Shown: positions 1-64,000 of the stretch, piece by piece
How the letters are laid out: each line of letters begins with the position of its first letter
Numbering within the stretch: position 1 is the stretch's first letter
IMG/VR virus record: IMGVR_UViG_3300030119_000590
Span: 13,353-77,352 of that record
Length of the DNA: 64,000 nucleotides
DNA from: a virus
Strand: one strand, 5' to 3'
Position numbers and translations under genes: made by a program
The notes under the pieces: generated by a model
Databases searched by the model: none
What the model saw: only the letters and a program-made list of their open reading frames with translations
What the model was told of the DNA's origin: nothing

Positions 1-2753
1 TTATAGAACAAAGATCGTTTGGTAAGTATATAACACGTGACGAGTTGACATTCCCAACGGGTGATAATGCAAACAATATTTTTTACATAGGAAAGCCACC
101 GGAATCAACAGATCCATTTGATGACAGAATACCAACCACAACAGAAGTACCTTTTCAGTCTGGTATCGGTGAAGAAATTGCAACAGAAAATTTATATATT
201 AAATGGGGTCATGTAATACAAGACAACATTGAATCTAACGATTGCAAAGATTTAAATTCATATCCAGCTGCTTCATATAGTTTAAAAGAAAACACCACTA
301 TAAAAGGAGGAAATACATCAAGACACGATTTGCTTGATTTAAGTAGATCATATCCAAACGGTATAGGTGCTGAGTTGGTAATCGAAGTTTCTGGAGGCAC
401 TGGAGAAGACGAAGCATTTAATGGAATATATTGTAAACGAGAATCTATATCATCTAAAATTTTTGTTAATAGAGATGACACAACCAAGTATATAAAGCAA
501 GGAGAACGTGAAGGTGATCCGGTTTATATATGTTCAATTGATTCTGCGTTCGGAGAGTTCGATGTATCTGTTTCTGATTTAAAAGGTGATGGTGCAACTA
601 GAATGCGTTCATTTTATGTATTGGAAAAGTCAATAACAAAACCCACTCTTGAAAACTCTGATGAAAAAATGAGATGGGATTCAACACAACTTCCAACCAT
701 AGGTGAATATAGAAACCGAAACGATTGGAGTTCGGTTGCTCAAACAAGACTAATTGATTCGTCTACCATTGAAGTCACTGGATGCGATATTGAAGGTGCG
801 AATGGAGTATACAAAACAACAGGTACATTCGATTTTAGCAACAACGCATACACATATTCCAATAAAAATAATTGGATATTTGTTTGCTATACACCACGTG
901 ATGCCAATACTGCACCAAAGTGGGTATTTACGGATACATACGAAACTCCTCTGTCAGGTGTAGTGTTTGAATCCGTAACAAGGTATGTAGGAACATCAAG
1001 AACTGATTATGATTCGGTGGATTTCTTGCAAGGTGTGTATTACAAATATTCTTTATCTAAACACGACTCGTATTTAAATCAGACACAATTCTCGGAAGAC
1101 GATTTTATATCTAATACACCTGGTGCAAGAACTTCTGTTAAAAAGTTTATTAATATAGATACAACAAAATCGTTGACTGCGAACTATAAACTTATTCTTG
1201 GTAAGTTTGAAAACCAAACTAAAACCGAGTTGACTGTAATCGAAAATTTAAATGAATTGAAAGAAAATCTTGTAGATGATAGTGTGAGAATCGAGGATAT
1301 GAATTATGATACATTTGAGTATGAAATAAATTATCCTCATTCATATACAAACATTGATACAATACCCGTTGTAACAGAACTTGATTTTGTATCTAAAAAT
1401 AATATTTATAGTCAACACGAAACTGCGATTGAATTTGAGGTGACACCCATTTCATCTAAAATCTCAAATACCTATAATGTTGCACTTCCACTTGATATAT
1501 CATATGCAGAAGAAATATTTTCAAAGGATACCTTGGAAAAAACTGAGGTCAATTTTTCATTTGATGGTGACTCGTTGGTTAATTGGAACACGAACTTCTT
1601 TGGAAAAACTGAGTCTGGAGAGCTACGTATATATGAAACTGAAGTTGCATATAGTAAACAAATAACAATATCTAACCAAACCAAAGTGAATTCTTATTCA
1701 CTTTCTGTTGATGAAGTATCGTTGGAAATGAAACTTACACTTACACCTAGAAAACGAGAAGACTATGTAGTCACTAAATTACATTCTAGAACATACCTCG
1801 ATGACTTTGAGTTTGGTTTTAATGCCTTTGTAAACGAAGAAGGAACTAAGATAGAAGATTCAAAACTTATAGAAGTTTCTAAAATTATTCCATTTGACTA
1901 CGAAGTAAGTCGACCAACACAACTGAGTGACTTAATAAACCTTGGAAATGTAGGTTCTTTATACAATAAAAGAATTTTTCCAATACACCGAAGTAATTTT
2001 AGAAGAAATATAATTGGTAGGGGAGTCAACGATGTAACAACAACCATGGACCTGTCTGGAAATTTAAATTCAACGTCACCCATAATTAGAACTAGGGAGT
2101 CGGCTCAACGGATAGGTGATCCGTCAGAGATACAAGATAGTTTCTGGTTCGTTGACGATGTACCTGCCGTTTCGGTGGTAAGGGTTGAACAGGAAGATAC
2201 AACACCACCGACTATGTCAGATGAAAAGAAAGAAACACTTGAGTTTTCATATTCATTTGAGAATTCAGAAGAATTAACACCCACACCAACTCCAACTCCA
2301 ACACCAACTCCCACTCTAACTACACCACCCACCCCAACCCCAACCGTTGGCAATTCCGGCCAGTATATAACCCCAACTCCCACACCAACTCCCACACCAA
2401 CCCCAACTCCCACACCAACCCCAACTCCCACACCAACCCCAACTCCTATACCAGTAGGCAGTTCAGCGGCAGAAACAAACTCCCCACTTTGTATTACAGG
2501 AACAACGGCCTTTGATAACGGCACATGGGTGTTGGGTGGAGTATATTATAGTCATCCATACTGGACTAGTCCTGACACCAATTATTATCTTTACGCAAAG
2601 ACGAGAGATGCGAACCCGCAGTGGAGAATTACCAATCGTCCTCCTGGAACCTACACATCTTATGTGGTTGACTCTATGGCCGCAGTAATATCACCAGAAC
2701 TTTCTGGATGGTCAAGTGGAATAATCATAGTGGCAGGTTCGTGTGATGAGTAA
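1..2753 (+). CDS. Large virion structural protein (baseplate/tail-fibre-associated), 5'-truncated; PT linker and small C-terminal domain
   Basis: Frame is open from base 3 to the TTG at 45, so the gene starts upstream of the window. Recurrent (I/V)xVxG...NGxY motif, a long (PT)n linker, and adjacent to baseplate genes. Confidence 0.55.
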   Translation, partial: IEQRSFGKYITRDELTFPTGDNANNIFYIGKPPESTDPFDDRIPTTTEVPFQSGIGEEIATENLYIKWGHVIQDNIESNDCKDLNSYPAASYSLKENTTIKGGNTSRHDLLDLSRSYPNGIGAELVIEVSGGTGEDEAFNGIYCKRESISSKIFVNRDDTTKYIKQGEREGDPVYICSIDSAFGEFDVSVSDLKGDGATRMRSFYVLEKSITKPTLENSDEKMRWDSTQLPTIGEYRNRNDWSSVAQTRLIDSSTIEVTGCDIEGANGVYKTTGTFDFSNNAYTYSNKNNWIFVCYTPRDANTAPKWVFTDTYETPLSGVVFESVTRYVGTSRTDYDSVDFLQGVYYKYSLSKHDSYLNQTQFSEDDFISNTPGARTSVKKFINIDTTKSLTANYKLILGKFENQTKTELTVIENLNELKENLVDDSVRIEDMNYDTFEYEINYPHSYTNIDTIPVVTELDFVSKNNIYSQHETAIEFEVTPISSKISNTYNVALPLDISYAEEIFSKDTLEKTEVNFSFDGDSLVNWNTNFFGKTESGELRIYETEVAYSKQITISNQTKVNSYSLSVDEVSLEMKLTLTPRKREDYVVTKLHSRTYLDDFEFGFNAFVNEEGTKIEDSKLIEVSKIIPFDYEVSRPTQLSDLINLGNVGSLYNKRIFPIHRSNFRRNIIGRGVNDVTTTMDLSGNLNSTSPIIRTRESAQRIGDPSEIQDSFWFVDDVPAVSVVRVEQEDTTPPTMSDEKKETLEFSYSFENSEELTPTPTPTPTPTPTLTTPPTPTPTVGNSGQYITPTPTPTPTPTPTPTPTPTPTPTPTPIPVGSSAAETNSPLCITGTTAFDNGTWVLGGVYYSHPYWTSPDTNYYLYAKTRDANPQWRITNRPPGTYTSYVVDSMAAVISPELSGWSSGIIIVAGSCDE
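2278..2447 (+). repeat. Coding microsatellite-like tandem repeat encoding two (PT)n runs
   Basis: Repeated ccaactcccacaccaacc-type units seen directly. Confidence 0.9.
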
Positions 2754-2773
2754 TTTAAATTAGGAGATTAAAA

Positions 2774-3730
2774 ATGACAACACGACATTCAATAAAAGAT
2801 AACTCTAATAATTTACGTGATGGAATTTTATACGGAGGTAGTATAGAAACCGGAGGGAGTGATAGAAACTATAAGGACGTAGTAAGGTTTCCAAACGATG
2901 TGGGTGAAGAATCTGAAAATACCAATTCTTACATAAAAGTTGGTGGTTCTGCAATAGAAACAAACAAAGCAACAATTTCTTGTTGGATAAATCCAGTAGG
3001 AGAGTCACAGGAATCTGCGGGAATATTAACATCAACTACGCAAGATGGAAAAATTTATGGAATGGTGTTGAAAGCAAACGGCCAACAACAAAATATTGGT
3101 TACGTATGGGGAACTACTTCAGCGGAACAGGATATAGACTTTGGTGTTTCTATTCCAATTGGTGAGTGGAGTCATGTGCTACTAGTGATATACGAATCAG
3201 GAGTATCGAGGTTGTTTGTAAATAATGTATATGTCGCGACACACGACACAGGTTTTATCAGAAAACACGCAATACTAGACAATATAGAAATCGGTAGATT
3301 TTCTGGATTAATTGACAATGTATCTTTTTATTCGGACACACTTGATTATGGAAATGTCCAATTAAATAGTTTAGCAACACACGAAGTATCGTATGTGTAC
3401 GCACAAAACAGAGAGGAGTTTGAACCAAACGATGAAGAATCTGCGATTAAAACTCAATTGGTGGATAACTTTATAGAGCAAACAAATGGAATTAGATTTT
3501 ACTATCAACAATCATCAGAATATGCGGAAGCACATACAAACTATATAAATAACACTTTAAGTGTTATGAATACAACAGGTGGTTATCTTGAAGATGTGTT
3601 AGCAAACCAATCTTCTGAGAAACAAGACGAACAAAAATTTACAGTAATCGGTGGACCAAATGCCAACTTAAGAAGATTTGCCGATGGAAAGTTTAGAACA
3701 ATACCTGGAGAGATTGTCGAACTTCAATGA
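2774..3730 (+). CDS. LamG/concanavalin A-like lectin-domain virion protein
   Basis: TISCWINP...GEWSHVLLV...LFVNN...FSGLIDNVSFY matches the LamG-3 pattern; AGGAG SD upstream. Confidence 0.75.
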   Translation: MTTRHSIKDNSNNLRDGILYGGSIETGGSDRNYKDVVRFPNDVGEESENTNSYIKVGGSAIETNKATISCWINPVGESQESAGILTSTTQDGKIYGMVLKANGQQQNIGYVWGTTSAEQDIDFGVSIPIGEWSHVLLVIYESGVSRLFVNNVYVATHDTGFIRKHAILDNIEIGRFSGLIDNVSFYSDTLDYGNVQLNSLATHEVSYVYAQNREEFEPNDEESAIKTQLVDNFIEQTNGIRFYYQQSSEYAEAHTNYINNTLSVMNTTGGYLEDVLANQSSEKQDEQKFTVIGGPNANLRRFADGKFRTIPGEIVELQ

Positions 3731-3805
3731 TTTTGTTAAAAAAAAAGATATATAAATATTTATGTATATGAAACAAGGGTTATTTAATATATATATTGAA
3801 GTGCT

Positions 3806-4534
3806 ATGGGATATCTAAATAATGAAACTATAACGGTCGAGGCAGTTTTAACTCGCAGAGGAAGAGAATTGCTTGCGTCCGAGAACGGACTGAATATTAC
3901 TAGTTTTGCTCTGGCAGACGATGAAATTGATTATACTTTGTATGATCCAAACCATCCAGATGGGTCGCAATACTACGATGCAGCTCTTCGCAGTATGCCC
4001 ATATTTGAACCTCTTACAGACGAAACACAATCTTTAAAATATAAATTGGTTACACTTCCATCTGGTACACAAAAAATTCCTGTTATTGAACTTGGACAAC
4101 AAGATATTCTGTTGAGTAAAAACTATCAAGGTGTGGTTACAATATCTCCTACAACTGATCCTGTTTACAATACCACTCTTGGATACACTGCGGTTTTATC
4201 AAATAATGCAGTAGGAACACTCGAAGGCCAAGGTGTCAACGCAAGTGCATCTGCATCTGCATCGTTATTTCTTGGTGATACATCAAGTGAAAAAGCAATA
4301 ACAGCTGTTGGTTTGACATTTACATTTCGTCCAAACGCATCAATAACAAAAGATGAAACTGCACAACTTACTATTATCGGAAATGAAAGTGGTGGTTCAC
4401 GTACAATTCCTGTGAGAGTATATTTAGGTGAACAACCAGAAGTAGCAGTAACAAATGCAATTACCAATGTTACCAGTGTTAGCAGCGTTAGCAGTGGTAG
4501 TGGAAGTGTTAGTAGTAGTGGAACGGCATATTAA
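3806..4534 (+). CDS. Conserved virion/baseplate structural protein
   Basis: MGYLNNETITVEAVLTRRGRELLA...ITSFALADDEIDY resembles the N-termini of baseplate-wedge/tail-fibre anchor proteins of large myoviruses. Confidence 0.6.
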   Translation: MGYLNNETITVEAVLTRRGRELLASENGLNITSFALADDEIDYTLYDPNHPDGSQYYDAALRSMPIFEPLTDETQSLKYKLVTLPSGTQKIPVIELGQQDILLSKNYQGVVTISPTTDPVYNTTLGYTAVLSNNAVGTLEGQGVNASASASASLFLGDTSSEKAITAVGLTFTFRPNASITKDETAQLTIIGNESGGSRTIPVRVYLGEQPEVAVTNAITNVTSVSSVSSGSGSVSSSGTAY

Positions 4535-4540
4535 TATAAA

Positions 4541-6046
4541 ATGATATATAAAGAAATAGAAGATGCCGATAAGGTGTTTGGTAGAACAATAAAAGTTTCA
4601 ACAGGAAGTTTTTCTGATGGATTCCATTTGGATCAGTTTCATGTGGATGAATCTAGTGGAGGTGAACTTGACACACCTCTATCAAGATATGTAGTTAACT
4701 CATCGGCAACAGAGTTAGAAGTTCTTGAAAGTATGTCGGCTGCACAACTTGAAGACGGAGAACACGTAATACAAAAAAGTTTAGACCTTGCTTCGTACGA
4801 TAATTACTATGATGAATCGGCGCAAAATTCAGATAGTACTCTTAATATAGTCGCAACCAACAACTACCACGAAGAAAAATGGACAGATGTCTCATACGGA
4901 GATTATTATGCGAATGTTTATGATAATCCAGTTTCAGTTGGTGGTGTTTCAAATGAAAACGCAAGGACTCAAATGACAATTACATATGGCCATGCATTGG
5001 GGTATGGTTCTCGTATTGCTGGTAGTGGAGTAAAAGCAGTTAATGTTACTAAAGCAATTTACAATCAATATAGAAACATTTTGTTAGGACCTGGTGATTC
5101 ACGTTTTACTTTTCAAAAAAGTGGAAACTTATCTGGTGTAGATAAAGACCACATTTATGTAATTAACTTTTCATCAACTGCAATGCGTGAGAAACTTGAC
5201 GAAGGTAATTTGGAGTTTACATTAAGTTTGTCGCAAGGAATTAAATCTAAAAATGGTGGACTTGATGCGAATATTTCAGCAACACTAACTCTTAGAGATG
5301 ATAGTAGGTTTGAGGCACAAATACTTCAACAAAGTGGTATGACCAAAGTAGGTAGAGTTTTTAATATAGTAAAGGGAACAATTGCTGATACAGAACTTTC
5401 AGATTCACAAAGATATGCCAATAAACAAAACACAGATAATGTTGGTGTTGGTGAGGGGTTTGGTTTAGTTTATCCTGACCTTGGTATAATCGTATTAAAT
5501 CCTGATGCTATTTCTAACGAACTTGGGGGCAACCTACAAGAACAAATTGATGCTTTGTCAGAAGATGAGTATGTAAAAAATGTTAATAATGTGGGAAAAA
5601 TGTTGTCATGGAGTGGTGTAATAAATCCAAACTCTTTACAAAGTGGAGATTTAGTAAACGGAACAGAAAGAAATCACCAAAACTTTTTGAAATTATTTAC
5701 GGCATTAAAACAAGGTGGAAACTTTAAGTGTAGAAGTTCTGAGTTTATTCCATCCAAGCATTATTTTATTAGAGTTAGAAATACCGACTTCAATTATAGT
5801 AATAACCCAACATTCGTATATCAAAACCAAGAGGCAATGATTAAAGCAGCTCAGACTAATACTGATAAAAATTATTGGTTAGGCCGTGTTCGTTTTGATG
5901 AATTTGTAAACGACTCAAAGACTTACATCACTACAGTAGGTTTATATAATGAGAATAATGAACTAGTAGCAGTGGCAAAACTTAGTGTGCCTGTTTTAAA
6001 GAGTTTTGATACAGAGACACTGATTAAGGTAAAACTTGATTTTTAA
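4541..6046 (+). CDS. Baseplate/tail structural protein
   Basis: C-terminal YITTVGLYNENNELVAVAKLSxP...IKVKLDF motif, paralogous to the C-terminus of the downstream 2154-aa protein. Confidence 0.6.
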   Translation: MIYKEIEDADKVFGRTIKVSTGSFSDGFHLDQFHVDESSGGELDTPLSRYVVNSSATELEVLESMSAAQLEDGEHVIQKSLDLASYDNYYDESAQNSDSTLNIVATNNYHEEKWTDVSYGDYYANVYDNPVSVGGVSNENARTQMTITYGHALGYGSRIAGSGVKAVNVTKAIYNQYRNILLGPGDSRFTFQKSGNLSGVDKDHIYVINFSSTAMREKLDEGNLEFTLSLSQGIKSKNGGLDANISATLTLRDDSRFEAQILQQSGMTKVGRVFNIVKGTIADTELSDSQRYANKQNTDNVGVGEGFGLVYPDLGIIVLNPDAISNELGGNLQEQIDALSEDEYVKNVNNVGKMLSWSGVINPNSLQSGDLVNGTERNHQNFLKLFTALKQGGNFKCRSSEFIPSKHYFIRVRNTDFNYSNNPTFVYQNQEAMIKAAQTNTDKNYWLGRVRFDEFVNDSKTYITTVGLYNENNELVAVAKLSVPVLKSFDTETLIKVKLDF

Positions 6047-6077
6047 TAAATATTTTGGATAAAATATATTTATATCC

Positions 6078-9000
6078 ATGATAAAGCCGTTGAAAGTTTC
6101 TGACAAATCGGTTAGGAGGTTTAAAACACACAAGTTGTGGTCGTATGATAATATTACATCAGTTGATGATATATTACTTGAACAAGAAAACTTGGACGGA
6201 CCTTTGTCATTATTCTTAGATGAAAGTACGGTGTTATCACCTGAACAAACAAGTTCATCCACCAAATTAAAAGTAACACGTGGAAAACGATATGAACCAA
6301 CAGATACTTTTTATCCCGTTGGGCATAGCTTACACGATCAAACAAAAGAACTTATAAATGGTGATGGATCGTATCAACGTGTGGTGTACAATTCAATTAA
6401 GCATTTGTTTTACAATGAGTATGGTGTTAGTACATCATTAAGTTCCACAGGAACTAATGTAAAAAACCCATTGATGGTATTTGGTTCAGAGACAGGTAAC
6501 TATATGATGAATACCCGTGCGGAAAATACCATATTTAGCACAAATAATAACGTAGACTACGAACGACGTTCGTTGCAAGATGATATCATCGTAGTTCAGT
6601 TTGATTCATCTCAAATGGGTGAAAAAATAAAACCTGGAGACTTTAGAATACGAGATTATAGTTCACCTTATGGAGTTCTTGAAGTTGTCGATGACGGTGC
6701 AACAAATTTAGTGATTAGCACATCGTCTTTTAATGAAATTAAGGAAGTGAGTGGTTCTTCGTTGACCGATGTAAAATCAATTAACTCTGATAGTCCAATA
6801 TTTAATTTTAATGATCTTACGTTTGGATATAAAATATCTTCCGCAGGAAAATACTTTATATCGGGTCAACCGGTTATGTCAGATGCTCCAACGGAAGTAA
6901 ATTCTGGTCGTGCGGTTTTGTATAAATTAAATGAAGAAACTCAGGAATTTCAAATACTTCGTGAATTTTTTAATCCGTTTACTCAAAATGGACTTTCAAC
7001 AGAAATACAAAATGATAATACCGGATTTTTGATGACAGAACTTGAAGGTATGTTGATAAACGAAGATTATTCTATAAACGATAATTTTGGTGATGCGGTT
7101 GAATTAAAGCACAATTGTTGTGTAGTTGGTTCGTCTCAATCTCATATAAGAGGTGTATGTAGTGAACTTGGAAAAACTGGTCATATATTTGTTTACGATA
7201 GAGATAAAGGTGGTGCAGACCATTGGGGTCTTGTTAATATAATTGAAGGAGAACCTGGAACTGAATTTGGTGCATCGGTATCTATAAAAGGAAAACATAT
7301 GGTTGTAGGTGCACCTGGATATAACAACTCGGAGGGTGCTATATATCTTTTTGAGAAATCAGTTAGAACTGAATCACATCCGTGGAAAAGAATTTCAAAC
7401 TCTTTTGATGATTATGATTGGGATGAAGAGCAAGGTGTATATGTAGGAAAACCAACTGGTGAAAAACTTGAAAGAAATAATAAATCAGTTTCTAGGTATA
7501 ACATTAAGAGTTTAGTTCCCAATGCTGATAAGTTAACTCACTTTTATATAGATTCAAGTAAGTTTCTCACGAATTTATGCACAGAGGCAAACTTAAACCA
7601 ATACACAATTTCTGTGGGAAGTTCCACAAACGACCAAACAAATGGAATTAGTGCTTCGGGTTGGAAGATGTCAGGTATTTTATCAGCATCTGGTTCAGAC
7701 TCATCTGAGTCATCACTTCCGTATCCTGTTGATGTTTATGATTCTTCAGATAATTTAATTGGCAACATTATATATACTGGAAAACCAAAGGTTATGAGTT
7801 TGTACTTTTCATTTGGTGAAGATAACTTAAATTGTATAAGTGGAACGATTCAAGGAAACTCATGTAGAATGACAGGTGGGTTGTTACAAGAACAATGTTC
7901 AGAACCAGGATTTACAGAATATAGAGTATCTTTGTCGGAGAGTGTCAGTGATCAACTAAATGGAGTAACTTCTTCTACATGGATGAAACCTGGAATATTG
8001 TCGGTGTCAGGTTCTGACACATCAACTTCGTCTGAACCATATGCAGTGGATGTATACGACTCTTCTAATTCCTTGATAGGACATATTACATATACTGGTA
8101 AACCAAAATCAATGAACTTGTATTTTAGAACATCTGATATGGATGCTTCTTGCGTTTATGGTAAGATTGAAGGAAATATCTGTATACTACCAACAGAGTT
8201 AGTTATATCCGGAACAACATCTGGTATCTGTACAGAGGACGGATATACGGAATATGAGGTTTCACCCCAAGAGGGAATTACAGACCAAGAAGCAGGTATA
8301 ATTTCATCTACATGGACTCGTCTTGGTATTTTATCATTACCAAGCACAAAGGACACTTCTCAACCCACACCAAATCCAGTGGATGTGCTTTATCAAGATG
8401 AATTATTAGGACACATTACGTTCACAGGTACTCCTGCAAGTGACAGAATATATTTCACAGAGGGTGCAATATGTCTGTCTGGTAAAATAATAAAAGGCGA
8501 GTGCATATTGTCAGAACACCAACCATTAATAGGAAAGAAAATATCAGGTGATTTGATTGATTATTCTGTTTCAACCGAACTTGGTGTGAATGACAACATC
8601 AATGGAATTATATCTTCTGAGTGGCTATATTCTGGAATATTATCACTACCTTACGCAGATTCTACAAATTCAAGCACACCTTATTTCATAGATGTATATG
8701 ATATAGATGGTTTGTTTGTAGGACATATAACATATACAGGATTACCAGTTAGTTCTAATATATACTTTACTGACCAAGAAGGTTTTGTATTTGTGGGTAC
8801 AATCGTAGGTGGTAAATGTGAATTCAAATATTTAAATGAACCACCTGAACAACCTACTCTTGAACAACTTGAGTGTACAGAGGATGGCTTTAACACTTAC
8901 AATGTTTCATCGGAGCAGATAGTAGACGATAGTGAGTGGGGAGTAAAAACATCAACATGGGCATATACAGGTACTTTATCAATATCACACGCAGATACAA

Positions 9001-12000
9001 AATATGGTACTCAGTCTTATACAGTAGATGTTATTGATCAACGAAATATTATGCTTGGTACACTTACCTATTATGGAAACCCAAGCAGTATGAACATTTA
9101 CTTTAAACGAGATAACTCATTAGGTTGTGAGTCAGGAGTTATCGTTGATAATGTATGTAAACTTACACCATACGATATTATTGATAAGACTGAGTTTAAA
9201 GAAACTCCATGTGATTCAATCGATGCTATTGAGATAGAAACATTTGACGGAGAATATATAGCAACTGAAGGAACTGTTACTGGATTTCCACCACACCAAT
9301 ACGAGGAAGATGACAATGGAAATACATCACCTGAACATTCTATTGGTAATATTACATGGGATTTAGTAGAAGTAATAACCGTTCCTGGATCACGAAGGTT
9401 GGGAGAGCAACTAAAGTTAACGGGTGACTTAATTTATTCAACATCACCAAGTTCACGCATTAAATATTGCAATGTGTTAAAGAAGCTACCGAAAACAACA
9501 GAGTGTGGTGTGGGTTGGAAACACACACATAATATTACAAAAAACGGAATTTACAACTTTGACACAGATCCAATTGGTTTGGGTGACGGGTTTGAAAGAG
9601 TAAGTGCCGATGTAAATGACAATGAAGTAGTAATCAAAACTATATTCTTAAACTCTGACCCAAAATATACTTCTGGATTTGTTTATAGAGTTGATGCACC
9701 GTTGAACGAATCCTTTTCATCTTTTAATAATGAACTTATAGTTTCGGGTGGAACTTATGTTGAGGGTAGTATGATAACTCTCACACTATCAAATGGAATG
9801 CACGATGTTTACCTCGGACGAATTGATAAATCAGGCCAACTTGTAGGAAGACAATCTAGAATTAATTTGGCAATAAATCCAATACCATACAATTTAACAT
9901 CTAGAAAAGATTTAGTAAAATTTCCATATGATTATGATTTTAATGTAGACGGAAGTTTTGGAATATCACTTGATGCTAATGAAAAGTTTTTACTCATAGG
10001 TGATGCTTACGACAGAAAGTTTAATGATCCGAATAACCCAAACGCAGAGTTTGTTGCTGGTGCAGTTTATGCATTTTCTGTTGACGGTGGTAAGATTTCT
10101 TTTCTAGAAAAATTATATGCCGATGAATTAGAGGAATTCACTTATTCAAGTGAATACGGAAGAAGTGTCTCGATACAAGGAACTGATTTTCTGGTAGGAG
10201 CACCAAGTAAAGATGCAAGTGAAATATCGGTTTTAGATGGTGGTGAGAATATTGGGGTAAAAGACTTTAGAAGAGGAACACGAAGAATTTCAGACCGAAC
10301 ATATGTTTCTGAGCAATTGATTTATACAAATGCAGAATGCTCTTATGTCGGTGGAGATATGCCAGATGTGGTGGTAAAAATACCAATAGATACATTGGAA
10401 GTAAATGAAAGTCTAATTTCTGAATTTATGATTACGGCCGACTTTATAAAAACTGATAAAAATAGTTTGTACACTCTACGGATACCAACAGACTATACAA
10501 AACATATTGTGTCACCTGATAAATCTGTTACTGACAATGTGTCTAAAATAACTTCATCAACTTGGATGACAACTGGTGTTCTGTGGTTACCACCGGCAGT
10601 TACAAATGAAACTGCAACACCTACTCCGATTGATGTATACGATTCACAAAAGAACTTTCTTGGTCACATTACTTATACAGGTCAACTATCGGTAAATAAA
10701 ATTTATTTTGTTGAAAATGGAACACCATATGTTGGTGAGATAGAAAATTCTCGATGTATGTTGACAGATTATACAGAAAATCTTGGGTCGGTAACCCGTG
10801 GTGTTTATCGAGATTTGACAAAAATTGAAGATGGCAAAGTTTGGTTTTATGTTGATGTTGATCCAGATACATTTACGCAAACAGACCGAACGTGGTCACA
10901 AGACGGAGTTGAGTTTGTTTATTATGTTGATAGAAATGCAGAAGAAGGTTCGGTTTTTTATTATAGAATTGGGGAGTCTAGTATTGATAGAAAGGCATTT
11001 GTTAAGACAAATAAATACCCATATAAAGTCAGACATCAGTTTGGAACTGCTGTATCGTTAAGTTCTGATTATATTTATGTTGGTTCTCCTGTTATGGGAG
11101 ATTTTCCTGCAAATGAACTAGAAGCATTTGAAGGGTCTGACCTTGGTTTATTTGAACAATGCTCTAAGATCTATTCTTCGTATGGAGATATTGCATGGGG
11201 ACGTCTATCAAACATGGATAAAGATGTTTCTGGTAAAATTTTGGCATACGATGTTGCTTCTTTGCGTGATGACGAAAGAGTTTATGTTGGGAATGTGTTT
11301 TACAAAAATGGAATTGCAGTTATTACTAATTCCTCAGACTATTTCAAAAATATGTTTTCTGGCTCAAATGATACAGGATTTGAAGTTTCGTATCGTGGAA
11401 CTCATGCAATATATGAAAATGAAATATTATGTTCAGTTGCACCTTCTGAGTTCAATGTAAGTACAAATCCAACTTCTGTTTCGTATGATGATATTGATTA
11501 CGATGTAAATGGTGATACTCAATTTGACATAAAAGACTTGGCATATATTTACCGATATATGATTGGTTCTTTGGTTGATATACAAATTGATATCGAGGAA
11601 AGCTATACTGTCCAAAAAGAAACACTTGAAACCATTTGTAGAGAGTTTTCAATTCCGTATCCATCATCAATTGACATAGAAAAAAGATTTAAAATACCAG
11701 TAGAAGTTTCGTTTGGAATGCTTGATATACGCAGAGTTAATAATGGTGTAGTGGGAAATAAACTTAGGTATGACGATGCTATTACTGTGGGAGAGTCATT
11801 AGTACTTCCATCAGGATATACACACACGGTACGACCAGTTCAGTCAATTGAATCTATTGCAAAATTTACAGGTGTAACAGTAGATGCGATATACCAAGCC
11901 AACCCAACCGCATCTGCTTCTCCTTTATATCTAGGACAAACATTGATTATACCAGCAGGAGGAGATTTTACACCTGGTATAAAATTCGAGGAAGGTAATA

Positions 12001-12542
12001 ACTCTAATTGGCCAAACGATGACTTGGCATTAACTGAAACAGAAGATTTGATTCTTATGGATGTTCTTCTTCGTTCCACCGAAAATTCTGTAGGTGAAAA
12101 CGAGTACAATAAAATACTTACGAAACTCGAGTCGTTAGAGGAACGTGGACTACTTGATATTGATGGTGATGGTATGGTTACTGATGTAGATGCCAAATTA
12201 TTAGTAAGATATTTCGTAGGAAGAACTGGAACAGATTTGACTGATGGATTAATAAACACTTTCACAAATGGTGAAATTGCTCAAAGCAGAAATGTTGCAT
12301 ATCAAATATTGGAGTTTTTAGACGAACGGACTGGTAAAAATCGTGGTGTTGAAATACTTCAAGATTTCGTGGATTATCGTGAAAATGATGCAAAGGATCA
12401 ACTTGGAAGTTATTTAGCACCATTTGCAACCACAATCGGTATTTATAGTGGGTTGGAACTTGTTATGGTTGCTAAATTAAGTAGACCCGTGAAGATAGTT
12501 CCTAACTATCCAATTAATTTTTTGGTGAAATATGACACTTAA
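6078..12542 (+). CDS. Giant baseplate/receptor-binding structural protein with FG-GAP beta-propeller blades, six ~100-aa repeats, dockerin/EF-hand-like motifs and a LysM domain
   Basis: FGxxV...VGAP blades; DVNGDxxFDIxD and LDIDGDGxVxDxD Ca-binding motifs; LysM (HTVRPVQSIESIAKFTGVTVDAIYQAN...LYLGQTLIIP); C-terminal TTIGIY...VAKLSRP. Confidence 0.7.
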   Translation: MIKPLKVSDKSVRRFKTHKLWSYDNITSVDDILLEQENLDGPLSLFLDESTVLSPEQTSSSTKLKVTRGKRYEPTDTFYPVGHSLHDQTKELINGDGSYQRVVYNSIKHLFYNEYGVSTSLSSTGTNVKNPLMVFGSETGNYMMNTRAENTIFSTNNNVDYERRSLQDDIIVVQFDSSQMGEKIKPGDFRIRDYSSPYGVLEVVDDGATNLVISTSSFNEIKEVSGSSLTDVKSINSDSPIFNFNDLTFGYKISSAGKYFISGQPVMSDAPTEVNSGRAVLYKLNEETQEFQILREFFNPFTQNGLSTEIQNDNTGFLMTELEGMLINEDYSINDNFGDAVELKHNCCVVGSSQSHIRGVCSELGKTGHIFVYDRDKGGADHWGLVNIIEGEPGTEFGASVSIKGKHMVVGAPGYNNSEGAIYLFEKSVRTESHPWKRISNSFDDYDWDEEQGVYVGKPTGEKLERNNKSVSRYNIKSLVPNADKLTHFYIDSSKFLTNLCTEANLNQYTISVGSSTNDQTNGISASGWKMSGILSASGSDSSESSLPYPVDVYDSSDNLIGNIIYTGKPKVMSLYFSFGEDNLNCISGTIQGNSCRMTGGLLQEQCSEPGFTEYRVSLSESVSDQLNGVTSSTWMKPGILSVSGSDTSTSSEPYAVDVYDSSNSLIGHITYTGKPKSMNLYFRTSDMDASCVYGKIEGNICILPTELVISGTTSGICTEDGYTEYEVSPQEGITDQEAGIISSTWTRLGILSLPSTKDTSQPTPNPVDVLYQDELLGHITFTGTPASDRIYFTEGAICLSGKIIKGECILSEHQPLIGKKISGDLIDYSVSTELGVNDNINGIISSEWLYSGILSLPYADSTNSSTPYFIDVYDIDGLFVGHITYTGLPVSSNIYFTDQEGFVFVGTIVGGKCEFKYLNEPPEQPTLEQLECTEDGFNTYNVSSEQIVDDSEWGVKTSTWAYTGTLSISHADTKYGTQSYTVDVIDQRNIMLGTLTYYGNPSSMNIYFKRDNSLGCESGVIVDNVCKLTPYDIIDKTEFKETPCDSIDAIEIETFDGEYIATEGTVTGFPPHQYEEDDNGNTSPEHSIGNITWDLVEVITVPGSRRLGEQLKLTGDLIYSTSPSSRIKYCNVLKKLPKTTECGVGWKHTHNITKNGIYNFDTDPIGLGDGFERVSADVNDNEVVIKTIFLNSDPKYTSGFVYRVDAPLNESFSSFNNELIVSGGTYVEGSMITLTLSNGMHDVYLGRIDKSGQLVGRQSRINLAINPIPYNLTSRKDLVKFPYDYDFNVDGSFGISLDANEKFLLIGDAYDRKFNDPNNPNAEFVAGAVYAFSVDGGKISFLEKLYADELEEFTYSSEYGRSVSIQGTDFLVGAPSKDASEISVLDGGENIGVKDFRRGTRRISDRTYVSEQLIYTNAECSYVGGDMPDVVVKIPIDTLEVNESLISEFMITADFIKTDKNSLYTLRIPTDYTKHIVSPDKSVTDNVSKITSSTWMTTGVLWLPPAVTNETATPTPIDVYDSQKNFLGHITYTGQLSVNKIYFVENGTPYVGEIENSRCMLTDYTENLGSVTRGVYRDLTKIEDGKVWFYVDVDPDTFTQTDRTWSQDGVEFVYYVDRNAEEGSVFYYRIGESSIDRKAFVKTNKYPYKVRHQFGTAVSLSSDYIYVGSPVMGDFPANELEAFEGSDLGLFEQCSKIYSSYGDIAWGRLSNMDKDVSGKILAYDVASLRDDERVYVGNVFYKNGIAVITNSSDYFKNMFSGSNDTGFEVSYRGTHAIYENEILCSVAPSEFNVSTNPTSVSYDDIDYDVNGDTQFDIKDLAYIYRYMIGSLVDIQIDIEESYTVQKETLETICREFSIPYPSSIDIEKRFKIPVEVSFGMLDIRRVNNGVVGNKLRYDDAITVGESLVLPSGYTHTVRPVQSIESIAKFTGVTVDAIYQANPTASASPLYLGQTLIIPAGGDFTPGIKFEEGNNSNWPNDDLALTETEDLILMDVLLRSTENSVGENEYNKILTKLESLEERGLLDIDGDGMVTDVDAKLLVRYFVGRTGTDLTDGLINTFTNGEIAQSRNVAYQILEFLDERTGKNRGVEILQDFVDYRENDAKDQLGSYLAPFATTIGIYSGLELVMVAKLSRPVKIVPNYPINFLVKYDT

Positions 12543-12592
12543 ACAAAATTACCTTATATTTATTAATAACAAACCTTTAAGGAGAGAAGATT

Positions 12593-13060
12593 ATGGCACA
12601 ACCACAACCTAAGACAGTATTTGAAAACGAAACAAGTAGAGCATCACTCAAAACAAATCTATTAGATAGATTAGAAAAGTACAACTCCGTATATCGTGAG
12701 TCTGCACCTTCACCAACTGGAAAAGGTGCACCAGGTATTCCAAACTCAGGTCTTAAAAACGAGAGAGTTGCAGGTGACTATTTTGGATATGGTGGTCAAG
12801 TTCGTAAGTTTAACGAGGGTTCAACCGGTATTATACAAAATAGAGGATTTGTGTGCGGAAAGCAGTCAATGGGAAAATCAGACTATGAAGGGACTGAGAA
12901 TGGTAAGTCAACCGCTGCTGACAAAAGCATTTATCGTAACTATATGAAAGCAGATAAGTATGGTGATTCATCTGCAATTAGTGGACTTGCCCAAGGGTTG
13001 AGAACCAACACATCAGCAGGTGCCGGTATGAGAAGAGGTGGTGGGGGTGCTTATTCCTAA
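12593..13060 (+). CDS. Hypothetical Gly-rich protein
   Basis: 155-aa ORF with strong SD (AAGGAG) and an upstream ATATTTAT box. Confidence 0.6.
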   Translation: MAQPQPKTVFENETSRASLKTNLLDRLEKYNSVYRESAPSPTGKGAPGIPNSGLKNERVAGDYFGYGGQVRKFNEGSTGIIQNRGFVCGKQSMGKSDYEGTENGKSTAADKSIYRNYMKADKYGDSSAISGLAQGLRTNTSAGAGMRRGGGGAYS

Positions 13061-13074
13061 ACCTTTTTTCTTTC

Positions 13075-13103
13075 TTGCATTTTTTCCGACATTAGCATAA
13101 CAT
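13075..13103 (+). promoter_or_regulatory. Putative sigma70-type promoter for the resolvase-primase-nuclease operon
   Basis: TTGCAT-17nt-TAACAT just upstream of ATG 13112. Confidence 0.45.
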
Positions 13104-13111
13104 AATAAGTT

Positions 13112-13633
13112 ATGCAAAATAAATCCTATTGTTTAGGATTGGATATAAGTTCAACCGTTGTTGGTTATTGTGTATCTAGTTCAAAAAACGAAATTGTTGA
13201 TGCGGGTTATATTGATATTCATAAATTAACAAGCATTAAAGAAAAAGCACATAAAATTGCTCAGTATCTCGACTCAAGATCTATTGATCCTTCAATTATA
13301 ATAGTTGAGGATTCATTGAGTGGATTTGGTGGAGGGAGAACCAGTCAACAAACCATAGTAAAACTTGCAAAGTGTAATGCAGTTATAAGTTATGTTATTG
13401 AAGCATTGTATGAGGTTGATATAAATCACATTAACGTATCTACTTTAAGAAAAGCAGTTTTCGGTAAAAGTCGTGAAAAAGGTGTAGATAGCAAGACGTT
13501 TGTACGTGAACAACTTAAAAATAAGATTGATTTATCCAAGTTTATTGTCTATAATAGTAGAAATAATTATGATAAAAGGAACTACGATATGTTAGACGCA
13601 ACGGTAGCATCGCTTTATCACTGGTATAAGTAA
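13112..13633 (+). CDS. RuvC-like Holliday junction resolvase
   Basis: LGLDISSTVVG (first catalytic D), IIVED, C-terminal DMLDA; RNase H-fold phage resolvase pattern. Confidence 0.8.
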   Translation: MQNKSYCLGLDISSTVVGYCVSSSKNEIVDAGYIDIHKLTSIKEKAHKIAQYLDSRSIDPSIIIVEDSLSGFGGGRTSQQTIVKLAKCNAVISYVIEALYEVDINHINVSTLRKAVFGKSREKGVDSKTFVREQLKNKIDLSKFIVYNSRNNYDKRNYDMLDATVASLYHWYK

Positions 13634-13635
13634 TT

Positions 13636-14562
13636 GTGGGCATTTCTGAGCAAAAGTTACTGACCTTACTTCAGAAGGTCTTGGGTGAAGGTAAAATCGT
13701 CTCTAAAGACGAAGCAATGTTTATATGCCCATTTTCACACCACCGAAAACCAAAATTGGCTGTGAATCTATCTACGCAGAGGTGGCAGAGTTGGATTGAT
13801 ACAAATGCAAAAGGTCGTAGTATCTTTGCGTTATTCAAGAGGTTACAAGTTCCAAGCAATTACTTTGCCGAGTTATCAAAGATTGTAAAACTTCCGAAAA
13901 GCACTAAGTTGGTAGATGCAGAAGAGAAGTATGTGTCATTACCTTATGAGTTTAAAAGATTGACCGAAACTCACAAAGACTTTTCTTACACACAGGCAAT
14001 AAACTATTTGAAGAATCGTGGAATTAAATCGTATGATATTGAACGATACGACATAGGATATTGCTCTGATGGAGATTATTCAGGTAGAATTATAGTTCCA
14101 TCATATGATCAAGATAATAAATTAAATTATTTTATTGCAAGAGATTTCACAGGAAATGCTTATTTAAAATACAAAAATCCACCGGTCAGTAAAGATGTGG
14201 TGGTGTTTGAGAATCAAATAGATTACTCAGAACCTATTGTATTATGCGAAGGAGTATTCGACGCAATTGCTATACGGCGGAATGCAATTGCTCTTTTAGG
14301 TAAAAACATACCAAGTAAATTAAAAATTAAAATGATTGAAAACAAAGTTTCTGAAGTTTATGTGGTTCTTGACGAAGATGCCATTAAAAATGCAGTAGCA
14401 ATTACAGAAACATTGTTGAATGAGGACATCAAAGTGCGATTCGTTAAAATGGGAAACGAAGATGCCGCCGACGTTGGATTTCGAGGAATGGTGGAAAAAC
14501 TTCGGAATACACCCATAATGGGTTTTGACGCATTGATGAAACAAAAGTTATGCATGAGTTAG
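13636..14562 (+). CDS. DNA primase (TOPRIM), degenerate Zn-binding domain
   Basis: YLKNRGI, GRIIVP, KYKNPP, LCEGVFDAI, LDED TOPRIM motifs; GTG start. Confidence 0.85.
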   Translation: MGISEQKLLTLLQKVLGEGKIVSKDEAMFICPFSHHRKPKLAVNLSTQRWQSWIDTNAKGRSIFALFKRLQVPSNYFAELSKIVKLPKSTKLVDAEEKYVSLPYEFKRLTETHKDFSYTQAINYLKNRGIKSYDIERYDIGYCSDGDYSGRIIVPSYDQDNKLNYFIARDFTGNAYLKYKNPPVSKDVVVFENQIDYSEPIVLCEGVFDAIAIRRNAIALLGKNIPSKLKIKMIENKVSEVYVVLDEDAIKNAVAITETLLNEDIKVRFVKMGNEDAADVGFRGMVEKLRNTPIMGFDALMKQKLCMS

Positions 14563-15254
14563 ACACGAAGATAAAAAAGGTTGAAAAAATTTATCATGTA
14601 TCAGATATTCACCTAAGAAACGTAAAACGTCACAAGGAATACCGAAGTGTATTTGAAAACTTTTACAAACAGCTAAAAGAAGATGCACTTGAAAACGCAA
14701 TAATTTTTATTGGTGGGGATGTTGCTCATGCCAAAACAGAAATGAGTCCTGAACTGGTCGCGGAGATTGCAGATTTCTTTAATAAATGTGCAGAGATACA
14801 CCCAACACTATTGATAGCAGGAAATCATGATTGTAATTTAAATAATCCAGATAGATTAGATGTATTGACTCCAATAGTTGATATGCTTGATAATGATAAT
14901 CTGTTTTATTTAAGGGAAACAGGTGTGTATAAAATTGGTGATGTTGCAATTAGTGTGTTTGGTATATTTGAAGACCCAAGTGAATATATTCGTGGAAAAG
15001 ATATAACCGATAAGTCAATATCAACAAAGATTGCAGTATATCATGGCGCAATCAAACGAAGCAGAACAGACGTGGGTTACGTTATCGTTGGTGGTGATGT
15101 GCCTATGTATATGTTTGACGGATACGATATGGTAATGCTTGGGGATATTCACAAGCATCAAATTTTACAAGAATATCATACTGAGGCATTGTTTGTACCT
15201 GAATCAAAAACAGATGAATATGTTCTTGATGGGTGGGAGGTCTGCGATGACTAA
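14550..15254 (+). CDS. Mre11/SbcD-like metallophosphoesterase, N-terminal fragment
   Basis: SDIH, GGDVAH, AGNHD, YHG and LGDIHKHQ motifs. The final YSGS..Q..GE segment is absent here and is found at the start of ORF 16172. Confidence 0.85.
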   Translation: MHELDTKIKKVEKIYHVSDIHLRNVKRHKEYRSVFENFYKQLKEDALENAIIFIGGDVAHAKTEMSPELVAEIADFFNKCAEIHPTLLIAGNHDCNLNNPDRLDVLTPIVDMLDNDNLFYLRETGVYKIGDVAISVFGIFEDPSEYIRGKDITDKSISTKIAVYHGAIKRSRTDVGYVIVGGDVPMYMFDGYDMVMLGDIHKHQILQEYHTEALFVPESKTDEYVLDGWEVCDD

Positions 15255-16182
15255 TATCTTAATAAAGTGCAGAAATATTCACATAGGTGATGTGATTTTT
15301 TCAAGTAGTGTCGCAAAGAAACTGAAAGAAAAGAATCCAAATTGCATTGTTCACTATGACATCAATTATTTGCAACCTATGGAACTTCTTAATAATAACC
15401 CATATATTGATGGAGTTTATTACAAAGAATCGGCAAATATAGATTATGATGTGGTGTATCAATTGATGAACGATGATGTATCTACATTAAGTCCATATGA
15501 ATCTGCGGTTGCTCAATTTCAACGAATGTGTGGAATTGAAGATTACGATGATACCTTCGAAGTTTTTACAAATCCTCAACTTGATTATTCTATAAAAAGA
15601 AGTATGGATGAACTGGTTAGCATAGGTGATTGGGATGATGACTTGGTAAAAATAGGATACCAAGTTGATTGGGATAGAAAAAGTTTTTTGTTCACGGAAG
15701 AAGAATATGAAAGAGCAGAGGATGGTGAAGACGGAACAGGATACGGAAGTGGAAAACGAAATGTATTTGATATAATCAATTGTATGGAAGTTTCTTCAAA
15801 GGTTATGTTGTTCGCACTTGGTCTTGAAGATAAGATTTCAAAGAACTATCCGTGTTTAAATTCAACCAGCAAATTTTCGTTTACCGCAAGTTTAATGAAG
15901 AATTGTGATTATGTTATTGGGGGTGAAGGGTGTCTTACCAATGTATCATCTGCACTGGGAACTAAAACGATAATTACGACTGATTATGTTTATCAAATGT
16001 TTGGTCCAAAAGGAATTCGTTGGCAACAAGAGGGTGGTGATTTAAACAACTTGGAAACTCGCAGACCATTCCTAGGTCCCAATGCGTACTTTCCAAAAGG
16101 AGGCCACATAGAACTAAACCCGTTTTTAACAGACCTCCAAGTTGGAGAAGAAATTTTAAGAATAGCACTTGATGGAAATTAA
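15247..16182 (+). CDS. GT9-like (ADP-heptose:LPS heptosyltransferase family) glycosyltransferase
   Basis: HIGDVIFSSSVAKKLK...ELLNNNPYIDGV and CDYVIGGEGCLTNVSSALGTKTI match the GT9 pattern. Likely start is ATG 15247 with GGGAGG SD (track start 15139). Confidence 0.7.
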   Translation: MTNILIKCRNIHIGDVIFSSSVAKKLKEKNPNCIVHYDINYLQPMELLNNNPYIDGVYYKESANIDYDVVYQLMNDDVSTLSPYESAVAQFQRMCGIEDYDDTFEVFTNPQLDYSIKRSMDELVSIGDWDDDLVKIGYQVDWDRKSFLFTEEEYERAEDGEDGTGYGSGKRNVFDIINCMEVSSKVMLFALGLEDKISKNYPCLNSTSKFSFTASLMKNCDYVIGGEGCLTNVSSALGTKTIITTDYVYQMFGPKGIRWQQEGGDLNNLETRRPFLGPNAYFPKGGHIELNPFLTDLQVGEEILRIALDGN

Positions 16183-18778
16183 AGAAAAATATGTAAAAAT
16201 AAGAAGACTCAATCCTAGTAAACCTGTGGTAGTTTATTCGGGTAGTATGATTCAACAAAATCACGGAGAACTTCCACGTGGTCATGGATATGTATTGTGG
16301 GATGTAAAAGAACGTAAACCAAACCATGTTGAAGTTAATAATGATTATGGTTATTACACAATAACAGTTCGTGACGGAACGTGTGTAAGTGATTTAACTT
16401 TGTTGCCAAAGAAGGCAAGGTTACGAGTAAAGGTTTTTAATACAACTGCCGCCGAGACCAAAGAGATACTTGCAGATATACGAAAGCATACAAGTATCAC
16501 AGACTTGAATGTTACACGATGTGATGCAATATCAGAGGCAAAGAAGTTTGATAGAGACAGTAAGTTTAATTTTGGTGATGTAACTCAAACATCCGTACAG
16601 AATGATTTAATAGAAGATTATCTTACTCGTAATTTTGTTGTAGATGAAGAGCAAATAAAAACTGCTCTTGATATCAATAAAGAGGTCAACGGAAAACTTG
16701 CAATCAAAGAAACTCTTCGTAATTGTATTTGGAAACCCAAGACATTTGAGTTCGGTAATATGTTCAGTTATGGAGACGGAAACATCATTGACTTCTCTAA
16801 AATGAAAAGTGTCATGGGATTGTTTGCCTCAAATGCATCCGGTAAAAGTTCTATTATGAGTGCTTTGAGTTTTTGTTTGTTTGATAAATGTGACAGAGCA
16901 TTTAAGGCATCTCATGTACTTAATACAACTTGCTCTGATTTCAAATGCAAACTGAACTTTGAAATTGAGGGAGTTGATTATTTTATTGAACGGGTTGCAA
17001 CGACTAAAAAGAACGGAGATGTTACGGTATCAGTTGAGTTTTGGAAAGTAGACGAAAATGGAAATACTCTTTCTTTGAATGGAGAAATGCGTTCAGGAAC
17101 CAATGCAATTATCCGTGATCATGTAGGTTCGTATGATGACTTTGTTCTTACTACACTTAGTTTACAGAACAACAATTCCATTTTTATAGATAAAAGTCAA
17201 AGTGAACGAAAAGACCTTCTTGCACAATTCATGGGAATTGATATTTTTGATAGATTGCACTCAACTGCATCTGAAGACATCAAAGAAGTTAACGCATTGC
17301 TCAAACGATTCAACCGAGAGGATTTTAGTGAGATTCTCGCAGACAACCAAAAGAATTTGGACAATAAAGAATCAGAGTATAATGCTCAACAGAAATTAAC
17401 TGAAGGTTTTGTTACAAAACAACGAACTCTGAATGAGAAACTTGTTAAGATAAATTCCGAGTATAAAACGTGTTCAACCGAAGAACAAGATTTGGATTTG
17501 GATGAACTTGAGTTTGAGCAGAAAAATCTACAGGAACGGTTGAATACTGCAAAATCTACAAGAGACAACACTTCCAAGGAAAAGCAACAATTAACATCTA
17601 AACGAAAAGACCGTAAGAACTTGGTTACCACACATGAAAAGAATGAAGTAGAGTCTGAACGAGAACGAGTAGAGGAATTGCAGAAGAAACTCGTAGTGGT
17701 AGACAAAGACCTTGCTGTTTTAAGAACATCTGTAAACGCAAAACTAGATAAGTTAAAGCATTTCAAAGACCATGAATATGATCCTGAGTGTGAGTATTGT
17801 GTGAAGAATGCAAAAAATATTATAGAATCAAAAGACGAAACACGTAAAGCACTAGACAAAGATAAAGGAGAAGCAAACAAGTTGGTGGAACTTAGAAACG
17901 AATATACCGAGAAACTAGGTGATGCGGATAAAATAGAAACTCAATATAGAGAACTTAGGGATGCAAGGAATGACGTTAGACAATTGTCTTCTGAGATAAA
18001 TGAAAAGGATAGTAAGATACTTGCATTGTCTTCTATGATAGAGTCGTTGGAAAAGGATATAAAAATAAATGCCGATAAGATTGTTATGTACCACGAATGT
18101 CGTGATACCATATTGTTCAATAAAGAACTTAAAAAGTCTGCGTCTTTGATCAAAGACGAATTAAAAGTAGTTGATTCTGATGTTGAACGAGAAACTGCTA
18201 AGTCTCAAGTTCTGTTTGGTGAAGTAAAGGTGTTTGAAAAAGAACACGATGATATTCTGAAATCCATTGAAGAGGCAAAGGGATTTGAACGAAAGAAACG
18301 TGGTTATGAATTATACTTGGATGCGGTTAAACGAGATGGTATTCCGTATGAACTGATTTCCCAAACAATTCCGAGTATTGAAAGTGAAGTGAATAATATT
18401 CTATCACAAATCGTTGATTTTACTATGCAACTTGAAATGGATGGAAAGCACATTTACTCTAAGATTGTATACGAAGATAGACATTGGCCACTTGAAATGT
18501 GTAGTGGAATGGAGCGATTCATTAGCAGTATTGCTATGCGAGTTGCACTCATAAACGTATCAAGTCTACCAAGGTCTAATTTCTTGGCGATTGATGAAGG
18601 TTGGGGTTCGTTGGATGGAGACAATATTAATAGTGTATTTAATCTATTTACGTATCTAAAAGGTCAGTTTGAGTTTATTCTTGTAATTAGTCACCTTGAC
18701 ATTATGCGTGATATGGTTGACGAGATTATAGAAATTCAATCTAAAGATGGTTGTAGTCGGATAAAATATGGGGTATAA
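16172..18778 (+). CDS. Mre11 C-terminal part fused to Rad50/SbcC (gp46-like) SMC ATPase
   Basis: N-terminal YSGSMIQQNHGE..HGYVLWD; Walker A NASGKSS; zinc hook CEYC; signature CSGMERF; Walker B IDEGWGSLD; coiled coil. Confidence 0.9.
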   Translation: MEIKEKYVKIRRLNPSKPVVVYSGSMIQQNHGELPRGHGYVLWDVKERKPNHVEVNNDYGYYTITVRDGTCVSDLTLLPKKARLRVKVFNTTAAETKEILADIRKHTSITDLNVTRCDAISEAKKFDRDSKFNFGDVTQTSVQNDLIEDYLTRNFVVDEEQIKTALDINKEVNGKLAIKETLRNCIWKPKTFEFGNMFSYGDGNIIDFSKMKSVMGLFASNASGKSSIMSALSFCLFDKCDRAFKASHVLNTTCSDFKCKLNFEIEGVDYFIERVATTKKNGDVTVSVEFWKVDENGNTLSLNGEMRSGTNAIIRDHVGSYDDFVLTTLSLQNNNSIFIDKSQSERKDLLAQFMGIDIFDRLHSTASEDIKEVNALLKRFNREDFSEILADNQKNLDNKESEYNAQQKLTEGFVTKQRTLNEKLVKINSEYKTCSTEEQDLDLDELEFEQKNLQERLNTAKSTRDNTSKEKQQLTSKRKDRKNLVTTHEKNEVESERERVEELQKKLVVVDKDLAVLRTSVNAKLDKLKHFKDHEYDPECEYCVKNAKNIIESKDETRKALDKDKGEANKLVELRNEYTEKLGDADKIETQYRELRDARNDVRQLSSEINEKDSKILALSSMIESLEKDIKINADKIVMYHECRDTILFNKELKKSASLIKDELKVVDSDVERETAKSQVLFGEVKVFEKEHDDILKSIEEAKGFERKKRGYELYLDAVKRDGIPYELISQTIPSIESEVNNILSQIVDFTMQLEMDGKHIYSKIVYEDRHWPLEMCSGMERFISSIAMRVALINVSSLPRSNFLAIDEGWGSLDGDNINSVFNLFTYLKGQFEFILVISHLDIMRDMVDEIIEIQSKDGCSRIKYGV

Positions 18779-18823
18779 ACATATTTAGATATATATTTAT
18801 TGTATCTAAGGATGTTTGTATCT

Positions 18824-19867
18824 ATGGAAAATTCCGACAAAAAACAAGAACTTGAAGAAACACTAATTCAGGCCGGTCTTCGTAAGGGGTATTTTACTCT
18901 TGTTGAAGGTGTATATGATCCTGGTATTTTAAAGGCAGTATTTCTTGCTGGAGGTCCTGGTTCTGGTAAATCGGCAGTAATAGATACCGTGTTTAATGTT
19001 GCTCCTGAATCAAAGTCTTTGTCATCCTCTGGATTAAAAATCGTGAATAGTGATAGTTCATTTGAACATTTACTCAAGAAAGCAGGTCATAGTTTGGACT
19101 TGGGTTCGTTGGATGACGAGGTGTTTAATCAAATTACAAGCAGTGACCCAAACTCAATTCGTTCCAAAGCAAAGCAAATAATGTTACAACAATTTTCTCA
19201 TTACAAAAACGGAAGACTTGGTGTTATTATTGACGGAACGGGTGATGATTATGCCAAAATATCCAAGCAAAAGAAAGAGTTAGAAAAACTTGGTTATGAT
19301 TGCTATATGGTGTTTGTTAATACTTCACTTGAAGTTGCTCAAGAAAGAAACGCATTTCGTGCAAGAAAACTTCCAAAAAAACTAGTGAAAGCAGTTTGGA
19401 CTGATGTGCAAAAAAACATGGGTAGATTTCAAAGTTCATTCAAACAAAACTTTACCATCATAGATAACTCAGAAGATTTAAGAAGTAAAACGAAACCAGG
19501 AAAACTTGATCTTGCTCCTTTTATATTAAAAGCAACCGCAAAGTTTATTGCAAAACCAATTCGTAATCCAATTGGAAAAGAGTGGATTAAGTTGATGATG
19601 AAGCACGACAATATGTCAAAGAGTGGAGATCTCAAGAGTCGCATGAACGAAGACCTTGATATGGAGTTAATGGAAGATGTAGTGCTTCCAATGGACTTGG
19701 AACGACATTTAAGTCGTTCTATTTATGTAATCAATAAGTTTAATTTAAATGAACGAAGAAATCTTGCAGTCCTTGCTCGTATAGTTGATAGTTTACAATT
19801 AAATAAAAACCAACTCAACAAATACTTCCACCAAATTAGAACTTTAAAATTCAAAGGAGAGCAATAG
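18824..19867 (+). CDS. P-loop kinase (zeta-toxin/AAA_33-like)
   Basis: AVFLAGGPGSGKS, VNSD, IIDGTG, FVNTSLEVAQERN motifs; start uncertain (18800-18824). Confidence 0.75.
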   Translation: MENSDKKQELEETLIQAGLRKGYFTLVEGVYDPGILKAVFLAGGPGSGKSAVIDTVFNVAPESKSLSSSGLKIVNSDSSFEHLLKKAGHSLDLGSLDDEVFNQITSSDPNSIRSKAKQIMLQQFSHYKNGRLGVIIDGTGDDYAKISKQKKELEKLGYDCYMVFVNTSLEVAQERNAFRARKLPKKLVKAVWTDVQKNMGRFQSSFKQNFTIIDNSEDLRSKTKPGKLDLAPFILKATAKFIAKPIRNPIGKEWIKLMMKHDNMSKSGDLKSRMNEDLDMELMEDVVLPMDLERHLSRSIYVINKFNLNERRNLAVLARIVDSLQLNKNQLNKYFHQIRTLKFKGEQ

Positions 19868-20217
19868 TGTTCGACAAAATTATAGATGAGTTGATTGCGG
19901 AAGACAAGTTAGGAGAAACTTGGAAACTTGAAATGGCTCCAAATCATGCACGATATAGTTTTTCGTCATCGAAATCAGGAAATGAAAATTGGGCAAAAAA
20001 GTTGGCAAATAAACTTGTTCAAAAAGAAAAAGAAGATTTTAAATTTATAGGAATTTATAGTGAAGGAGAATCAGCAGAGGGACCAATTGTTGATGGATTT
20101 ATTTTTCATTGCACACAGGAATATCTTGATAAAGCACCACACATGCACCGTGATAAAAGAAAGGCCTGTAAACGACATCTTAAAACTGGTAAAGTAGAAG
20201 AATATTTGGAGGATTGA
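19867..20217 (+). CDS. Hypothetical protein
   Basis: GTG start overlapping the upstream stop, with AGGAG SD. Confidence 0.55.
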   Translation: MFDKIIDELIAEDKLGETWKLEMAPNHARYSFSSSKSGNENWAKKLANKLVQKEKEDFKFIGIYSEGESAEGPIVDGFIFHCTQEYLDKAPHMHRDKRKACKRHLKTGKVEEYLED

Positions 20218-20222
20218 TTAAA

Positions 20223-20747
20223 ATGAAAGTAACAGAATATAGTAGATATAAAGATGACCCTTTTTGGATGAAGTCAAAATATGACGGAGTTTCTGGTGAA
20301 CAACGATTACCAGTTCAGCGCAGATTGAGAAAGGGTGGTGTTAAGTTTAAAAAAGGTGATGAAATACTATATTACCCAAAAGGCAAAGTAATATTAGTTG
20401 GAAAAGAAGCAGAGAAAGCATGGAGAGATTTCCAAGCAGCTGCACAAGACGAAGATTTTTATATGTCTCAATATGAGGAGTCAAAAATGGAAAAAACAAA
20501 TGAAATAAAAATAACAAGTCAAGAATACAAAAAAGCAATCAATTTTATGTCTGATATGCACTCTAGTATCTTGAAAGCAAAAGACAAGGTAATTAGATTC
20601 TTACAACGCAAAGGGTTTGATGAAATGGCAGATGAACTACTTGGTATGTCCAAAGGGGAGTATAATAATTTCATAGCAAGAAGGGTTTACGAACAAAAAC
20701 TTAGAAATCAAATTCGTTCGATTCTATCTGAATTACTTAAAAAGTAA
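20223..20747 (+). CDS. Hypothetical two-module protein
   Basis: Translationally coupled ORF with GGAGG SD; ends in an EQKLRNQIRSILSE helix. Confidence 0.6.
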   Translation: MKVTEYSRYKDDPFWMKSKYDGVSGEQRLPVQRRLRKGGVKFKKGDEILYYPKGKVILVGKEAEKAWRDFQAAAQDEDFYMSQYEESKMEKTNEIKITSQEYKKAINFMSDMHSSILKAKDKVIRFLQRKGFDEMADELLGMSKGEYNNFIARRVYEQKLRNQIRSILSELLKK

Positions 20748-23237
20748 ATGACACAACTCAACACAGAATCTTACACAGCAGATCTTACACAATATATGCT
20801 AGGAGATTTGCTGACAGAAGCACCTAGAATTACAAAGGTGATTGGGATATATCCAGGCAGATTTCAACCTGCTGGTTTGCACCACTATAAAACATATAAG
20901 TGGCTGGACAAACAATTTGATGAAGCATGGGTAGCTACAAGCAACAAAACAGATGCAACCAAAAGTCCGTTGAACTTTAAAGAAAAGAAAATGATATGGA
21001 CAAAACACAAAGTAAAAAATGTTGTTCAAGTCAAAAACCCATATGTATGCGAGGAGTTGCTTGAAAATTATGATCCAGAGACAACTGCGGTAGTATATAT
21101 ATTCGGTGCGAAAGATGCCGGTCGTCTTAAAACCAAAAAGAAAGATGGAACACCTGGTTATTATCAATCATACGAAAAGAACAAAAACAATTTAGAACCA
21201 TATGCCAAACACGGATATTTTATCGTTGCTCCTCACGTGAGCATTAAAGTTCTTGGAAAGGAAGTAAATGGAACATATATCCGTGAACTTCTTGGTAGTC
21301 CAAAATATACAGATGCACAAAGAGTAGAAGCATTTGAGCAATTGTTCGGTTGGTATGACGAAAAGATTTATGTGTATTTGAAAAAGAAGTTCAGTACTTT
21401 GTTTGAGAATGAGGAAATTATTGAGGGGTTTTTACAAGAGTATCCTAAGTTTGAAGAACTTGTTAATTCGTTTCCACAACTTCTTAACGAAATCAGTACC
21501 GTTATGGGAATGGGCAAAGCAATGGTGGATGACGGTCCTGCTGGATATTATCCAGGTACTTCATATGAATCTCATACCGCAAGCAGAGCAAAACAACTTG
21601 GTTATGATGTTCTTGATTTTATCGTTGGAAAAAACGGAATAGGTAGAAACGCAGACTACCGAGAGTGGGGTGAGTACGCAGGTCCTGTACCAGCAGTTTC
21701 ATTCTTTCAGTCAGGAGACCGTGGTAAGAAAAGTCCCACAAACCAAGTTGATATAGACAATACTAAACAGGCACATGATGCGTGGGTAAAATTTATAGAA
21801 GGTGTTGCGGAAACTGCGGGATACAAAATAATAGATTTCCTTGGAACAAATAAAGCAATTGATAGAAGAATAGAGAGATATGAAGATAGAATTGAGAAAA
21901 ATTCACATACTATCAAAGAACCAACTAATAAGACTTTAAACGAAAATACTTTGTTAACCGAGGGTGGTGCAGCGGGTCACATGAGTCATCCGTTTGATGA
22001 TCGTGATTTAACATTTGCTGATTTAAAAGAAATGATTCGTAGATCACTTGCGGGAGAATTAAACGTTGAGAAAGAAGTTACCGAAAAACTTGATGGTCAA
22101 AATTTAATGTTTTCTTGGAAGGGTGGTCAACTAGTGGCAGCTAGAAACCAAGGACATTTGAAAAACGCAGGTGCAGCTGCTCCGACTGTATCTGAATTTG
22201 AAGACATATTTGCTGATCGTCCTGAGAATATTCGTGACGCATTTGTAAGTGCGGTTCAAGATTTGGAATCGGCAATTTCAAAGTTAAGTGATGCTCAGAA
22301 GAATAAGGTATTTAAGGAAGGAGAACGTTTTATGAACATTGAGGTGATGACACCTGCAACTCAGAATGTCATTCCACAGAATGTTGATATGCTCGTATTT
22401 CACGGAACTCAAGCATACGACTCTGCCGGCAAACCTGTTTTTGAAGACTCCGATGGAAATGATATTAGTGGTGAACTCAATGACTCTGCTCGTATGTTAA
22501 GTGGGATGCTTCGTCAAATAAACGCAGATGTACAAAGCCGTTATTCATTGAACGCACCGATTGTTGTTAATCTTCCAAAAAGTAAAACTTTTGGTGATTC
22601 TTATGAAAAATATTCAAAGATGCTGAATAAACTTAAAAATGAATTCAAGTTAAAAGACAATGACAAGGTTATGAAGTATCACGATGCATGGTGGAGAAAT
22701 CTTTTGGACAAACAACAAAGTAAATTAAAAGAGATATTTCCATCAAATGTGTATGAAGCACTAATAGGTAGGTGGGCATACAACGATAAATCAAACAAGA
22801 TTACAACGATACGCATGGACTTGTCTAACCAACCCAAACTACTTGCGTGGGTAAACAAATTTGAAAAAGAAGATATAGTAAAGCAGTTTGAAGCAAATAT
22901 GTGGCCATTTCAATTTATCTTTTTGAAACTAGGTGCAGAAGTACTTCAAAATGTCCGTGGGTTTGTAGCAGCTGGTGGAAGTGACGATATTGCAACTGCG
23001 TTAGATGCTCATGTAAAAACTTTAGAAAGCAAAAAGTTAAGTTCAGTAGAGTCACCTGATAAGTTCAAAAAAGACATGGAAAAACTTAACAAGAATCTGA
23101 AAAAATTAAACGACATAGGTGGAACTAAAGCAATTGCTCCGAGTGAAGGTGTTGTATTTCAATATAAAGGTGGTACATATAAGTTGACGGGAACATTTGC
23201 TCCGATTAATCAAATTATGGGAATAATGAGATTCTGA
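20748..23237 (+). CDS. Cytidylyltransferase-like (HIGH-superfamily) domain plus C-terminal ligase-like nucleotidyltransferase domain
   Basis: YPGRFQP..xHH at the N-terminus; C-terminal EGGAAGHMSHP...TEKLDG (KxDG), EGVVF, YKLTG, resembling ATP-dependent ligase motifs I, IV and V. Confidence 0.7.
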   Translation: MTQLNTESYTADLTQYMLGDLLTEAPRITKVIGIYPGRFQPAGLHHYKTYKWLDKQFDEAWVATSNKTDATKSPLNFKEKKMIWTKHKVKNVVQVKNPYVCEELLENYDPETTAVVYIFGAKDAGRLKTKKKDGTPGYYQSYEKNKNNLEPYAKHGYFIVAPHVSIKVLGKEVNGTYIRELLGSPKYTDAQRVEAFEQLFGWYDEKIYVYLKKKFSTLFENEEIIEGFLQEYPKFEELVNSFPQLLNEISTVMGMGKAMVDDGPAGYYPGTSYESHTASRAKQLGYDVLDFIVGKNGIGRNADYREWGEYAGPVPAVSFFQSGDRGKKSPTNQVDIDNTKQAHDAWVKFIEGVAETAGYKIIDFLGTNKAIDRRIERYEDRIEKNSHTIKEPTNKTLNENTLLTEGGAAGHMSHPFDDRDLTFADLKEMIRRSLAGELNVEKEVTEKLDGQNLMFSWKGGQLVAARNQGHLKNAGAAAPTVSEFEDIFADRPENIRDAFVSAVQDLESAISKLSDAQKNKVFKEGERFMNIEVMTPATQNVIPQNVDMLVFHGTQAYDSAGKPVFEDSDGNDISGELNDSARMLSGMLRQINADVQSRYSLNAPIVVNLPKSKTFGDSYEKYSKMLNKLKNEFKLKDNDKVMKYHDAWWRNLLDKQQSKLKEIFPSNVYEALIGRWAYNDKSNKITTIRMDLSNQPKLLAWVNKFEKEDIVKQFEANMWPFQFIFLKLGAEVLQNVRGFVAAGGSDDIATALDAHVKTLESKKLSSVESPDKFKKDMEKLNKNLKKLNDIGGTKAIAPSEGVVFQYKGGTYKLTGTFAPINQIMGIMRF

Positions 23238-24763
23238 TGAAAACTGTTTCGGAAAAGCAAATTTCTAGAGCAACTAGAAAGAAAATGGCAAGAGTGGCTA
23301 AACGCACTCAAAAGAAACGTATGATGGCCAAGAAACGAATGGCCAAGAGGGTGAAAAATCCAAAACAACTCAGACAACTTGCACAAAAGCAAGCAAAGGC
23401 AATTGTTGTTAAAAAAATGACCGGTGGTAAAAGTTATTCTCAATTACCGATTACTGCAAAAGAAAAGATTGAAAAAAAACTTTCCAAGAAACCTGGTTTG
23501 ATAAATCGTATTGCGAAAAAGTTGATGCCGAAAGTAAAAGCAAAAGAAAAGAAAAGACTTGCGAAAGTTCGTGCTCAAAATAAACCAAATCCACTCACAG
23601 AGGTTGAGACTTCTTATTCATCAAAAGACGGCAAACATGGGGTGTTGACACTTAATGTAAATGGTTCTCAACCAGAAGTATCGGCACGATATGTGAATGG
23701 AAATTTAGAACCTTATGTTTTTAAAACAAGAAAAGATGCCAAGAAACATACCGACAAGGTTGGTGGAAAACCATTTGAGTCAATGGATACTGGGTTGTTT
23801 TATGTGGAGTTTACTAGATTAGATGGTCCGGTGAGTGAGCAAAGTGCAGATGGCATGAAAGTGAAGAATCCTGAAACTGGTCGGAATATAAAAGTAAGTT
23901 CTGCGTTGGCATATGGAACAGACGAACCTGTTTACAAAAAGGCCGTGTCACTTGTATCTAAGGCAAAGGATGTAGTAAAAAAGAAAATTCCAAAAAAACA
24001 AGCAATTAAGAATGGTATTAAAGATTTTTTTAAAAAAGCATCAACTGAGAAAGATGAAACTGTTCAGTCGATGAAAATTCTTTCAAAGTATGCAACGGGT
24101 AAAAAAGTGTCCGATGACGAAAAAAAATATGTAGCAGACCAATTCAAGGACATAATGAAAATGGCAGGTATGGGAGCAGTTGCAGCTGCTCCTGGAGGGT
24201 CAATTGCAGTTCCATTGTTGGTAAAGGCTGCAAAGAAAATGAATGTTGATTTGATGCCTTCTGCATTTCAAAAAGAGAATTTTACCACCGAGGGTATTGA
24301 CTATAAGACTGCAAACGAAATAAAGAAAGATTGGAAGAAGCAATATCCCAACGATAAATTTACTTTCAAAAAAGTTCGTGCCAAGGGAAATGAATTTCTT
24401 ATGGTGTTATCTCCAAAAGGTGTTGAACTTGAAAGATATCAATTTGTACCAAAAACAGGATGGACTGAAATGAACGAAAATAAAGATAACGAGAAAGATG
24501 TAAAAGAATTAAAAGCAATGCTTGATATTGCAAAAATGCTTAGTGATAAAAGTCCATACTTTAAGGGTCGTGGTAGCAAAAAGGAATACATCAAGATGCT
24601 TGTCCACAAAATACAAAAATTGTCGGAAGCAAAAAAGCAAAAGTTGATGACAAAAATGGATGCTTACAAAAAAGTGAGGAAACCTATTATGCCTAAAAGC
24701 AGACCCATGAAAAATAAAAAGGCATACGATAGAAAAGATTTAAAGAAAGGCAAATATGATTAA
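23237..24763 (+). CDS. Basic modular protein (Lys/Arg-rich N-terminus, NPETGR motif, LETM1-like helical module)
   Basis: Highly basic first ~115 aa; KVKNPETGRNIKVSSAL; ETVQSMKIL...QFKDIMK...AAPGGSIAVPLL resembles LETM1-related domains. Confidence 0.55.
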   Translation: MKTVSEKQISRATRKKMARVAKRTQKKRMMAKKRMAKRVKNPKQLRQLAQKQAKAIVVKKMTGGKSYSQLPITAKEKIEKKLSKKPGLINRIAKKLMPKVKAKEKKRLAKVRAQNKPNPLTEVETSYSSKDGKHGVLTLNVNGSQPEVSARYVNGNLEPYVFKTRKDAKKHTDKVGGKPFESMDTGLFYVEFTRLDGPVSEQSADGMKVKNPETGRNIKVSSALAYGTDEPVYKKAVSLVSKAKDVVKKKIPKKQAIKNGIKDFFKKASTEKDETVQSMKILSKYATGKKVSDDEKKYVADQFKDIMKMAGMGAVAAAPGGSIAVPLLVKAAKKMNVDLMPSAFQKENFTTEGIDYKTANEIKKDWKKQYPNDKFTFKKVRAKGNEFLMVLSPKGVELERYQFVPKTGWTEMNENKDNEKDVKELKAMLDIAKMLSDKSPYFKGRGSKKEYIKMLVHKIQKLSEAKKQKLMTKMDAYKKVRKPIMPKSRPMKNKKAYDRKDLKKGKYD

Positions 24764-25112
24764 ACTCATGGATGCAGTTATTGGGACGGTAAGTGACAAA
24801 GTAACAATTTCCGTGCAAATAAACAAAACCAAACACGCAGGTGAACGTCAGTCAAGACACGATCATATGCAAATATCCGAAAAAGATATTATGAATGTTG
24901 CGGATAAAGCAATTCCTGATATATCAAAGGCATTGTTGTTTGACAGAATAGATGTTGGTGATTATATTCATGTAAAAGATAAAAAAAGTGCGTTGAATTT
25001 AATTGGAATATTACAAGAAAAATCACCGTTTAATCTGATGTTTGTAATAATGACTGTTATGATAAAACCTAACTTTATAGCAAAGAAGGGAACTTACACT
25101 ATAATTGTGTAA
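24756..25112 (+). CDS. Hypothetical protein (HAxER motif, possible small RNase-like fold)
   Basis: Overlaps the upstream stop; TKHAGERQSRH followed by beta-rich C-terminus. Confidence 0.5.
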   Translation: MIKLMDAVIGTVSDKVTISVQINKTKHAGERQSRHDHMQISEKDIMNVADKAIPDISKALLFDRIDVGDYIHVKDKKSALNLIGILQEKSPFNLMFVIMTVMIKPNFIAKKGTYTIIV

Positions 25113-25128
25113 TGTAATATTTATAATA

Positions 25129-26481
25129 ATGAATTTTTCTAGAAGAAAGTTTTTGCGAACCGCAGGAGCAACACTTAGTTTACCATTTTTTCCTTCCTTA
25201 CTCAGTGGTAAGTCTGATTCTATACTTCCACATAAAAAATTGGTTATGATGTATATACCTAACGGAATACTTCGTAGTAACTTTTTTCCTAACGAACTTG
25301 AAAAAGAACTTCCAAAGTTTATTGGTGGGTTCAATGCCGATAAAACTAAAGATAAAGTAAGAATAGCAAATGAACCTGGAGTTTACCCATTGGAATTAAC
25401 TCCAACAATGAAACCTTTACAGAAGCATATAAAAGATATATCGTTGGTTACTGGATTAGATAGAACATATAAAAATGGTCAAGATGTTCATGCTCAAGGT
25501 GCGTCATGTTATTTAACAAGTGTATCTCCTGAACAGGCTGCCGACAAAGGAATGAAATATCCAAACGGAAGAAGTCTAGACCAAGTGATAGGAGACAAAG
25601 TGGGACACACTACGGCATACAATACTCTTGAAATAAGTTGTAATGGATTCACTTCTGGTAAAGAAGATATATTTTTTGATAATATTTCATGGTATGGTCC
25701 GGGTAAAATAGCTCCATCAATCAGAAGTCCTCGTAAGTTGTATGATAGATTGTTTATGTCAGACTCTTACAGAACCCATATAAATGATGTAACGGATTTA
25801 ATTTTGGCAGATGCAAATTCAATCAAAGGAAAATTAGGTTCTGCTGATAAAAATTCAATGGAAGAGTTTCTTGATATGATAAGAAATATTGAGGTTCGTA
25901 TAAGCAAACTGGATGAAATAATAAAAAATGCTGACATTAAACAGCCTACAAATGAAATTTTACCAAGAGGTCAGTACATAAAACTTCAAGCAGATATGAT
26001 GTTGTTGGCAATGCAAATGGGAATAACGAATGTCAGCACATTTATGATTGGTCCCGAAAGATGGGATGCCACTCTTTTTTATGAAGGTGTGTTTGATAAT
26101 CCTGTTCAACACCACAACATGACTCATAATCAACAAAGAGAAGAAGAAGGATTAAAGAAAATTGATTTATTTCACATTGAACAATTTTCATATGTAATTT
26201 CAAAAATGAAAGAAATCAAAGAAGCAAACGGAACAAGTTTATTTGATAATTCTTTGATTACTTATGGTGCAGGTCTTGGTGATGGAGCAACACATCAATA
26301 TTTTGATTTGCCGATGATTGTTGCGGGTCTGGGTCAGAATCAAATTAAACAAGGAAGGTATATTCAGTGCAAGAGTGGGACATTGAATTCAAATTTATGG
26401 TTAACTTTAGCAAATTTAATGGGACTCGAAATCAGCTCTTTTTCAGATAGTAACGGAGTCATTTCTGACTTATGGACATAA
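25129..26481 (+). CDS. DUF1552-family protein with Tat signal peptide
   Basis: MNFSRRKFLRTAGATLSLPFFPSL; MYIPNG; SLDQVIG; ISWYG; LYDRLF; GTSLFDNSLI.YGAGLGDG..H...DLPMIVAG. Start taken as ATG 25129. Confidence 0.85.
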   Translation: MNFSRRKFLRTAGATLSLPFFPSLLSGKSDSILPHKKLVMMYIPNGILRSNFFPNELEKELPKFIGGFNADKTKDKVRIANEPGVYPLELTPTMKPLQKHIKDISLVTGLDRTYKNGQDVHAQGASCYLTSVSPEQAADKGMKYPNGRSLDQVIGDKVGHTTAYNTLEISCNGFTSGKEDIFFDNISWYGPGKIAPSIRSPRKLYDRLFMSDSYRTHINDVTDLILADANSIKGKLGSADKNSMEEFLDMIRNIEVRISKLDEIIKNADIKQPTNEILPRGQYIKLQADMMLLAMQMGITNVSTFMIGPERWDATLFYEGVFDNPVQHHNMTHNQQREEEGLKKIDLFHIEQFSYVISKMKEIKEANGTSLFDNSLITYGAGLGDGATHQYFDLPMIVAGLGQNQIKQGRYIQCKSGTLNSNLWLTLANLMGLEISSFSDSNGVISDLWT

Positions 26482-26484
26482 ACG

Positions 26485-26895
26485 GTGGCGGTAATGAAAA
26501 AACTTAATGGTAACATTTATTTAAAGGTTGAAGAAATCGAAAAGTATATAGACGAGGTGACAATAAGATTCAAAACATCACATCGTACACCTTTTCCTAG
26601 CAGTATTAGATATTTAGATGTTGAGTTCGTAGACCGAATCAAAGAAGAAGCAAAAAACTTATCTCTATCAATGAACTATCTATATGGATATGGTGAACAA
26701 TATGCTTCGATTAAATCAATTAAACAAAAAATATTAGAAAGATTTAGAGAAGAAGATTCATGCGAAGATACTTTACACTTTATGCAATATGACCTTTCAC
26801 AAACACAGAGAATAAAATATAGAACACTTTATGAAAACTTTTTGATAAACGTATTTCTTGAAGAGTGCTTGGTAAAACTTAGAAATGTATCATAG
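26485..26895 (+). CDS. Hypothetical protein
   Basis: 136-aa ORF directly after DUF1552. Confidence 0.5.
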   Translation: MAVMKKLNGNIYLKVEEIEKYIDEVTIRFKTSHRTPFPSSIRYLDVEFVDRIKEEAKNLSLSMNYLYGYGEQYASIKSIKQKILERFREEDSCEDTLHFMQYDLSQTQRIKYRTLYENFLINVFLEECLVKLRNVS

Positions 26896-26898
26896 TAT

Positions 26899-26927
26899 TT
26901 GACAAAACATAAAAAGAATGGAATAAT
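26899..26927 (+). promoter_or_regulatory. Putative sigma70 promoter
   Basis: TTGACA-17nt-AATAAT before ATG 26934. Confidence 0.5.
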
Positions 26928-26933
26928 ATTGTT

Positions 26934-27548
26934 ATGGCTAAAATGGACAAAGATGATTTAAAAAGTGTGATTAAAAAATCACGCAAATTATTTAAAGGAG
27001 AAGAACTTCCCAAAGTACATGGTTACGAAGGAGAAGTTGAAGAACTCGTTATTCGTCAACCTGGAGAAATATGGACAGACAAAGACGGAAAAGAATGGAA
27101 GCAAATCGGTTCTAGTACAAAAGTTAGAACTGAGACTATGATGGACAAAGTCAGAAAATCACTTCGTCAATGTCCTGCTTGCAATAAGGATATAGATCAA
27201 ACCTATTTGAATAAACGAATGATGGCAATACGAGGTATGTGCTTTGATTGTGTACAGGAGTTTGAAGCAAAACTTAAAAAAGAAGGCAAGTATGAAGATT
27301 ATGAAAAGAAAACTTTGCTTGAAAATGAAAGAAGTTTTTTGGTAGAAACCAGAGTAAAGTTAGTGGAATCAAAAGAACACATTGCATCAAATCCTGAGTT
27401 TATGAATGAAGACGGAAGTTTTGAACAGTGGAATTTACCAAATAAAGATAAAATTTTAGAAGACCTAAACTCTGACTTAGAGGAGTTAGAAAAACGATTG
27501 AGTGAAGTTGAATCAGAGTTAATTCCGTTTGAGGGAATGAAATTTTAG
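26934..27548 (+). CDS. Zn-finger/coiled-coil protein upstream of terminase (small terminase candidate)
   Basis: CPAC...CFDC; position immediately before TerL. Confidence 0.5.
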   Translation: MAKMDKDDLKSVIKKSRKLFKGEELPKVHGYEGEVEELVIRQPGEIWTDKDGKEWKQIGSSTKVRTETMMDKVRKSLRQCPACNKDIDQTYLNKRMMAIRGMCFDCVQEFEAKLKKEGKYEDYEKKTLLENERSFLVETRVKLVESKEHIASNPEFMNEDGSFEQWNLPNKDKILEDLNSDLEELEKRLSEVESELIPFEGMKF

Positions 27549-27600
27549 ACGATACCACCGACTTTTTGTAAAAAAAAGTGTATATACGTATTTATAGAGG

Positions 27601-29199
27601 ATGGCAAATAACAATCCTCCACTCCGTGAAATAATCAAGAAAGAGTATGCTGAGTGTTTAAAATCACCTGCATACTTTATGAAAAAGTATTGTAAGATTC
27701 AGCATCCTACACTTGGTACAATTCCGTTTAATTTATACGACTTTCAAACAAAGACTCTTGATAGTTTTCGTGACGAACAATTTAACATTGTTCTGAAAGC
27801 ACGGCAAATGGGTATTTCTACACTTGTGTCTGGATATGCATTGTGGTTAATGACATTTTTTACCGATAAGTCAATTTTATGCATTGCAATCAACCAGGAG
27901 ACCGCAAAAAACATTGTTACAAAGGTAACTCATATGTCTGAGCATTTACCAAGTTGGTTACGAAGTGAATGCACTGAAAAAAATAAATTAAGTATGAGGT
28001 TTAGAAACGGAAGTAGTATTCGTGCAGCTTCAAGTAGTGTTGATGCTTCTCGTTCTACATCTTTGAGTTTACTCATCGTAGACGAGTGTGCGTTCATTTC
28101 AAATATGGAAGATATTTGGACTGCATCGCAATCTACAATTACAACCGGTGGTCGTTCTATATTACTTTCAACTCCAAATGGAATAGGTAACTTCTTCCAT
28201 AAAACATGGGTTGGGTCAATGGACGGTTCTAACGATTTTAATCCAATTAAACTTCATTGGAATTTACATCCTGACCGAACACAAGAGTGGAGAGACTTAC
28301 AAACAAAGTTATTGGGTGACAAAGATGCAGCCCAGGAATGTGATTGTGACTTCATAAGCAGTGGTCGTTCGGTTATTGATGCAGATATAGTAGAATGGTA
28401 TAAATCGAATAGTATGAAAGAACCACTTGAGAAACGTGGTATAAACAAAGAATATTGGTTATGGGAATATCCTGATCATTCGAAAGACTATGTTGTTGCA
28501 GCTGATGTTGCCCGAGGAGATGGAAAAGATAAAAGTGCTTTTCATGTGTTTGATGTTGAGAATTTGGTTCAAGTTGCAGAGTTCCGTGGTGATATGGAAA
28601 CAAAAGATTACGGAAATCTACTTGTTGCGGTGGCAAACGAATACAATGGTGCATTGCTCGTTGTGGAAAATGCGAATATTGGTTGGGCAGTTTTGCAACA
28701 AATATTAGACAGAGGTTATAGCAATTTATATTATACTCAACGAGATTATCAATATGTAGATGAACTTGCTCAACATACCAACAAACTTAATCGCATGGAA
28801 AAGAAGCAAGTTCCTGGATTCACAACATCCGTCAAAACTCGACCTCTGATCATCAGTAAAATGGAAAGTTATGTCCGTGAAAAAGAAATCGTAATAAATT
28901 CAGAAAGAACGATTGAAGAAATGTTTACTTTTATATGGAACGGAATGAAAGCAGAAGCAATGCCTGGTTACACCGATGACTTGGTTATGAGTTTGTGTAT
29001 TTCTTTATGGGTAAGAGATACTGCACTTAGATTTAGGTCGGAAAATATGAATACTCAAAAATCAATGTTTGATTATATGGGTTCAACCACAAACTTGGAT
29101 ATGGGTGATGCTTATCTTAGGTCTGGACTAAAAAGCAATCCATACGAAATGAAAAATCCACACGGAGAAAGTGAAAACTTGGATTGGCTATTAAAATGA
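27601..29199 (+). CDS. terL: Terminase large subunit (T4 gp17-like)
   Basis: LKARQMGIST Walker A, LLIVDECAF Walker B, STPNG, nuclease AADVARG..D and DDLVMS. Confidence 0.95.
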   Translation: MANNNPPLREIIKKEYAECLKSPAYFMKKYCKIQHPTLGTIPFNLYDFQTKTLDSFRDEQFNIVLKARQMGISTLVSGYALWLMTFFTDKSILCIAINQETAKNIVTKVTHMSEHLPSWLRSECTEKNKLSMRFRNGSSIRAASSSVDASRSTSLSLLIVDECAFISNMEDIWTASQSTITTGGRSILLSTPNGIGNFFHKTWVGSMDGSNDFNPIKLHWNLHPDRTQEWRDLQTKLLGDKDAAQECDCDFISSGRSVIDADIVEWYKSNSMKEPLEKRGINKEYWLWEYPDHSKDYVVAADVARGDGKDKSAFHVFDVENLVQVAEFRGDMETKDYGNLLVAVANEYNGALLVVENANIGWAVLQQILDRGYSNLYYTQRDYQYVDELAQHTNKLNRMEKKQVPGFTTSVKTRPLIISKMESYVREKEIVINSERTIEEMFTFIWNGMKAEAMPGYTDDLVMSLCISLWVRDTALRFRSENMNTQKSMFDYMGSTTNLDMGDAYLRSGLKSNPYEMKNPHGESENLDWLLK

Positions 29200-29233
29200 T
29201 ATTTATGTAAAAACAACTAACAGGAGACAAAAC

Positions 29234-29842
29234 ATGATAAAAACGCCGAATATACTCATAGCAATGGGATTACTATTTTTTACAGGAGGATGTGCAACAC
29301 AATCCTTACTTCCGACTCAAGGGGTATATACGGAGTCAACATTTGAAACTTATACACAAGTTGAAGGTGTAGTTGATAAAATTGTGGTCGGAAAAACCAA
29401 ATACTCGGATTTGGTAAATCTAGGTCTTGACTTGGAAAATATTCCAAATGTTAAAAGACTTACTTACCTTGATGTGATGAGTAAGTTTAAATTAGATAGT
29501 CCGTCACGATTTACGTTGTTTAATAAAATTGAATTGCCAGCTGGTGTTTTGAAGATGTTGGCCGCAAAAGAGGAAGGTAGAGCATATGAAATAAATTTAG
29601 AACGACTTAAAAATCAAAGAGAAGGAAGTGTTTTTCTAGATGTGCTTAATTTTAGAAAAACAATACACACAACAGGTTGGCAAATAAGTGTATTGATTCT
29701 TATTGTAGATGATACGGTTGAATATGTGCTATATTCTGGTGAAAAAAATATAGACAGAACAGAAAAAGAAAGAAACCCACTCGGACCGTTTCAAGGTTTT
29801 GACGGAGGGGATATCGTAGGAGCCGCAACTGAATTAAAGTAA
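29234..29842 (+). CDS. Lipoprotein
   Basis: Signal peptide with lipobox-like FTGG-C at residue 20; AGGAG SD. Confidence 0.7.
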   Translation: MIKTPNILIAMGLLFFTGGCATQSLLPTQGVYTESTFETYTQVEGVVDKIVVGKTKYSDLVNLGLDLENIPNVKRLTYLDVMSKFKLDSPSRFTLFNKIELPAGVLKMLAAKEEGRAYEINLERLKNQREGSVFLDVLNFRKTIHTTGWQISVLILIVDDTVEYVLYSGEKNIDRTEKERNPLGPFQGFDGGDIVGAATELK

Positions 29843-29857
29843 ATACATATATATTTA

Positions 29858-29886
29858 TTGACAATCAGATATTTATTACATACAAT
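29858..29886 (+). promoter_or_regulatory. Sigma70-type promoter interleaved with ATATTTAT boxes upstream of portal
   Basis: TTGACA-17nt-TACAAT. Confidence 0.6.
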
Positions 29887-29910
29887 AAAAGACTTATAAG
29901 GTTATAATTT

Positions 29911-31803
29911 ATGGCAGACGAAACAGGAGTAAAGAGATTATTTAGTGGATTAAAGCGTATGTTTTCGTCTGAAGTTATTGTGCGTAATGTCGGAGGAAAG
30001 AAACTTAAAATTGCTGACACCGACAAATTGCAGTATAGTTCCAAGTTAAAAGACAAGTACAATAGAATGCATACATTGTATTCTGATTTTGCAAGTCAAT
30101 ACAATAACATTGGATTTCAAACACATCGTATAGAATTGTTTAGTGACTACGATATGATGGAAAGTGATCCGATTATTGCAAGTGCATTGGATATATATTC
30201 TGATGAATGTACAACACGAAGTGAGTTTGGTGATGTTCTCAAAATTTCAAGTTCTGATTCAAACATCAAAGGTATCCTTGAAAATTTATTTTATGACATA
30301 TTAAATATTGAGTTTAATCTATGGAGTTGGACTCGTAATATGTGTAAATATGGAGATTTTTATTTGCACTTGGAAATTGAACCTGAATATGGAATTCACA
30401 ATGTAAAACCGATTTCCACTTATGAAATGACTCGTATTGAGGATATGGACCCAACAAATCCTTCGTATGTTATGTTTAAACAAGAAGGACAGGCTCGTTC
30501 TGACTACGAGAATTATGAAATAGCACACTTTAGAATGTTGGGTGATAGTAACTTTCTTCCGTATGGAAAAAGTGTTATTGAACCTGCTCGTAGAGTTTGG
30601 AAGCAACTCCAACTTATGGAAGATGCTATGTTGATTCACCGAGTGATGCGGGCACCTGAGAAAAGAATGTTCTATATTGACATTGGTAATATCCCACCAA
30701 ACGAAGTTGATAATTTTATGCAAAAGGTTATCAATAAAATGAAGAAAGTTCCATTCGTGGACGAAAGAACCGGTGATTACAACCTTAAGTTTAATTTACA
30801 GAACATGACCGAAGACTTCTTTATGCCTGTCCGTGGAGGAGATAGTGGTACTAGAATTGAAAATCTAGGTGCTATGACTTACGATGGAACAGAAGATATT
30901 GAGTATGTTAAAAACAAAATGATGGCTGCTCTTAAAATTCCAAAAGCATTTCTTGGATATGAAGAGGGAATAACAGGCAAAGCAACATTGGCTGCTGAAG
31001 ATATTCGTTTTGCACGAACCATTGAACGTGTTCAACGAATTATGGTCAGTGAACTTACTAAAATTGCCATTGTTCATTTGTATGCCCAAGGATACAAAGA
31101 CTCAAAACTTGTTGATTTTAATTTAGGTCTTACGAACCCATCTACTATTTTTGAAGAAGAACGAGTTCGTATTCTAGGTGAGAAATTGAATACTGCAAGG
31201 GACATGATGGATGCCAAAATGTTTTCTAAGACTTGGATATACAATACCATATTTGGGTTATCAGAAGATGAAGTTGCAGGTATTCGTGAAAACTTTGTCG
31301 ATGATGCGAAGGAATATTATCGTTTGGAAACAATTCAAAACGAAGGAACTGATCCTGCTGACCCTAACGCACAAGTTGATGATGAAGAAGGGGATGAAAG
31401 TTGGGGGTTTGGTGACTTTGAAGGTATGACTGAAGAAGAAAAAGAAAAAGCAATTGCCCAACGAAAAAAAGAAGAAAAGAAAAGGCAAAACGCACGAAAA
31501 GTATATAATCATCCTGACAACAAACCGATGGGAAGAGACCCACTCGGTTCAGGTGAAAGACGAGTATCGGGTAGAGATTGGGGTGATAGTCCTTTAAAAT
31601 TAGAAGCAGATTTTAATAAACTTGACGAATTTTTATCGTCAAAAAAGTCTAAAGTTTCACTTCCAACCGAATCTTCTCTTATAGTTGAGAATACGGAAGA
31701 AGTGGTTAAAAACAAGAAAAACGATGATTTTGAGAAAAAAAGTTCGGAAAAAATTAACAAAGAAGAAGGGTATTTAAGTGAAGATAATTTAATTGATAAA
31801 TGA
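29911..31803 (+). CDS. Portal protein (T4 gp20-like)
   Basis: QLQLMEDAMLIHRVMRAPEKRMFYIDIGNIP and EDFFMPVRGGDSGTRIENL are typical gp20 motifs. Confidence 0.95.
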   Translation: MADETGVKRLFSGLKRMFSSEVIVRNVGGKKLKIADTDKLQYSSKLKDKYNRMHTLYSDFASQYNNIGFQTHRIELFSDYDMMESDPIIASALDIYSDECTTRSEFGDVLKISSSDSNIKGILENLFYDILNIEFNLWSWTRNMCKYGDFYLHLEIEPEYGIHNVKPISTYEMTRIEDMDPTNPSYVMFKQEGQARSDYENYEIAHFRMLGDSNFLPYGKSVIEPARRVWKQLQLMEDAMLIHRVMRAPEKRMFYIDIGNIPPNEVDNFMQKVINKMKKVPFVDERTGDYNLKFNLQNMTEDFFMPVRGGDSGTRIENLGAMTYDGTEDIEYVKNKMMAALKIPKAFLGYEEGITGKATLAAEDIRFARTIERVQRIMVSELTKIAIVHLYAQGYKDSKLVDFNLGLTNPSTIFEEERVRILGEKLNTARDMMDAKMFSKTWIYNTIFGLSEDEVAGIRENFVDDAKEYYRLETIQNEGTDPADPNAQVDDEEGDESWGFGDFEGMTEEEKEKAIAQRKKEEKKRQNARKVYNHPDNKPMGRDPLGSGERRVSGRDWGDSPLKLEADFNKLDEFLSSKKSKVSLPTESSLIVENTEEVVKNKKNDDFEKKSSEKINKEEGYLSEDNLIDK

Positions 31804-31876
31804 TTTTTTAAAAATATTCCACAATAATTATATTTATACTCATATTTATACTTGTATATATAAGTTTGATTTTCAC

Positions 31877-32740
31877 GTGAAAAAATTAAAACATAGTAAA
31901 TTTAAGAATACTGGCATTTTGTTTGAACTATTAGTTCGGCAAATTACCGCTGATATTCTTGATGACAAACAAGACTCTCATGCCAATCGTTTAATGCGTA
32001 AGTATTTTTCTGAGGAAGCATCTCTTGGCAAAGAACAAAGATTGTATCAATTGCTCATGGAAGAGTCGGCACACGACACTATAAATGCTGAACGATTGAT
32101 TGATGCGGTTGCAAAGTCTCACAAGAAACTTAATACCAAAAAGTTAGCACAACAACGATACGAATTAGTTAAAGAAATGAAGGATGCTTATCCTATTGAT
32201 GATTTTCTTCGTTCAAAAATTCGTAATTATAAAACATATGCCAGTATCTTTAAGTTGTTTGAAAGTGAAAATGAAGATATTTATTGCGATGCCAAAGAGT
32301 TGTACGAGTCAAAGAATACCATAATACAAGGATTGTGTAGTAAGAAAGCACAAACTAATGAGTCTACGGAAGATTACGAGCAACACAACGAAGACCTTCG
32401 TTTGATAACATATAAACTTCTGGTTGACAAATTTAATGAAAAGTATAGCAGTACCCTTAGTGAAGACCAACAAAAACTTCTTAAAAACTATATAAATAAT
32501 ATTTCAAACACGAATAGTTTGAGAGAGTATGTAGATACACAAATCCCATTGGTAAAATCACGAATCAGTGAATTGTCTGATAAAGTCGTGGATGACGAAG
32601 TGGTTAAGATAAAACTCGGAGAGGTTATTTCTCAGTTAGATTCTATTAGTGATGGTAGAGTCGTTAAGGATTCACAAGTTTCCACTTTGCTCATGTCATA
32701 TGAACTTATAAAGGAACTTGAGAAACATGAAAACAACTGA
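31877..32740 (+). CDS. Conserved head-morphogenesis (prohead core-like) protein
   Basis: GTG start, KHSKFKNTGILFELLVRQIT; lies between portal and protease. Confidence 0.6.
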   Translation: MKKLKHSKFKNTGILFELLVRQITADILDDKQDSHANRLMRKYFSEEASLGKEQRLYQLLMEESAHDTINAERLIDAVAKSHKKLNTKKLAQQRYELVKEMKDAYPIDDFLRSKIRNYKTYASIFKLFESENEDIYCDAKELYESKNTIIQGLCSKKAQTNESTEDYEQHNEDLRLITYKLLVDKFNEKYSSTLSEDQQKLLKNYINNISNTNSLREYVDTQIPLVKSRISELSDKVVDDEVVKIKLGEVISQLDSISDGRVVKDSQVSTLLMSYELIKELEKHENN

Positions 32741-33248
32741 AAAAAATCTTAGAAAGTTAATCCGTAATTTATTAAACGAACTATTAACCGAAGAGTGTAG
32801 TGATTGTAATCATGACGATTGTGAAAAGTGCCCTCCACAGAATGTAAGTGAATTAACGTCTACTGCAAACATAGATGGTTATCAAACTCCATTCGCATTT
32901 GATCCAAAAGATGAAGAAGAACATGAAGAGTCTATAAAAGATACTGCTGAAGTATTTGATTTTAAAACAACTAAGAACGAAAAGAATAATACGATTTCCG
33001 AAGGTAGGAGTTTATATCATCTTTATAGAGACCATCCAGATATGACACCAAGACAAAAAATAGGTGTTACTATTCGTGAAATAAATAAAATGCTTGGTGA
33101 TGTCGAAAAGTTGGTATCAGTAGGCTCTAAGTTTAAGTCTGAAGTTTCTGTAAGCAACGATTCGTATTGGAAAACAACCACACGATATTTAGATAAATTA
33201 GAATCTAGATTGCAAAGAATTTCTGAAAAAGTTCGTGAACTAAGATAA
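32727..33248 (+). CDS. Putative prohead core/internal protein
   Basis: LRKLIRNLLNE leader, GYQTPFAF motif; in head cluster. Confidence 0.55.
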   Translation: MKTTEKNLRKLIRNLLNELLTEECSDCNHDDCEKCPPQNVSELTSTANIDGYQTPFAFDPKDEEEHEESIKDTAEVFDFKTTKNEKNNTISEGRSLYHLYRDHPDMTPRQKIGVTIREINKMLGDVEKLVSVGSKFKSEVSVSNDSYWKTTTRYLDKLESRLQRISEKVRELR

Positions 33249-33252
33249 CATC

Positions 33253-33660
33253 ATGAAAGATTCACAACGAAAAGATGTAGAAAGTGGTTTCATCATTCGT
33301 AACAAACTTAATATTTTAGAAGAACGGGTAAAACCAAAACACATAAACAAGTGGACAAATTCAAGTGTGCTGTGTGATGAACTTAGAGGAGACTGGACTG
33401 AAAGTTCAACAGGTGCAGAGTTAACATTAAAAAACGATTCTACCTCGGTAACTGCGTGGATTTCTAAAAATAGAGCAACACATTTATATGAATGTGGATT
33501 GCGGATAGATTCGTCACTGGTCGGAAAAGAAACTTCAGCACAAGATTTATCCAAGTCACTTGAACTACTTTCTAAAGAATTAATTGCAGCCTCAGATTTA
33601 TGCTCGCAGATGAATTCTAAAATAAGTCAGTCAGAAATAAATAACGAGGAGCAGATATGA
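33253..33660 (+). CDS. Hypothetical protein
   Basis: Tightly packed ORF in head cluster. Confidence 0.5.
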   Translation: MKDSQRKDVESGFIIRNKLNILEERVKPKHINKWTNSSVLCDELRGDWTESSTGAELTLKNDSTSVTAWISKNRATHLYECGLRIDSSLVGKETSAQDLSKSLELLSKELIAASDLCSQMNSKISQSEINNEEQI

Positions 33661-34520
33661 GTTGTTCATGTAAAACTAATAATATAACCGAAGACGATTC
33701 TTCGTTTGAAGAAAAGAAAATGACAGATCCATCTATTCTGGCATACAAAAAAGCACTCAAAGATTTAACTCCTATAATCCAAACTGCAAAAAATTCATCT
33801 GATGGAAAGCAACTATCGGATTCATATTGGGAAAAAGTTTCTAAGTTGTTGAAAAAGGCAAAACTTGGAATTGCTATGTTTGAGTTAGGTTTAGATGATA
33901 AAGATGGTGAAATAGAAGATTCCGACACGGAGATTACTCCAATGGGAGATGTCAGAGACGGAGAAGAGCAATTTGACAAAGAAGAAGAGGAAACTGCAAA
34001 AGAAAAAGAAGAAACAAAGAAAGAAAAAAATGAAAATATATCTGAAGATGCAAAGTCAGCATCTCAGCAAAGATTATTTGGTATGGTGTACGCACTTAAA
34101 AAAGGTGATTTACAGAAAGATTCAGTTAGTAAAACCTTGTGGGAAAAAATTAAAAGCATAGCAGATGGTATTTCTTTAAAAGACGCAAAAAAATTTGCAG
34201 AAACTAAACACAATGATTTACCTGAAAGACTTCCTGCAACTGAATCCAAAAATAGTTTACTAGATTCTGCACGACATCTTGGTGTTATATTAGAATCAGA
34301 GGGTTCAAAAATAAAGTCAATGGTATATTTTAACGGTGGTCTTATAGTAGAAATAGTAAAAGGTGGCCGAGTGTATTGTGTTTGCATCGGCAAGGAAGTT
34401 TCATTGGAAGGGGTTGACTACTCTATCGACCTTGGTGATAAAACAGACTTTGGGTTGGTATCTGAAAAATTTAATAAATTTTCCGAAATACCAGAAGAAG
34501 AGTTAAAATATGTTTGGTAA
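33657..34520 (+). CDS. Modular head-cluster protein with a DUF3008-like segment
   Basis: AKSASQQRLFGMV...KKFAETKHNDLPE resembles a module common in T4-like marine phages. Confidence 0.55.
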   Translation: MSCSCKTNNITEDDSSFEEKKMTDPSILAYKKALKDLTPIIQTAKNSSDGKQLSDSYWEKVSKLLKKAKLGIAMFELGLDDKDGEIEDSDTEITPMGDVRDGEEQFDKEEEETAKEKEETKKEKNENISEDAKSASQQRLFGMVYALKKGDLQKDSVSKTLWEKIKSIADGISLKDAKKFAETKHNDLPERLPATESKNSLLDSARHLGVILESEGSKIKSMVYFNGGLIVEIVKGGRVYCVCIGKEVSLEGVDYSIDLGDKTDFGLVSEKFNKFSEIPEEELKYVW

Positions 34521-34596
34521 ACATTAGATTTAGTTGTTTTATAAAAAAAGATTAAATCGTAAATAAATACTTATACGTATATACTTATTATTTGAT

Positions 34597-35223
34597 ATGG
34601 CAAAGCAACTTATAGTGTCTACACTCCCTTTTGAGTTCACAAGAGAACAAATTGCGGAAAGCATCGAGTCTAATGGAGGAGATTTGGTGGTTCGTGGCAT
34701 TCTTCAAAAAGCAAAAGAACAAAATCAAAATGGTCGTGTGTATACACGTGAATTGCTTGAGAGGGAGGCTGGAAAATACCAAGAACTGATTGATGACAAA
34801 CGAGCACTCGGTGAACTAGACCATCCTGATAGTGCGGTGGTGAATTTACAGAACGTTAGTCACAACGTTTCTAAGATGTGGTGGGACGGTGATTCACTTG
34901 TGGGTGAGGTTCATGTTCTAAGTACACCAGCCGGAAACATATTGAAAGAACTATTTAAATCAGGCATTACACTTGGAATTAGTTCACGTGGAATGGGAAC
35001 TACTAGAGAATCTGAAGGAAAGACACTTGTAAATGATGATTTTGAATTAGTTGCATTTGACTTCGTGAGTAACCCTTCTACAAGAGGTGCTTTTCTTGAA
35101 CCAATTAATTTGAACGAATCAGTTGATCCAACTCAAGTTGTAACGGACGGCCGAGTTTGTTCAAAGTTTTGTAAAGTTGAAGGAATTATTCACGAAATTT
35201 TAGGTGAAGTTGGAGAATCTTAA
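34597..35223 (+). CDS. Prohead maturation protease (T4 gp21-like)
   Basis: NQNGRVY, ALGELDHP, VSH, TPAG.ILK, LGISSRGMG, DFVSNPS. Confidence 0.95.
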   Translation: MAKQLIVSTLPFEFTREQIAESIESNGGDLVVRGILQKAKEQNQNGRVYTRELLEREAGKYQELIDDKRALGELDHPDSAVVNLQNVSHNVSKMWWDGDSLVGEVHVLSTPAGNILKELFKSGITLGISSRGMGTTRESEGKTLVNDDFELVAFDFVSNPSTRGAFLEPINLNESVDPTQVVTDGRVCSKFCKVEGIIHEILGEVGES

Positions 35224-35224
35224 T

Positions 35225-35686
35225 ATGGAAAAGAACGAGGTTATACGACTAATTAAAGAAAGCATTTTGGAAGTTGCCAAGGAGCAACGTGACCAAATCA
35301 ATGAATTTAATCCCATGACGGGACGATTTGATGACGAAGGAATGTCTTCTCACCAAAAGAAAATTGCGTCCGAGAAGATTTCAAAGTTTGGTAAGTATCA
35401 ACGATTTATTGCACTCGAGGCAAAAGATATGGATGTTGCTGAAGATATATGCAATATAGTTGAAAACGCATCAAAGTATATTCTCAACGAAACCGATGAT
35501 TGGTTTGATGCAATGAGTGTAAAAAGAAATTTAAAAGAAATTAAAACTCTTGCAAAAGAATTTTACAAGACTGCAAGTGAACGTCAGGTTTACACACAAC
35601 GTATGCAGAGTTTATATGAAGATATGGGCAACATATTAAATCGTTATTTTGAAATACAAGAGGAAACCACAAATGAAGAGAAGTGA
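35225..35686 (+). CDS. Conserved head-cluster protein
   Basis: DDWFD...LYEDMGNILNRYFEI; leader EVIRLIKESILE. Confidence 0.55.
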   Translation: MEKNEVIRLIKESILEVAKEQRDQINEFNPMTGRFDDEGMSSHQKKIASEKISKFGKYQRFIALEAKDMDVAEDICNIVENASKYILNETDDWFDAMSVKRNLKEIKTLAKEFYKTASERQVYTQRMQSLYEDMGNILNRYFEIQEETTNEEK

Positions 35687-36398
35687 ATTAAAAGAATATG
35701 TTACACAAGTTTTACTTGAGGTTGCTGAATATCCATGCGAAGTAAACGGAAAATTAGTTAAAAAATCAATGGGATTTTCTGGTTATGTAAGAGAAGTGGT
35801 TTCCGAAGGAACAATTTCCGATGCAAACAAATGGGCAACCAACGAAAAGTTAAACTTTGTAAAGTCTAATGATTCAAGATTCGGAGGATACTATACTGAT
35901 GAATTGTCAGTATATGAGTTTTGTGCAAATCCGGAATATTATGGTGATTTAATGGAATCTGATATGACTGCACAAGATACCCTTGCTCGTTTGGTTGGTG
36001 AAAACGATCAAGTTCTTGAGGAATTGGATACAGAGCAAGTATCTTTGTTTGTTAACGAGTTGATGCAAAATGAGTTGTTTCTAAAAACAAGAGTCACACC
36101 AATATTTTCAAATTTGTCCACCAAGATTTTAGAAGGAATGACAGATCCAAAGCAAATCAATAGATTTCTAGAAACATTAATTTCAGAAGGAATAAAATGT
36201 GTATTTGATGAAGACGTGGAATTAACTGAATCAGAAATTAAAATTGCTACACAACAACTTCGTTCAGAATTAAACTCACATATAGAATCGATTACCGAAG
36301 TATGTGATTCGTGTGTTGATTCTGATAACAAAGGAATTTTATTTAAAAACTATCAAAAGATGATAAGTGACCACAGACATTTTTTACCAATTAAGTAA
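35673..36398 (+). CDS. Hypothetical head-cluster protein
   Basis: MKRSELKEYVTQVLLE leader; GAGG SD. Confidence 0.55.
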   Translation: MKRSELKEYVTQVLLEVAEYPCEVNGKLVKKSMGFSGYVREVVSEGTISDANKWATNEKLNFVKSNDSRFGGYYTDELSVYEFCANPEYYGDLMESDMTAQDTLARLVGENDQVLEELDTEQVSLFVNELMQNELFLKTRVTPIFSNLSTKILEGMTDPKQINRFLETLISEGIKCVFDEDVELTESEIKIATQQLRSELNSHIESITEVCDSCVDSDNKGILFKNYQKMISDHRHFLPIK

Positions 36399-36412
36399 AG
36401 GTATGTATTATT

Positions 36413-37075
36413 ATGAAAATTACAAGAAAAGAATTAAAAGAGATTATTGAAGAAGTTGCAACTGAACTTGGATTATTTGAAGGGTTAACCGCTGCACAAG
36501 AAAAGTTACCAGAACCACTCAAGGCTGCTATACTTAAAAAACAAGAAAGTGAAGGTGATGCAGATGAAGAAGAAGCAATTGAAGAAGGAAACGCATTCGG
36601 TGACGCAGTTCGTAAAGCACGTGAAAACGGTGATGAAGAATTTGAAGTGGGTGGTAAGACTTATCCATTAAAAGAAAAAGTTATCGAGGAAAGTGAAGAC
36701 ACAGAAGAATTTACTGGTGAAGAAGTAAAAAAAGAATCTCATTGCCACTCTGAAGAAGATGATGCGGATGTTGAAGAAGGAAACGCATTCGGTGACGCAG
36801 TTCGTAAAGCAAAGGAAGCAGGTGAAGACGAATTTGAAGTTGACGGAAAAACTTATCCTGTGAAAGAAGAAGAAGATGTTATCGAAGACGAAGAAGAAGT
36901 TGAAGAAGGAAACGCATTCGGTGACGCAGTTCGTAAAGCAAAGGAAGCAGGTGAAGACGAATTTGAAGTTGGTGGAAAAACTTATCAAGTTAAAGAAATC
37001 GAAGCAAGAAAATTCAAGAATGCAACGTTATCAGAAACTCTTGCAAGAATCCAAGGCAACAAAAAAATATTGTAA
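36413..37075 (+). CDS. Acidic head-associated protein with three EEGNAFGDAVRKA...EFEVxGKTYxVKE repeats
   Basis: MKITRKELKEIIEE leader plus three near-identical ~32-aa units. Confidence 0.7.
   Translation: MKITRKELKEIIEEVATELGLFEGLTAAQEKLPEPLKAAILKKQESEGDADEEEAIEEGNAFGDAVRKARENGDEEFEVGGKTYPLKEKVIEESEDTEEFTGEEVKKESHCHSEEDDADVEEGNAFGDAVRKAKEAGEDEFEVDGKTYPVKEEEDVIEDEEEVEEGNAFGDAVRKAKEAGEDEFEVGGKTYQVKEIEARKFKNATLSETLARIQGNKKIL
36581..36997 (+). repeat. Three ~96-bp intragenic direct repeats (starting near 36581, 36773 and 36902)
   Basis: gaagaaggaaacgcattcggtgacgcagttcgtaaagca is identical in all three. Confidence 0.9.
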
Positions 37076-37103
37076 TATAATTCAATAAAATACATTTATT
37101 ATT

Positions 37104-37135
37104 AAAAGAGTGGGAATAGTCCCACTCTTTTTTTT
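37104..37135 (+). terminator. Intrinsic terminator
   Basis: aaaagagtggga-atag-tcccactctttt followed by T tract. Confidence 0.85.
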
Positions 37136-37278
37136 AGTTTTTTTAACTTTTTTTAATATTTTCGTATTTAGATATATATTTATTTTCAAAATGTTCCACT
37201 TTATTGGAAACAAGACCAAAGGTTTTAACCTGATTGAAGTCCTTAATGACTTTACAAATTAATCAAGGAAATTATACC

Positions 37279-38607
37279 ATGAGTAAATTATTAAAAGAGG
37301 CCATCGCTGATGCTAAAGCTGTTCGTGAGACTGCACTTGCAAATGCAAGACTTGCTCTTGAGGAAGCATTTGCTCCTCGTTTGCAAAGTATGCTTACGAA
37401 GAAGTTGAAGGAAGAAGAGATGGATCTGGAGGATGACGTAGTTGCCCCTGAGGATGACGAAGTCGAAGTTGCTGAAGAAGAATCAGAAGAAGTTCACGGA
37501 GAAGAAGACGAAACTGTTGAATATGACGAAGAATCAATGGAAGAAGGTTCATACTCCGAGGAAGATTCTGAGGAAGAAGAAGCAGAAGAAGTTGCTGACG
37601 AAGAAGCAGAAGAAGTTGCTGACGAAGAAGAAGCAGAAGAAGTTGCTGACGAAGAAGAAGCAGAAGAAGTTGCTGACGAAGAAGCAGACGAAGAAGAAGT
37701 TGAGGAAGACGATCTTTATGAAGAAGATGAAGAAGAAGATTCTCTTGACTTGGAAAGTATCATTAAAGAGCTGGAAGCAGATCTTGAAATTAATGAAGAT
37801 GAAGAAGAAGCAGTTGAAGAACAATCCGATTCTTCCGAAATTGGAAAGGCAGATAACCATGTTGATGTAGCAGATCATAGTGATGGTGAAGATCCACAAG
37901 GTACAAGTCTTACCGAAGAAGAAGAAGACCAAACGGAAGAAGACGAATCAACTGAAGATTTGGAAGAAGAAATCGATATCGAAATCGTTGACGAAGAAAA
38001 GTATGACGAGGAGGACGAAACTGATGAATCCGATGAAGAATCAATGGAAGAAGGTTCATACTCTGAAGAAGATGAAGAAGAAATCGACCTTGAAGAAATT
38101 CTCAAGGAACTTGAAGAAGAGTCAACTGACGTAGTGGAAGAAGACGAAACTTCAGCTGAAATTGAAGAATTGAGATCAACCAATGAAAAGCTTCAAAAAG
38201 AAAACGATGAATACCGCAAGGTTTACAAACTGTTGCGCGGTAAGTTGAACGAAGTGAACTTGCTTAACGCAAAACTTCTTTACACGAACAAATTGTTCAA
38301 GGAGTTTGCACTTGAGGAAGATCAAAAATTGAAAGTCGTAGAAAGTTTTGACCTCACGAAGAATGTTCGTGAAGCAAAATTGGTCTATGCAACTCTTGGT
38401 GAGTCATTCCGCACTACTGTGGAGTCACGCATTGTTGAAACAGAAAAGAAAGTTGAAAAATCTGCTCCTGCTCCAACTGCAAAGAAGTCACTTACGGAAG
38501 GTTTGGCATCCAAGGCAATCAAGTCAACAAAACCATCAAAGCAAATTCTTTCGGAAGGCAATGACCTTGCTGACCGTTTCAAGAAACTTGCCGGAATCGT
38601 TGAATAA
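37279..38607 (+). CDS. Prohead scaffolding/core protein (gp22-analogue)
   Basis: MSKLLKEAIADAKAVRETALANA; extremely acidic middle; LNEVNLLNAKLLYTNKLF; directly before MCP. Confidence 0.8.
   Translation: MSKLLKEAIADAKAVRETALANARLALEEAFAPRLQSMLTKKLKEEEMDLEDDVVAPEDDEVEVAEEESEEVHGEEDETVEYDEESMEEGSYSEEDSEEEEAEEVADEEAEEVADEEEAEEVADEEEAEEVADEEADEEEVEEDDLYEEDEEEDSLDLESIIKELEADLEINEDEEEAVEEQSDSSEIGKADNHVDVADHSDGEDPQGTSLTEEEEDQTEEDESTEDLEEEIDIEIVDEEKYDEEDETDESDEESMEEGSYSEEDEEEIDLEEILKELEEESTDVVEEDETSAEIEELRSTNEKLQKENDEYRKVYKLLRGKLNEVNLLNAKLLYTNKLFKEFALEEDQKLKVVESFDLTKNVREAKLVYATLGESFRTTVESRIVETEKKVEKSAPAPTAKKSLTEGLASKAIKSTKPSKQILSEGNDLADRFKKLAGIVE
37576..37690 (+). repeat. Tandem 24-27 bp repeat (EEAEEVAD) x4 in scaffold
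   Basis: gaagaagcagaagaagttgctgac units. Confidence 0.85.
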
Positions 38608-38645
38608 ATTAAAACAAAACATTAAATTCAAAAGGAATTAAAAAA

Positions 38646-40073
38646 ATGAGCGAAATCAGTAAATTATTGAAAGATAGTCAAAATCCTCAACAAAGACTTA
38701 TGGCAGAAACCCGTGGTCTTGTATCAAAGTGGGAAAAGACAGGTCTTTTAGAAGGTATCGGTACAGATACAGAAAAGAGCGGCATGGCTGTTCTTCTTGA
38801 AAACCAAGCAAAGCAGTTGATTGACGAGGCATCTCGTACAGGAACATCAGCAAACTCGGAAGAGTGGAGTGGTGTTGCTTTACCTCTCGTACGTCGTGTG
38901 TTTGCAGAAATCGCAGCGAAGGAATTCGTTTCGGTTCAACCAATGAATCTCCCGTCTGGGTTGATTTTCTACTTAGACTTCAAGTACGGAACAGACCAAT
39001 CCGCACAACAATCTGGTGGAAGTCTTTTCGGTGGAACAGGTGCAACCAAGTCAACAGACGCCGCAAGTGGGGGTCTTTATGGTTCAGGTGCACATGGTTA
39101 TTCATTGAATGACAAAACTGTTGCAGTTAACGAAAATGATGTTATCGGTACAGCAGTCGCAACAGACGCAGACCTTGATGGTCTTGCAGCGTTTACGGTT
39201 GTTGAAGCAGACGGAACTGTTAATGCAGTCACAACTACAGCAGCTCCTGCTACAGGAACACTTCACTATCACGCAGCTCCAACCGACATCACCCGTGGTG
39301 ATTTCGAGGCTGCTGAAGATGCTACTGAAGGTGCAGTAACAGGTTCCCAAGACGTCGGAATTCCGGAAGTTAACTTGGAACTTAAGAGTGAACCAATCGT
39401 TGCAAAGACACGTAAGTTGAAAGCAGTTTGGACACCTGAGTTGGCACAAGACCTCAATGCTTATCATAGTGTTGACGCAGAAGCAGAACTTACATCACTT
39501 CTTTCCGAGTATGTTTCAATGGAAATCGACTTGGAAATTCTTGATATGCTTCTTGCAAACGCAGGTAGTGTTGACACAAATGCGTTTAACGCAACAGCGG
39601 GACTCGCAGGTGGTGAGACTCAAGGAACATTGTTCCAGAAGCTCGGCACAAAGATTCAAGCAATGAGCAACAAGATTCATCAGTTGACTCTTCGTGGTGG
39701 TGCAAACTTCTTGGTTTGTTCTCCACAAGTTGCTACCATTCTTGAAAGTATCCCAGGATACGCAGCTGACACAGACGGAAATCAGTCGCAGTTTGCAATG
39801 GGTGTTACCAAGGTTGGTGCGTTGAACAATCGTTTCCAAGTTTACAAGAACCCATACATGACAAGTGGTGATGTTCTCGTAGGTTTCAGAGGTGCAAACT
39901 TCCTTGAAACAGGTGCGGTTTATGCTCCATATGTACCGTTAATCCAAACACCATTGGTATACGATCCGGTCAACTTTACTCCACGTCGTGGTGTAATGAC
40001 CCGTTATGCCAAGAAGATGGTTCGTCCAGAATTCTACGGAAAACTTTCCGTTACAAATGCAGACGCATTATAA
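38646..40073 (+). CDS. Major capsid protein (T4 gp23-like)
   Basis: LPLVRRVF, VQPMNLPSGLIFYL, AKTRKLKAVWTPELAQDL, YAPYVPL, PRRGVMTRYA. Confidence 0.97.
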   Translation: MSEISKLLKDSQNPQQRLMAETRGLVSKWEKTGLLEGIGTDTEKSGMAVLLENQAKQLIDEASRTGTSANSEEWSGVALPLVRRVFAEIAAKEFVSVQPMNLPSGLIFYLDFKYGTDQSAQQSGGSLFGGTGATKSTDAASGGLYGSGAHGYSLNDKTVAVNENDVIGTAVATDADLDGLAAFTVVEADGTVNAVTTTAAPATGTLHYHAAPTDITRGDFEAAEDATEGAVTGSQDVGIPEVNLELKSEPIVAKTRKLKAVWTPELAQDLNAYHSVDAEAELTSLLSEYVSMEIDLEILDMLLANAGSVDTNAFNATAGLAGGETQGTLFQKLGTKIQAMSNKIHQLTLRGGANFLVCSPQVATILESIPGYAADTDGNQSQFAMGVTKVGALNNRFQVYKNPYMTSGDVLVGFRGANFLETGAVYAPYVPLIQTPLVYDPVNFTPRRGVMTRYAKKMVRPEFYGKLSVTNADAL

Positions 40074-40098
40074 TTCTGTTTGGAATAACACAAAATTT

Positions 40099-40131
40099 AA
40101 GAGGGGTTCTTTTGAACCCCTCTTTTATTTT
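40099..40131 (+). terminator. Intrinsic terminator after MCP
   Basis: aagaggggttc-tttt-gaacccctctt followed by T-rich tail. Confidence 0.85.
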
Positions 40132-40169
40132 ATAACGATTACTATGATTGGTGTATATTTATAGACAAT

Positions 40170-41564
40170 ATGAGTGAAGAAGAGAACAACACCAACGAGT
40201 CAACTGAATCAAAACATGAACTTGAGCGTGTAAGGTGGGAAGGAAAAACTACATCTCCTATAGGTCAAACACCATTTGGTTTTTTTGATGGAGATGTACA
40301 ATTTACTTCGTTTGCACCAAAAGCAGCTGATTGGGCTGCGAAACGTTTGGGTTATCCGATTGTTGATATAGAAATGATAGATGTTCAGTTTTATGCTTGC
40401 TTTGAAGAAGCAGTAACCGAGTATAGTGCTCAAGTTAATCAGTTTTCTATCAAGCAGAATTTATATAGTCTTCGTGGAACTACCACAAGTGTTAATTTAA
40501 CGACATCCGTTTTACAAACTCAACCACTTCCTTTTTATTTAAAGTTGTCAGAAGCATATGGTGCGGAAGTAGGTGCGGGTGGAAACGTAGATTGGAGAAA
40601 GGCATCGTTGGAAGTCAAGAAGGGTGTTCAGACATATGACTTACAAGGTTTGTTTGACCATTGCTACAAAGACCCAAAGTCGGGTGAAATTAGACAAGAA
40701 AAAATAGAAGTAAAACGGATATTTCACCAAGCACCTCCAAGTTTAAATAGAATTTACGATCCCCATGCATCTGGTATGACTCATCAAAACATTATGAGTG
40801 AGTTTGGTTGGGGAAATATGTCAGTTGCGGGTTCTCAATTTTTACTAAGACCCCTCAATGAAGACCTAATGCGTCTTCAGGCAATTGAGTTTAATGAAAG
40901 TGTCCGAAAAAGTGCTTATAGTTTTGAACTCATAAACAATAAACTTACTTTGTTCCCGGTTCCTGAGAAGGATTATACTTTATGGTTTGATTATATATTC
41001 AAACGAGAACGAGATATAGCAGCTGTGCAAGGTTATGTGGATGCTGAAGATTTTAATACTATACCGAAATGTCAAACTGAAGTTGTTGAAGAAACAACTG
41101 AGCAGGTGGTAATTGACGATAATACCTGTGCAGACGGTACGACTCCTACTCCAAGTCCAAGTTTGTCTGATGATTCGTGTCCAACTCCACCTGATGATTG
41201 TGGGTATGGAATAGATAAAGCAGTAACGGATTTTAGTAATGTTCCTTATCAATTTCATAACTTTGCAACAATCAATGATGTTGGAAAGAGGTGGATTATG
41301 AAATACTATCTTGCATTGTGTAAAGAACTATTGGGTTCTATTCGTGCAAAATATCAAAGTATTCCTATTCCAGGTGGAGAAACCTCACTTGACGGAGATA
41401 CGTTAAGAAGTGAAGCAACGGCTGAAAAAGAACAACTTATTACGGAGTTACGAGAAGACTTAGAGGTGACGAGTCGCAGTACCACAAGTGAATCGTTGAA
41501 TCAGATTTCAGATAATTTACAAGAGAATTTAAAGAAAGTACCAAATTTTTTATACATAGGTTAA
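40170..41564 (+). CDS. Neck/head-tail adaptor protein (gp13-like)
   Basis: RLGYPIVDIEM, WIMKYYLALCKELLGSIRAKY..IPIPGG...LDG; follows MCP. Confidence 0.8.
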   Translation: MSEEENNTNESTESKHELERVRWEGKTTSPIGQTPFGFFDGDVQFTSFAPKAADWAAKRLGYPIVDIEMIDVQFYACFEEAVTEYSAQVNQFSIKQNLYSLRGTTTSVNLTTSVLQTQPLPFYLKLSEAYGAEVGAGGNVDWRKASLEVKKGVQTYDLQGLFDHCYKDPKSGEIRQEKIEVKRIFHQAPPSLNRIYDPHASGMTHQNIMSEFGWGNMSVAGSQFLLRPLNEDLMRLQAIEFNESVRKSAYSFELINNKLTLFPVPEKDYTLWFDYIFKRERDIAAVQGYVDAEDFNTIPKCQTEVVEETTEQVVIDDNTCADGTTPTPSPSLSDDSCPTPPDDCGYGIDKAVTDFSNVPYQFHNFATINDVGKRWIMKYYLALCKELLGSIRAKYQSIPIPGGETSLDGDTLRSEATAEKEQLITELREDLEVTSRSTTSESLNQISDNLQENLKKVPNFLYIG

Positions 41565-41565
41565 T

Positions 41566-42033
41566 ATGGAGAGATCAAGAGGCAGATACTTCTCACGCAG
41601 AGATGTCAGACTCATGAATAGCATAAATGGTGAATTGATGCTTAATATAATTGAGCAGATTGTTGTGCTATTCAAAGTCAACCCTCACAGTACCCAATCA
41701 AATGTTTATGGAGAAAGTATAGACAAATATTATTATCCTGGTGTAGAAATTTCATGTTTGGTTGAAACTGACCCAAGAAGTACTTTATATGAAGGTTTTG
41801 GACCGGATGTGAAAAAAGGAACATTGTTTAGACTTCATCAAAAGTTGTGTGAAATAAAAGAAATGTATGCAGAAGTTGGTGACATCGTAATGTGGGAAAA
41901 TGCGTACTTTGAAATTGATAATGTAGTAGAGAATCAATTTTTGGGTGGACAACCTGAAAAAAATTATAGTCTGTTATGTAATGCTCATATGTCTAGAATA
42001 AGTAGACTGAATATAATGGAGAGAAATGCTTGA
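41566..42033 (+). CDS. Neck/head-closure protein (gp14-like)
   Basis: NVYGES motif, EVGDIV; synteny. Confidence 0.65.
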   Translation: MERSRGRYFSRRDVRLMNSINGELMLNIIEQIVVLFKVNPHSTQSNVYGESIDKYYYPGVEISCLVETDPRSTLYEGFGPDVKKGTLFRLHQKLCEIKEMYAEVGDIVMWENAYFEIDNVVENQFLGGQPEKNYSLLCNAHMSRISRLNIMERNA

Positions 42034-43283
42034 TGGACTATGATAAGGTAACAAATCCATTTATTACTCTTAAAAAGATGTCTGGTGACAAAGAGCAGGA
42101 CTTTACCGCTCAACTTAATACTGCTCCACCAAATGTGGATAATGATCAGTATAGGTCTAATTTAAAAGAAAGTAATCACTCGTTGTATTCTGACCGACGT
42201 GAAGAAAAGTTGCGTATGGGTGAAAATACCAATACGTTTGAAAATTATGCAATTACTTTACTTGATATAGACAACATCATTTATGAATACTTTGTAAATG
42301 TTATTCGTCCACAGGTATTGGATACAGCTGGAAGTGTAATTAATGTTCCAGTTCGTCACGCATCACCTGAAAAGTGGCACGCTATTCAAAATGATGGTGC
42401 GTATCGTGATGCAAAAGGGCAAATACAACGTCCGATGATTATTTTTACTCGTACTTCGGTTTCACGTGACGATGAGTTTGTTCACTTTAACAAATATTTG
42501 TCAGTTCCGTTCGTCAAGAAGTTTGATTCAAAGAATATGTACGATAAGTTTAGTATTTTAAACGATATGCAACCTGTTTATGAAGTTCATAATGTAACGT
42601 TTCCTGACCATGTTATTCTAAATTACGATTTCACAATGAACACAGATTATGTTGAACAAATGAATATGTTGGTGGAAAAAATTAATTTTGCAAGTGATGA
42701 TTATTGGGGAGATCCAAAGAGATTAAAGTTTAGAACAAAGATTGATAGTTTTTCAAATTCGGTTGAATCGTCTGATTCTGATGATAGAAACGTATCAACT
42801 ACTTTCAGTTTAACAGTAAATGCTTATTTGTTACCAGAGGTTTTTGATGATAGAATGACTGTTAAACGACAGGTTTCAAAACGAAAAGTATTATGGGGAA
42901 CTGAGGCAGTTGCAAGTGATGACCCAAGACTTTTAGGAAATCAAGATACTTTATCATTAACAAACGAAAAGAAAACTTCGTTTGGCACGAAAATAATCAT
43001 TTTAGACAGAACCTTTAGTGAGTTACACTTAGATGCAAGAAATTCGGTTTATGATGTTCGTATGAGATTGGACGAAGAGTTTTATACAATAGAAACCGAA
43101 GATGATTCTTTTATGATTAGAGTAGATAATACCGATAAACATCCGGTTTTTATTTGGGACTATGAACGAAACGAAGTTGAAATGCGTCCTGGTGATAAAA
43201 TCAATATAAATGTTGGAACACAAATGTTCGAACTTGAGATTGATAAGAAATCAGTAGAGATGTTTACAATAAAAAGAATTTAA
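42033..43283 (+). CDS. Tail terminator/sheath stabiliser (gp15-like) with C-terminal extension
   Basis: VPVRHASPEKW, PMIIFTR, PDHVILNYDF...QMNMLVEKI; synteny before sheath. Confidence 0.65.
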   Translation: MDYDKVTNPFITLKKMSGDKEQDFTAQLNTAPPNVDNDQYRSNLKESNHSLYSDRREEKLRMGENTNTFENYAITLLDIDNIIYEYFVNVIRPQVLDTAGSVINVPVRHASPEKWHAIQNDGAYRDAKGQIQRPMIIFTRTSVSRDDEFVHFNKYLSVPFVKKFDSKNMYDKFSILNDMQPVYEVHNVTFPDHVILNYDFTMNTDYVEQMNMLVEKINFASDDYWGDPKRLKFRTKIDSFSNSVESSDSDDRNVSTTFSLTVNAYLLPEVFDDRMTVKRQVSKRKVLWGTEAVASDDPRLLGNQDTLSLTNEKKTSFGTKIIILDRTFSELHLDARNSVYDVRMRLDEEFYTIETEDDSFMIRVDNTDKHPVFIWDYERNEVEMRPGDKININVGTQMFELEIDKKSVEMFTIKRI

Positions 43284-43328
43284 TTTTATTTACTTGATTT
43301 ATTGACAATAAGTTAATATCATATAAGC

Positions 43329-43619
43329 ATGGATAATAACGAAATTAAATTAACCACAGATGAACAGGCTGAAATGCTTGAATTAAATCAAGAGTACCAA
43401 ACTGTATTAATTGATATGGGTCAGTTGCAAATGCAAAGATTGCAATTAAAAGAGCAACTTGAAGAATTAGATTCTACGGAAACTCATTGCAAATCCGCAT
43501 ATGCCGAAATTGAGAAAAAAGAACTTAATTTTAGAAATAGATTAATCAAAAAGTATGGAGATGGTGAACTAGACGCACATACAGGTGTGTTTATTGTAGC
43601 AGAAAAAAATCGCAATTAA
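43329..43619 (+). CDS. Small coiled-coil hypothetical protein
   Basis: Ends in KYGDGELDAHTGVF; weak sigma70-like TTGATT-17-TATCAT upstream. Confidence 0.6.
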   Translation: MDNNEIKLTTDEQAEMLELNQEYQTVLIDMGQLQMQRLQLKEQLEELDSTETHCKSAYAEIEKKELNFRNRLIKKYGDGELDAHTGVFIVAEKNRN

Positions 43620-43718
43620 ATATTGTGTTTGGATTTTTTTGGGCATATTTATATGAAAAAGTCATTATAACTTTCCCAAAAAACCAACATTAACCAATAT
43701 ATTAGGAGATTATCGAAG

Positions 43719-46436
43719 ATGGCAGAACGAATTGTAAGTCCAGCAGTATTTACCAACGAAATTGATCAAACGTTTCTTACACAAGGTATCCAACAAATAG
43801 GTGGAGCAGTTGTAGGTCCTTTCAAACGAGGCCCTGCGTATGCACCAACTGTTGTCAGAAACCAAGGAGACTTAGAAGATTTATTTGGTATCCCCGAGGG
43901 GGAATATTATCAACCATTCACAGCACGTGAGTATTTGCATCATCAAGGTGTCGTAACTATCGTTAGAACAGGTTCTCTCGGTGGTTATATTCAAAACAAT
44001 CCACTCATTATTACTGCAAAAGTGGAAGAAGCAAATTGTGAGTTGATACAAGAGAACAGAGTTAAAGCAGGCCTTGAAAGTGGTACTTGTGATATTCAAG
44101 TAGGTGATGAAACCGTTATCGGAGTTCTTGCTAATACACTTTATCAAACATCATCAAGTGAAGCACCTGTAATAAATAACACAGGATTCCTTGGTTCAGT
44201 TATCGATCCAGCAACCAATCTTATGTACTTTACAGAAAGTGAACTTGACGATGGAACAACCGTTGTAGATTCAAACTTATCTTCCAAACTACATCTAAGA
44301 ACAACTCTTGATGAAGACGGAAATCCAGGTACAATTGACGATCAAAGCATTGTATCTGTAAAGTATGACATTCATACAGGTGAAAGAATCGTAAGTGATT
44401 ATGTATTTTCAATTGACCCACGTGATCCAAATAGTTTGCAAAACATTTTTGGAAGATCACCAAAGAAAAATATCGAACCTGCATATTTTCATGCTTACTT
44501 TGAAAATGCTCAAGCAGAAATTTATAGTAACATCGTATTCGGTGCTAAGTACAGAATTGAGTGTACAACTGAAGTAGGTGGTAAAGTTATTGATCCTGAT
44601 GAAGACGTAGCAAGTGCATTGCAGTTCCAATCAGCAGAGCGTGATGAAGACAGAGACGAGTTTCCATTTGGAAATGGACGTGGTATGTTCTCATGTCGTC
44701 CTGCCGAAACACCATATGTTCAATCACAAGAAATTAGTGGTCGTAGGTATGATTTGTTTAAGGTGTTTACGAGAAATATGGGAACATCTGCAAATCGTGA
44801 AATCAAGATTGCTATATCAGATGTAAGAACACCTGGTTCAATCCAAGGTTCAGATTATGGTACATTTGACTTGACTGTAAGAGGTTTCGGAGATAACGAC
44901 AAAAACCAAAATATTATTGAGTCATATGACAATGTATCACTTGACCCAAGTTCACCTCGTTATCTTCCACGTGTAGTTGGTGATCGTTTTACCACAATTG
45001 ACGCAAGTGGAAAAGTAACAGATCACGGAGATTATGCAAATTCTAGTAACTGGATTCGTATTGAAATGAATCCTGATAGTGAAGCACCTTCACAAGCAAT
45101 GCCTTATGGTCACGGTGCTTACTTCTCAACGGTTGCTGGTGTAAATGTTCCAAGTGCAGTTTACTGCACAGGTTGTTCTCAGTACGAAAGAAATCCAGGT
45201 CGTTACTTTAATGGTGCGGTTTTCAATCAAGATTCACCTGATGGTATCATTGAGTACCCACTTGGTGCAAAAGACAATGCTGAGTTATTTGCTCCACTTC
45301 CAAAAGGTGCAGATGATACAGGAGAAGGTTACTACATGGACCAACCCGGTGAGTATGTTGAAGAAATTGACGGAGAACGTCAAACATTCCAAGTTGATCC
45401 AATTCCAACAAATCCATCACTTGCACAAGAAACTTTGGTCGCAAAGCAACGTAGATTCGTTGTAGGTTTCCAAGGTGGATTTGACGGTCATGCTCCAACT
45501 CACCCAATCAACTTAGGTGACCAAATTACTGCAAGCAACGTACAAGGTATGGATTGTTCATTAAGAAAGTCAACAGGTACAAAAGCATATCTTCATGCGT
45601 TTGGTGCATTGAGCAACCAAGACGAGTTTGATATTAACTTGCTTGTTACTCCTGGTTTGAGTCTTGACCTTCATCGTTCGGTTGTAAATCGTGGTGTTGA
45701 TTTATGTGAAACACGTGAGGATGCTTTTTACATTCTTGATTGTGTTTCTGCAAAGGACCAACCAGGACGAGTGGACGATGCAGTTTCTGAAGCATCTACC
45801 ATAGATAGTAACTATGCGGCTACTTACTACCCTTGGATTAAGATTATTGATCCAGCAACCAACAAGTTGCAACCATTCCCACCGAGTTCACTTATGGCAT
45901 CGGTTTATGCGGCCAACGATAAGGTTTCCGCAGAATGGTTCGCACCTGCTGGTTTGAATCGTGGTGGTCTTGAGCAAGCAGTATCTGTTATGGACAGACT
46001 TAACTTTGCTGAAAGAGACGAATTGTACGAAGGAAAGGTTAATCCGATTGCGGCTTTTCCGGGTCAAGGCATCGTTGCTTTTGGTCAGAAGACTCTTCAA
46101 AGACGAGCAAGTGCATTGGACAGAATCAATGTGCGTAGATTGCTCATCACCGTTAAGAAGTTCATCGCAAGTTCCGCAAGGTATCTTATCTTTGAACAAA
46201 ACGTAACTGCAACCCGTCAACGTTTCTTGAGTATCGTTAATCCGTATCTCGAAAACGTACAACAAAGACATGGTTTACATGCGTTCCGTGTAATCATGGA
46301 CGAATCCAACAACACACCTGACTTGATTGACAGAAACATTCTGTATGGTCAAATCTTCTTGCAACCAGCAAGAGCAGTTGAGTTCATCGTTCTTGACTTT
46401 ACACTTCAGTCAACGGGTGCAAGTTTTGAGGGATAA
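43719..46436 (+). CDS. Tail sheath protein (gp18-like)
   Basis: SPAVFTNEID, YYPWIK, WFAPAGLNRGG, GQKTL..DRINVRRLL, FEQN, LQPARAVEFI. Confidence 0.95.
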   Translation: MAERIVSPAVFTNEIDQTFLTQGIQQIGGAVVGPFKRGPAYAPTVVRNQGDLEDLFGIPEGEYYQPFTAREYLHHQGVVTIVRTGSLGGYIQNNPLIITAKVEEANCELIQENRVKAGLESGTCDIQVGDETVIGVLANTLYQTSSSEAPVINNTGFLGSVIDPATNLMYFTESELDDGTTVVDSNLSSKLHLRTTLDEDGNPGTIDDQSIVSVKYDIHTGERIVSDYVFSIDPRDPNSLQNIFGRSPKKNIEPAYFHAYFENAQAEIYSNIVFGAKYRIECTTEVGGKVIDPDEDVASALQFQSAERDEDRDEFPFGNGRGMFSCRPAETPYVQSQEISGRRYDLFKVFTRNMGTSANREIKIAISDVRTPGSIQGSDYGTFDLTVRGFGDNDKNQNIIESYDNVSLDPSSPRYLPRVVGDRFTTIDASGKVTDHGDYANSSNWIRIEMNPDSEAPSQAMPYGHGAYFSTVAGVNVPSAVYCTGCSQYERNPGRYFNGAVFNQDSPDGIIEYPLGAKDNAELFAPLPKGADDTGEGYYMDQPGEYVEEIDGERQTFQVDPIPTNPSLAQETLVAKQRRFVVGFQGGFDGHAPTHPINLGDQITASNVQGMDCSLRKSTGTKAYLHAFGALSNQDEFDINLLVTPGLSLDLHRSVVNRGVDLCETREDAFYILDCVSAKDQPGRVDDAVSEASTIDSNYAATYYPWIKIIDPATNKLQPFPPSSLMASVYAANDKVSAEWFAPAGLNRGGLEQAVSVMDRLNFAERDELYEGKVNPIAAFPGQGIVAFGQKTLQRRASALDRINVRRLLITVKKFIASSARYLIFEQNVTATRQRFLSIVNPYLENVQQRHGLHAFRVIMDESNNTPDLIDRNILYGQIFLQPARAVEFIVLDFTLQSTGASFEG

Positions 46437-46471
46437 TTTGTAAAAGTAATATAAACTCTTAATAGAAAGTT

Positions 46472-46504
46472 AAAACCCCTTCACGAAAGTGGAGGGGTTT
46501 TTTT
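46472..46504 (+). terminator. Intrinsic terminator after sheath
   Basis: aaaaccccttcac-gaaa-gtggaggggtttt followed by T tract (GNRA loop). Confidence 0.85.
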
Positions 46505-46531
46505 ATGTCGGTATATATTTATTGATATATT

Positions 46532-47236
46532 ATGTCACAACTAAAATTGACAGATTTACTAGTAGAAATTCAATATGATGAATTCGTTTTGTTTGTACAA
46601 AAACATAAGTTAGACGAAGATTGTTCTATATTGAATGAATTGGGTATACCCAAACGACTTAAAAAGATTTGGGGGTTTATAAAAGAATTGGCAGACAAGG
46701 TGTCGCTGAAGTTGGTGGACTTGGTTAAATTGTTTCTTGATAAAACTGTATTCAAATTCTTTGCTAAGATTAAGTTTAGCATGGAATGGTTGTACAAACT
46801 TGTTAAAAAAGGATTTAAGGCATACAAGGATGTAATAAACGCAATTGGTGATTATCTTGCAAGTACTAAGGTAGGTAAGTGGACAGAAGAAAAACTCAAG
46901 GATTTGGATGCGTTTTTGGCAAAACACCCAAAAACCAAGAGAATTGCTGGAATGGCAGTTGCGGGTATTCTAATTTATATTTGGTTGAACATGACTTTCA
47001 CAGGTAATGCTGACTACGACTTTGATATGGGTGATATGATACGAGCACTTGGTGGAGGATTCTCGTTATCAACTTTATTTGCAGGACCTGACGGAATGGC
47101 GTTATTAACTTTATTCGCAACGGGTATGCTAGGATTATCATTTCCGTGGCCGGGACCACAACATTTTCAATTCATTGGAGCAGTATTATATGGTTCTGCA
47201 AAACTAGTGGGAAAAAAATTAAGGAAAGATAAATAA
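46532..47236 (+). CDS. Predicted membrane protein inserted between sheath and tube
   Basis: Hydrophobic segments IAGMAVAGILIYIWL and MALLTLFATGMLGLSF; own ATATTTAT box. Confidence 0.6.
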   Translation: MSQLKLTDLLVEIQYDEFVLFVQKHKLDEDCSILNELGIPKRLKKIWGFIKELADKVSLKLVDLVKLFLDKTVFKFFAKIKFSMEWLYKLVKKGFKAYKDVINAIGDYLASTKVGKWTEEKLKDLDAFLAKHPKTKRIAGMAVAGILIYIWLNMTFTGNADYDFDMGDMIRALGGGFSLSTLFAGPDGMALLTLFATGMLGLSFPWPGPQHFQFIGAVLYGSAKLVGKKLRKDK

Positions 47237-47351
47237 ATATATTTTTTTGTTTATGACATATTTATCTTTAATATCATTCATAAATGAGGTTTTACAATTT
47301 TTGGATAATATTTATTAAAAGTAATCGTTAACAAACTGGAGAATTTAAAAA

Positions 47352-47843
47352 ATGGCACAAGTAGTTGAAACTCAAGAAATGTTTTTTACGGCCTTTGAAC
47401 CAAAAACGGCCAATCGTTTTATCATGTATATGGACGGAGTACCTGCATACCTTATTAAAGGTGTAGGAAGACCTAACATCACAATCGATGTTAATACTCT
47501 CGACCACATCAACATTAAACGAAAGGTTCGTGCTGGTAAGGCAGAATGGAATAATATCACACTTTCTATGTACGACCCAATCGTACCAAGTGCGGCGCAG
47601 GCTGCAATGGAATGGGTACGTCTCTCTCACGAATCTGTAACAGGAAGAAATGGTTATGCTGACTTCTACAAGAAGGATCTTACAATCGTTGTTCTTGGTC
47701 CAGTAGGTGATTATGTTGAAGAATGGACAATAAAAGGTGCATTCTGTGCAGGAACTACGTTCTCTGACCTTTCATGGGAAACAGGTGACGTTGCTACTGT
47801 TGAGTTGGACATTGCATACGATTATGCAATCCTCCAATACTAA
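47352..47843 (+). CDS. Tail tube protein (gp19-like)
   Basis: FEPKTANRF, WNNITLSMYDPI, YKKDLTI..LGPVGD.VEEW.IKGAF, IAYDYA. Confidence 0.9.
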   Translation: MAQVVETQEMFFTAFEPKTANRFIMYMDGVPAYLIKGVGRPNITIDVNTLDHINIKRKVRAGKAEWNNITLSMYDPIVPSAAQAAMEWVRLSHESVTGRNGYADFYKKDLTIVVLGPVGDYVEEWTIKGAFCAGTTFSDLSWETGDVATVELDIAYDYAILQY

Positions 47844-47870
47844 TCTAAACGAATTACAATCCAGTTTATT

Positions 47871-47900
47871 AAAAAACTCTCCTGACGGAGAGTTTTTTTT
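47871..47900 (+). terminator. Intrinsic terminator after tube
   Basis: aaaaaactctcc-tgac-ggagagtttttttt. Confidence 0.85.
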
Positions 47901-47923
47901 GTCTGCGTATATATTTATTAAAC

Positions 47924-48262
47924 ATGAACAAGACACAATTAAAAGAAACCATCCTTGAACTTTTTGAAGAAGTTAAATCGGACGCATCAAAAGAAAATGT
48001 AAACGAAGGTTTAAGCACTGCAATGAATGGTCTTGTTAAATATTTATTGGGATTGGTCAAGAAAGGAAAATTTCGTAGACCATACGATATAGATGATCGT
48101 TCAGGACGTCTTGTGTTTGTAACTGCGGGTGGAAAAAAACTTGTTTTCCATGATCAAAATATAGGTGTTACCGTTCATAAGTCTTGGAAAGGAAAAAAAG
48201 ATAGCAACTTCTTTGGATATAATGAAACTGACCGTATCTTGAAGTTTGCAATGGAAGGATAA
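47924..48262 (+). CDS. Hypothetical protein with MNKTQLKETILE leader
   Basis: Own ATATTTAT box; VNE-G candidate processing site. Confidence 0.6.
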   Translation: MNKTQLKETILELFEEVKSDASKENVNEGLSTAMNGLVKYLLGLVKKGKFRRPYDIDDRSGRLVFVTAGGKKLVFHDQNIGVTVHKSWKGKKDSNFFGYNETDRILKFAMEG

Positions 48263-48362
48263 ATTTCCACATTTTTAATATACTTTTTGCAAAAAAGTCT
48301 TGCAATATGTATATATATTTGTAAGAGTATATTTTACAAATTACAAATAAAGGTTACAAATT

Positions 48363-49292
48363 ATGGCAAACGAAGACGGAAATATAGATATCCCGCAACA
48401 GGTTAAAGAGCAGTTGGAGCGTGATGCACAGGAAGCACAGGCTGCCAATCAATCAAAAACAGAACCAACCCCAAAGGTTACTGCACCAAATACACAAGCA
48501 TCTCAACAAACTGACAAAGTTCAAAAGTTTGAGTATCCAAGTGAGGTAGTTGATCTTCCGAGTCAAGGTTGGTTTTATGAACCAAGTTCACCACTTGCGA
48601 GTGGAAAAATTGATATTAAGTACATGACTGCAAAAGAGGAAGATATTCTTACAAGTCAAAATCTTATCAAAAAGGGTGTAGTGCTTGATAAGTTGCTAGA
48701 ACAACTTATTGTTACACCAAATGTCAAGTTAGACGAAATTTTAGTAGGAGACAAAAATGCAATCTTTATCGCTGCTCGTATTCTTGCTTATGGTAAAGAC
48801 TATAAAATCAAGTTTAAAGACCCATCAAACAATGAAGATGTGGAAGATACTATTGACTTGGCAAAACTAGACGCAAAAGAATTTGACTTTGAAAAGCATG
48901 AAAAGGGTCGCAACTTATTTGAATTTGAATTTCCATTTAGTAAACGCAAGATTCATTGGAGTTTATTAACTCATGCTGATGAGCAAGCAATTGAAACTGA
49001 AATGAAGAGTTTAAAAAAGTTCACCAAAAACAAAAACGAAACTACTGAAATCACCACACGATTAAAGTATGTTATCAAAGCACTTGATGGAGACGAAGAC
49101 AAAGCACGAATAAAAAGTTTTGTTGACAAAGAACTTCTTGCAAGAGATTCACTTGCATTCAGAGAACACGCAAGAAAAAATACACCAGATTTAGATATGA
49201 CATTTAATTTTGAATCTGAAGATACCGGCTATACGGAAAGGATGACGATCCCACTCGGGATCGACTTTTTTTACCCTTCCGCCGGAGTATAA
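48363..49292 (+). CDS. Baseplate hub assembly/tail chaperone (T4 gp26-like)
   Basis: VDLPSQGWFY, KYMTAKEEDILT, GDKNAI..AARILAYG, ends in DFFYP. Confidence 0.75.
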   Translation: MANEDGNIDIPQQVKEQLERDAQEAQAANQSKTEPTPKVTAPNTQASQQTDKVQKFEYPSEVVDLPSQGWFYEPSSPLASGKIDIKYMTAKEEDILTSQNLIKKGVVLDKLLEQLIVTPNVKLDEILVGDKNAIFIAARILAYGKDYKIKFKDPSNNEDVEDTIDLAKLDAKEFDFEKHEKGRNLFEFEFPFSKRKIHWSLLTHADEQAIETEMKSLKKFTKNKNETTEITTRLKYVIKALDGDEDKARIKSFVDKELLARDSLAFREHARKNTPDLDMTFNFESEDTGYTERMTIPLGIDFFYPSAGV

Positions 49293-49521
49293 GGTTCAAC
49301 TTCACGAAGAGATTTTTAATCTCTGTTATTATAGTCAAGGTGCGTTTACTCAAGACATTGCGTACAATTTGCCGATATATCTCAGAAGGTTTTATGCTCG
49401 TAAACTTGTTGAAGTAAAAGACAAAGAAAACGAGCAAGTTAAAAAAGCACAAGCAAAAGCAAAATCGAGTTCTAGTTCTCGTCCATCAAAACCACCAACT
49501 TCTGCAAGATCATATAGGTAA
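49264..49521 (+). CDS. Start-less ORF in the +1 frame, likely frameshift extension of the 48363 chaperone
   Basis: TFFTLPPEYKVQLHEEIFNLCYYSQGAFTQDIAYNLPIYLRRFYARKLVE...RSYR*. No ATG/GTG after the in-frame TGA at 49243; overlaps the T7 run at 49266-49272. Not in the ORF track. Confidence 0.65.
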   Translation, partial: TFFTLPPEYKVQLHEEIFNLCYYSQGAFTQDIAYNLPIYLRRFYARKLVEVKDKENEQVKKAQAKAKSSSSSRPSKPPTSARSYR

Positions 49522-49601
49522 TTTTATCCATCATAAACTGGTGGTAACGTATATTTATACGTATATACTATCAATTCCTTTTGTGGATACGATTATTTTA
49601 T

Positions 49602-49871
49602 ATGAAAAAGAAACAACAATTAGACGAGCAAGAGCAACTGAACGAGTTTTTGGGTGCTTTGGTAAAAGCTGTATTTAAATCCAAGGCAACAAAGTTGGGT
49701 ACGGCTGCATTTGCAGATCCACGACTTAAAAACGCATTTGAAGATTATATCAAGGATACTAAGGAATTTAAGAAAAAACTTAAACGAATAGGTGTCACCA
49801 GTACTGATGATTTAAAAAAGGCAATTAAAAAATCCTCCAATATTGATTCAAATTTACTTGACTGGGAATAG
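49602..49871 (+). CDS. Hypothetical protein upstream of tape measure
   Basis: ATG 49602, QLNEF motif. Confidence 0.55.
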   Translation: MKKKQQLDEQEQLNEFLGALVKAVFKSKATKLGTAAFADPRLKNAFEDYIKDTKEFKKKLKRIGVTSTDDLKKAIKKSSNIDSNLLDWE

Positions 49872-49883
49872 GGAATCTGACGG

Positions 49884-52800
49884 ATGGCAGACAATCCCAC
49901 AGATGAAATAGACGTAACGTCAATTACAAGTCAGATTCAAGGATCACTTGCAGCCTCGTTGTTACCTGACTTGGAATCGGTTGCAAACTTGACTAAACAA
50001 GTCAGTCAGAATTTAGTTGATGCAAATTCTGCGGCTAATCTAGACATTACCGGTATCGATAATATTAAGGAGATGCAAAATAGTTTAGTAGGTTCACAAG
50101 CTGCACTTGAGCAATCAATGACGTTCGCAAAGAAATTCCGAGTCGAAATCAGCCAGGCTACAGATAAAGAGCAAGCTGGCCAGATTATTAAAAATGCGTC
50201 CACACGCATGGCGGAAAAGATTGCAGAAAAAGAAGCCTTGAGAAACGATCATGTGTCTAACAGAATTCCTTTTCTCGAAGACCAGGTCAAATTTGCTCAA
50301 TCAACTTTAGATTTGATGACCGCAGGCACACCTGAGTATGAACAACAAGCACAGGCTCTTGCGGCTGCCCAAGAGGAACTTGAAACCGGACAGGTGGCGT
50401 TGTCCGCTGTGAACGGTCAGTTGCTTGCCGCCACCAAATATCAAGATGAATTCTTGGCAGGTCAAGAGATTATGTTGAAAAACGCAGAGTCTATGTCCCA
50501 ATATCAATTTGGTGTAAAGCAAGCAGTGGGTGCAACTATACAAGAATCAAGAAGTTTGTTACAAGTAAATCAACAACTGAAAGATGAACTTGATGATTAT
50601 GGGAATCAGATGCAAAACTTCATGAAGAATTATGGTCCAGTTGCTGATCAAGTTATGAATGGATTTGACAATATTGCGAATAGCATCACCGGTACATTAG
50701 ACCAAATTCCATTGATCGGAGGATTGCTTTCTTCATACGCAATTGGACCACTCGGAGAAGCTGCGGACATGGCAAAAAATGCGTTTGCTGGTGCATTAAA
50801 AGAAAGTTTCAAAATAATGGAAGATGGGGGTTCAATGACAGAAGCAATTGCAGGTGGAATGAGTTCTTTTGTTCAAGGTTTACAAGGAATGGGTTCTGTA
50901 CTATCCAAATTGCTTAGTGGTCCATTTCTTTTGATAACTGCAATTGCTGGTTTATTGTTTTTGGCATTCCAACGATTCGGGAAACTAGAAGAAGGAGCTA
51001 GAGATTTTAGAAAAGAAGTAGGAGGAACTTTAGATGCGGTAAGACCAATTACAGAGGAAGTACAACGATTGAGTGTGGAATTTGCTCACATGGGAGTTAC
51101 AATTGAAGATGGTTTTAAAGCAGCTTCTGCGTTGACCGAAAAATTTGGAACATTTGGTCTTAAGGTAATGCCCGGTGCAATCGAAACGGTTGCATTGTTA
51201 TCAACGCAACTTGGAGTAACCGATGCAAATGCAGCTGGAGCAATGGAAAAATTTAGAATGATGGGTGTGGCAGCTGGAGAATCTGCTAACAATATCACAA
51301 TGGCAGTTGCTTCCGCAGCTAATTTGGCAGGAGTTAATGCAGACGAAGTAATGGCAGACATTGCTGGTGCAAGTGAAGAGGCATTAGTATTTATGGGACA
51401 AACTCCAGGAGCATTAGCAGCTGCGGCGGTGAAAGCAAAACAACTCGGAACTAGTTTAAATGATGTAGCAAGTACAATGGAGCAAATGCTCGATTTTGAA
51501 AGTTCTATGAATAAGGAAATGCAATTAAGCACCATGCTTGGTTCGCATATCAGCATGGAACGTTTAAGACAATTATCGTTTGCAGGTGATGCAGAAGGAG
51601 TAATGAAAGAACAAAGCCGTCTCCTTAAATCAATGGGTGGTCTTGAAAACATGAATGCCTTGCAAAAGAAAGCAGCTGCTGAAGCACTTGGAACAAGTGT
51701 GGAAAATCTAATGAAGATGGAGCAATCTGAAAAAGACCAAGCCGCATTTAGAGCAAAGTATGGTGATGAAGCAATTGCATTAGAAAAAGAACTTGAAGCA
51801 CTTCGTGGAGGAGAAACAAAAGATGCGGCCGATAGAATGAAGCAACAACTCAAAGAACAAGTCCAACAAGAAAAAATGAATCAACTTAAAAACGAGTTTA
51901 ATTCAATGATGATAAAACTCGGAGAAAAATTATTACCAATGGTTGAGGTTGGTATGGCATTGTTAGTTCCAATTTTAGGTACAATATTTGATGTAATAGG
52001 TTATATTTTATATCCGTTTGAATTATTGGGTAAAGCAATTGATTATATATCAAACGCATTGAAACCAGTTGTTGACGCATTGGGTGAGGTTGGCAATGCT
52101 TTGGGCATGGTAGGTGATGCTGGAGATGTGGTTGGAAAAGTTATAGGTAGTATAGTTGGTGGTTTTCTTATGTTTAAGTTTATGATAAAACCAATCATGT
52201 CTTTGTTTACTGATGGAATTTCCGGAGCTTTCAAAAAAATCTTTGAAGTGGCATCATCGGCATCTGGTAAAGTCGGAGAAATGCTCAAAAATATTGCGGG
52301 TGGTGTCGGTGATGCATTAAAGAAAGTGGGTTCAACTATCGGAGATATAGCAACAAGCATAGGTAAAGGTATTGCTGGTTTGGCAAAGGGTATTGGTGAA
52401 GGAATCGCTGCAATATTTAAAGGAATTGGAACGGGTATTGAGTCTTTGGTGAATAGTTTAAAAAATCTCAATGCAACTAATATGCTTAAAGCAGCTGGTG
52501 CGTTGCTTTTATTAGGAGGTGCAATGTTTGTTTCTGCAAAAGCATTTCAAGAGTTTGCAAACGTAAGTTGGGATTCTGTAATGAAAGGAACAATAGTTCT
52601 CGGTGCAATGACACTTGCAGCTGTTGCGTTAGGAAAGGCTGGTCCACAAATAATAAAAGGTGCAGTTGCGATAGGTCTACTTGGATTATCACTTATTCCG
52701 GCTGCTTATGCTTTTGGTTTGTTTGCAGATGTATCATGGCCAAGTGTATTTACTGCAATAGGTGCAATTTCACTTCTTGCAATTGTAGCAGGAATATTAG

Positions 52801-55025
52801 GAGCACCTCCAATAATTGGATTTGTATTAGCAGGTGCGTTGGCAATCGGAGCATTGGGTCTTGCAATGATTCCATTTGCAGCTGCCGCTCTTATAGCAGG
52901 ATATGCAGCGGGTCTTGTTGCTGATGCGTTTGTGAAAATGGCAGGTTCGTTGTCTGAACTTACATTAGAACAAGTCGGTGTAATATTTGCACTTGGTGGT
53001 GCGTTTGTATTTCTTGGTGCGATGTTCCCATTCATTGTTATGGGAGCAGCTGCTCTTGGTGCGGTTACGTTTGCACTATTGGGATTTGGAGTTGCTTCAA
53101 ATGTTATTGCTCCTGGTATTGCTTTACTTGCGGACGGATTTGATAGTTTTGCTGTATCTTTATCTAAGATTTCTATGGAAAATGTACTTGCATTTGGAGC
53201 TCTTGGAGTAACATTTGCCGGATTTGCTCTTTTGTTACCTGCAATTGCAGCGGGAGCAGTTACGGTTGGAATTATGGCATGGTCGATTGGTAAACTCGGA
53301 GATGCAGCTGGAGAAGCTGCACCGGGTATAAATTCGTTTGCTGAAGGTTTGAATCCTGTTATTGACAAAATGCTGATGATTTCCGATGCTTCGGAAAAAA
53401 TGAGAGATGCTTCAAGTGTTATTCGTGAAGTAGGTTCTGCTATGTCAGACCTTGGTAAAGGTCAAATGGTACAAGCAGCGGGTGGAGTTGTTGAATCTGC
53501 CGGAGGATTCTTATCAGGTATGTTCAACTCCGCATCCGATAAGTTATTCGGAACGGAAACTGTGGAAAAGAGCAAAGAAGGTCCTATTGACAAAATGATA
53601 AGACTTGGTGAGTCTATGGGCAATTTACAAGGAATTGATGGTACATTACAAAATGTTCGTTCTTCCGTAGAAGCATTTACTGATGTAAATGTAGCAGGTT
53701 TGGCAACAGTAGGAAGTGGTATAAAAATGTTAATACATTGCTTGGAAACAATCGATGTCGGTTCATTGACAATATTAGATACCATTAGTGCAAGTATAAA
53801 CAATATGGCAAACTCGGTTACCAAAATTACAGAAGAATCAGTAAATCCAATAAAATCATTTTTAAAGTGTATTTCTGATCCAGATATTTTTTCCGTGGCA
53901 GTTTCTGGATTTGATTCTCTAACCGAATCGATAATAAAATTTGGTGAAGCACTTGATAATATTAGTTTGATTAAGTTGGCAATGCTTGGATTAGTTTCCA
54001 AAACAGACGAAGCAGAGAAAAAATTATCAGAACAACCAGAAATTGCCGAGGTTATATCAAACGCAGAAAGTTCTGCAAGTGTACCAACACCAATCTCAGA
54101 AGTTACACAAACCACGACAACTCCGACTCCATCAATAACACAACAACAACAAACACAACCAGAAATTGGTGAAGTTGTATCAAACACAGAAGGTCCTGCG
54201 AATATACCAACACCAATCTCAGAAGTTACACAAACCACGACAGCTCCAACTCAATCAATAACACAACAACAACAAACACAACAAGAAACTGCGGTTGATT
54301 TGGCGCAAAAAGGATATATATTTGCAAACTTTGTTGAAAAAATTGGAGGTGAAGATAGACTGCAACAATTACAGGCTGCAAACGATAAAATAGATGAGTT
54401 GTCAGTCAAAATGGTAAATTTGACGAATCAAGCAGTTACTCAAGCAGACCCACTTGATCCTGATTCTAAACTTACATTTGCAACGCAGGTTGAAGAACAA
54501 CAATTTCAAAAACTGAATCGAGAAATTGAAACTGCTAGAGCAGATAGGTTTAAAATGAAAATGGAGATGACAAACGATGCCATGAGAGGTCTTTCCAACT
54601 CAAACAAAGCATTGGCTGCATCTTCATTCAATAGACAACTAGAACGTTCATTGTTTGATTTGGATTTGATTCAAGACGCAGAAGCAGAAAATAGATTACT
54701 TGAAAGAAATGCAAGTCCTGTAACATTATCAAACGAAGTATTGTCACAATCAATTACTGAAGGAATTGAATCAACACAAAGTAATGCAGGTGCAGGATTT
54801 GAACTTCCGTCACCAGCAACTGCACCAAGTGTTACAGAAACTCTTGCAACGGTAAATCAACCTGCTACACAAGCACCTGTAGTTGGAGGTGGAAGTGAAG
54901 TTGATGTATCTGGTGTAGAAAATAATTTAGTTGAACTTATTTCATTGATGAAAAGTGGTGGAATAGCGGTGTATCTTGATAGCAAAAAAGTCAGCAAGGG
55001 ACTGGCTGCGGCTGCTGAACAATAA
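49884..55025 (+). CDS. Tape measure protein
   Basis: 1713 aa, Ala/Gly-rich helical composition, multiple hydrophobic segments, LDFESSMNKEMQL motif, C-terminal AVYLDSKKV; position after tube and chaperone. Confidence 0.9.
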   Translation: MADNPTDEIDVTSITSQIQGSLAASLLPDLESVANLTKQVSQNLVDANSAANLDITGIDNIKEMQNSLVGSQAALEQSMTFAKKFRVEISQATDKEQAGQIIKNASTRMAEKIAEKEALRNDHVSNRIPFLEDQVKFAQSTLDLMTAGTPEYEQQAQALAAAQEELETGQVALSAVNGQLLAATKYQDEFLAGQEIMLKNAESMSQYQFGVKQAVGATIQESRSLLQVNQQLKDELDDYGNQMQNFMKNYGPVADQVMNGFDNIANSITGTLDQIPLIGGLLSSYAIGPLGEAADMAKNAFAGALKESFKIMEDGGSMTEAIAGGMSSFVQGLQGMGSVLSKLLSGPFLLITAIAGLLFLAFQRFGKLEEGARDFRKEVGGTLDAVRPITEEVQRLSVEFAHMGVTIEDGFKAASALTEKFGTFGLKVMPGAIETVALLSTQLGVTDANAAGAMEKFRMMGVAAGESANNITMAVASAANLAGVNADEVMADIAGASEEALVFMGQTPGALAAAAVKAKQLGTSLNDVASTMEQMLDFESSMNKEMQLSTMLGSHISMERLRQLSFAGDAEGVMKEQSRLLKSMGGLENMNALQKKAAAEALGTSVENLMKMEQSEKDQAAFRAKYGDEAIALEKELEALRGGETKDAADRMKQQLKEQVQQEKMNQLKNEFNSMMIKLGEKLLPMVEVGMALLVPILGTIFDVIGYILYPFELLGKAIDYISNALKPVVDALGEVGNALGMVGDAGDVVGKVIGSIVGGFLMFKFMIKPIMSLFTDGISGAFKKIFEVASSASGKVGEMLKNIAGGVGDALKKVGSTIGDIATSIGKGIAGLAKGIGEGIAAIFKGIGTGIESLVNSLKNLNATNMLKAAGALLLLGGAMFVSAKAFQEFANVSWDSVMKGTIVLGAMTLAAVALGKAGPQIIKGAVAIGLLGLSLIPAAYAFGLFADVSWPSVFTAIGAISLLAIVAGILGAPPIIGFVLAGALAIGALGLAMIPFAAAALIAGYAAGLVADAFVKMAGSLSELTLEQVGVIFALGGAFVFLGAMFPFIVMGAAALGAVTFALLGFGVASNVIAPGIALLADGFDSFAVSLSKISMENVLAFGALGVTFAGFALLLPAIAAGAVTVGIMAWSIGKLGDAAGEAAPGINSFAEGLNPVIDKMLMISDASEKMRDASSVIREVGSAMSDLGKGQMVQAAGGVVESAGGFLSGMFNSASDKLFGTETVEKSKEGPIDKMIRLGESMGNLQGIDGTLQNVRSSVEAFTDVNVAGLATVGSGIKMLIHCLETIDVGSLTILDTISASINNMANSVTKITEESVNPIKSFLKCISDPDIFSVAVSGFDSLTESIIKFGEALDNISLIKLAMLGLVSKTDEAEKKLSEQPEIAEVISNAESSASVPTPISEVTQTTTTPTPSITQQQQTQPEIGEVVSNTEGPANIPTPISEVTQTTTAPTQSITQQQQTQQETAVDLAQKGYIFANFVEKIGGEDRLQQLQAANDKIDELSVKMVNLTNQAVTQADPLDPDSKLTFATQVEEQQFQKLNREIETARADRFKMKMEMTNDAMRGLSNSNKALAASSFNRQLERSLFDLDLIQDAEAENRLLERNASPVTLSNEVLSQSITEGIESTQSNAGAGFELPSPATAPSVTETLATVNQPATQAPVVGGGSEVDVSGVENNLVELISLMKSGGIAVYLDSKKVSKGLAAAAEQ
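54033..54278 (+). repeat. 123-bp tandem duplication (41 aa, Q/T/P-rich) in tape measure C-terminus
   Basis: QPEI.EV.SN.E..A..PTPISEVTQTTT.PT.SITQQQQT twice. Confidence 0.85.
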
Positions 55026-55060
55026 TATAAAAAAATATATACTTTCATATTTACAAGTAT

Positions 55061-57076
55061 ATGGGTTTATTTGACGAAATAGGCAAAAAAATAGAAGCAG
55101 ACCTCAAAAGAGCTCTTTTAGGTGGAAGTAATCAAAACGCTGGTTTACAACCCATTGATAGAAAATCATTGCAAATGCAAAACAGAATTGCTCAGGCAGG
55201 AGATGGTCCTAACTTTTTATCAGGTGGTCGTACGGTTCCAACTTATGGAATTGATACAAGCAAATCTTATTTAGAAAACTTGTATATAATGAACAATGAT
55301 GAAGGTGCTGGAGGAGGACTAAATGGAATTCCAGTTCCACCTAATGCTGGATTTAAACCTGCAAAGTATAGTCCTGAAACAAGAGCATATGACCAAGGTG
55401 AGGGTGAGGTATACAACGCACAAACAGGTGTAAGAGAATTTACTCAAGGTCTTGCTACTGATCCGGTGGAAATGGTGAATCGTTTAAAAGGAAGTGTAGA
55501 ACCAGATAATACTGCAAAAGATGAACAACAAGCACGTGAAAAAATAAAAGATGTTCACAAACCACTTTTACCAGAAGGAACTCAAACAGGAAACAATGAT
55601 ACATTAACATCAACCATTTCCGAAAAACGAGAAACACCCTATGAAACCGTAACTCCAAGACAAGATATGCAAGTTCGTTTAGATGGAAGTGTAGGAGAAG
55701 ATACTACTGCAAAAGATGAACAACAAGCACGTGAAAAAATAACGAATGTTCATAAACCTTTCCCATCTACTGCCGTACCAACAAAAACAGAAGCTGCAAA
55801 TAAATCAGCAGATGGAATTTTAGGGCAAGTTGCAGAACCACCAAGTTCCTTGGGGCAAACCATAGAAGACCGTAGAGATAATTCATATAGTAATAGAATA
55901 GAAGAAACGGAAATCGGTGAAGTCGTTCGTGGTGGTGCAGTGTTACAACAACCTGCGGTTGTAGATTTTAATAACAACGCATCTTCGTCTGCTCCACTAC
56001 ATTCTGCAAAAGAACGTGGCAGAGCAAAACAACAATACGATAGTTTTAAAACACAATATAACGATGCACTTGGTAGACTCAAAGGTGAACAAGATCAACG
56101 TCTTAATGATATAAAAACCAAAGATGATATAGATAAACTTGTAGAAAACTATTCTGTTAAAAGTGGTCGTATCGATAACACAAAAGCATACGAAAGTGAC
56201 TACAAAACTGGAAAAAACAAAGGATTCCAACACGATGGAAAAATGAGAATGCCAAAATACTCTGGATTTGTTAATGGAAGTGTAAACGACAGAATAGATA
56301 AATTCAATGAGTTGAGTGTTTTAGACGTTAGTAATGATGAACTCAAAGTTCGTGAAGAACTTGAACACTCTGACTTTATAGCATTATATTTCCATGATCT
56401 TGTTAATAAAAAGTATATTCCATTTCGTGCTTTGATTTTATCTATGTCTGACCAATTTGATGCAACCTACAATGCAGTAAATTACCTTGGCCGAGCAGAT
56501 GCAGCTCAAATATATGGAGGTTGTGGTAGAACGTTTTCTATTTCATTTATGGCACACGCATTTAGTGTTGAAGAACTTCATCCTATGTGGCAACGCATAA
56601 ATCATTTATGTGGATTGACGAAACCTGCTAGGTACACCAACGCAACTACGGAGAATTCAGGTTCATCGTTTATTGAACCTCCGTTGGTTAAATTTAATTT
56701 AGGTGACATATACAGAAATCAACCAGCAATTATAACATCGGTTGCGGTAAATTTACCAAACGAAGGACAGTGGGAATTAACAAATAATTCACATACAGGC
56801 AAACATCAGAAATACGACTATTTGAATGAAACTATAAAACGAGAAAAAGAAGGTCTTAGAACGGCAAAATATCCCACACAATGTGAACTATCGGTATCAA
56901 TGACTTTCCTTGAAAAAAGACTTCCAGAAACAACGAATCGTCACTTTGGTGATAGTGCCGAAGAACGTCCAAGTGGAATGTACGGATCACGTGGTAAAAC
57001 TGATAGTGATTTGAAAACAAACTTCAACGAAACTTTAAATTCATACCCAAAAAATCCCGCAGATTTCGGAGGATAA
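55061..57076 (+). CDS. Tail tube initiator/baseplate protein (gp48/gp54-like C-terminal domain)
   Basis: FRA...SDQFDATYNAVNYLGRA...YGG..RTFSISF and PPLVKFNLGDIY; internal 28-aa duplication. Confidence 0.65.
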   Translation: MGLFDEIGKKIEADLKRALLGGSNQNAGLQPIDRKSLQMQNRIAQAGDGPNFLSGGRTVPTYGIDTSKSYLENLYIMNNDEGAGGGLNGIPVPPNAGFKPAKYSPETRAYDQGEGEVYNAQTGVREFTQGLATDPVEMVNRLKGSVEPDNTAKDEQQAREKIKDVHKPLLPEGTQTGNNDTLTSTISEKRETPYETVTPRQDMQVRLDGSVGEDTTAKDEQQAREKITNVHKPFPSTAVPTKTEAANKSADGILGQVAEPPSSLGQTIEDRRDNSYSNRIEETEIGEVVRGGAVLQQPAVVDFNNNASSSAPLHSAKERGRAKQQYDSFKTQYNDALGRLKGEQDQRLNDIKTKDDIDKLVENYSVKSGRIDNTKAYESDYKTGKNKGFQHDGKMRMPKYSGFVNGSVNDRIDKFNELSVLDVSNDELKVREELEHSDFIALYFHDLVNKKYIPFRALILSMSDQFDATYNAVNYLGRADAAQIYGGCGRTFSISFMAHAFSVEELHPMWQRINHLCGLTKPARYTNATTENSGSSFIEPPLVKFNLGDIYRNQPAIITSVAVNLPNEGQWELTNNSHTGKHQKYDYLNETIKREKEGLRTAKYPTQCELSVSMTFLEKRLPETTNRHFGDSAEERPSGMYGSRGKTDSDLKTNFNETLNSYPKNPADFGG

Positions 57077-57078
57077 TT

Positions 57079-57375
57079 ATGCGATATAAATCAACAAAGT
57101 TAAATAGTTTGGGAAACGGAAAACGAGCATTACGAACAACATTACTTCCTCGTATCAAAAAAAGACCATCTGATATATATTTGGTTATTGTAGAAAGAAC
57201 ACGACTTGACCATCTTGCATTTAAATTTTATGAAAATCCAAATCATTGGTGGGTACTTGCCGCTGCAAATAATGTTGCTGGTACTATGTATATTCAACCC
57301 GGAACTCAAATTAGAATTCCTAGAGCATTAAGTGAAATTTTGGTTGACCACAACAAAATAAACTCTAAGGTATAA
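57079..57375 (+). CDS. Baseplate wedge LysM-like protein (gp53/P2 gpX-like)
   Basis: RLDHLAFKFYENPNHWWVLAAANN...PGTQIRIP. Confidence 0.8.
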   Translation: MRYKSTKLNSLGNGKRALRTTLLPRIKKRPSDIYLVIVERTRLDHLAFKFYENPNHWWVLAAANNVAGTMYIQPGTQIRIPRALSEILVDHNKINSKV

Positions 57376-57379
57376 AGAT

Positions 57380-60300
57380 ATGCTTGGTAAATTTTTAGAT
57401 GACGTAAAAAGTGGATTCAACAACAGTGCAAACATTAAAAATCCGTTTGGGTCTTCTGGAGGTGGTAGTTTCGGTTCTATGCTCGGAGATATGCTCGGAG
57501 ATGCAGTTGATACAGTTAAACAAGCAGCTGGTGCAATTGCTCCGTTTTTTGAATCCGAGGAAGCTGCTACTCAAGACCTGCTAAACAAACTACCAGAATG
57601 GCTTGATCCTAAAGAAGCAATGTCAGTTGGATTAGATGAAAAAACGGATCGTGCGTATCCTTCCATGACTCATATTAGAAATTGGGTTCGTGCTGAGTTT
57701 TTGAGAAGAGAACATAACTTCGGAGTATTCAGTACTGTTAAAGGGGAATACGCACACCGACAAATTATGGAAGGAAGTATCATGGACGCAGCTTTCATCA
57801 CACATAGTCCTGATGAATTAGATTACGATGATAAAAAACCAAGAACAGCAGAGATGTTTTTAAGTGACTCGTATGTTGGTCAAACATACAAAGGACCAAA
57901 GACTGCTTGGTGTAGGGTGGTTTCAAACACCATAAAAACAATTGAAGGCAAGGAATTTGAGGGATTTGTATTACACGGAGTTGATAATTTTGATGATATG
58001 TATGGATTTGGTGAAACGAATGACGGAGATTTTAAACGAGACCCTGGTGAAACGGTTCTTGGTTTTGATTGTAACAAAAATCCACATATTTTAAGAGAAC
58101 CAGATTTTACCCACAGACCACCACCAAACATCACAGAAATTGATTCAGAAGAAATGGGTCCTGGAAAAGCACAAAGAAAAACTACAATAAAATTTAGTGC
58201 TCATAGTCGAGCTCAACTTGATTATATAAGTTCTTTCTTTTTTCAAACTGGTAACACTTTGTTGGTAGAGTGGGGTTGGAATACTTTTCCAAGAGCTGCC
58301 TTGATTGACATAAGTGATGTAGGCTCACCACCAACATATGCATCCAAGGAGGCAGGTAAAGGAAAGAAATCAGATGCATTACGAGAACTTAATCAAATAA
58401 ATCGTGTAAGACAAAGTGACCCGGATAGAGCATTACCAGATTTGACACCGTCAGACATAAAAGACGGAATCGATTATGTTGTCAAAGACGGCACGGGTCT
58501 TGTAGGCATATGGAATTCAACCAGACTAGCGTGCCGACAACTTAGAGAGGGTCAGGGAAATTATTCGTTTACTTGTGGGATGATTTCCAATTTCACATAT
58601 AGCATAAACGATACAGGTGGATATGATTGTACGGTTGAGATTTTAAGTATGGCACAATTCGCAACTCAACTTAATAAATCAGCAAGTCAAGCAGAGGATG
58701 CAGGTGGAAAACGTTTAGATGAACGTGTATTGGATTTAGAAGTTTTTGTAAATGATCATCTTGAGGATATTATTTCAGGTGATACTAATGAAAGTTTTTC
58801 TGATTTGGATAATTATCAAAAAAGTATTGAAAAAATGGATGGACGGCAAAAACGTAATAGTAATAATAGTCTTCAAGGTCACGGACGATATTTCAGTTTT
58901 GGTAATATAGGAGGTGGTTTGTTTGGAACAGAAAATAATAAGCAGTATTTTGCAGGATCACCAAGTGATGGTAAGTATATTACATTGGGTTATTTGGTTG
59001 ATATAATAAATGCTTTTTTTGCAAGAGAGTCCGAGAAAACCGGTGCCAGTATGTGGGAGTTTGTAATAAAACACAAAAGATGTACTGCTCATCCCAATAT
59101 TAAATCAACAGACGGTGACGTGCTATTGATTCCGAATGGTATGGCACCCCGACACAATACAGAACAGTATGATGGAACTACAATTGGTTTGGGTGGTGAA
59201 GGAGATAGATGGGGACCATTCGAAGATGATCCTATCAACGAAGGAAAATTCTTCGACGATGAGAAAAAAGATGATGCAATGGAAGCTGCGTTTATTTCAA
59301 TGGTTGAGCAACTAAATAACATGGGCCCAGGTACAATAACAGATTTGAATGAAGCTATGAAAAAGTCTCCAAGAGACGATTTACATTTATTAATGACTTT
59401 GCATCCAGAGTTAGATGACGAGGAAATGACTACACAAGATGACTATCGTGTTGATCCATTTCCTGACTATAAATCAGACAAGCAAAATCAAACACTTGGA
59501 TATTCAGGACGAATACAAGATTTGTTTGTGAATTTAAAAATCGTTAAAGAAGCAGTAAAAAACAATCAAACTGCCACAACTATTTTGAGTTCTATTTTAA
59601 AAAGAATGTCCAATGCTTCAGGTGGTATTTGGGATTTTCACTTGGTTGGTGAAGATCCAGCAAGTCCAAATAATACGAAATTAACAATCGAAGATAGAAA
59701 TTTTTCATCAAATACAGTTGATGAAGTTCAACGTACTAATAAAACTTTTATATTCAAGGCACATCAAAAAAATAGCATAATTAGGTCTATGAGTTGCGAT
59801 GTAAGTATTCCCGGAGAAGTTGCGGGTATGGTTTTGTATGGAGGAGAAAAATCAGACGGAGATTCGGCATTTTATGCAAGAAAAGATGCAGATAGAATTT
59901 TAAAAAAAGCAAAACCACCACTAGACGATGTTGCAGGTACACAAGATGACGCTGCAAATAATCAAGCTGATGCTAAAATTCCATCCGAAGAAAAATTTAT
60001 TATGGGCATTCGTGTATATGACGGTGCAACTTCCGTTACTGGTGAAGTTTTTTCCGAGTCCAAGATGGGTGAATCAAAGCAAGGTCAAAGATTGATGGAT
60101 TTTGGAGGTGAGGTTATTGATATTGAATTTGTTGATCCCGATAAAAATCGCATGAAAAGTCTTCTTAAAAAAGATAGAAATCCTAAGAATTGTGTTAAGT
60201 ACAATATGGCATTGGCAGGAATTGAATTGAATATACAACTTGATGGAATTGAAGGAATAAGATTGTGGGATGTATTTAATTGTACAGGAGTACCAACTCA

Positions 60301-60427
60301 ATATTATATGACCGGTGTGTGGAGAGTTACTTCGGTAAAGCACTCAATTTCAGGAAATGATTGGAAAACAGATATAACTGCTCAGTTTGCACCAAACTCA
60401 AATGATTTATTAAAGGGTGAGAAGTAA
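57380..60427 (+). CDS. Baseplate hub protein (gp27/gpD-like)
   Basis: LLVEWGWN, ISNFTYS...GGYDCTVEI, C-terminal LDGIEGI...VTSVKHSISGNDWKT; synteny. Confidence 0.65.
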   Translation: MLGKFLDDVKSGFNNSANIKNPFGSSGGGSFGSMLGDMLGDAVDTVKQAAGAIAPFFESEEAATQDLLNKLPEWLDPKEAMSVGLDEKTDRAYPSMTHIRNWVRAEFLRREHNFGVFSTVKGEYAHRQIMEGSIMDAAFITHSPDELDYDDKKPRTAEMFLSDSYVGQTYKGPKTAWCRVVSNTIKTIEGKEFEGFVLHGVDNFDDMYGFGETNDGDFKRDPGETVLGFDCNKNPHILREPDFTHRPPPNITEIDSEEMGPGKAQRKTTIKFSAHSRAQLDYISSFFFQTGNTLLVEWGWNTFPRAALIDISDVGSPPTYASKEAGKGKKSDALRELNQINRVRQSDPDRALPDLTPSDIKDGIDYVVKDGTGLVGIWNSTRLACRQLREGQGNYSFTCGMISNFTYSINDTGGYDCTVEILSMAQFATQLNKSASQAEDAGGKRLDERVLDLEVFVNDHLEDIISGDTNESFSDLDNYQKSIEKMDGRQKRNSNNSLQGHGRYFSFGNIGGGLFGTENNKQYFAGSPSDGKYITLGYLVDIINAFFARESEKTGASMWEFVIKHKRCTAHPNIKSTDGDVLLIPNGMAPRHNTEQYDGTTIGLGGEGDRWGPFEDDPINEGKFFDDEKKDDAMEAAFISMVEQLNNMGPGTITDLNEAMKKSPRDDLHLLMTLHPELDDEEMTTQDDYRVDPFPDYKSDKQNQTLGYSGRIQDLFVNLKIVKEAVKNNQTATTILSSILKRMSNASGGIWDFHLVGEDPASPNNTKLTIEDRNFSSNTVDEVQRTNKTFIFKAHQKNSIIRSMSCDVSIPGEVAGMVLYGGEKSDGDSAFYARKDADRILKKAKPPLDDVAGTQDDAANNQADAKIPSEEKFIMGIRVYDGATSVTGEVFSESKMGESKQGQRLMDFGGEVIDIEFVDPDKNRMKSLLKKDRNPKNCVKYNMALAGIELNIQLDGIEGIRLWDVFNCTGVPTQYYMTGVWRVTSVKHSISGNDWKTDITAQFAPNSNDLLKGEK

Positions 60428-60882
60428 TGGAAAACGATAATCAAATTGAAATGACAACAGAAGATGCTCAGAAGCACAAGTCAAAAATTACTTATATTAA
60501 CATGATGGGTTCTAGAACGAAAGTAAGTCCGAAACTACTTGCGTATGTTCCTGAATTGTATATTCCGCAACCAACTGAAGAAGAGTATGCTGAAAAATTT
60601 ATGTTTAGATATTTCGCAAAAAAATCAAATGATAAAAATGCACAAGTGATTGAAGTAGAACAAAGTTCATTTGAAAACGGAGTGAAAATGTCACCGTTCT
60701 ATGTAGGTGTAAGAGTTCCGTGGCAAATTGCTGGAAGCATAAACGACGTATATTCTGAAGATGGAATTCTACAAGAAGCGGGAGTTCTCAACTATAACTC
60801 TGTAAAGGTATCACAAGCAGAACAAGAAAGTGGAATAAAATTAGGACTGCAAGATTTACTTGAGTTTTACAAAGCAGATTGA
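60427..60882 (+). CDS. Conserved hypothetical baseplate-region protein
   Basis: PQPTEEEY...RYFAKK...WQIAG motif; coupled to the hub gene. Confidence 0.55.
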   Translation: MENDNQIEMTTEDAQKHKSKITYINMMGSRTKVSPKLLAYVPELYIPQPTEEEYAEKFMFRYFAKKSNDKNAQVIEVEQSSFENGVKMSPFYVGVRVPWQIAGSINDVYSEDGILQEAGVLNYNSVKVSQAEQESGIKLGLQDLLEFYKAD

Positions 60883-60907
60883 CAAACTATAATAAGTAAC
60901 GTATAGT
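60879..60907 (+). promoter_or_regulatory. Sigma70 promoter for the polymerase gene
   Basis: TTGACA-17nt-TATAGT, near-consensus. Confidence 0.7.
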
Positions 60908-60913
60908 ATATCT

Positions 60914-62209
60914 ATGCGATTTATTGAAACTGGAAAAGATGTAAGTGAACTACTTGGTTTGTTGAAATCAGGTGAATGCTTTATTCATGTATTTGACAGA
61001 TTCAATGTACATCCTATTAAAAACGAACCACTTGTGGCAATGATTCGTCATTTTGACAAAGACGAAGTTTATGTAATTTCGTTTTCTCATCCTGATTGTA
61101 TTCCGACAAAAGTTGAAACACTTGAACTTATTGCAAACACCGAGTGTAAAAAGTACGTATTAAACAGAAAAAATTTGTTGCATTACGTGACGATGAAAAA
61201 TTGCGTGGACATAGGGTGGTGTATTTACTCGGAAACTTTGAATACAATTGAAGTGGAAAAGTTTCGTTGCAAAGATACAAGGTCTGTGCCAATTATGCAA
61301 ATGATAAAAAGTTTCAAGGATACCTTCAAACTTTTTTATTCTTCTGTACAATCAATGGATTTAGAAATGAGTCAGTATGAAACTGAGTTCTCTGAAGTAT
61401 TGTGTGAACTCGAAAAAGGTGGATTGTATGTAAACAACTTTGAATTGGGTGATGCTTCTTTGGTAGATGAAAATCAATGCGTTTATACTCAATATAATCT
61501 ACACACACCTACATCTCGTCCAAGTAATCGTTTTGGAAATGTCAACTATGCGGCCTTGAATAAAAAGACAGGTGACAGAGATTGTTTTGTAAGTCGTTAT
61601 GGAAAAGACGGAGCAATCGTTATGATGGATTACGAAAGTTATCACCTTCGTTTGTTTGGTAATCATGTTAATTTTGATTTACCCAATGAATCTTTGCACG
61701 GATATTTGGGAAAGTTGTATCATGGAAAAGACGAATTAACTGAAGAAGAATATGATTTGTCCAAGAAGATTACTTTCAATTTGATTTACGGAGGAATCAC
61801 CGATGATGTGCGTGACAATGTTCCGTTCATGGCAAGAATTGCTGACTTCGTAGATGAAACATGGAACTTCTATAAACAAAATGGATATGTTGAAACTTGG
61901 TTTTACAAAAGAAAATTAAAGTCTTCAATTTTTGATGACAAAACAAACTCGTACAAAGTTTTCAATTACCTTCTTCAATCCGCCGAGACTGAACGCAATT
62001 GCCAAGTTCTGAAAAATATATTTGAGTATCTGAACGACAAAACTACACAATGTGTATTGTACACATACGATGCGTTTTTGTTTGATATACCCAAAAACGA
62101 GTTCCAGTTGGTGTCAGAATTAAAGAAAACAATGAATCCTAATGGTGATTATCCCATACGAACTTATGTGGGAGCAACTTATGGAGATTTGCGCGAAGTG
62201 AGTGTTTGA
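60914..62209 (+). CDS. Short, divergent family A DNA polymerase
   Basis: TSRPSN, motif A MDYESYHLR, motif B SKKITFNLIYGG, NYLLQS, motif C YTYDAFLFD. Confidence 0.8.
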   Translation: MRFIETGKDVSELLGLLKSGECFIHVFDRFNVHPIKNEPLVAMIRHFDKDEVYVISFSHPDCIPTKVETLELIANTECKKYVLNRKNLLHYVTMKNCVDIGWCIYSETLNTIEVEKFRCKDTRSVPIMQMIKSFKDTFKLFYSSVQSMDLEMSQYETEFSEVLCELEKGGLYVNNFELGDASLVDENQCVYTQYNLHTPTSRPSNRFGNVNYAALNKKTGDRDCFVSRYGKDGAIVMMDYESYHLRLFGNHVNFDLPNESLHGYLGKLYHGKDELTEEEYDLSKKITFNLIYGGITDDVRDNVPFMARIADFVDETWNFYKQNGYVETWFYKRKLKSSIFDDKTNSYKVFNYLLQSAETERNCQVLKNIFEYLNDKTTQCVLYTYDAFLFDIPKNEFQLVSELKKTMNPNGDYPIRTYVGATYGDLREVSV

Positions 62210-62253
62210 GAATATAACCCCATATTTATATACTAAATAAGGGTTATGATTAG

Positions 62254-62649
62254 ATGAAAACACAGCTACTTTGCACTTTCACTTCAACGGATGAATATTC
62301 CGATGTCGTTAACGAACTCGTTAATTTTTACGACATATTGTTTGGTAAAGTCTACACTTTGCAGAATATAGATGATTTAGATAGTTTGATGTTGACATAT
62401 AACATAGATCCGAGTACAGTAAATGGAAATATGTTCTATGAAGACACAATAAGTGTACATAGAAAAAAAGATACCAATACATTATATACAATAAATTCAT
62501 TGAATGCTCTTATAAAAGATTTAAACGGTGGAGTAATTGACCACAATTATTCGGTGGATTGGAATCAGTATAAAAATTGTATATTATTGACAGACGAGAC
62601 ATCATACAGAATGGTCTCTACGAAATTATTTAAAATCATAAAGGTATGA
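62254..62649 (+). CDS. Conserved hypothetical phage protein
   Basis: QLLCTF...TISVHRKKDTNTLYTINSLN; ATATTTAT box upstream. Confidence 0.6.
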   Translation: MKTQLLCTFTSTDEYSDVVNELVNFYDILFGKVYTLQNIDDLDSLMLTYNIDPSTVNGNMFYEDTISVHRKKDTNTLYTINSLNALIKDLNGGVIDHNYSVDWNQYKNCILLTDETSYRMVSTKLFKIIKV

Positions 62650-62699
62650 TTAATGTGAATTTATAGTTTGACTTACAACAAAAAATTAAATAGGGTTAT

Positions 62700-64000
62700 A
62701 TGAATATGGAAAATAAAAAAGAATCTTCAAAAAATGAGTCTAAAAAGACTAAGAGTTTGGCGTCCATTATCAGACAAGAAAACAAGGAATCTGTTGCAGA
62801 TTATCGGAAATTGAATTGGACTGGAACTTTTTGGGAGTACCTTGAATTGGTAGAACAAAACCCAAAAATTGTGCGTAATGCTTATCAACGTATGTACGAC
62901 ATGGTGATGTCATATGGAACCCGTGAAGAGACATATTGCAAGAGGACACTTGTAAAGTATAAATTTTTCGAGGGTCGTGGTGACATTTCTATTTATGGTC
63001 TTGAAGAAAATCTAATGGAATTTATGGACACTCTTAAGAGTGCAAGTAGACATTACGGTCCAGAACGTCGTGTGTTGCTTTTGCATGGTCCAGTAGGTAG
63101 TAGTAAGTCAACAATAGTCACAGCTATCAAGAAGGGTCTTGAAGAGTATTCACAAACAGATGAAGGTGCGTTGTATAGTTTCAGTTGGAAAGTATCTGAT
63201 AAGGATGGAAATGAGCAAATTGTTCCGTGTCCCATGAACGAAGAACCTCTTAAGTTACTTCCAGAGCAAACCAAAGAAGAAATTATAGGTAGACTAAACA
63301 ACTCAATATCTGAATCAGATTATCAAATTCGTCTTGATGGTTCGTTAAATCCTGTAAATGAATTCTATTATAGTAATTTGATGGAAAAGTACAAAGGTGA
63401 CTATCGAAAGGTTCTTGACCATGTAGTAGTACGTCGGGTTGTGCTTTCTGAAAAGAATCGTGTAGGAATCGGAACATTCCAACCCAAAGACGAAAAGTCA
63501 CAAGATGCAACTGAACTTACTGGTGATATTAATTATCGCAAGTTGGCAGAATATGGAAGTGAAAGTGACCCAAGGGCATTTGATTTTGACGGAGAGTTTT
63601 TGGTATCAAATCGTGGTATCATTGAGTTTCAAGAAATTCTCAAGTTGCAAACTGAGTTTTTGTATGACCTTCTCGGTGCAACTCAAGAGCATCGTGTTAA
63701 ACCAAGACGTTTTAATCAAGTACCTATTGATGAAGTTATTCTTGGTCACACCAACAATGCTGAGTTTGAAAAGTTGAAAAATAATAAGTTCATGGAAGCA
63801 TTGCGTGATAGAACAATTAAGGTGGATATTCCATACCTTCTCAAGATTTCTGAAGAGCAACGCATTTATGACCACTTCTATAATAGTGAATCGGTTGCAA
63901 AGCACATTGCCCCACATACTACATTTTTGGCTGCACTATTTGCAGTTGTAAGTCGTTTGGAGGAAAGTTCTAAACATGATATGAGTATTATTCAAAAGGC
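62700..64000 (+). CDS. prkA: PrkA/YeaG-family AAA+ serine protein kinase (3'-truncated by window)
   Basis: Manual translation: WTGTFWEYLELV..NP...RNAYQRMYDM, LLLHGPVGSSKST Walker A, CPMNEEPL, GIGTFQPKDEKSQD..ELTG, NRGIIEFQEILK, GHTN. Absent from the ORF track because no stop lies inside the window. Confidence 0.9.
   Translation, partial: MNMENKKESSKNESKKTKSLASIIRQENKESVADYRKLNWTGTFWEYLELVEQNPKIVRNAYQRMYDMVMSYGTREETYCKRTLVKYKFFEGRGDISIYGLEENLMEFMDTLKSASRHYGPERRVLLLHGPVGSSKSTIVTAIKKGLEEYSQTDEGALYSFSWKVSDKDGNEQIVPCPMNEEPLKLLPEQTKEEIIGRLNNSISESDYQIRLDGSLNPVNEFYYSNLMEKYKGDYRKVLDHVVVRRVVLSEKNRVGIGTFQPKDEKSQDATELTGDINYRKLAEYGSESDPRAFDFDGEFLVSNRGIIEFQEILKLQTEFLYDLLGATQEHRVKPRRFNQVPIDEVILGHTNNAEFEKLKNNKFMEALRDRTIKVDIPYLLKISEEQRIYDHFYNSESVAKHIAPHTTFLAALFAVVSRLEESSKHDMSIIQK

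Follow-up and report, generated by a model that had tools for sequence, protein, structure and literature searches.

How did a gene of the glycosyltransferase kind come to lie within the SbcD/Mre11 nuclease gene of a marine phage, and can the two parts of that nuclease still act as one? The locus lies in the window (the whole 64,000-nt stretch of DNA analysed), a metagenomic contig whose source record is a 77-kb, ~39% complete fragment of an uncultured marine myovirus. Three ORFs, found at the coordinates that the first-pass annotation gave, follow one another in the order A-B-C on the (+) strand and encode the nuclease N-terminal part, a glycosyltransferase-like protein, and the nuclease C-terminal part joined to an ATPase. 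Reading of both junctions revealed no non-coding DNA between the three. The answer considered probable here is a gene in pieces: a nuclease split after motif V, with non-covalent reassembly of its halves, in which the split began with a homing endonuclease gene that was later replaced by a GT9-like gene. The features of the locus are as follows.

13636..14562, (+) strand: DnaG/Toprim primase-like gene (Pfam DNAG_N and Toprim matches)
14550..15254, (+) strand: ORF A, SbcD/Mre11 N-terminal fragment, 234 aa (PF00149, phrog_100)
15171..15251, (+) strand: acidic tail of A, E208-D234 (homologous tails, dN/dS, modelled interface)
15231..15240, (+) strand: Shine-Dalgarno-like sequence GGGTGGGAGG (read from the sequence)
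15247..16182, (+) strand: ORF B, putative GT9-like glycosyltransferase of GT-B fold, 311 aa (AF2 and Foldseek)
16172..18778, (+) strand: ORF C, 868 aa, ATG at 16172 (phrog_100 and phrog_77)
16172..16225, (+) strand: basic head of C, M1-P18 (clade conservation, dN/dS, interface)
16226..16636, (+) strand: SbcD/Mre11 remainder, with the final strands of the core (VVVYSGS, HGYVLWD) plus the capping region (phrog_100 positions 224-350; fusion alignment)
16637..18778, (+) strand: Rad50/SbcC ATPase with coiled coil (phrog_77, motifs)

The 3' end of the primase-like gene overlaps the start of ORF A, and a primase-like ORF is also found upstream in the relatives L001, L002, L084 and L085, split and unsplit alike. 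ORF A matches the Pfam Metallophos family PF00149 (E 9.9e-9, 36.3 bits against a score cutoff of 21.5 bits) and aligns with the PHROG SbcD profile phrog_100 from position 18 to position 222 (E 1.7e-15). As the first-pass annotation had noticed, the phosphoesterase motifs are present: all of the metal-binding motifs I-V lie in ORF A (D19-x-H21, G56-D57, G91-N-H-D94, H165 and G198-D-I-H201), and their residues do not vary among 20 sequences of the clade. Profile comparison with the PDB identified Thermotoga maritima SbcD and Pyrococcus furiosus Mre11, both at E ~1e-3. The protein ends in ...GDIHKHQILQEY...VLDGWEVCDD and a stop codon, and the tail segment containing E208-D234 has a net charge of -8.

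The remaining SbcD segment does begin ORF C, as had been proposed, and is fused there to the SbcC ATPase. Residues 18-150 of C correspond to phrog_100 positions 224-350 and A covers 18-222, and therefore the profile is cut between 222 and 224. From residue 156 to residue 866, C matches the SbcC profile phrog_77 (E 1.1e-46), and the translation contains the feature set of a Rad50/SbcC SMC-like ABC ATPase, including the coiled coil and CxxC zinc hook: Walker A GLFASNASGKSS (GKSS), hook CEYC, signature SGMERF, Walker B FLAIDEG and H-loop ISHLD. Moreover, structure comparison of the modelled P0126, an unsplit relative, finds Rad50/SbcC chains at E values as low as 2e-21. A complete SbcD core plus capping domain was not found on one polypeptide, and the fold is shared by A and C; according to the modelling, it is complete only as an A+C heterodimer.

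At the break, each fragment bears an additional peptide. The acidic tail has no counterpart in intact homologues with a short loop, and residues 1-21 of C, which include the basic head, carry a net charge of +4. In the unsplit proteins P0126, P0164, P0173 and P0177, tail and head form one continuous insert, which in the AF2 model of P0126 (pLDDT 80-88 there) consists of a strand (216-222), a helix (223-231), a second strand (235-240), a turn and a third strand (243-249). The acidic tail is the beta1-alpha-beta2 part of this mini-domain, matching the strand-helix-strand at 216-240, and the basic head is strand beta3 plus a linker, corresponding to residues 243-254. By comparison with the P0126 model, the break in the window lies at the hairpin turn of a beta-alpha-beta-beta mini-domain of ~45 aa. 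The WEV and MEI residues, which had been read as a duplicated breakpoint, are instead two neighbouring strands of the beta-hairpin, and the mini-domain is continuous in unsplit relatives. The 8-mer CTTGATGG does occur at 15225 and 16168, as the first-pass annotation claimed, but is not junction-specific, because it is a common Leu-Asp-Gly coding word: the window holds eight copies, all on the (+) strand, against 1.7 expected. In addition, the protein segments that it encodes differ among relatives at both junctions.

The proposal that the halves reassemble non-covalently is supported by a complex model that joins A and C into one fold. Mre11 is a solved single-chain fold. A model of A with residues 1-175 of C reached an ipSAE of 0.89, against 0.01 for the best control, although this pass may reflect likeness to, or memory of, the solved Mre11 structures. 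The ipSAE mark was calibrated on known cases: 58 of 80 solved complexes attained it, as did 2 of 110 mismatched pairs. Contact agreement between runs was at least 98% and partner pLDDT at least 73. The modelled interface takes in residues 205-234 of the tail and 5-27 of the head, and strands 19-22 and 40-45 of C are predicted to pair with strands 195-197 and 13-16 of A. A, which keeps all metal ligands, ends in an acidic beta-alpha-beta tail, and C opens with a basic head, the last strand of the mini-domain; beyond it lie the other strands of the core, then the capping region and finally the Rad50 ATPase. Tail and head would build an intermolecular sheet, and this small beta-alpha-beta-beta element is, on the modelling, likely to be a clasp by which A and C assemble into a candidate working nuclease-ATPase with no RNA or protein splicing.

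The gap between the halves is filled exactly by ORF B, which, as first described, overlaps both neighbours with no spacer, by 8 nt with A (ATGACTAA) and by 11 nt with C. Co-transcription and translational coupling of the three overlapping ORFs are most likely. The sequence GGGTGGGAGG sits 6 nt 5' of the ATG of ORF B, within the Gly-Trp-Glu codons of the tail, and judging from its letters may serve as a Shine-Dalgarno sequence for B. The designation of the insert as a GT9 gene holds for its fold and its N-terminal G-D, but not for membership by sequence profile. ORF B has no Pfam or PHROG match, and none to the GT9 family PF01075 even at E up to 10; its profile finds 3tov in the PDB at an E of only 0.27. 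Nevertheless, Foldseek ranks 1-9 for its AlphaFold2 model (pLDDT 79.8) are all GT9 chains (four entries, E 3.6e-10 to 1.3e-6, TM 0.51-0.59), the GT9 entries being 3tov (the best, E 3.6e-10), WaaF 1psw, WaaC 2h1f/2h1h/2gt1 and WaaC 6dfe. ORF B shares with the GT9 heptosyltransferases (3tov, WaaF 1psw, WaaC 2h1f) the GT-B fold of two Rossmann domains, and has at equivalent positions the N-terminal G-D, of which G14-D15 is invariant and aligns with LGD of 3tov, and the C-terminal IG-x-E-G...ALG motif. Identity to these enzymes is only 8-13%, and ORF B, unlike them, is a phage gene among genes of DNA metabolism. Transferase activity is putative, and is supported by the context of homologues, which at 39% identity lie within a phage glycan-synthesis cluster (L162).

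Comparison with relatives indicates that an ancestral single-chain SbcD-SbcC protein was broken in a surface element, as had been suggested, since uninterrupted fusions are the rule. A chain of ~1050 aa (~1040-1070 aa) is present in more than 120 fetched related phage loci, and most of the best 150 representatives at 50% identity are likewise uninterrupted. A and the head of C align end-to-end with uninterrupted fusions, including those of Mel-JY01 and L037, and the break itself lies at phrog_100 222/224, just after motif V. The protein of Microcystis phage Mel-JY01 (WWT39521, 1066 aa, annotated as 'AAA domain containing protein') has full-length homology and the same primase-like upstream neighbour. 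Such fusions lack the mini-domain and have a short loop, GDIHKMQYMDTERRLAYPGS, in their single chain, whereas the gene in the window is split. The A-B-C layout occurs in 32 IMG/VR loci that form one clade (support 100), with an identical A/B overlap of 8 nt and a B/C overlap of 8-14 nt, mostly 11 nt. The basic head is conserved within this glycosyltransferase clade. The clade is under purifying selection, which extends to the tail and head as peptides: dN/dS amounts to 0.084 in the core of A and 0.135 in its tail, and in C to 0.165 in the head and 0.060 over the 140 codons that follow.

Elsewhere the same site has other occupants. L001 carries an ORF with a Zn-finger and a TnsA-like endonuclease domain (PF08722, E 5.8e-6), L036 and L073 carry Zn-finger/NUMOD-like ORFs, Vsr-like remnants of 314 nt and 79 nt are present in L085 and L084, respectively, and an in-frame scar is found in L087/L088. 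All of the alternative occupants are accompanied by a homologous tail of equal length (L001, L036, L073, L084, L085), and an acidic tail and a basic head are common to all split forms. Split loci are dispersed over the tree: at least six changes are needed to explain their distribution, and the AU test rejects a tree in which all of them are monophyletic (p-AU 7e-6, for a group chosen after the tree was viewed).

The split therefore most likely arose through invasion of the site by a free-standing homing endonuclease gene, as in related phages. In the clade ancestor, this gene would have been replaced by a GT9-like gene of the kind found in phage glycan clusters, which has presumably since been passed down as a resident. 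Because an endonuclease gene trace is absent from the 32 loci of the clade, the replacement step is read only from tail and head homology and the shared site. The mini-domain may be older than the split or may have been carried with the cassette. The first-pass annotation held that insertion of the glycosyltransferase gene broke the nuclease gene; this is probably not the case, as in other lineages this site is occupied by free-standing homing endonuclease genes or their remnants, next to tail and head peptides that are homologous. It is rather unlikely, then, that the glycosyltransferase gene itself entered an intact, mini-domain-bearing SbcD-SbcC gene with no homing endonuclease stage, although the lack of an endonuclease remnant in 32 of 32 clade loci and the exact fit of B to its slot speak for such an event. 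Unsplit alleles that already bear the mini-domain also exist, so tail and head need not derive from a cassette. Against this, the same hairpin turn has been broken in at least five other lineages with endonuclease genes or remnants, and to our knowledge plain enzyme genes have no means of targeting so exact a site. In addition, ORF B runs at its 3' end into the start of C, as inserted ORFs in endonuclease-fractured genes are reported to do (PMC2677866).

Less probable still is the idea that the phage now uses the break as a domesticated slot for expression, in which a GT-B enzyme is translationally coupled to Mre11-Rad50 because it works with the nuclease. For example, a putative DNA-modifying glycosyltransferase may mark phage DNA, sparing it from phage or host nucleases; the alpha- and beta-glucosyltransferases of T4 are GT-B enzymes. 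If true, an endonuclease-split gene may become a stable landing pad for the capture of cargo and its exchange between phages.

Decay of one fragment, such that only the other, or neither, is functional, is very unlikely. A does supply every catalytic metal ligand by itself and matches almost the full length of the Pfam Metallophos model, but both fragments are intact in 32 of 32 loci with dN/dS of 0.06-0.17, and the C-head strands complete the core sheets of A in the model.

Introns and inteins are frequent in phage DNA-metabolism genes, and related N-fragments such as P0130 carry a LAGLIDADG intein, though at motif III. Nevertheless, it is extremely unlikely that a contiguous protein is regained here by RNA splicing (group I or II intron), split-intein trans-splicing or ribosomal bypassing, and the first-pass annotation was right in seeing no hallmarks of an intron or intein. 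Between 14000 and 17000 no Rfam family matched at E up to 1, and no ribozyme core was found flanking the ORF. What lies between the halves is itself a conserved ORF, read in a different frame and overlapping the genes on either side, and the 920-nt gap greatly exceeds the known 50-nt bypass. A split intein has an N-intein with Cys/Ser1 and blocks A/B and a C-intein that ends in HN followed by Cys/Ser/Thr, with a total of ~130 aa or more. By comparison, the tail (~27 aa) starts EYHTE... with no Cys/Ser, the head (~18 aa) ends ...RRLN|PSK with no conserved nucleophile past it, and together they come to only ~45 aa; in relatives the head ends in RHN, followed by a variable residue. Moreover, purifying selection on tail and head acts on them as peptides.

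An assembly artefact, in which a chimeric contig placed the glycosyltransferase gene inside the nuclease gene of this metagenomic contig, deserves next to no credence: 32 independent IMG/VR contigs have the same layout and contigs from three further marine metagenome studies bridge both junctions, one of them (1821 nt, 97% identical) covering both, so that misassembly is excluded and the split layout is genuine.

The basic gene-in-pieces phenomenon has been known since 2009/2010, and the new element here is the glycosyltransferase in the slot. Dassa, London, Stoddard and Pietrokovski (2009, NAR 37:2560) described an intein-less SbcD-like fractured gene in Lake Gatun GOS data, in which a Vsr-like endonuclease gene splits N- and C-terminal ORFs bearing a 25-aa tail and a 9-aa head that are absent from intact homologues (PMC2677866). 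In endonuclease-fractured genes the inserted ORF overlaps the downstream start by 6-69 bp (PMC2677866). The window resembles that locus in that its flanking ORFs are consecutive halves of a protein contiguous in relatives, with an extra tail (~27 aa) and head (~18 aa), an 11-nt overlap with the downstream start and no intein. L001, L036, L073, L084 and L085 are of the same type, L084 and L085 with remnants. In contrast to it, the window has no homing endonuclease gene between the halves but a GT9-like gene, fixed clade-wide. The 2009 paper concerned one locus, and the unsplit forms with the mini-domain, the decay series and the re-fused scars found here were not part of it. In Aeromonas phage Aeh1, nrdA is split by mobE (Crona et al. 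2010, NAR 39:1381), and both activity and assembly require the C- and N-terminal tails that the insertion created (PMC3045599). There too, an essential phage gene is fragmented, with tails at the break and no splicing, but the enzyme is a ribonucleotide reductase, the endonuclease is of the HNH type, and the role of the tails is experimental, whereas here it is only modelled. Fractured gp41, NrdJ, IMPDH and DnaE genes have trans-splicing split inteins of ~130 aa and a free-standing endonuclease (PMC2677866). They share with the window the order of N-half, inserted ORF and C-half in marine phage-like DNA, but differ from it in that its tail and head total ~45 aa and lack intein blocks.

At such loci, annotation pipelines can be expected to name a short "metallophosphoesterase", an "AAA/SbcC" protein and, between them, a hypothetical protein, and so to miss that together they are a single Mre11-Rad50 machine. 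One published locus is here widened to an evolutionary series of intact, endonuclease-split, decaying-endonuclease, re-fused-scar and re-used-slot forms, in the last of which an unrelated enzyme gene is held and kept across a deep phage clade. The tail and head together could serve as a natural split-protein tag. The series offers a natural experiment in the tolerance of essential multi-domain enzymes to fragmentation, and it suggests that a fractured gene may turn into a lasting site for the gain of genes.

The split locus lies downstream of a primase-like gene, and the features of this part of the window are as follows.

Upstream of A, B and C: DnaG/Toprim primase-like gene
14550-15254, + strand: A, N-terminal SbcD/Mre11 fragment, 234 aa
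15247-16182, + strand: B, inserted GT9-like glycosyltransferase gene, 311 aa from a conserved ATG
16172-18778, + strand: C, rest of the SbcD fold fused to the Rad50/SbcC ATPase, 868 aa
18800-19867: P-loop kinase gene (355 aa; Zeta-toxin and AAA_33 Pfam matches), directly downstream of the Rad50 part

A has a Pfam Metallophos match and spans positions 18-222 of phrog_100, the PHROG SbcD profile; residues 18-150 of C correspond to positions 224-350 of the same profile, and residues 156-866 to phrog_77, the SbcC profile. This coverage, by A and then by C, indicates that the nuclease is cut cleanly after motif V (GDIHKHQ), with its second part fused to the Rad50/SbcC ATPase, and confirms the split described in the first-pass annotation. 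In the translated Rad50/SbcC part, Walker A and Walker B, the CxxC hook, the signature and the H-loop can each be recognised. A and B overlap by 8 nt (ATGACTAA) and B and C by 11 nt. A putative Shine-Dalgarno sequence for B (GGGTGGGAGG, with GGGAGG; 15231-15240) lies within the Gly-Trp-Glu codons of the acidic C-terminal peptide of A (the tail). As these residues are invariant and also encode the Shine-Dalgarno-like sequence, constraint may act on the stretch at two levels, the peptide and the ribosome-binding site. Scanning inside the A-B-C block revealed no intrinsic terminator and no promoter signal above shuffled expectation. Farther downstream come genes for the terminase, portal, major head and sheath of the virus, which is a myovirus. 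The window covers bases 13353-77352 of its 77-kb IMG/VR record, which is ~39% complete (CheckV); a megablast search of 13000-20000 against GenBank phages gave no match.

Three further studies, on other marine metagenomes, yielded contigs that bridge both junctions, which excludes misassembly of the locus; one 1821-nt contig, 97% identical, covers the two together. Among the sequencing runs listed, none with this DNA was an RNA run. Two apparent 'joints' at 14845 were rejected as deletions, having sides of only 23 nt and deriving from contigs of other organisms. The coding stretch for GNHDCNLNN (14812-14846) is highly conserved, so that marine contigs from many other organisms pile up on it, producing a depth spike and the spurious joints.

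Relatives were gathered by two IMG/VR scans, from the GenBank phages and by searching 1.84 billion representatives. The norm in the SbcD-SbcC family is one uninterrupted chain of ~1040-1070 aa, with a short loop after motif V, e.g. GDIHKRQILQEYDPQNGKPIVSYCGS in locus L037. In four unsplit representatives (P0126, P0164, P0173 and P0177; 1085-1099 aa), the tail and the basic N-terminal peptide of C (the head) are found as one continuous insert of ~45 aa. The AlphaFold2 model of P0126 (pLDDT 80-88 across the insert) folds it as a strand (residues 216-222), a helix (223-231), a strand (235-240), a two-residue turn between 240 and 243, and a last strand (243-249). When the window is aligned to P0126, the hairpin turn is the site of the A stop and the C start; the tail would provide the beta-alpha-beta portion of this mini-domain and the head its last strand. 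Net charge is -8 for the tail segment and +4 for the head, with clade means of -4.3 and +2.1. Relatives of P0126 sought in IMG/VR were only 34-40% identical forms with the short loop. The WEV and MEI residues, previously read as a duplicated breakpoint, are not a duplication, since the P0126 alignment places the break in the turn between adjoining strands. The 8-mer seen near both junctions is likewise not junction-specific; it is a frequent L-D-G coding word with 8 copies in the window, and a direct repeat or target-site duplication at the junctions is rejected.

Other split forms are broken at exactly the site of the window, all with a homologous tail and the same 22-residue EY-to-GW spacing. 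The slot, or what is left of it, has the following content in related loci.

L001 (484-kb phage genome): 305-aa ORF encoding CxxC fingers plus a TnsA-like PD-(D/E)XK domain (PF08722)
L036 and L073: ORFs starting with Zn-finger/NUMOD-like modules, cut by contig ends
L085, 6694-7010: 314-nt remnant, the final third of a Vsr-like endonuclease (...IEIDGDYWH...SDWKLIRIWASD...)
L084, 6694-6800: 79-nt remnant, ~13 codons of a Vsr-like endonuclease
L087 (6600-6700) and L088 (same region): unsplit, with an in-frame scar, loop ...TLQEYSCEELVVNESKLTTKKIKHIKPAIKYSGS, in which the first half of the tail is joined to the head

Since L084 and L085 keep the nuclease gene in two halves around their Vsr-like remnants, the split outlives the homing endonuclease. 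The sequence of the scar in L087 and L088 suggests that a deletion re-joined a formerly split gene. A published precedent is the Lake Gatun locus of Dassa et al. (2009), where a Vsr-like endonuclease gene, whose 3' end overlaps the downstream ORF, splits an SbcD-like gene that has no intein; the halves carry a tail of 25 residues and a head of 9, both absent from intact homologues (PMC2677866). The halves in the window, in contrast, are separated by a glycosyltransferase gene, and a literature search found no description of such a gene in an SbcD split slot. Tail-bearing N-fragments fall into at least six further 50%-identity clusters, the split state changes at least six times on the tree, and monophyly of all split forms was rejected (p-AU 7e-6, for a group defined after the tree was seen). 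Such scatter is the outcome expected of a homing element that co-converts its flanks and afterwards decays and is lost. P0130, a 551-aa N-fragment, contains a ~320-aa LAGLIDADG-type intein at motif III (GNHD/C...VAGN/CNLNN) and retains the split-type tail at its end, indicating that selfish elements of two kinds have struck the gene, at two of its conserved motifs; match coordinates alone imply a similar insertion of ~310 aa at the same place in P0186 and P0259.

The first-pass annotation held the glycosyltransferase gene responsible for the break. This is probably wrong, as the same turn holds endonuclease genes in other lineages. Direct insertion of B with no endonuclease stage retains a small share of the probability because the glycosyltransferase clade has no endonuclease remnant; however, a plain enzyme gene would then have had to strike the exact turn used by endonuclease genes elsewhere. 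Splicing of A to C is very unlikely. There is zero non-coding DNA between the three ORFs, and an E-value scan of 14000-17000 against Rfam, in which a group I intron was sought, gave no match. An intein or split intein is rejected on size and motifs, the tail and head being far too short and without intein nucleophiles, and the earlier remark that intron and intein hallmarks are absent therefore stands.

The A-B-C layout occurs in 32 loci, which form one clade (support 100) and whose A is 66-97% identical to that of the window. The A/B overlap of 8 nt is common to all 32, and the B/C overlap is 8-14 nt, mostly 11 nt. Identity of B to the window across the clade is 49-89%, which indicates that the arrangement is old. 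Within the clade, dN/dS is 0.084 for the A core, 0.135 for the tail, 0.165 for the head and 0.060 for the next 140 codons of C, so every part, the extra peptides included, is translated and constrained; such selection contradicts a reading in which one fragment is decaying. Identity of B to the window is out of step with that of A and C in L004-L035: A is 66-68% and B 79-81% identical in L027-L031, and A is 70-71% and B 50-51% identical in L012-L014. B also comes in two size classes in these loci (291-299 aa and 304-313 aa). Both observations suggest that recombination within the slot has exchanged B alleles.

B has no match in Pfam or PHROG, and a Pfam domain was found in 0 of its 138 homologues in a large protein collection. 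An AlphaFold2 model built from 20 clade sequences has a GT-B fold (pLDDT 79.8, pTM 0.81), and its top nine Foldseek matches in the PDB are all family-9 glycosyltransferases (3tov, E 3.6e-10; WaaF; WaaC). The invariant G14-D15 of B aligns to the LGD of 3tov. A second group of homologues, at ~39% identity, includes P0086, which does not adjoin a nuclease gene; it is located amid GT1- and GT2-like, FabH-like, hexapeptide acetyltransferase and other sugar-modifying enzyme genes in a phage contig (L162:1581-9926), which is a phage glycan-synthesis gene cluster. Three records with the 39%-identical glycosyltransferase, fragments 16-41% complete, gave no match to an unsplit SbcCD. Sequence comparison did not place B in GT9, and 'GT9-like glycosyltransferase' is a fair name at the level of the fold.

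Association of A with C was modelled using residues 1-175 of C, each partner being supplied as a 20-row alignment. The ipSAE was 0.89 versus 0.01 for the best control. Of 80 solved complexes, 58 reached that mark, as did 2 of 110 mismatched pairs; the pass of A with C may stem from the likeness to Mre11, a solved single-chain fold. Contact agreement between runs was at least 98%, and partner pLDDT at least 73. The predicted complex has two strands of C (19-22 and 40-45) paired with two of A (195-197 and 13-16), and contact between the tail (205-234) and the head (5-27); at the sequence level, the head gave nothing meaningful against the PDB. Tails of this kind were essential for the activity of the mobE-split NrdA of phage Aeh1 (Crona et al. 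2010; PMC3045599). The complex model supports, rather than demonstrates, binding of A to C. The core of the mechanism first proposed appears to be right, namely that an ancestral fusion was broken in a surface element and that its halves, on the evidence of the model, would reassemble non-covalently with no splicing.
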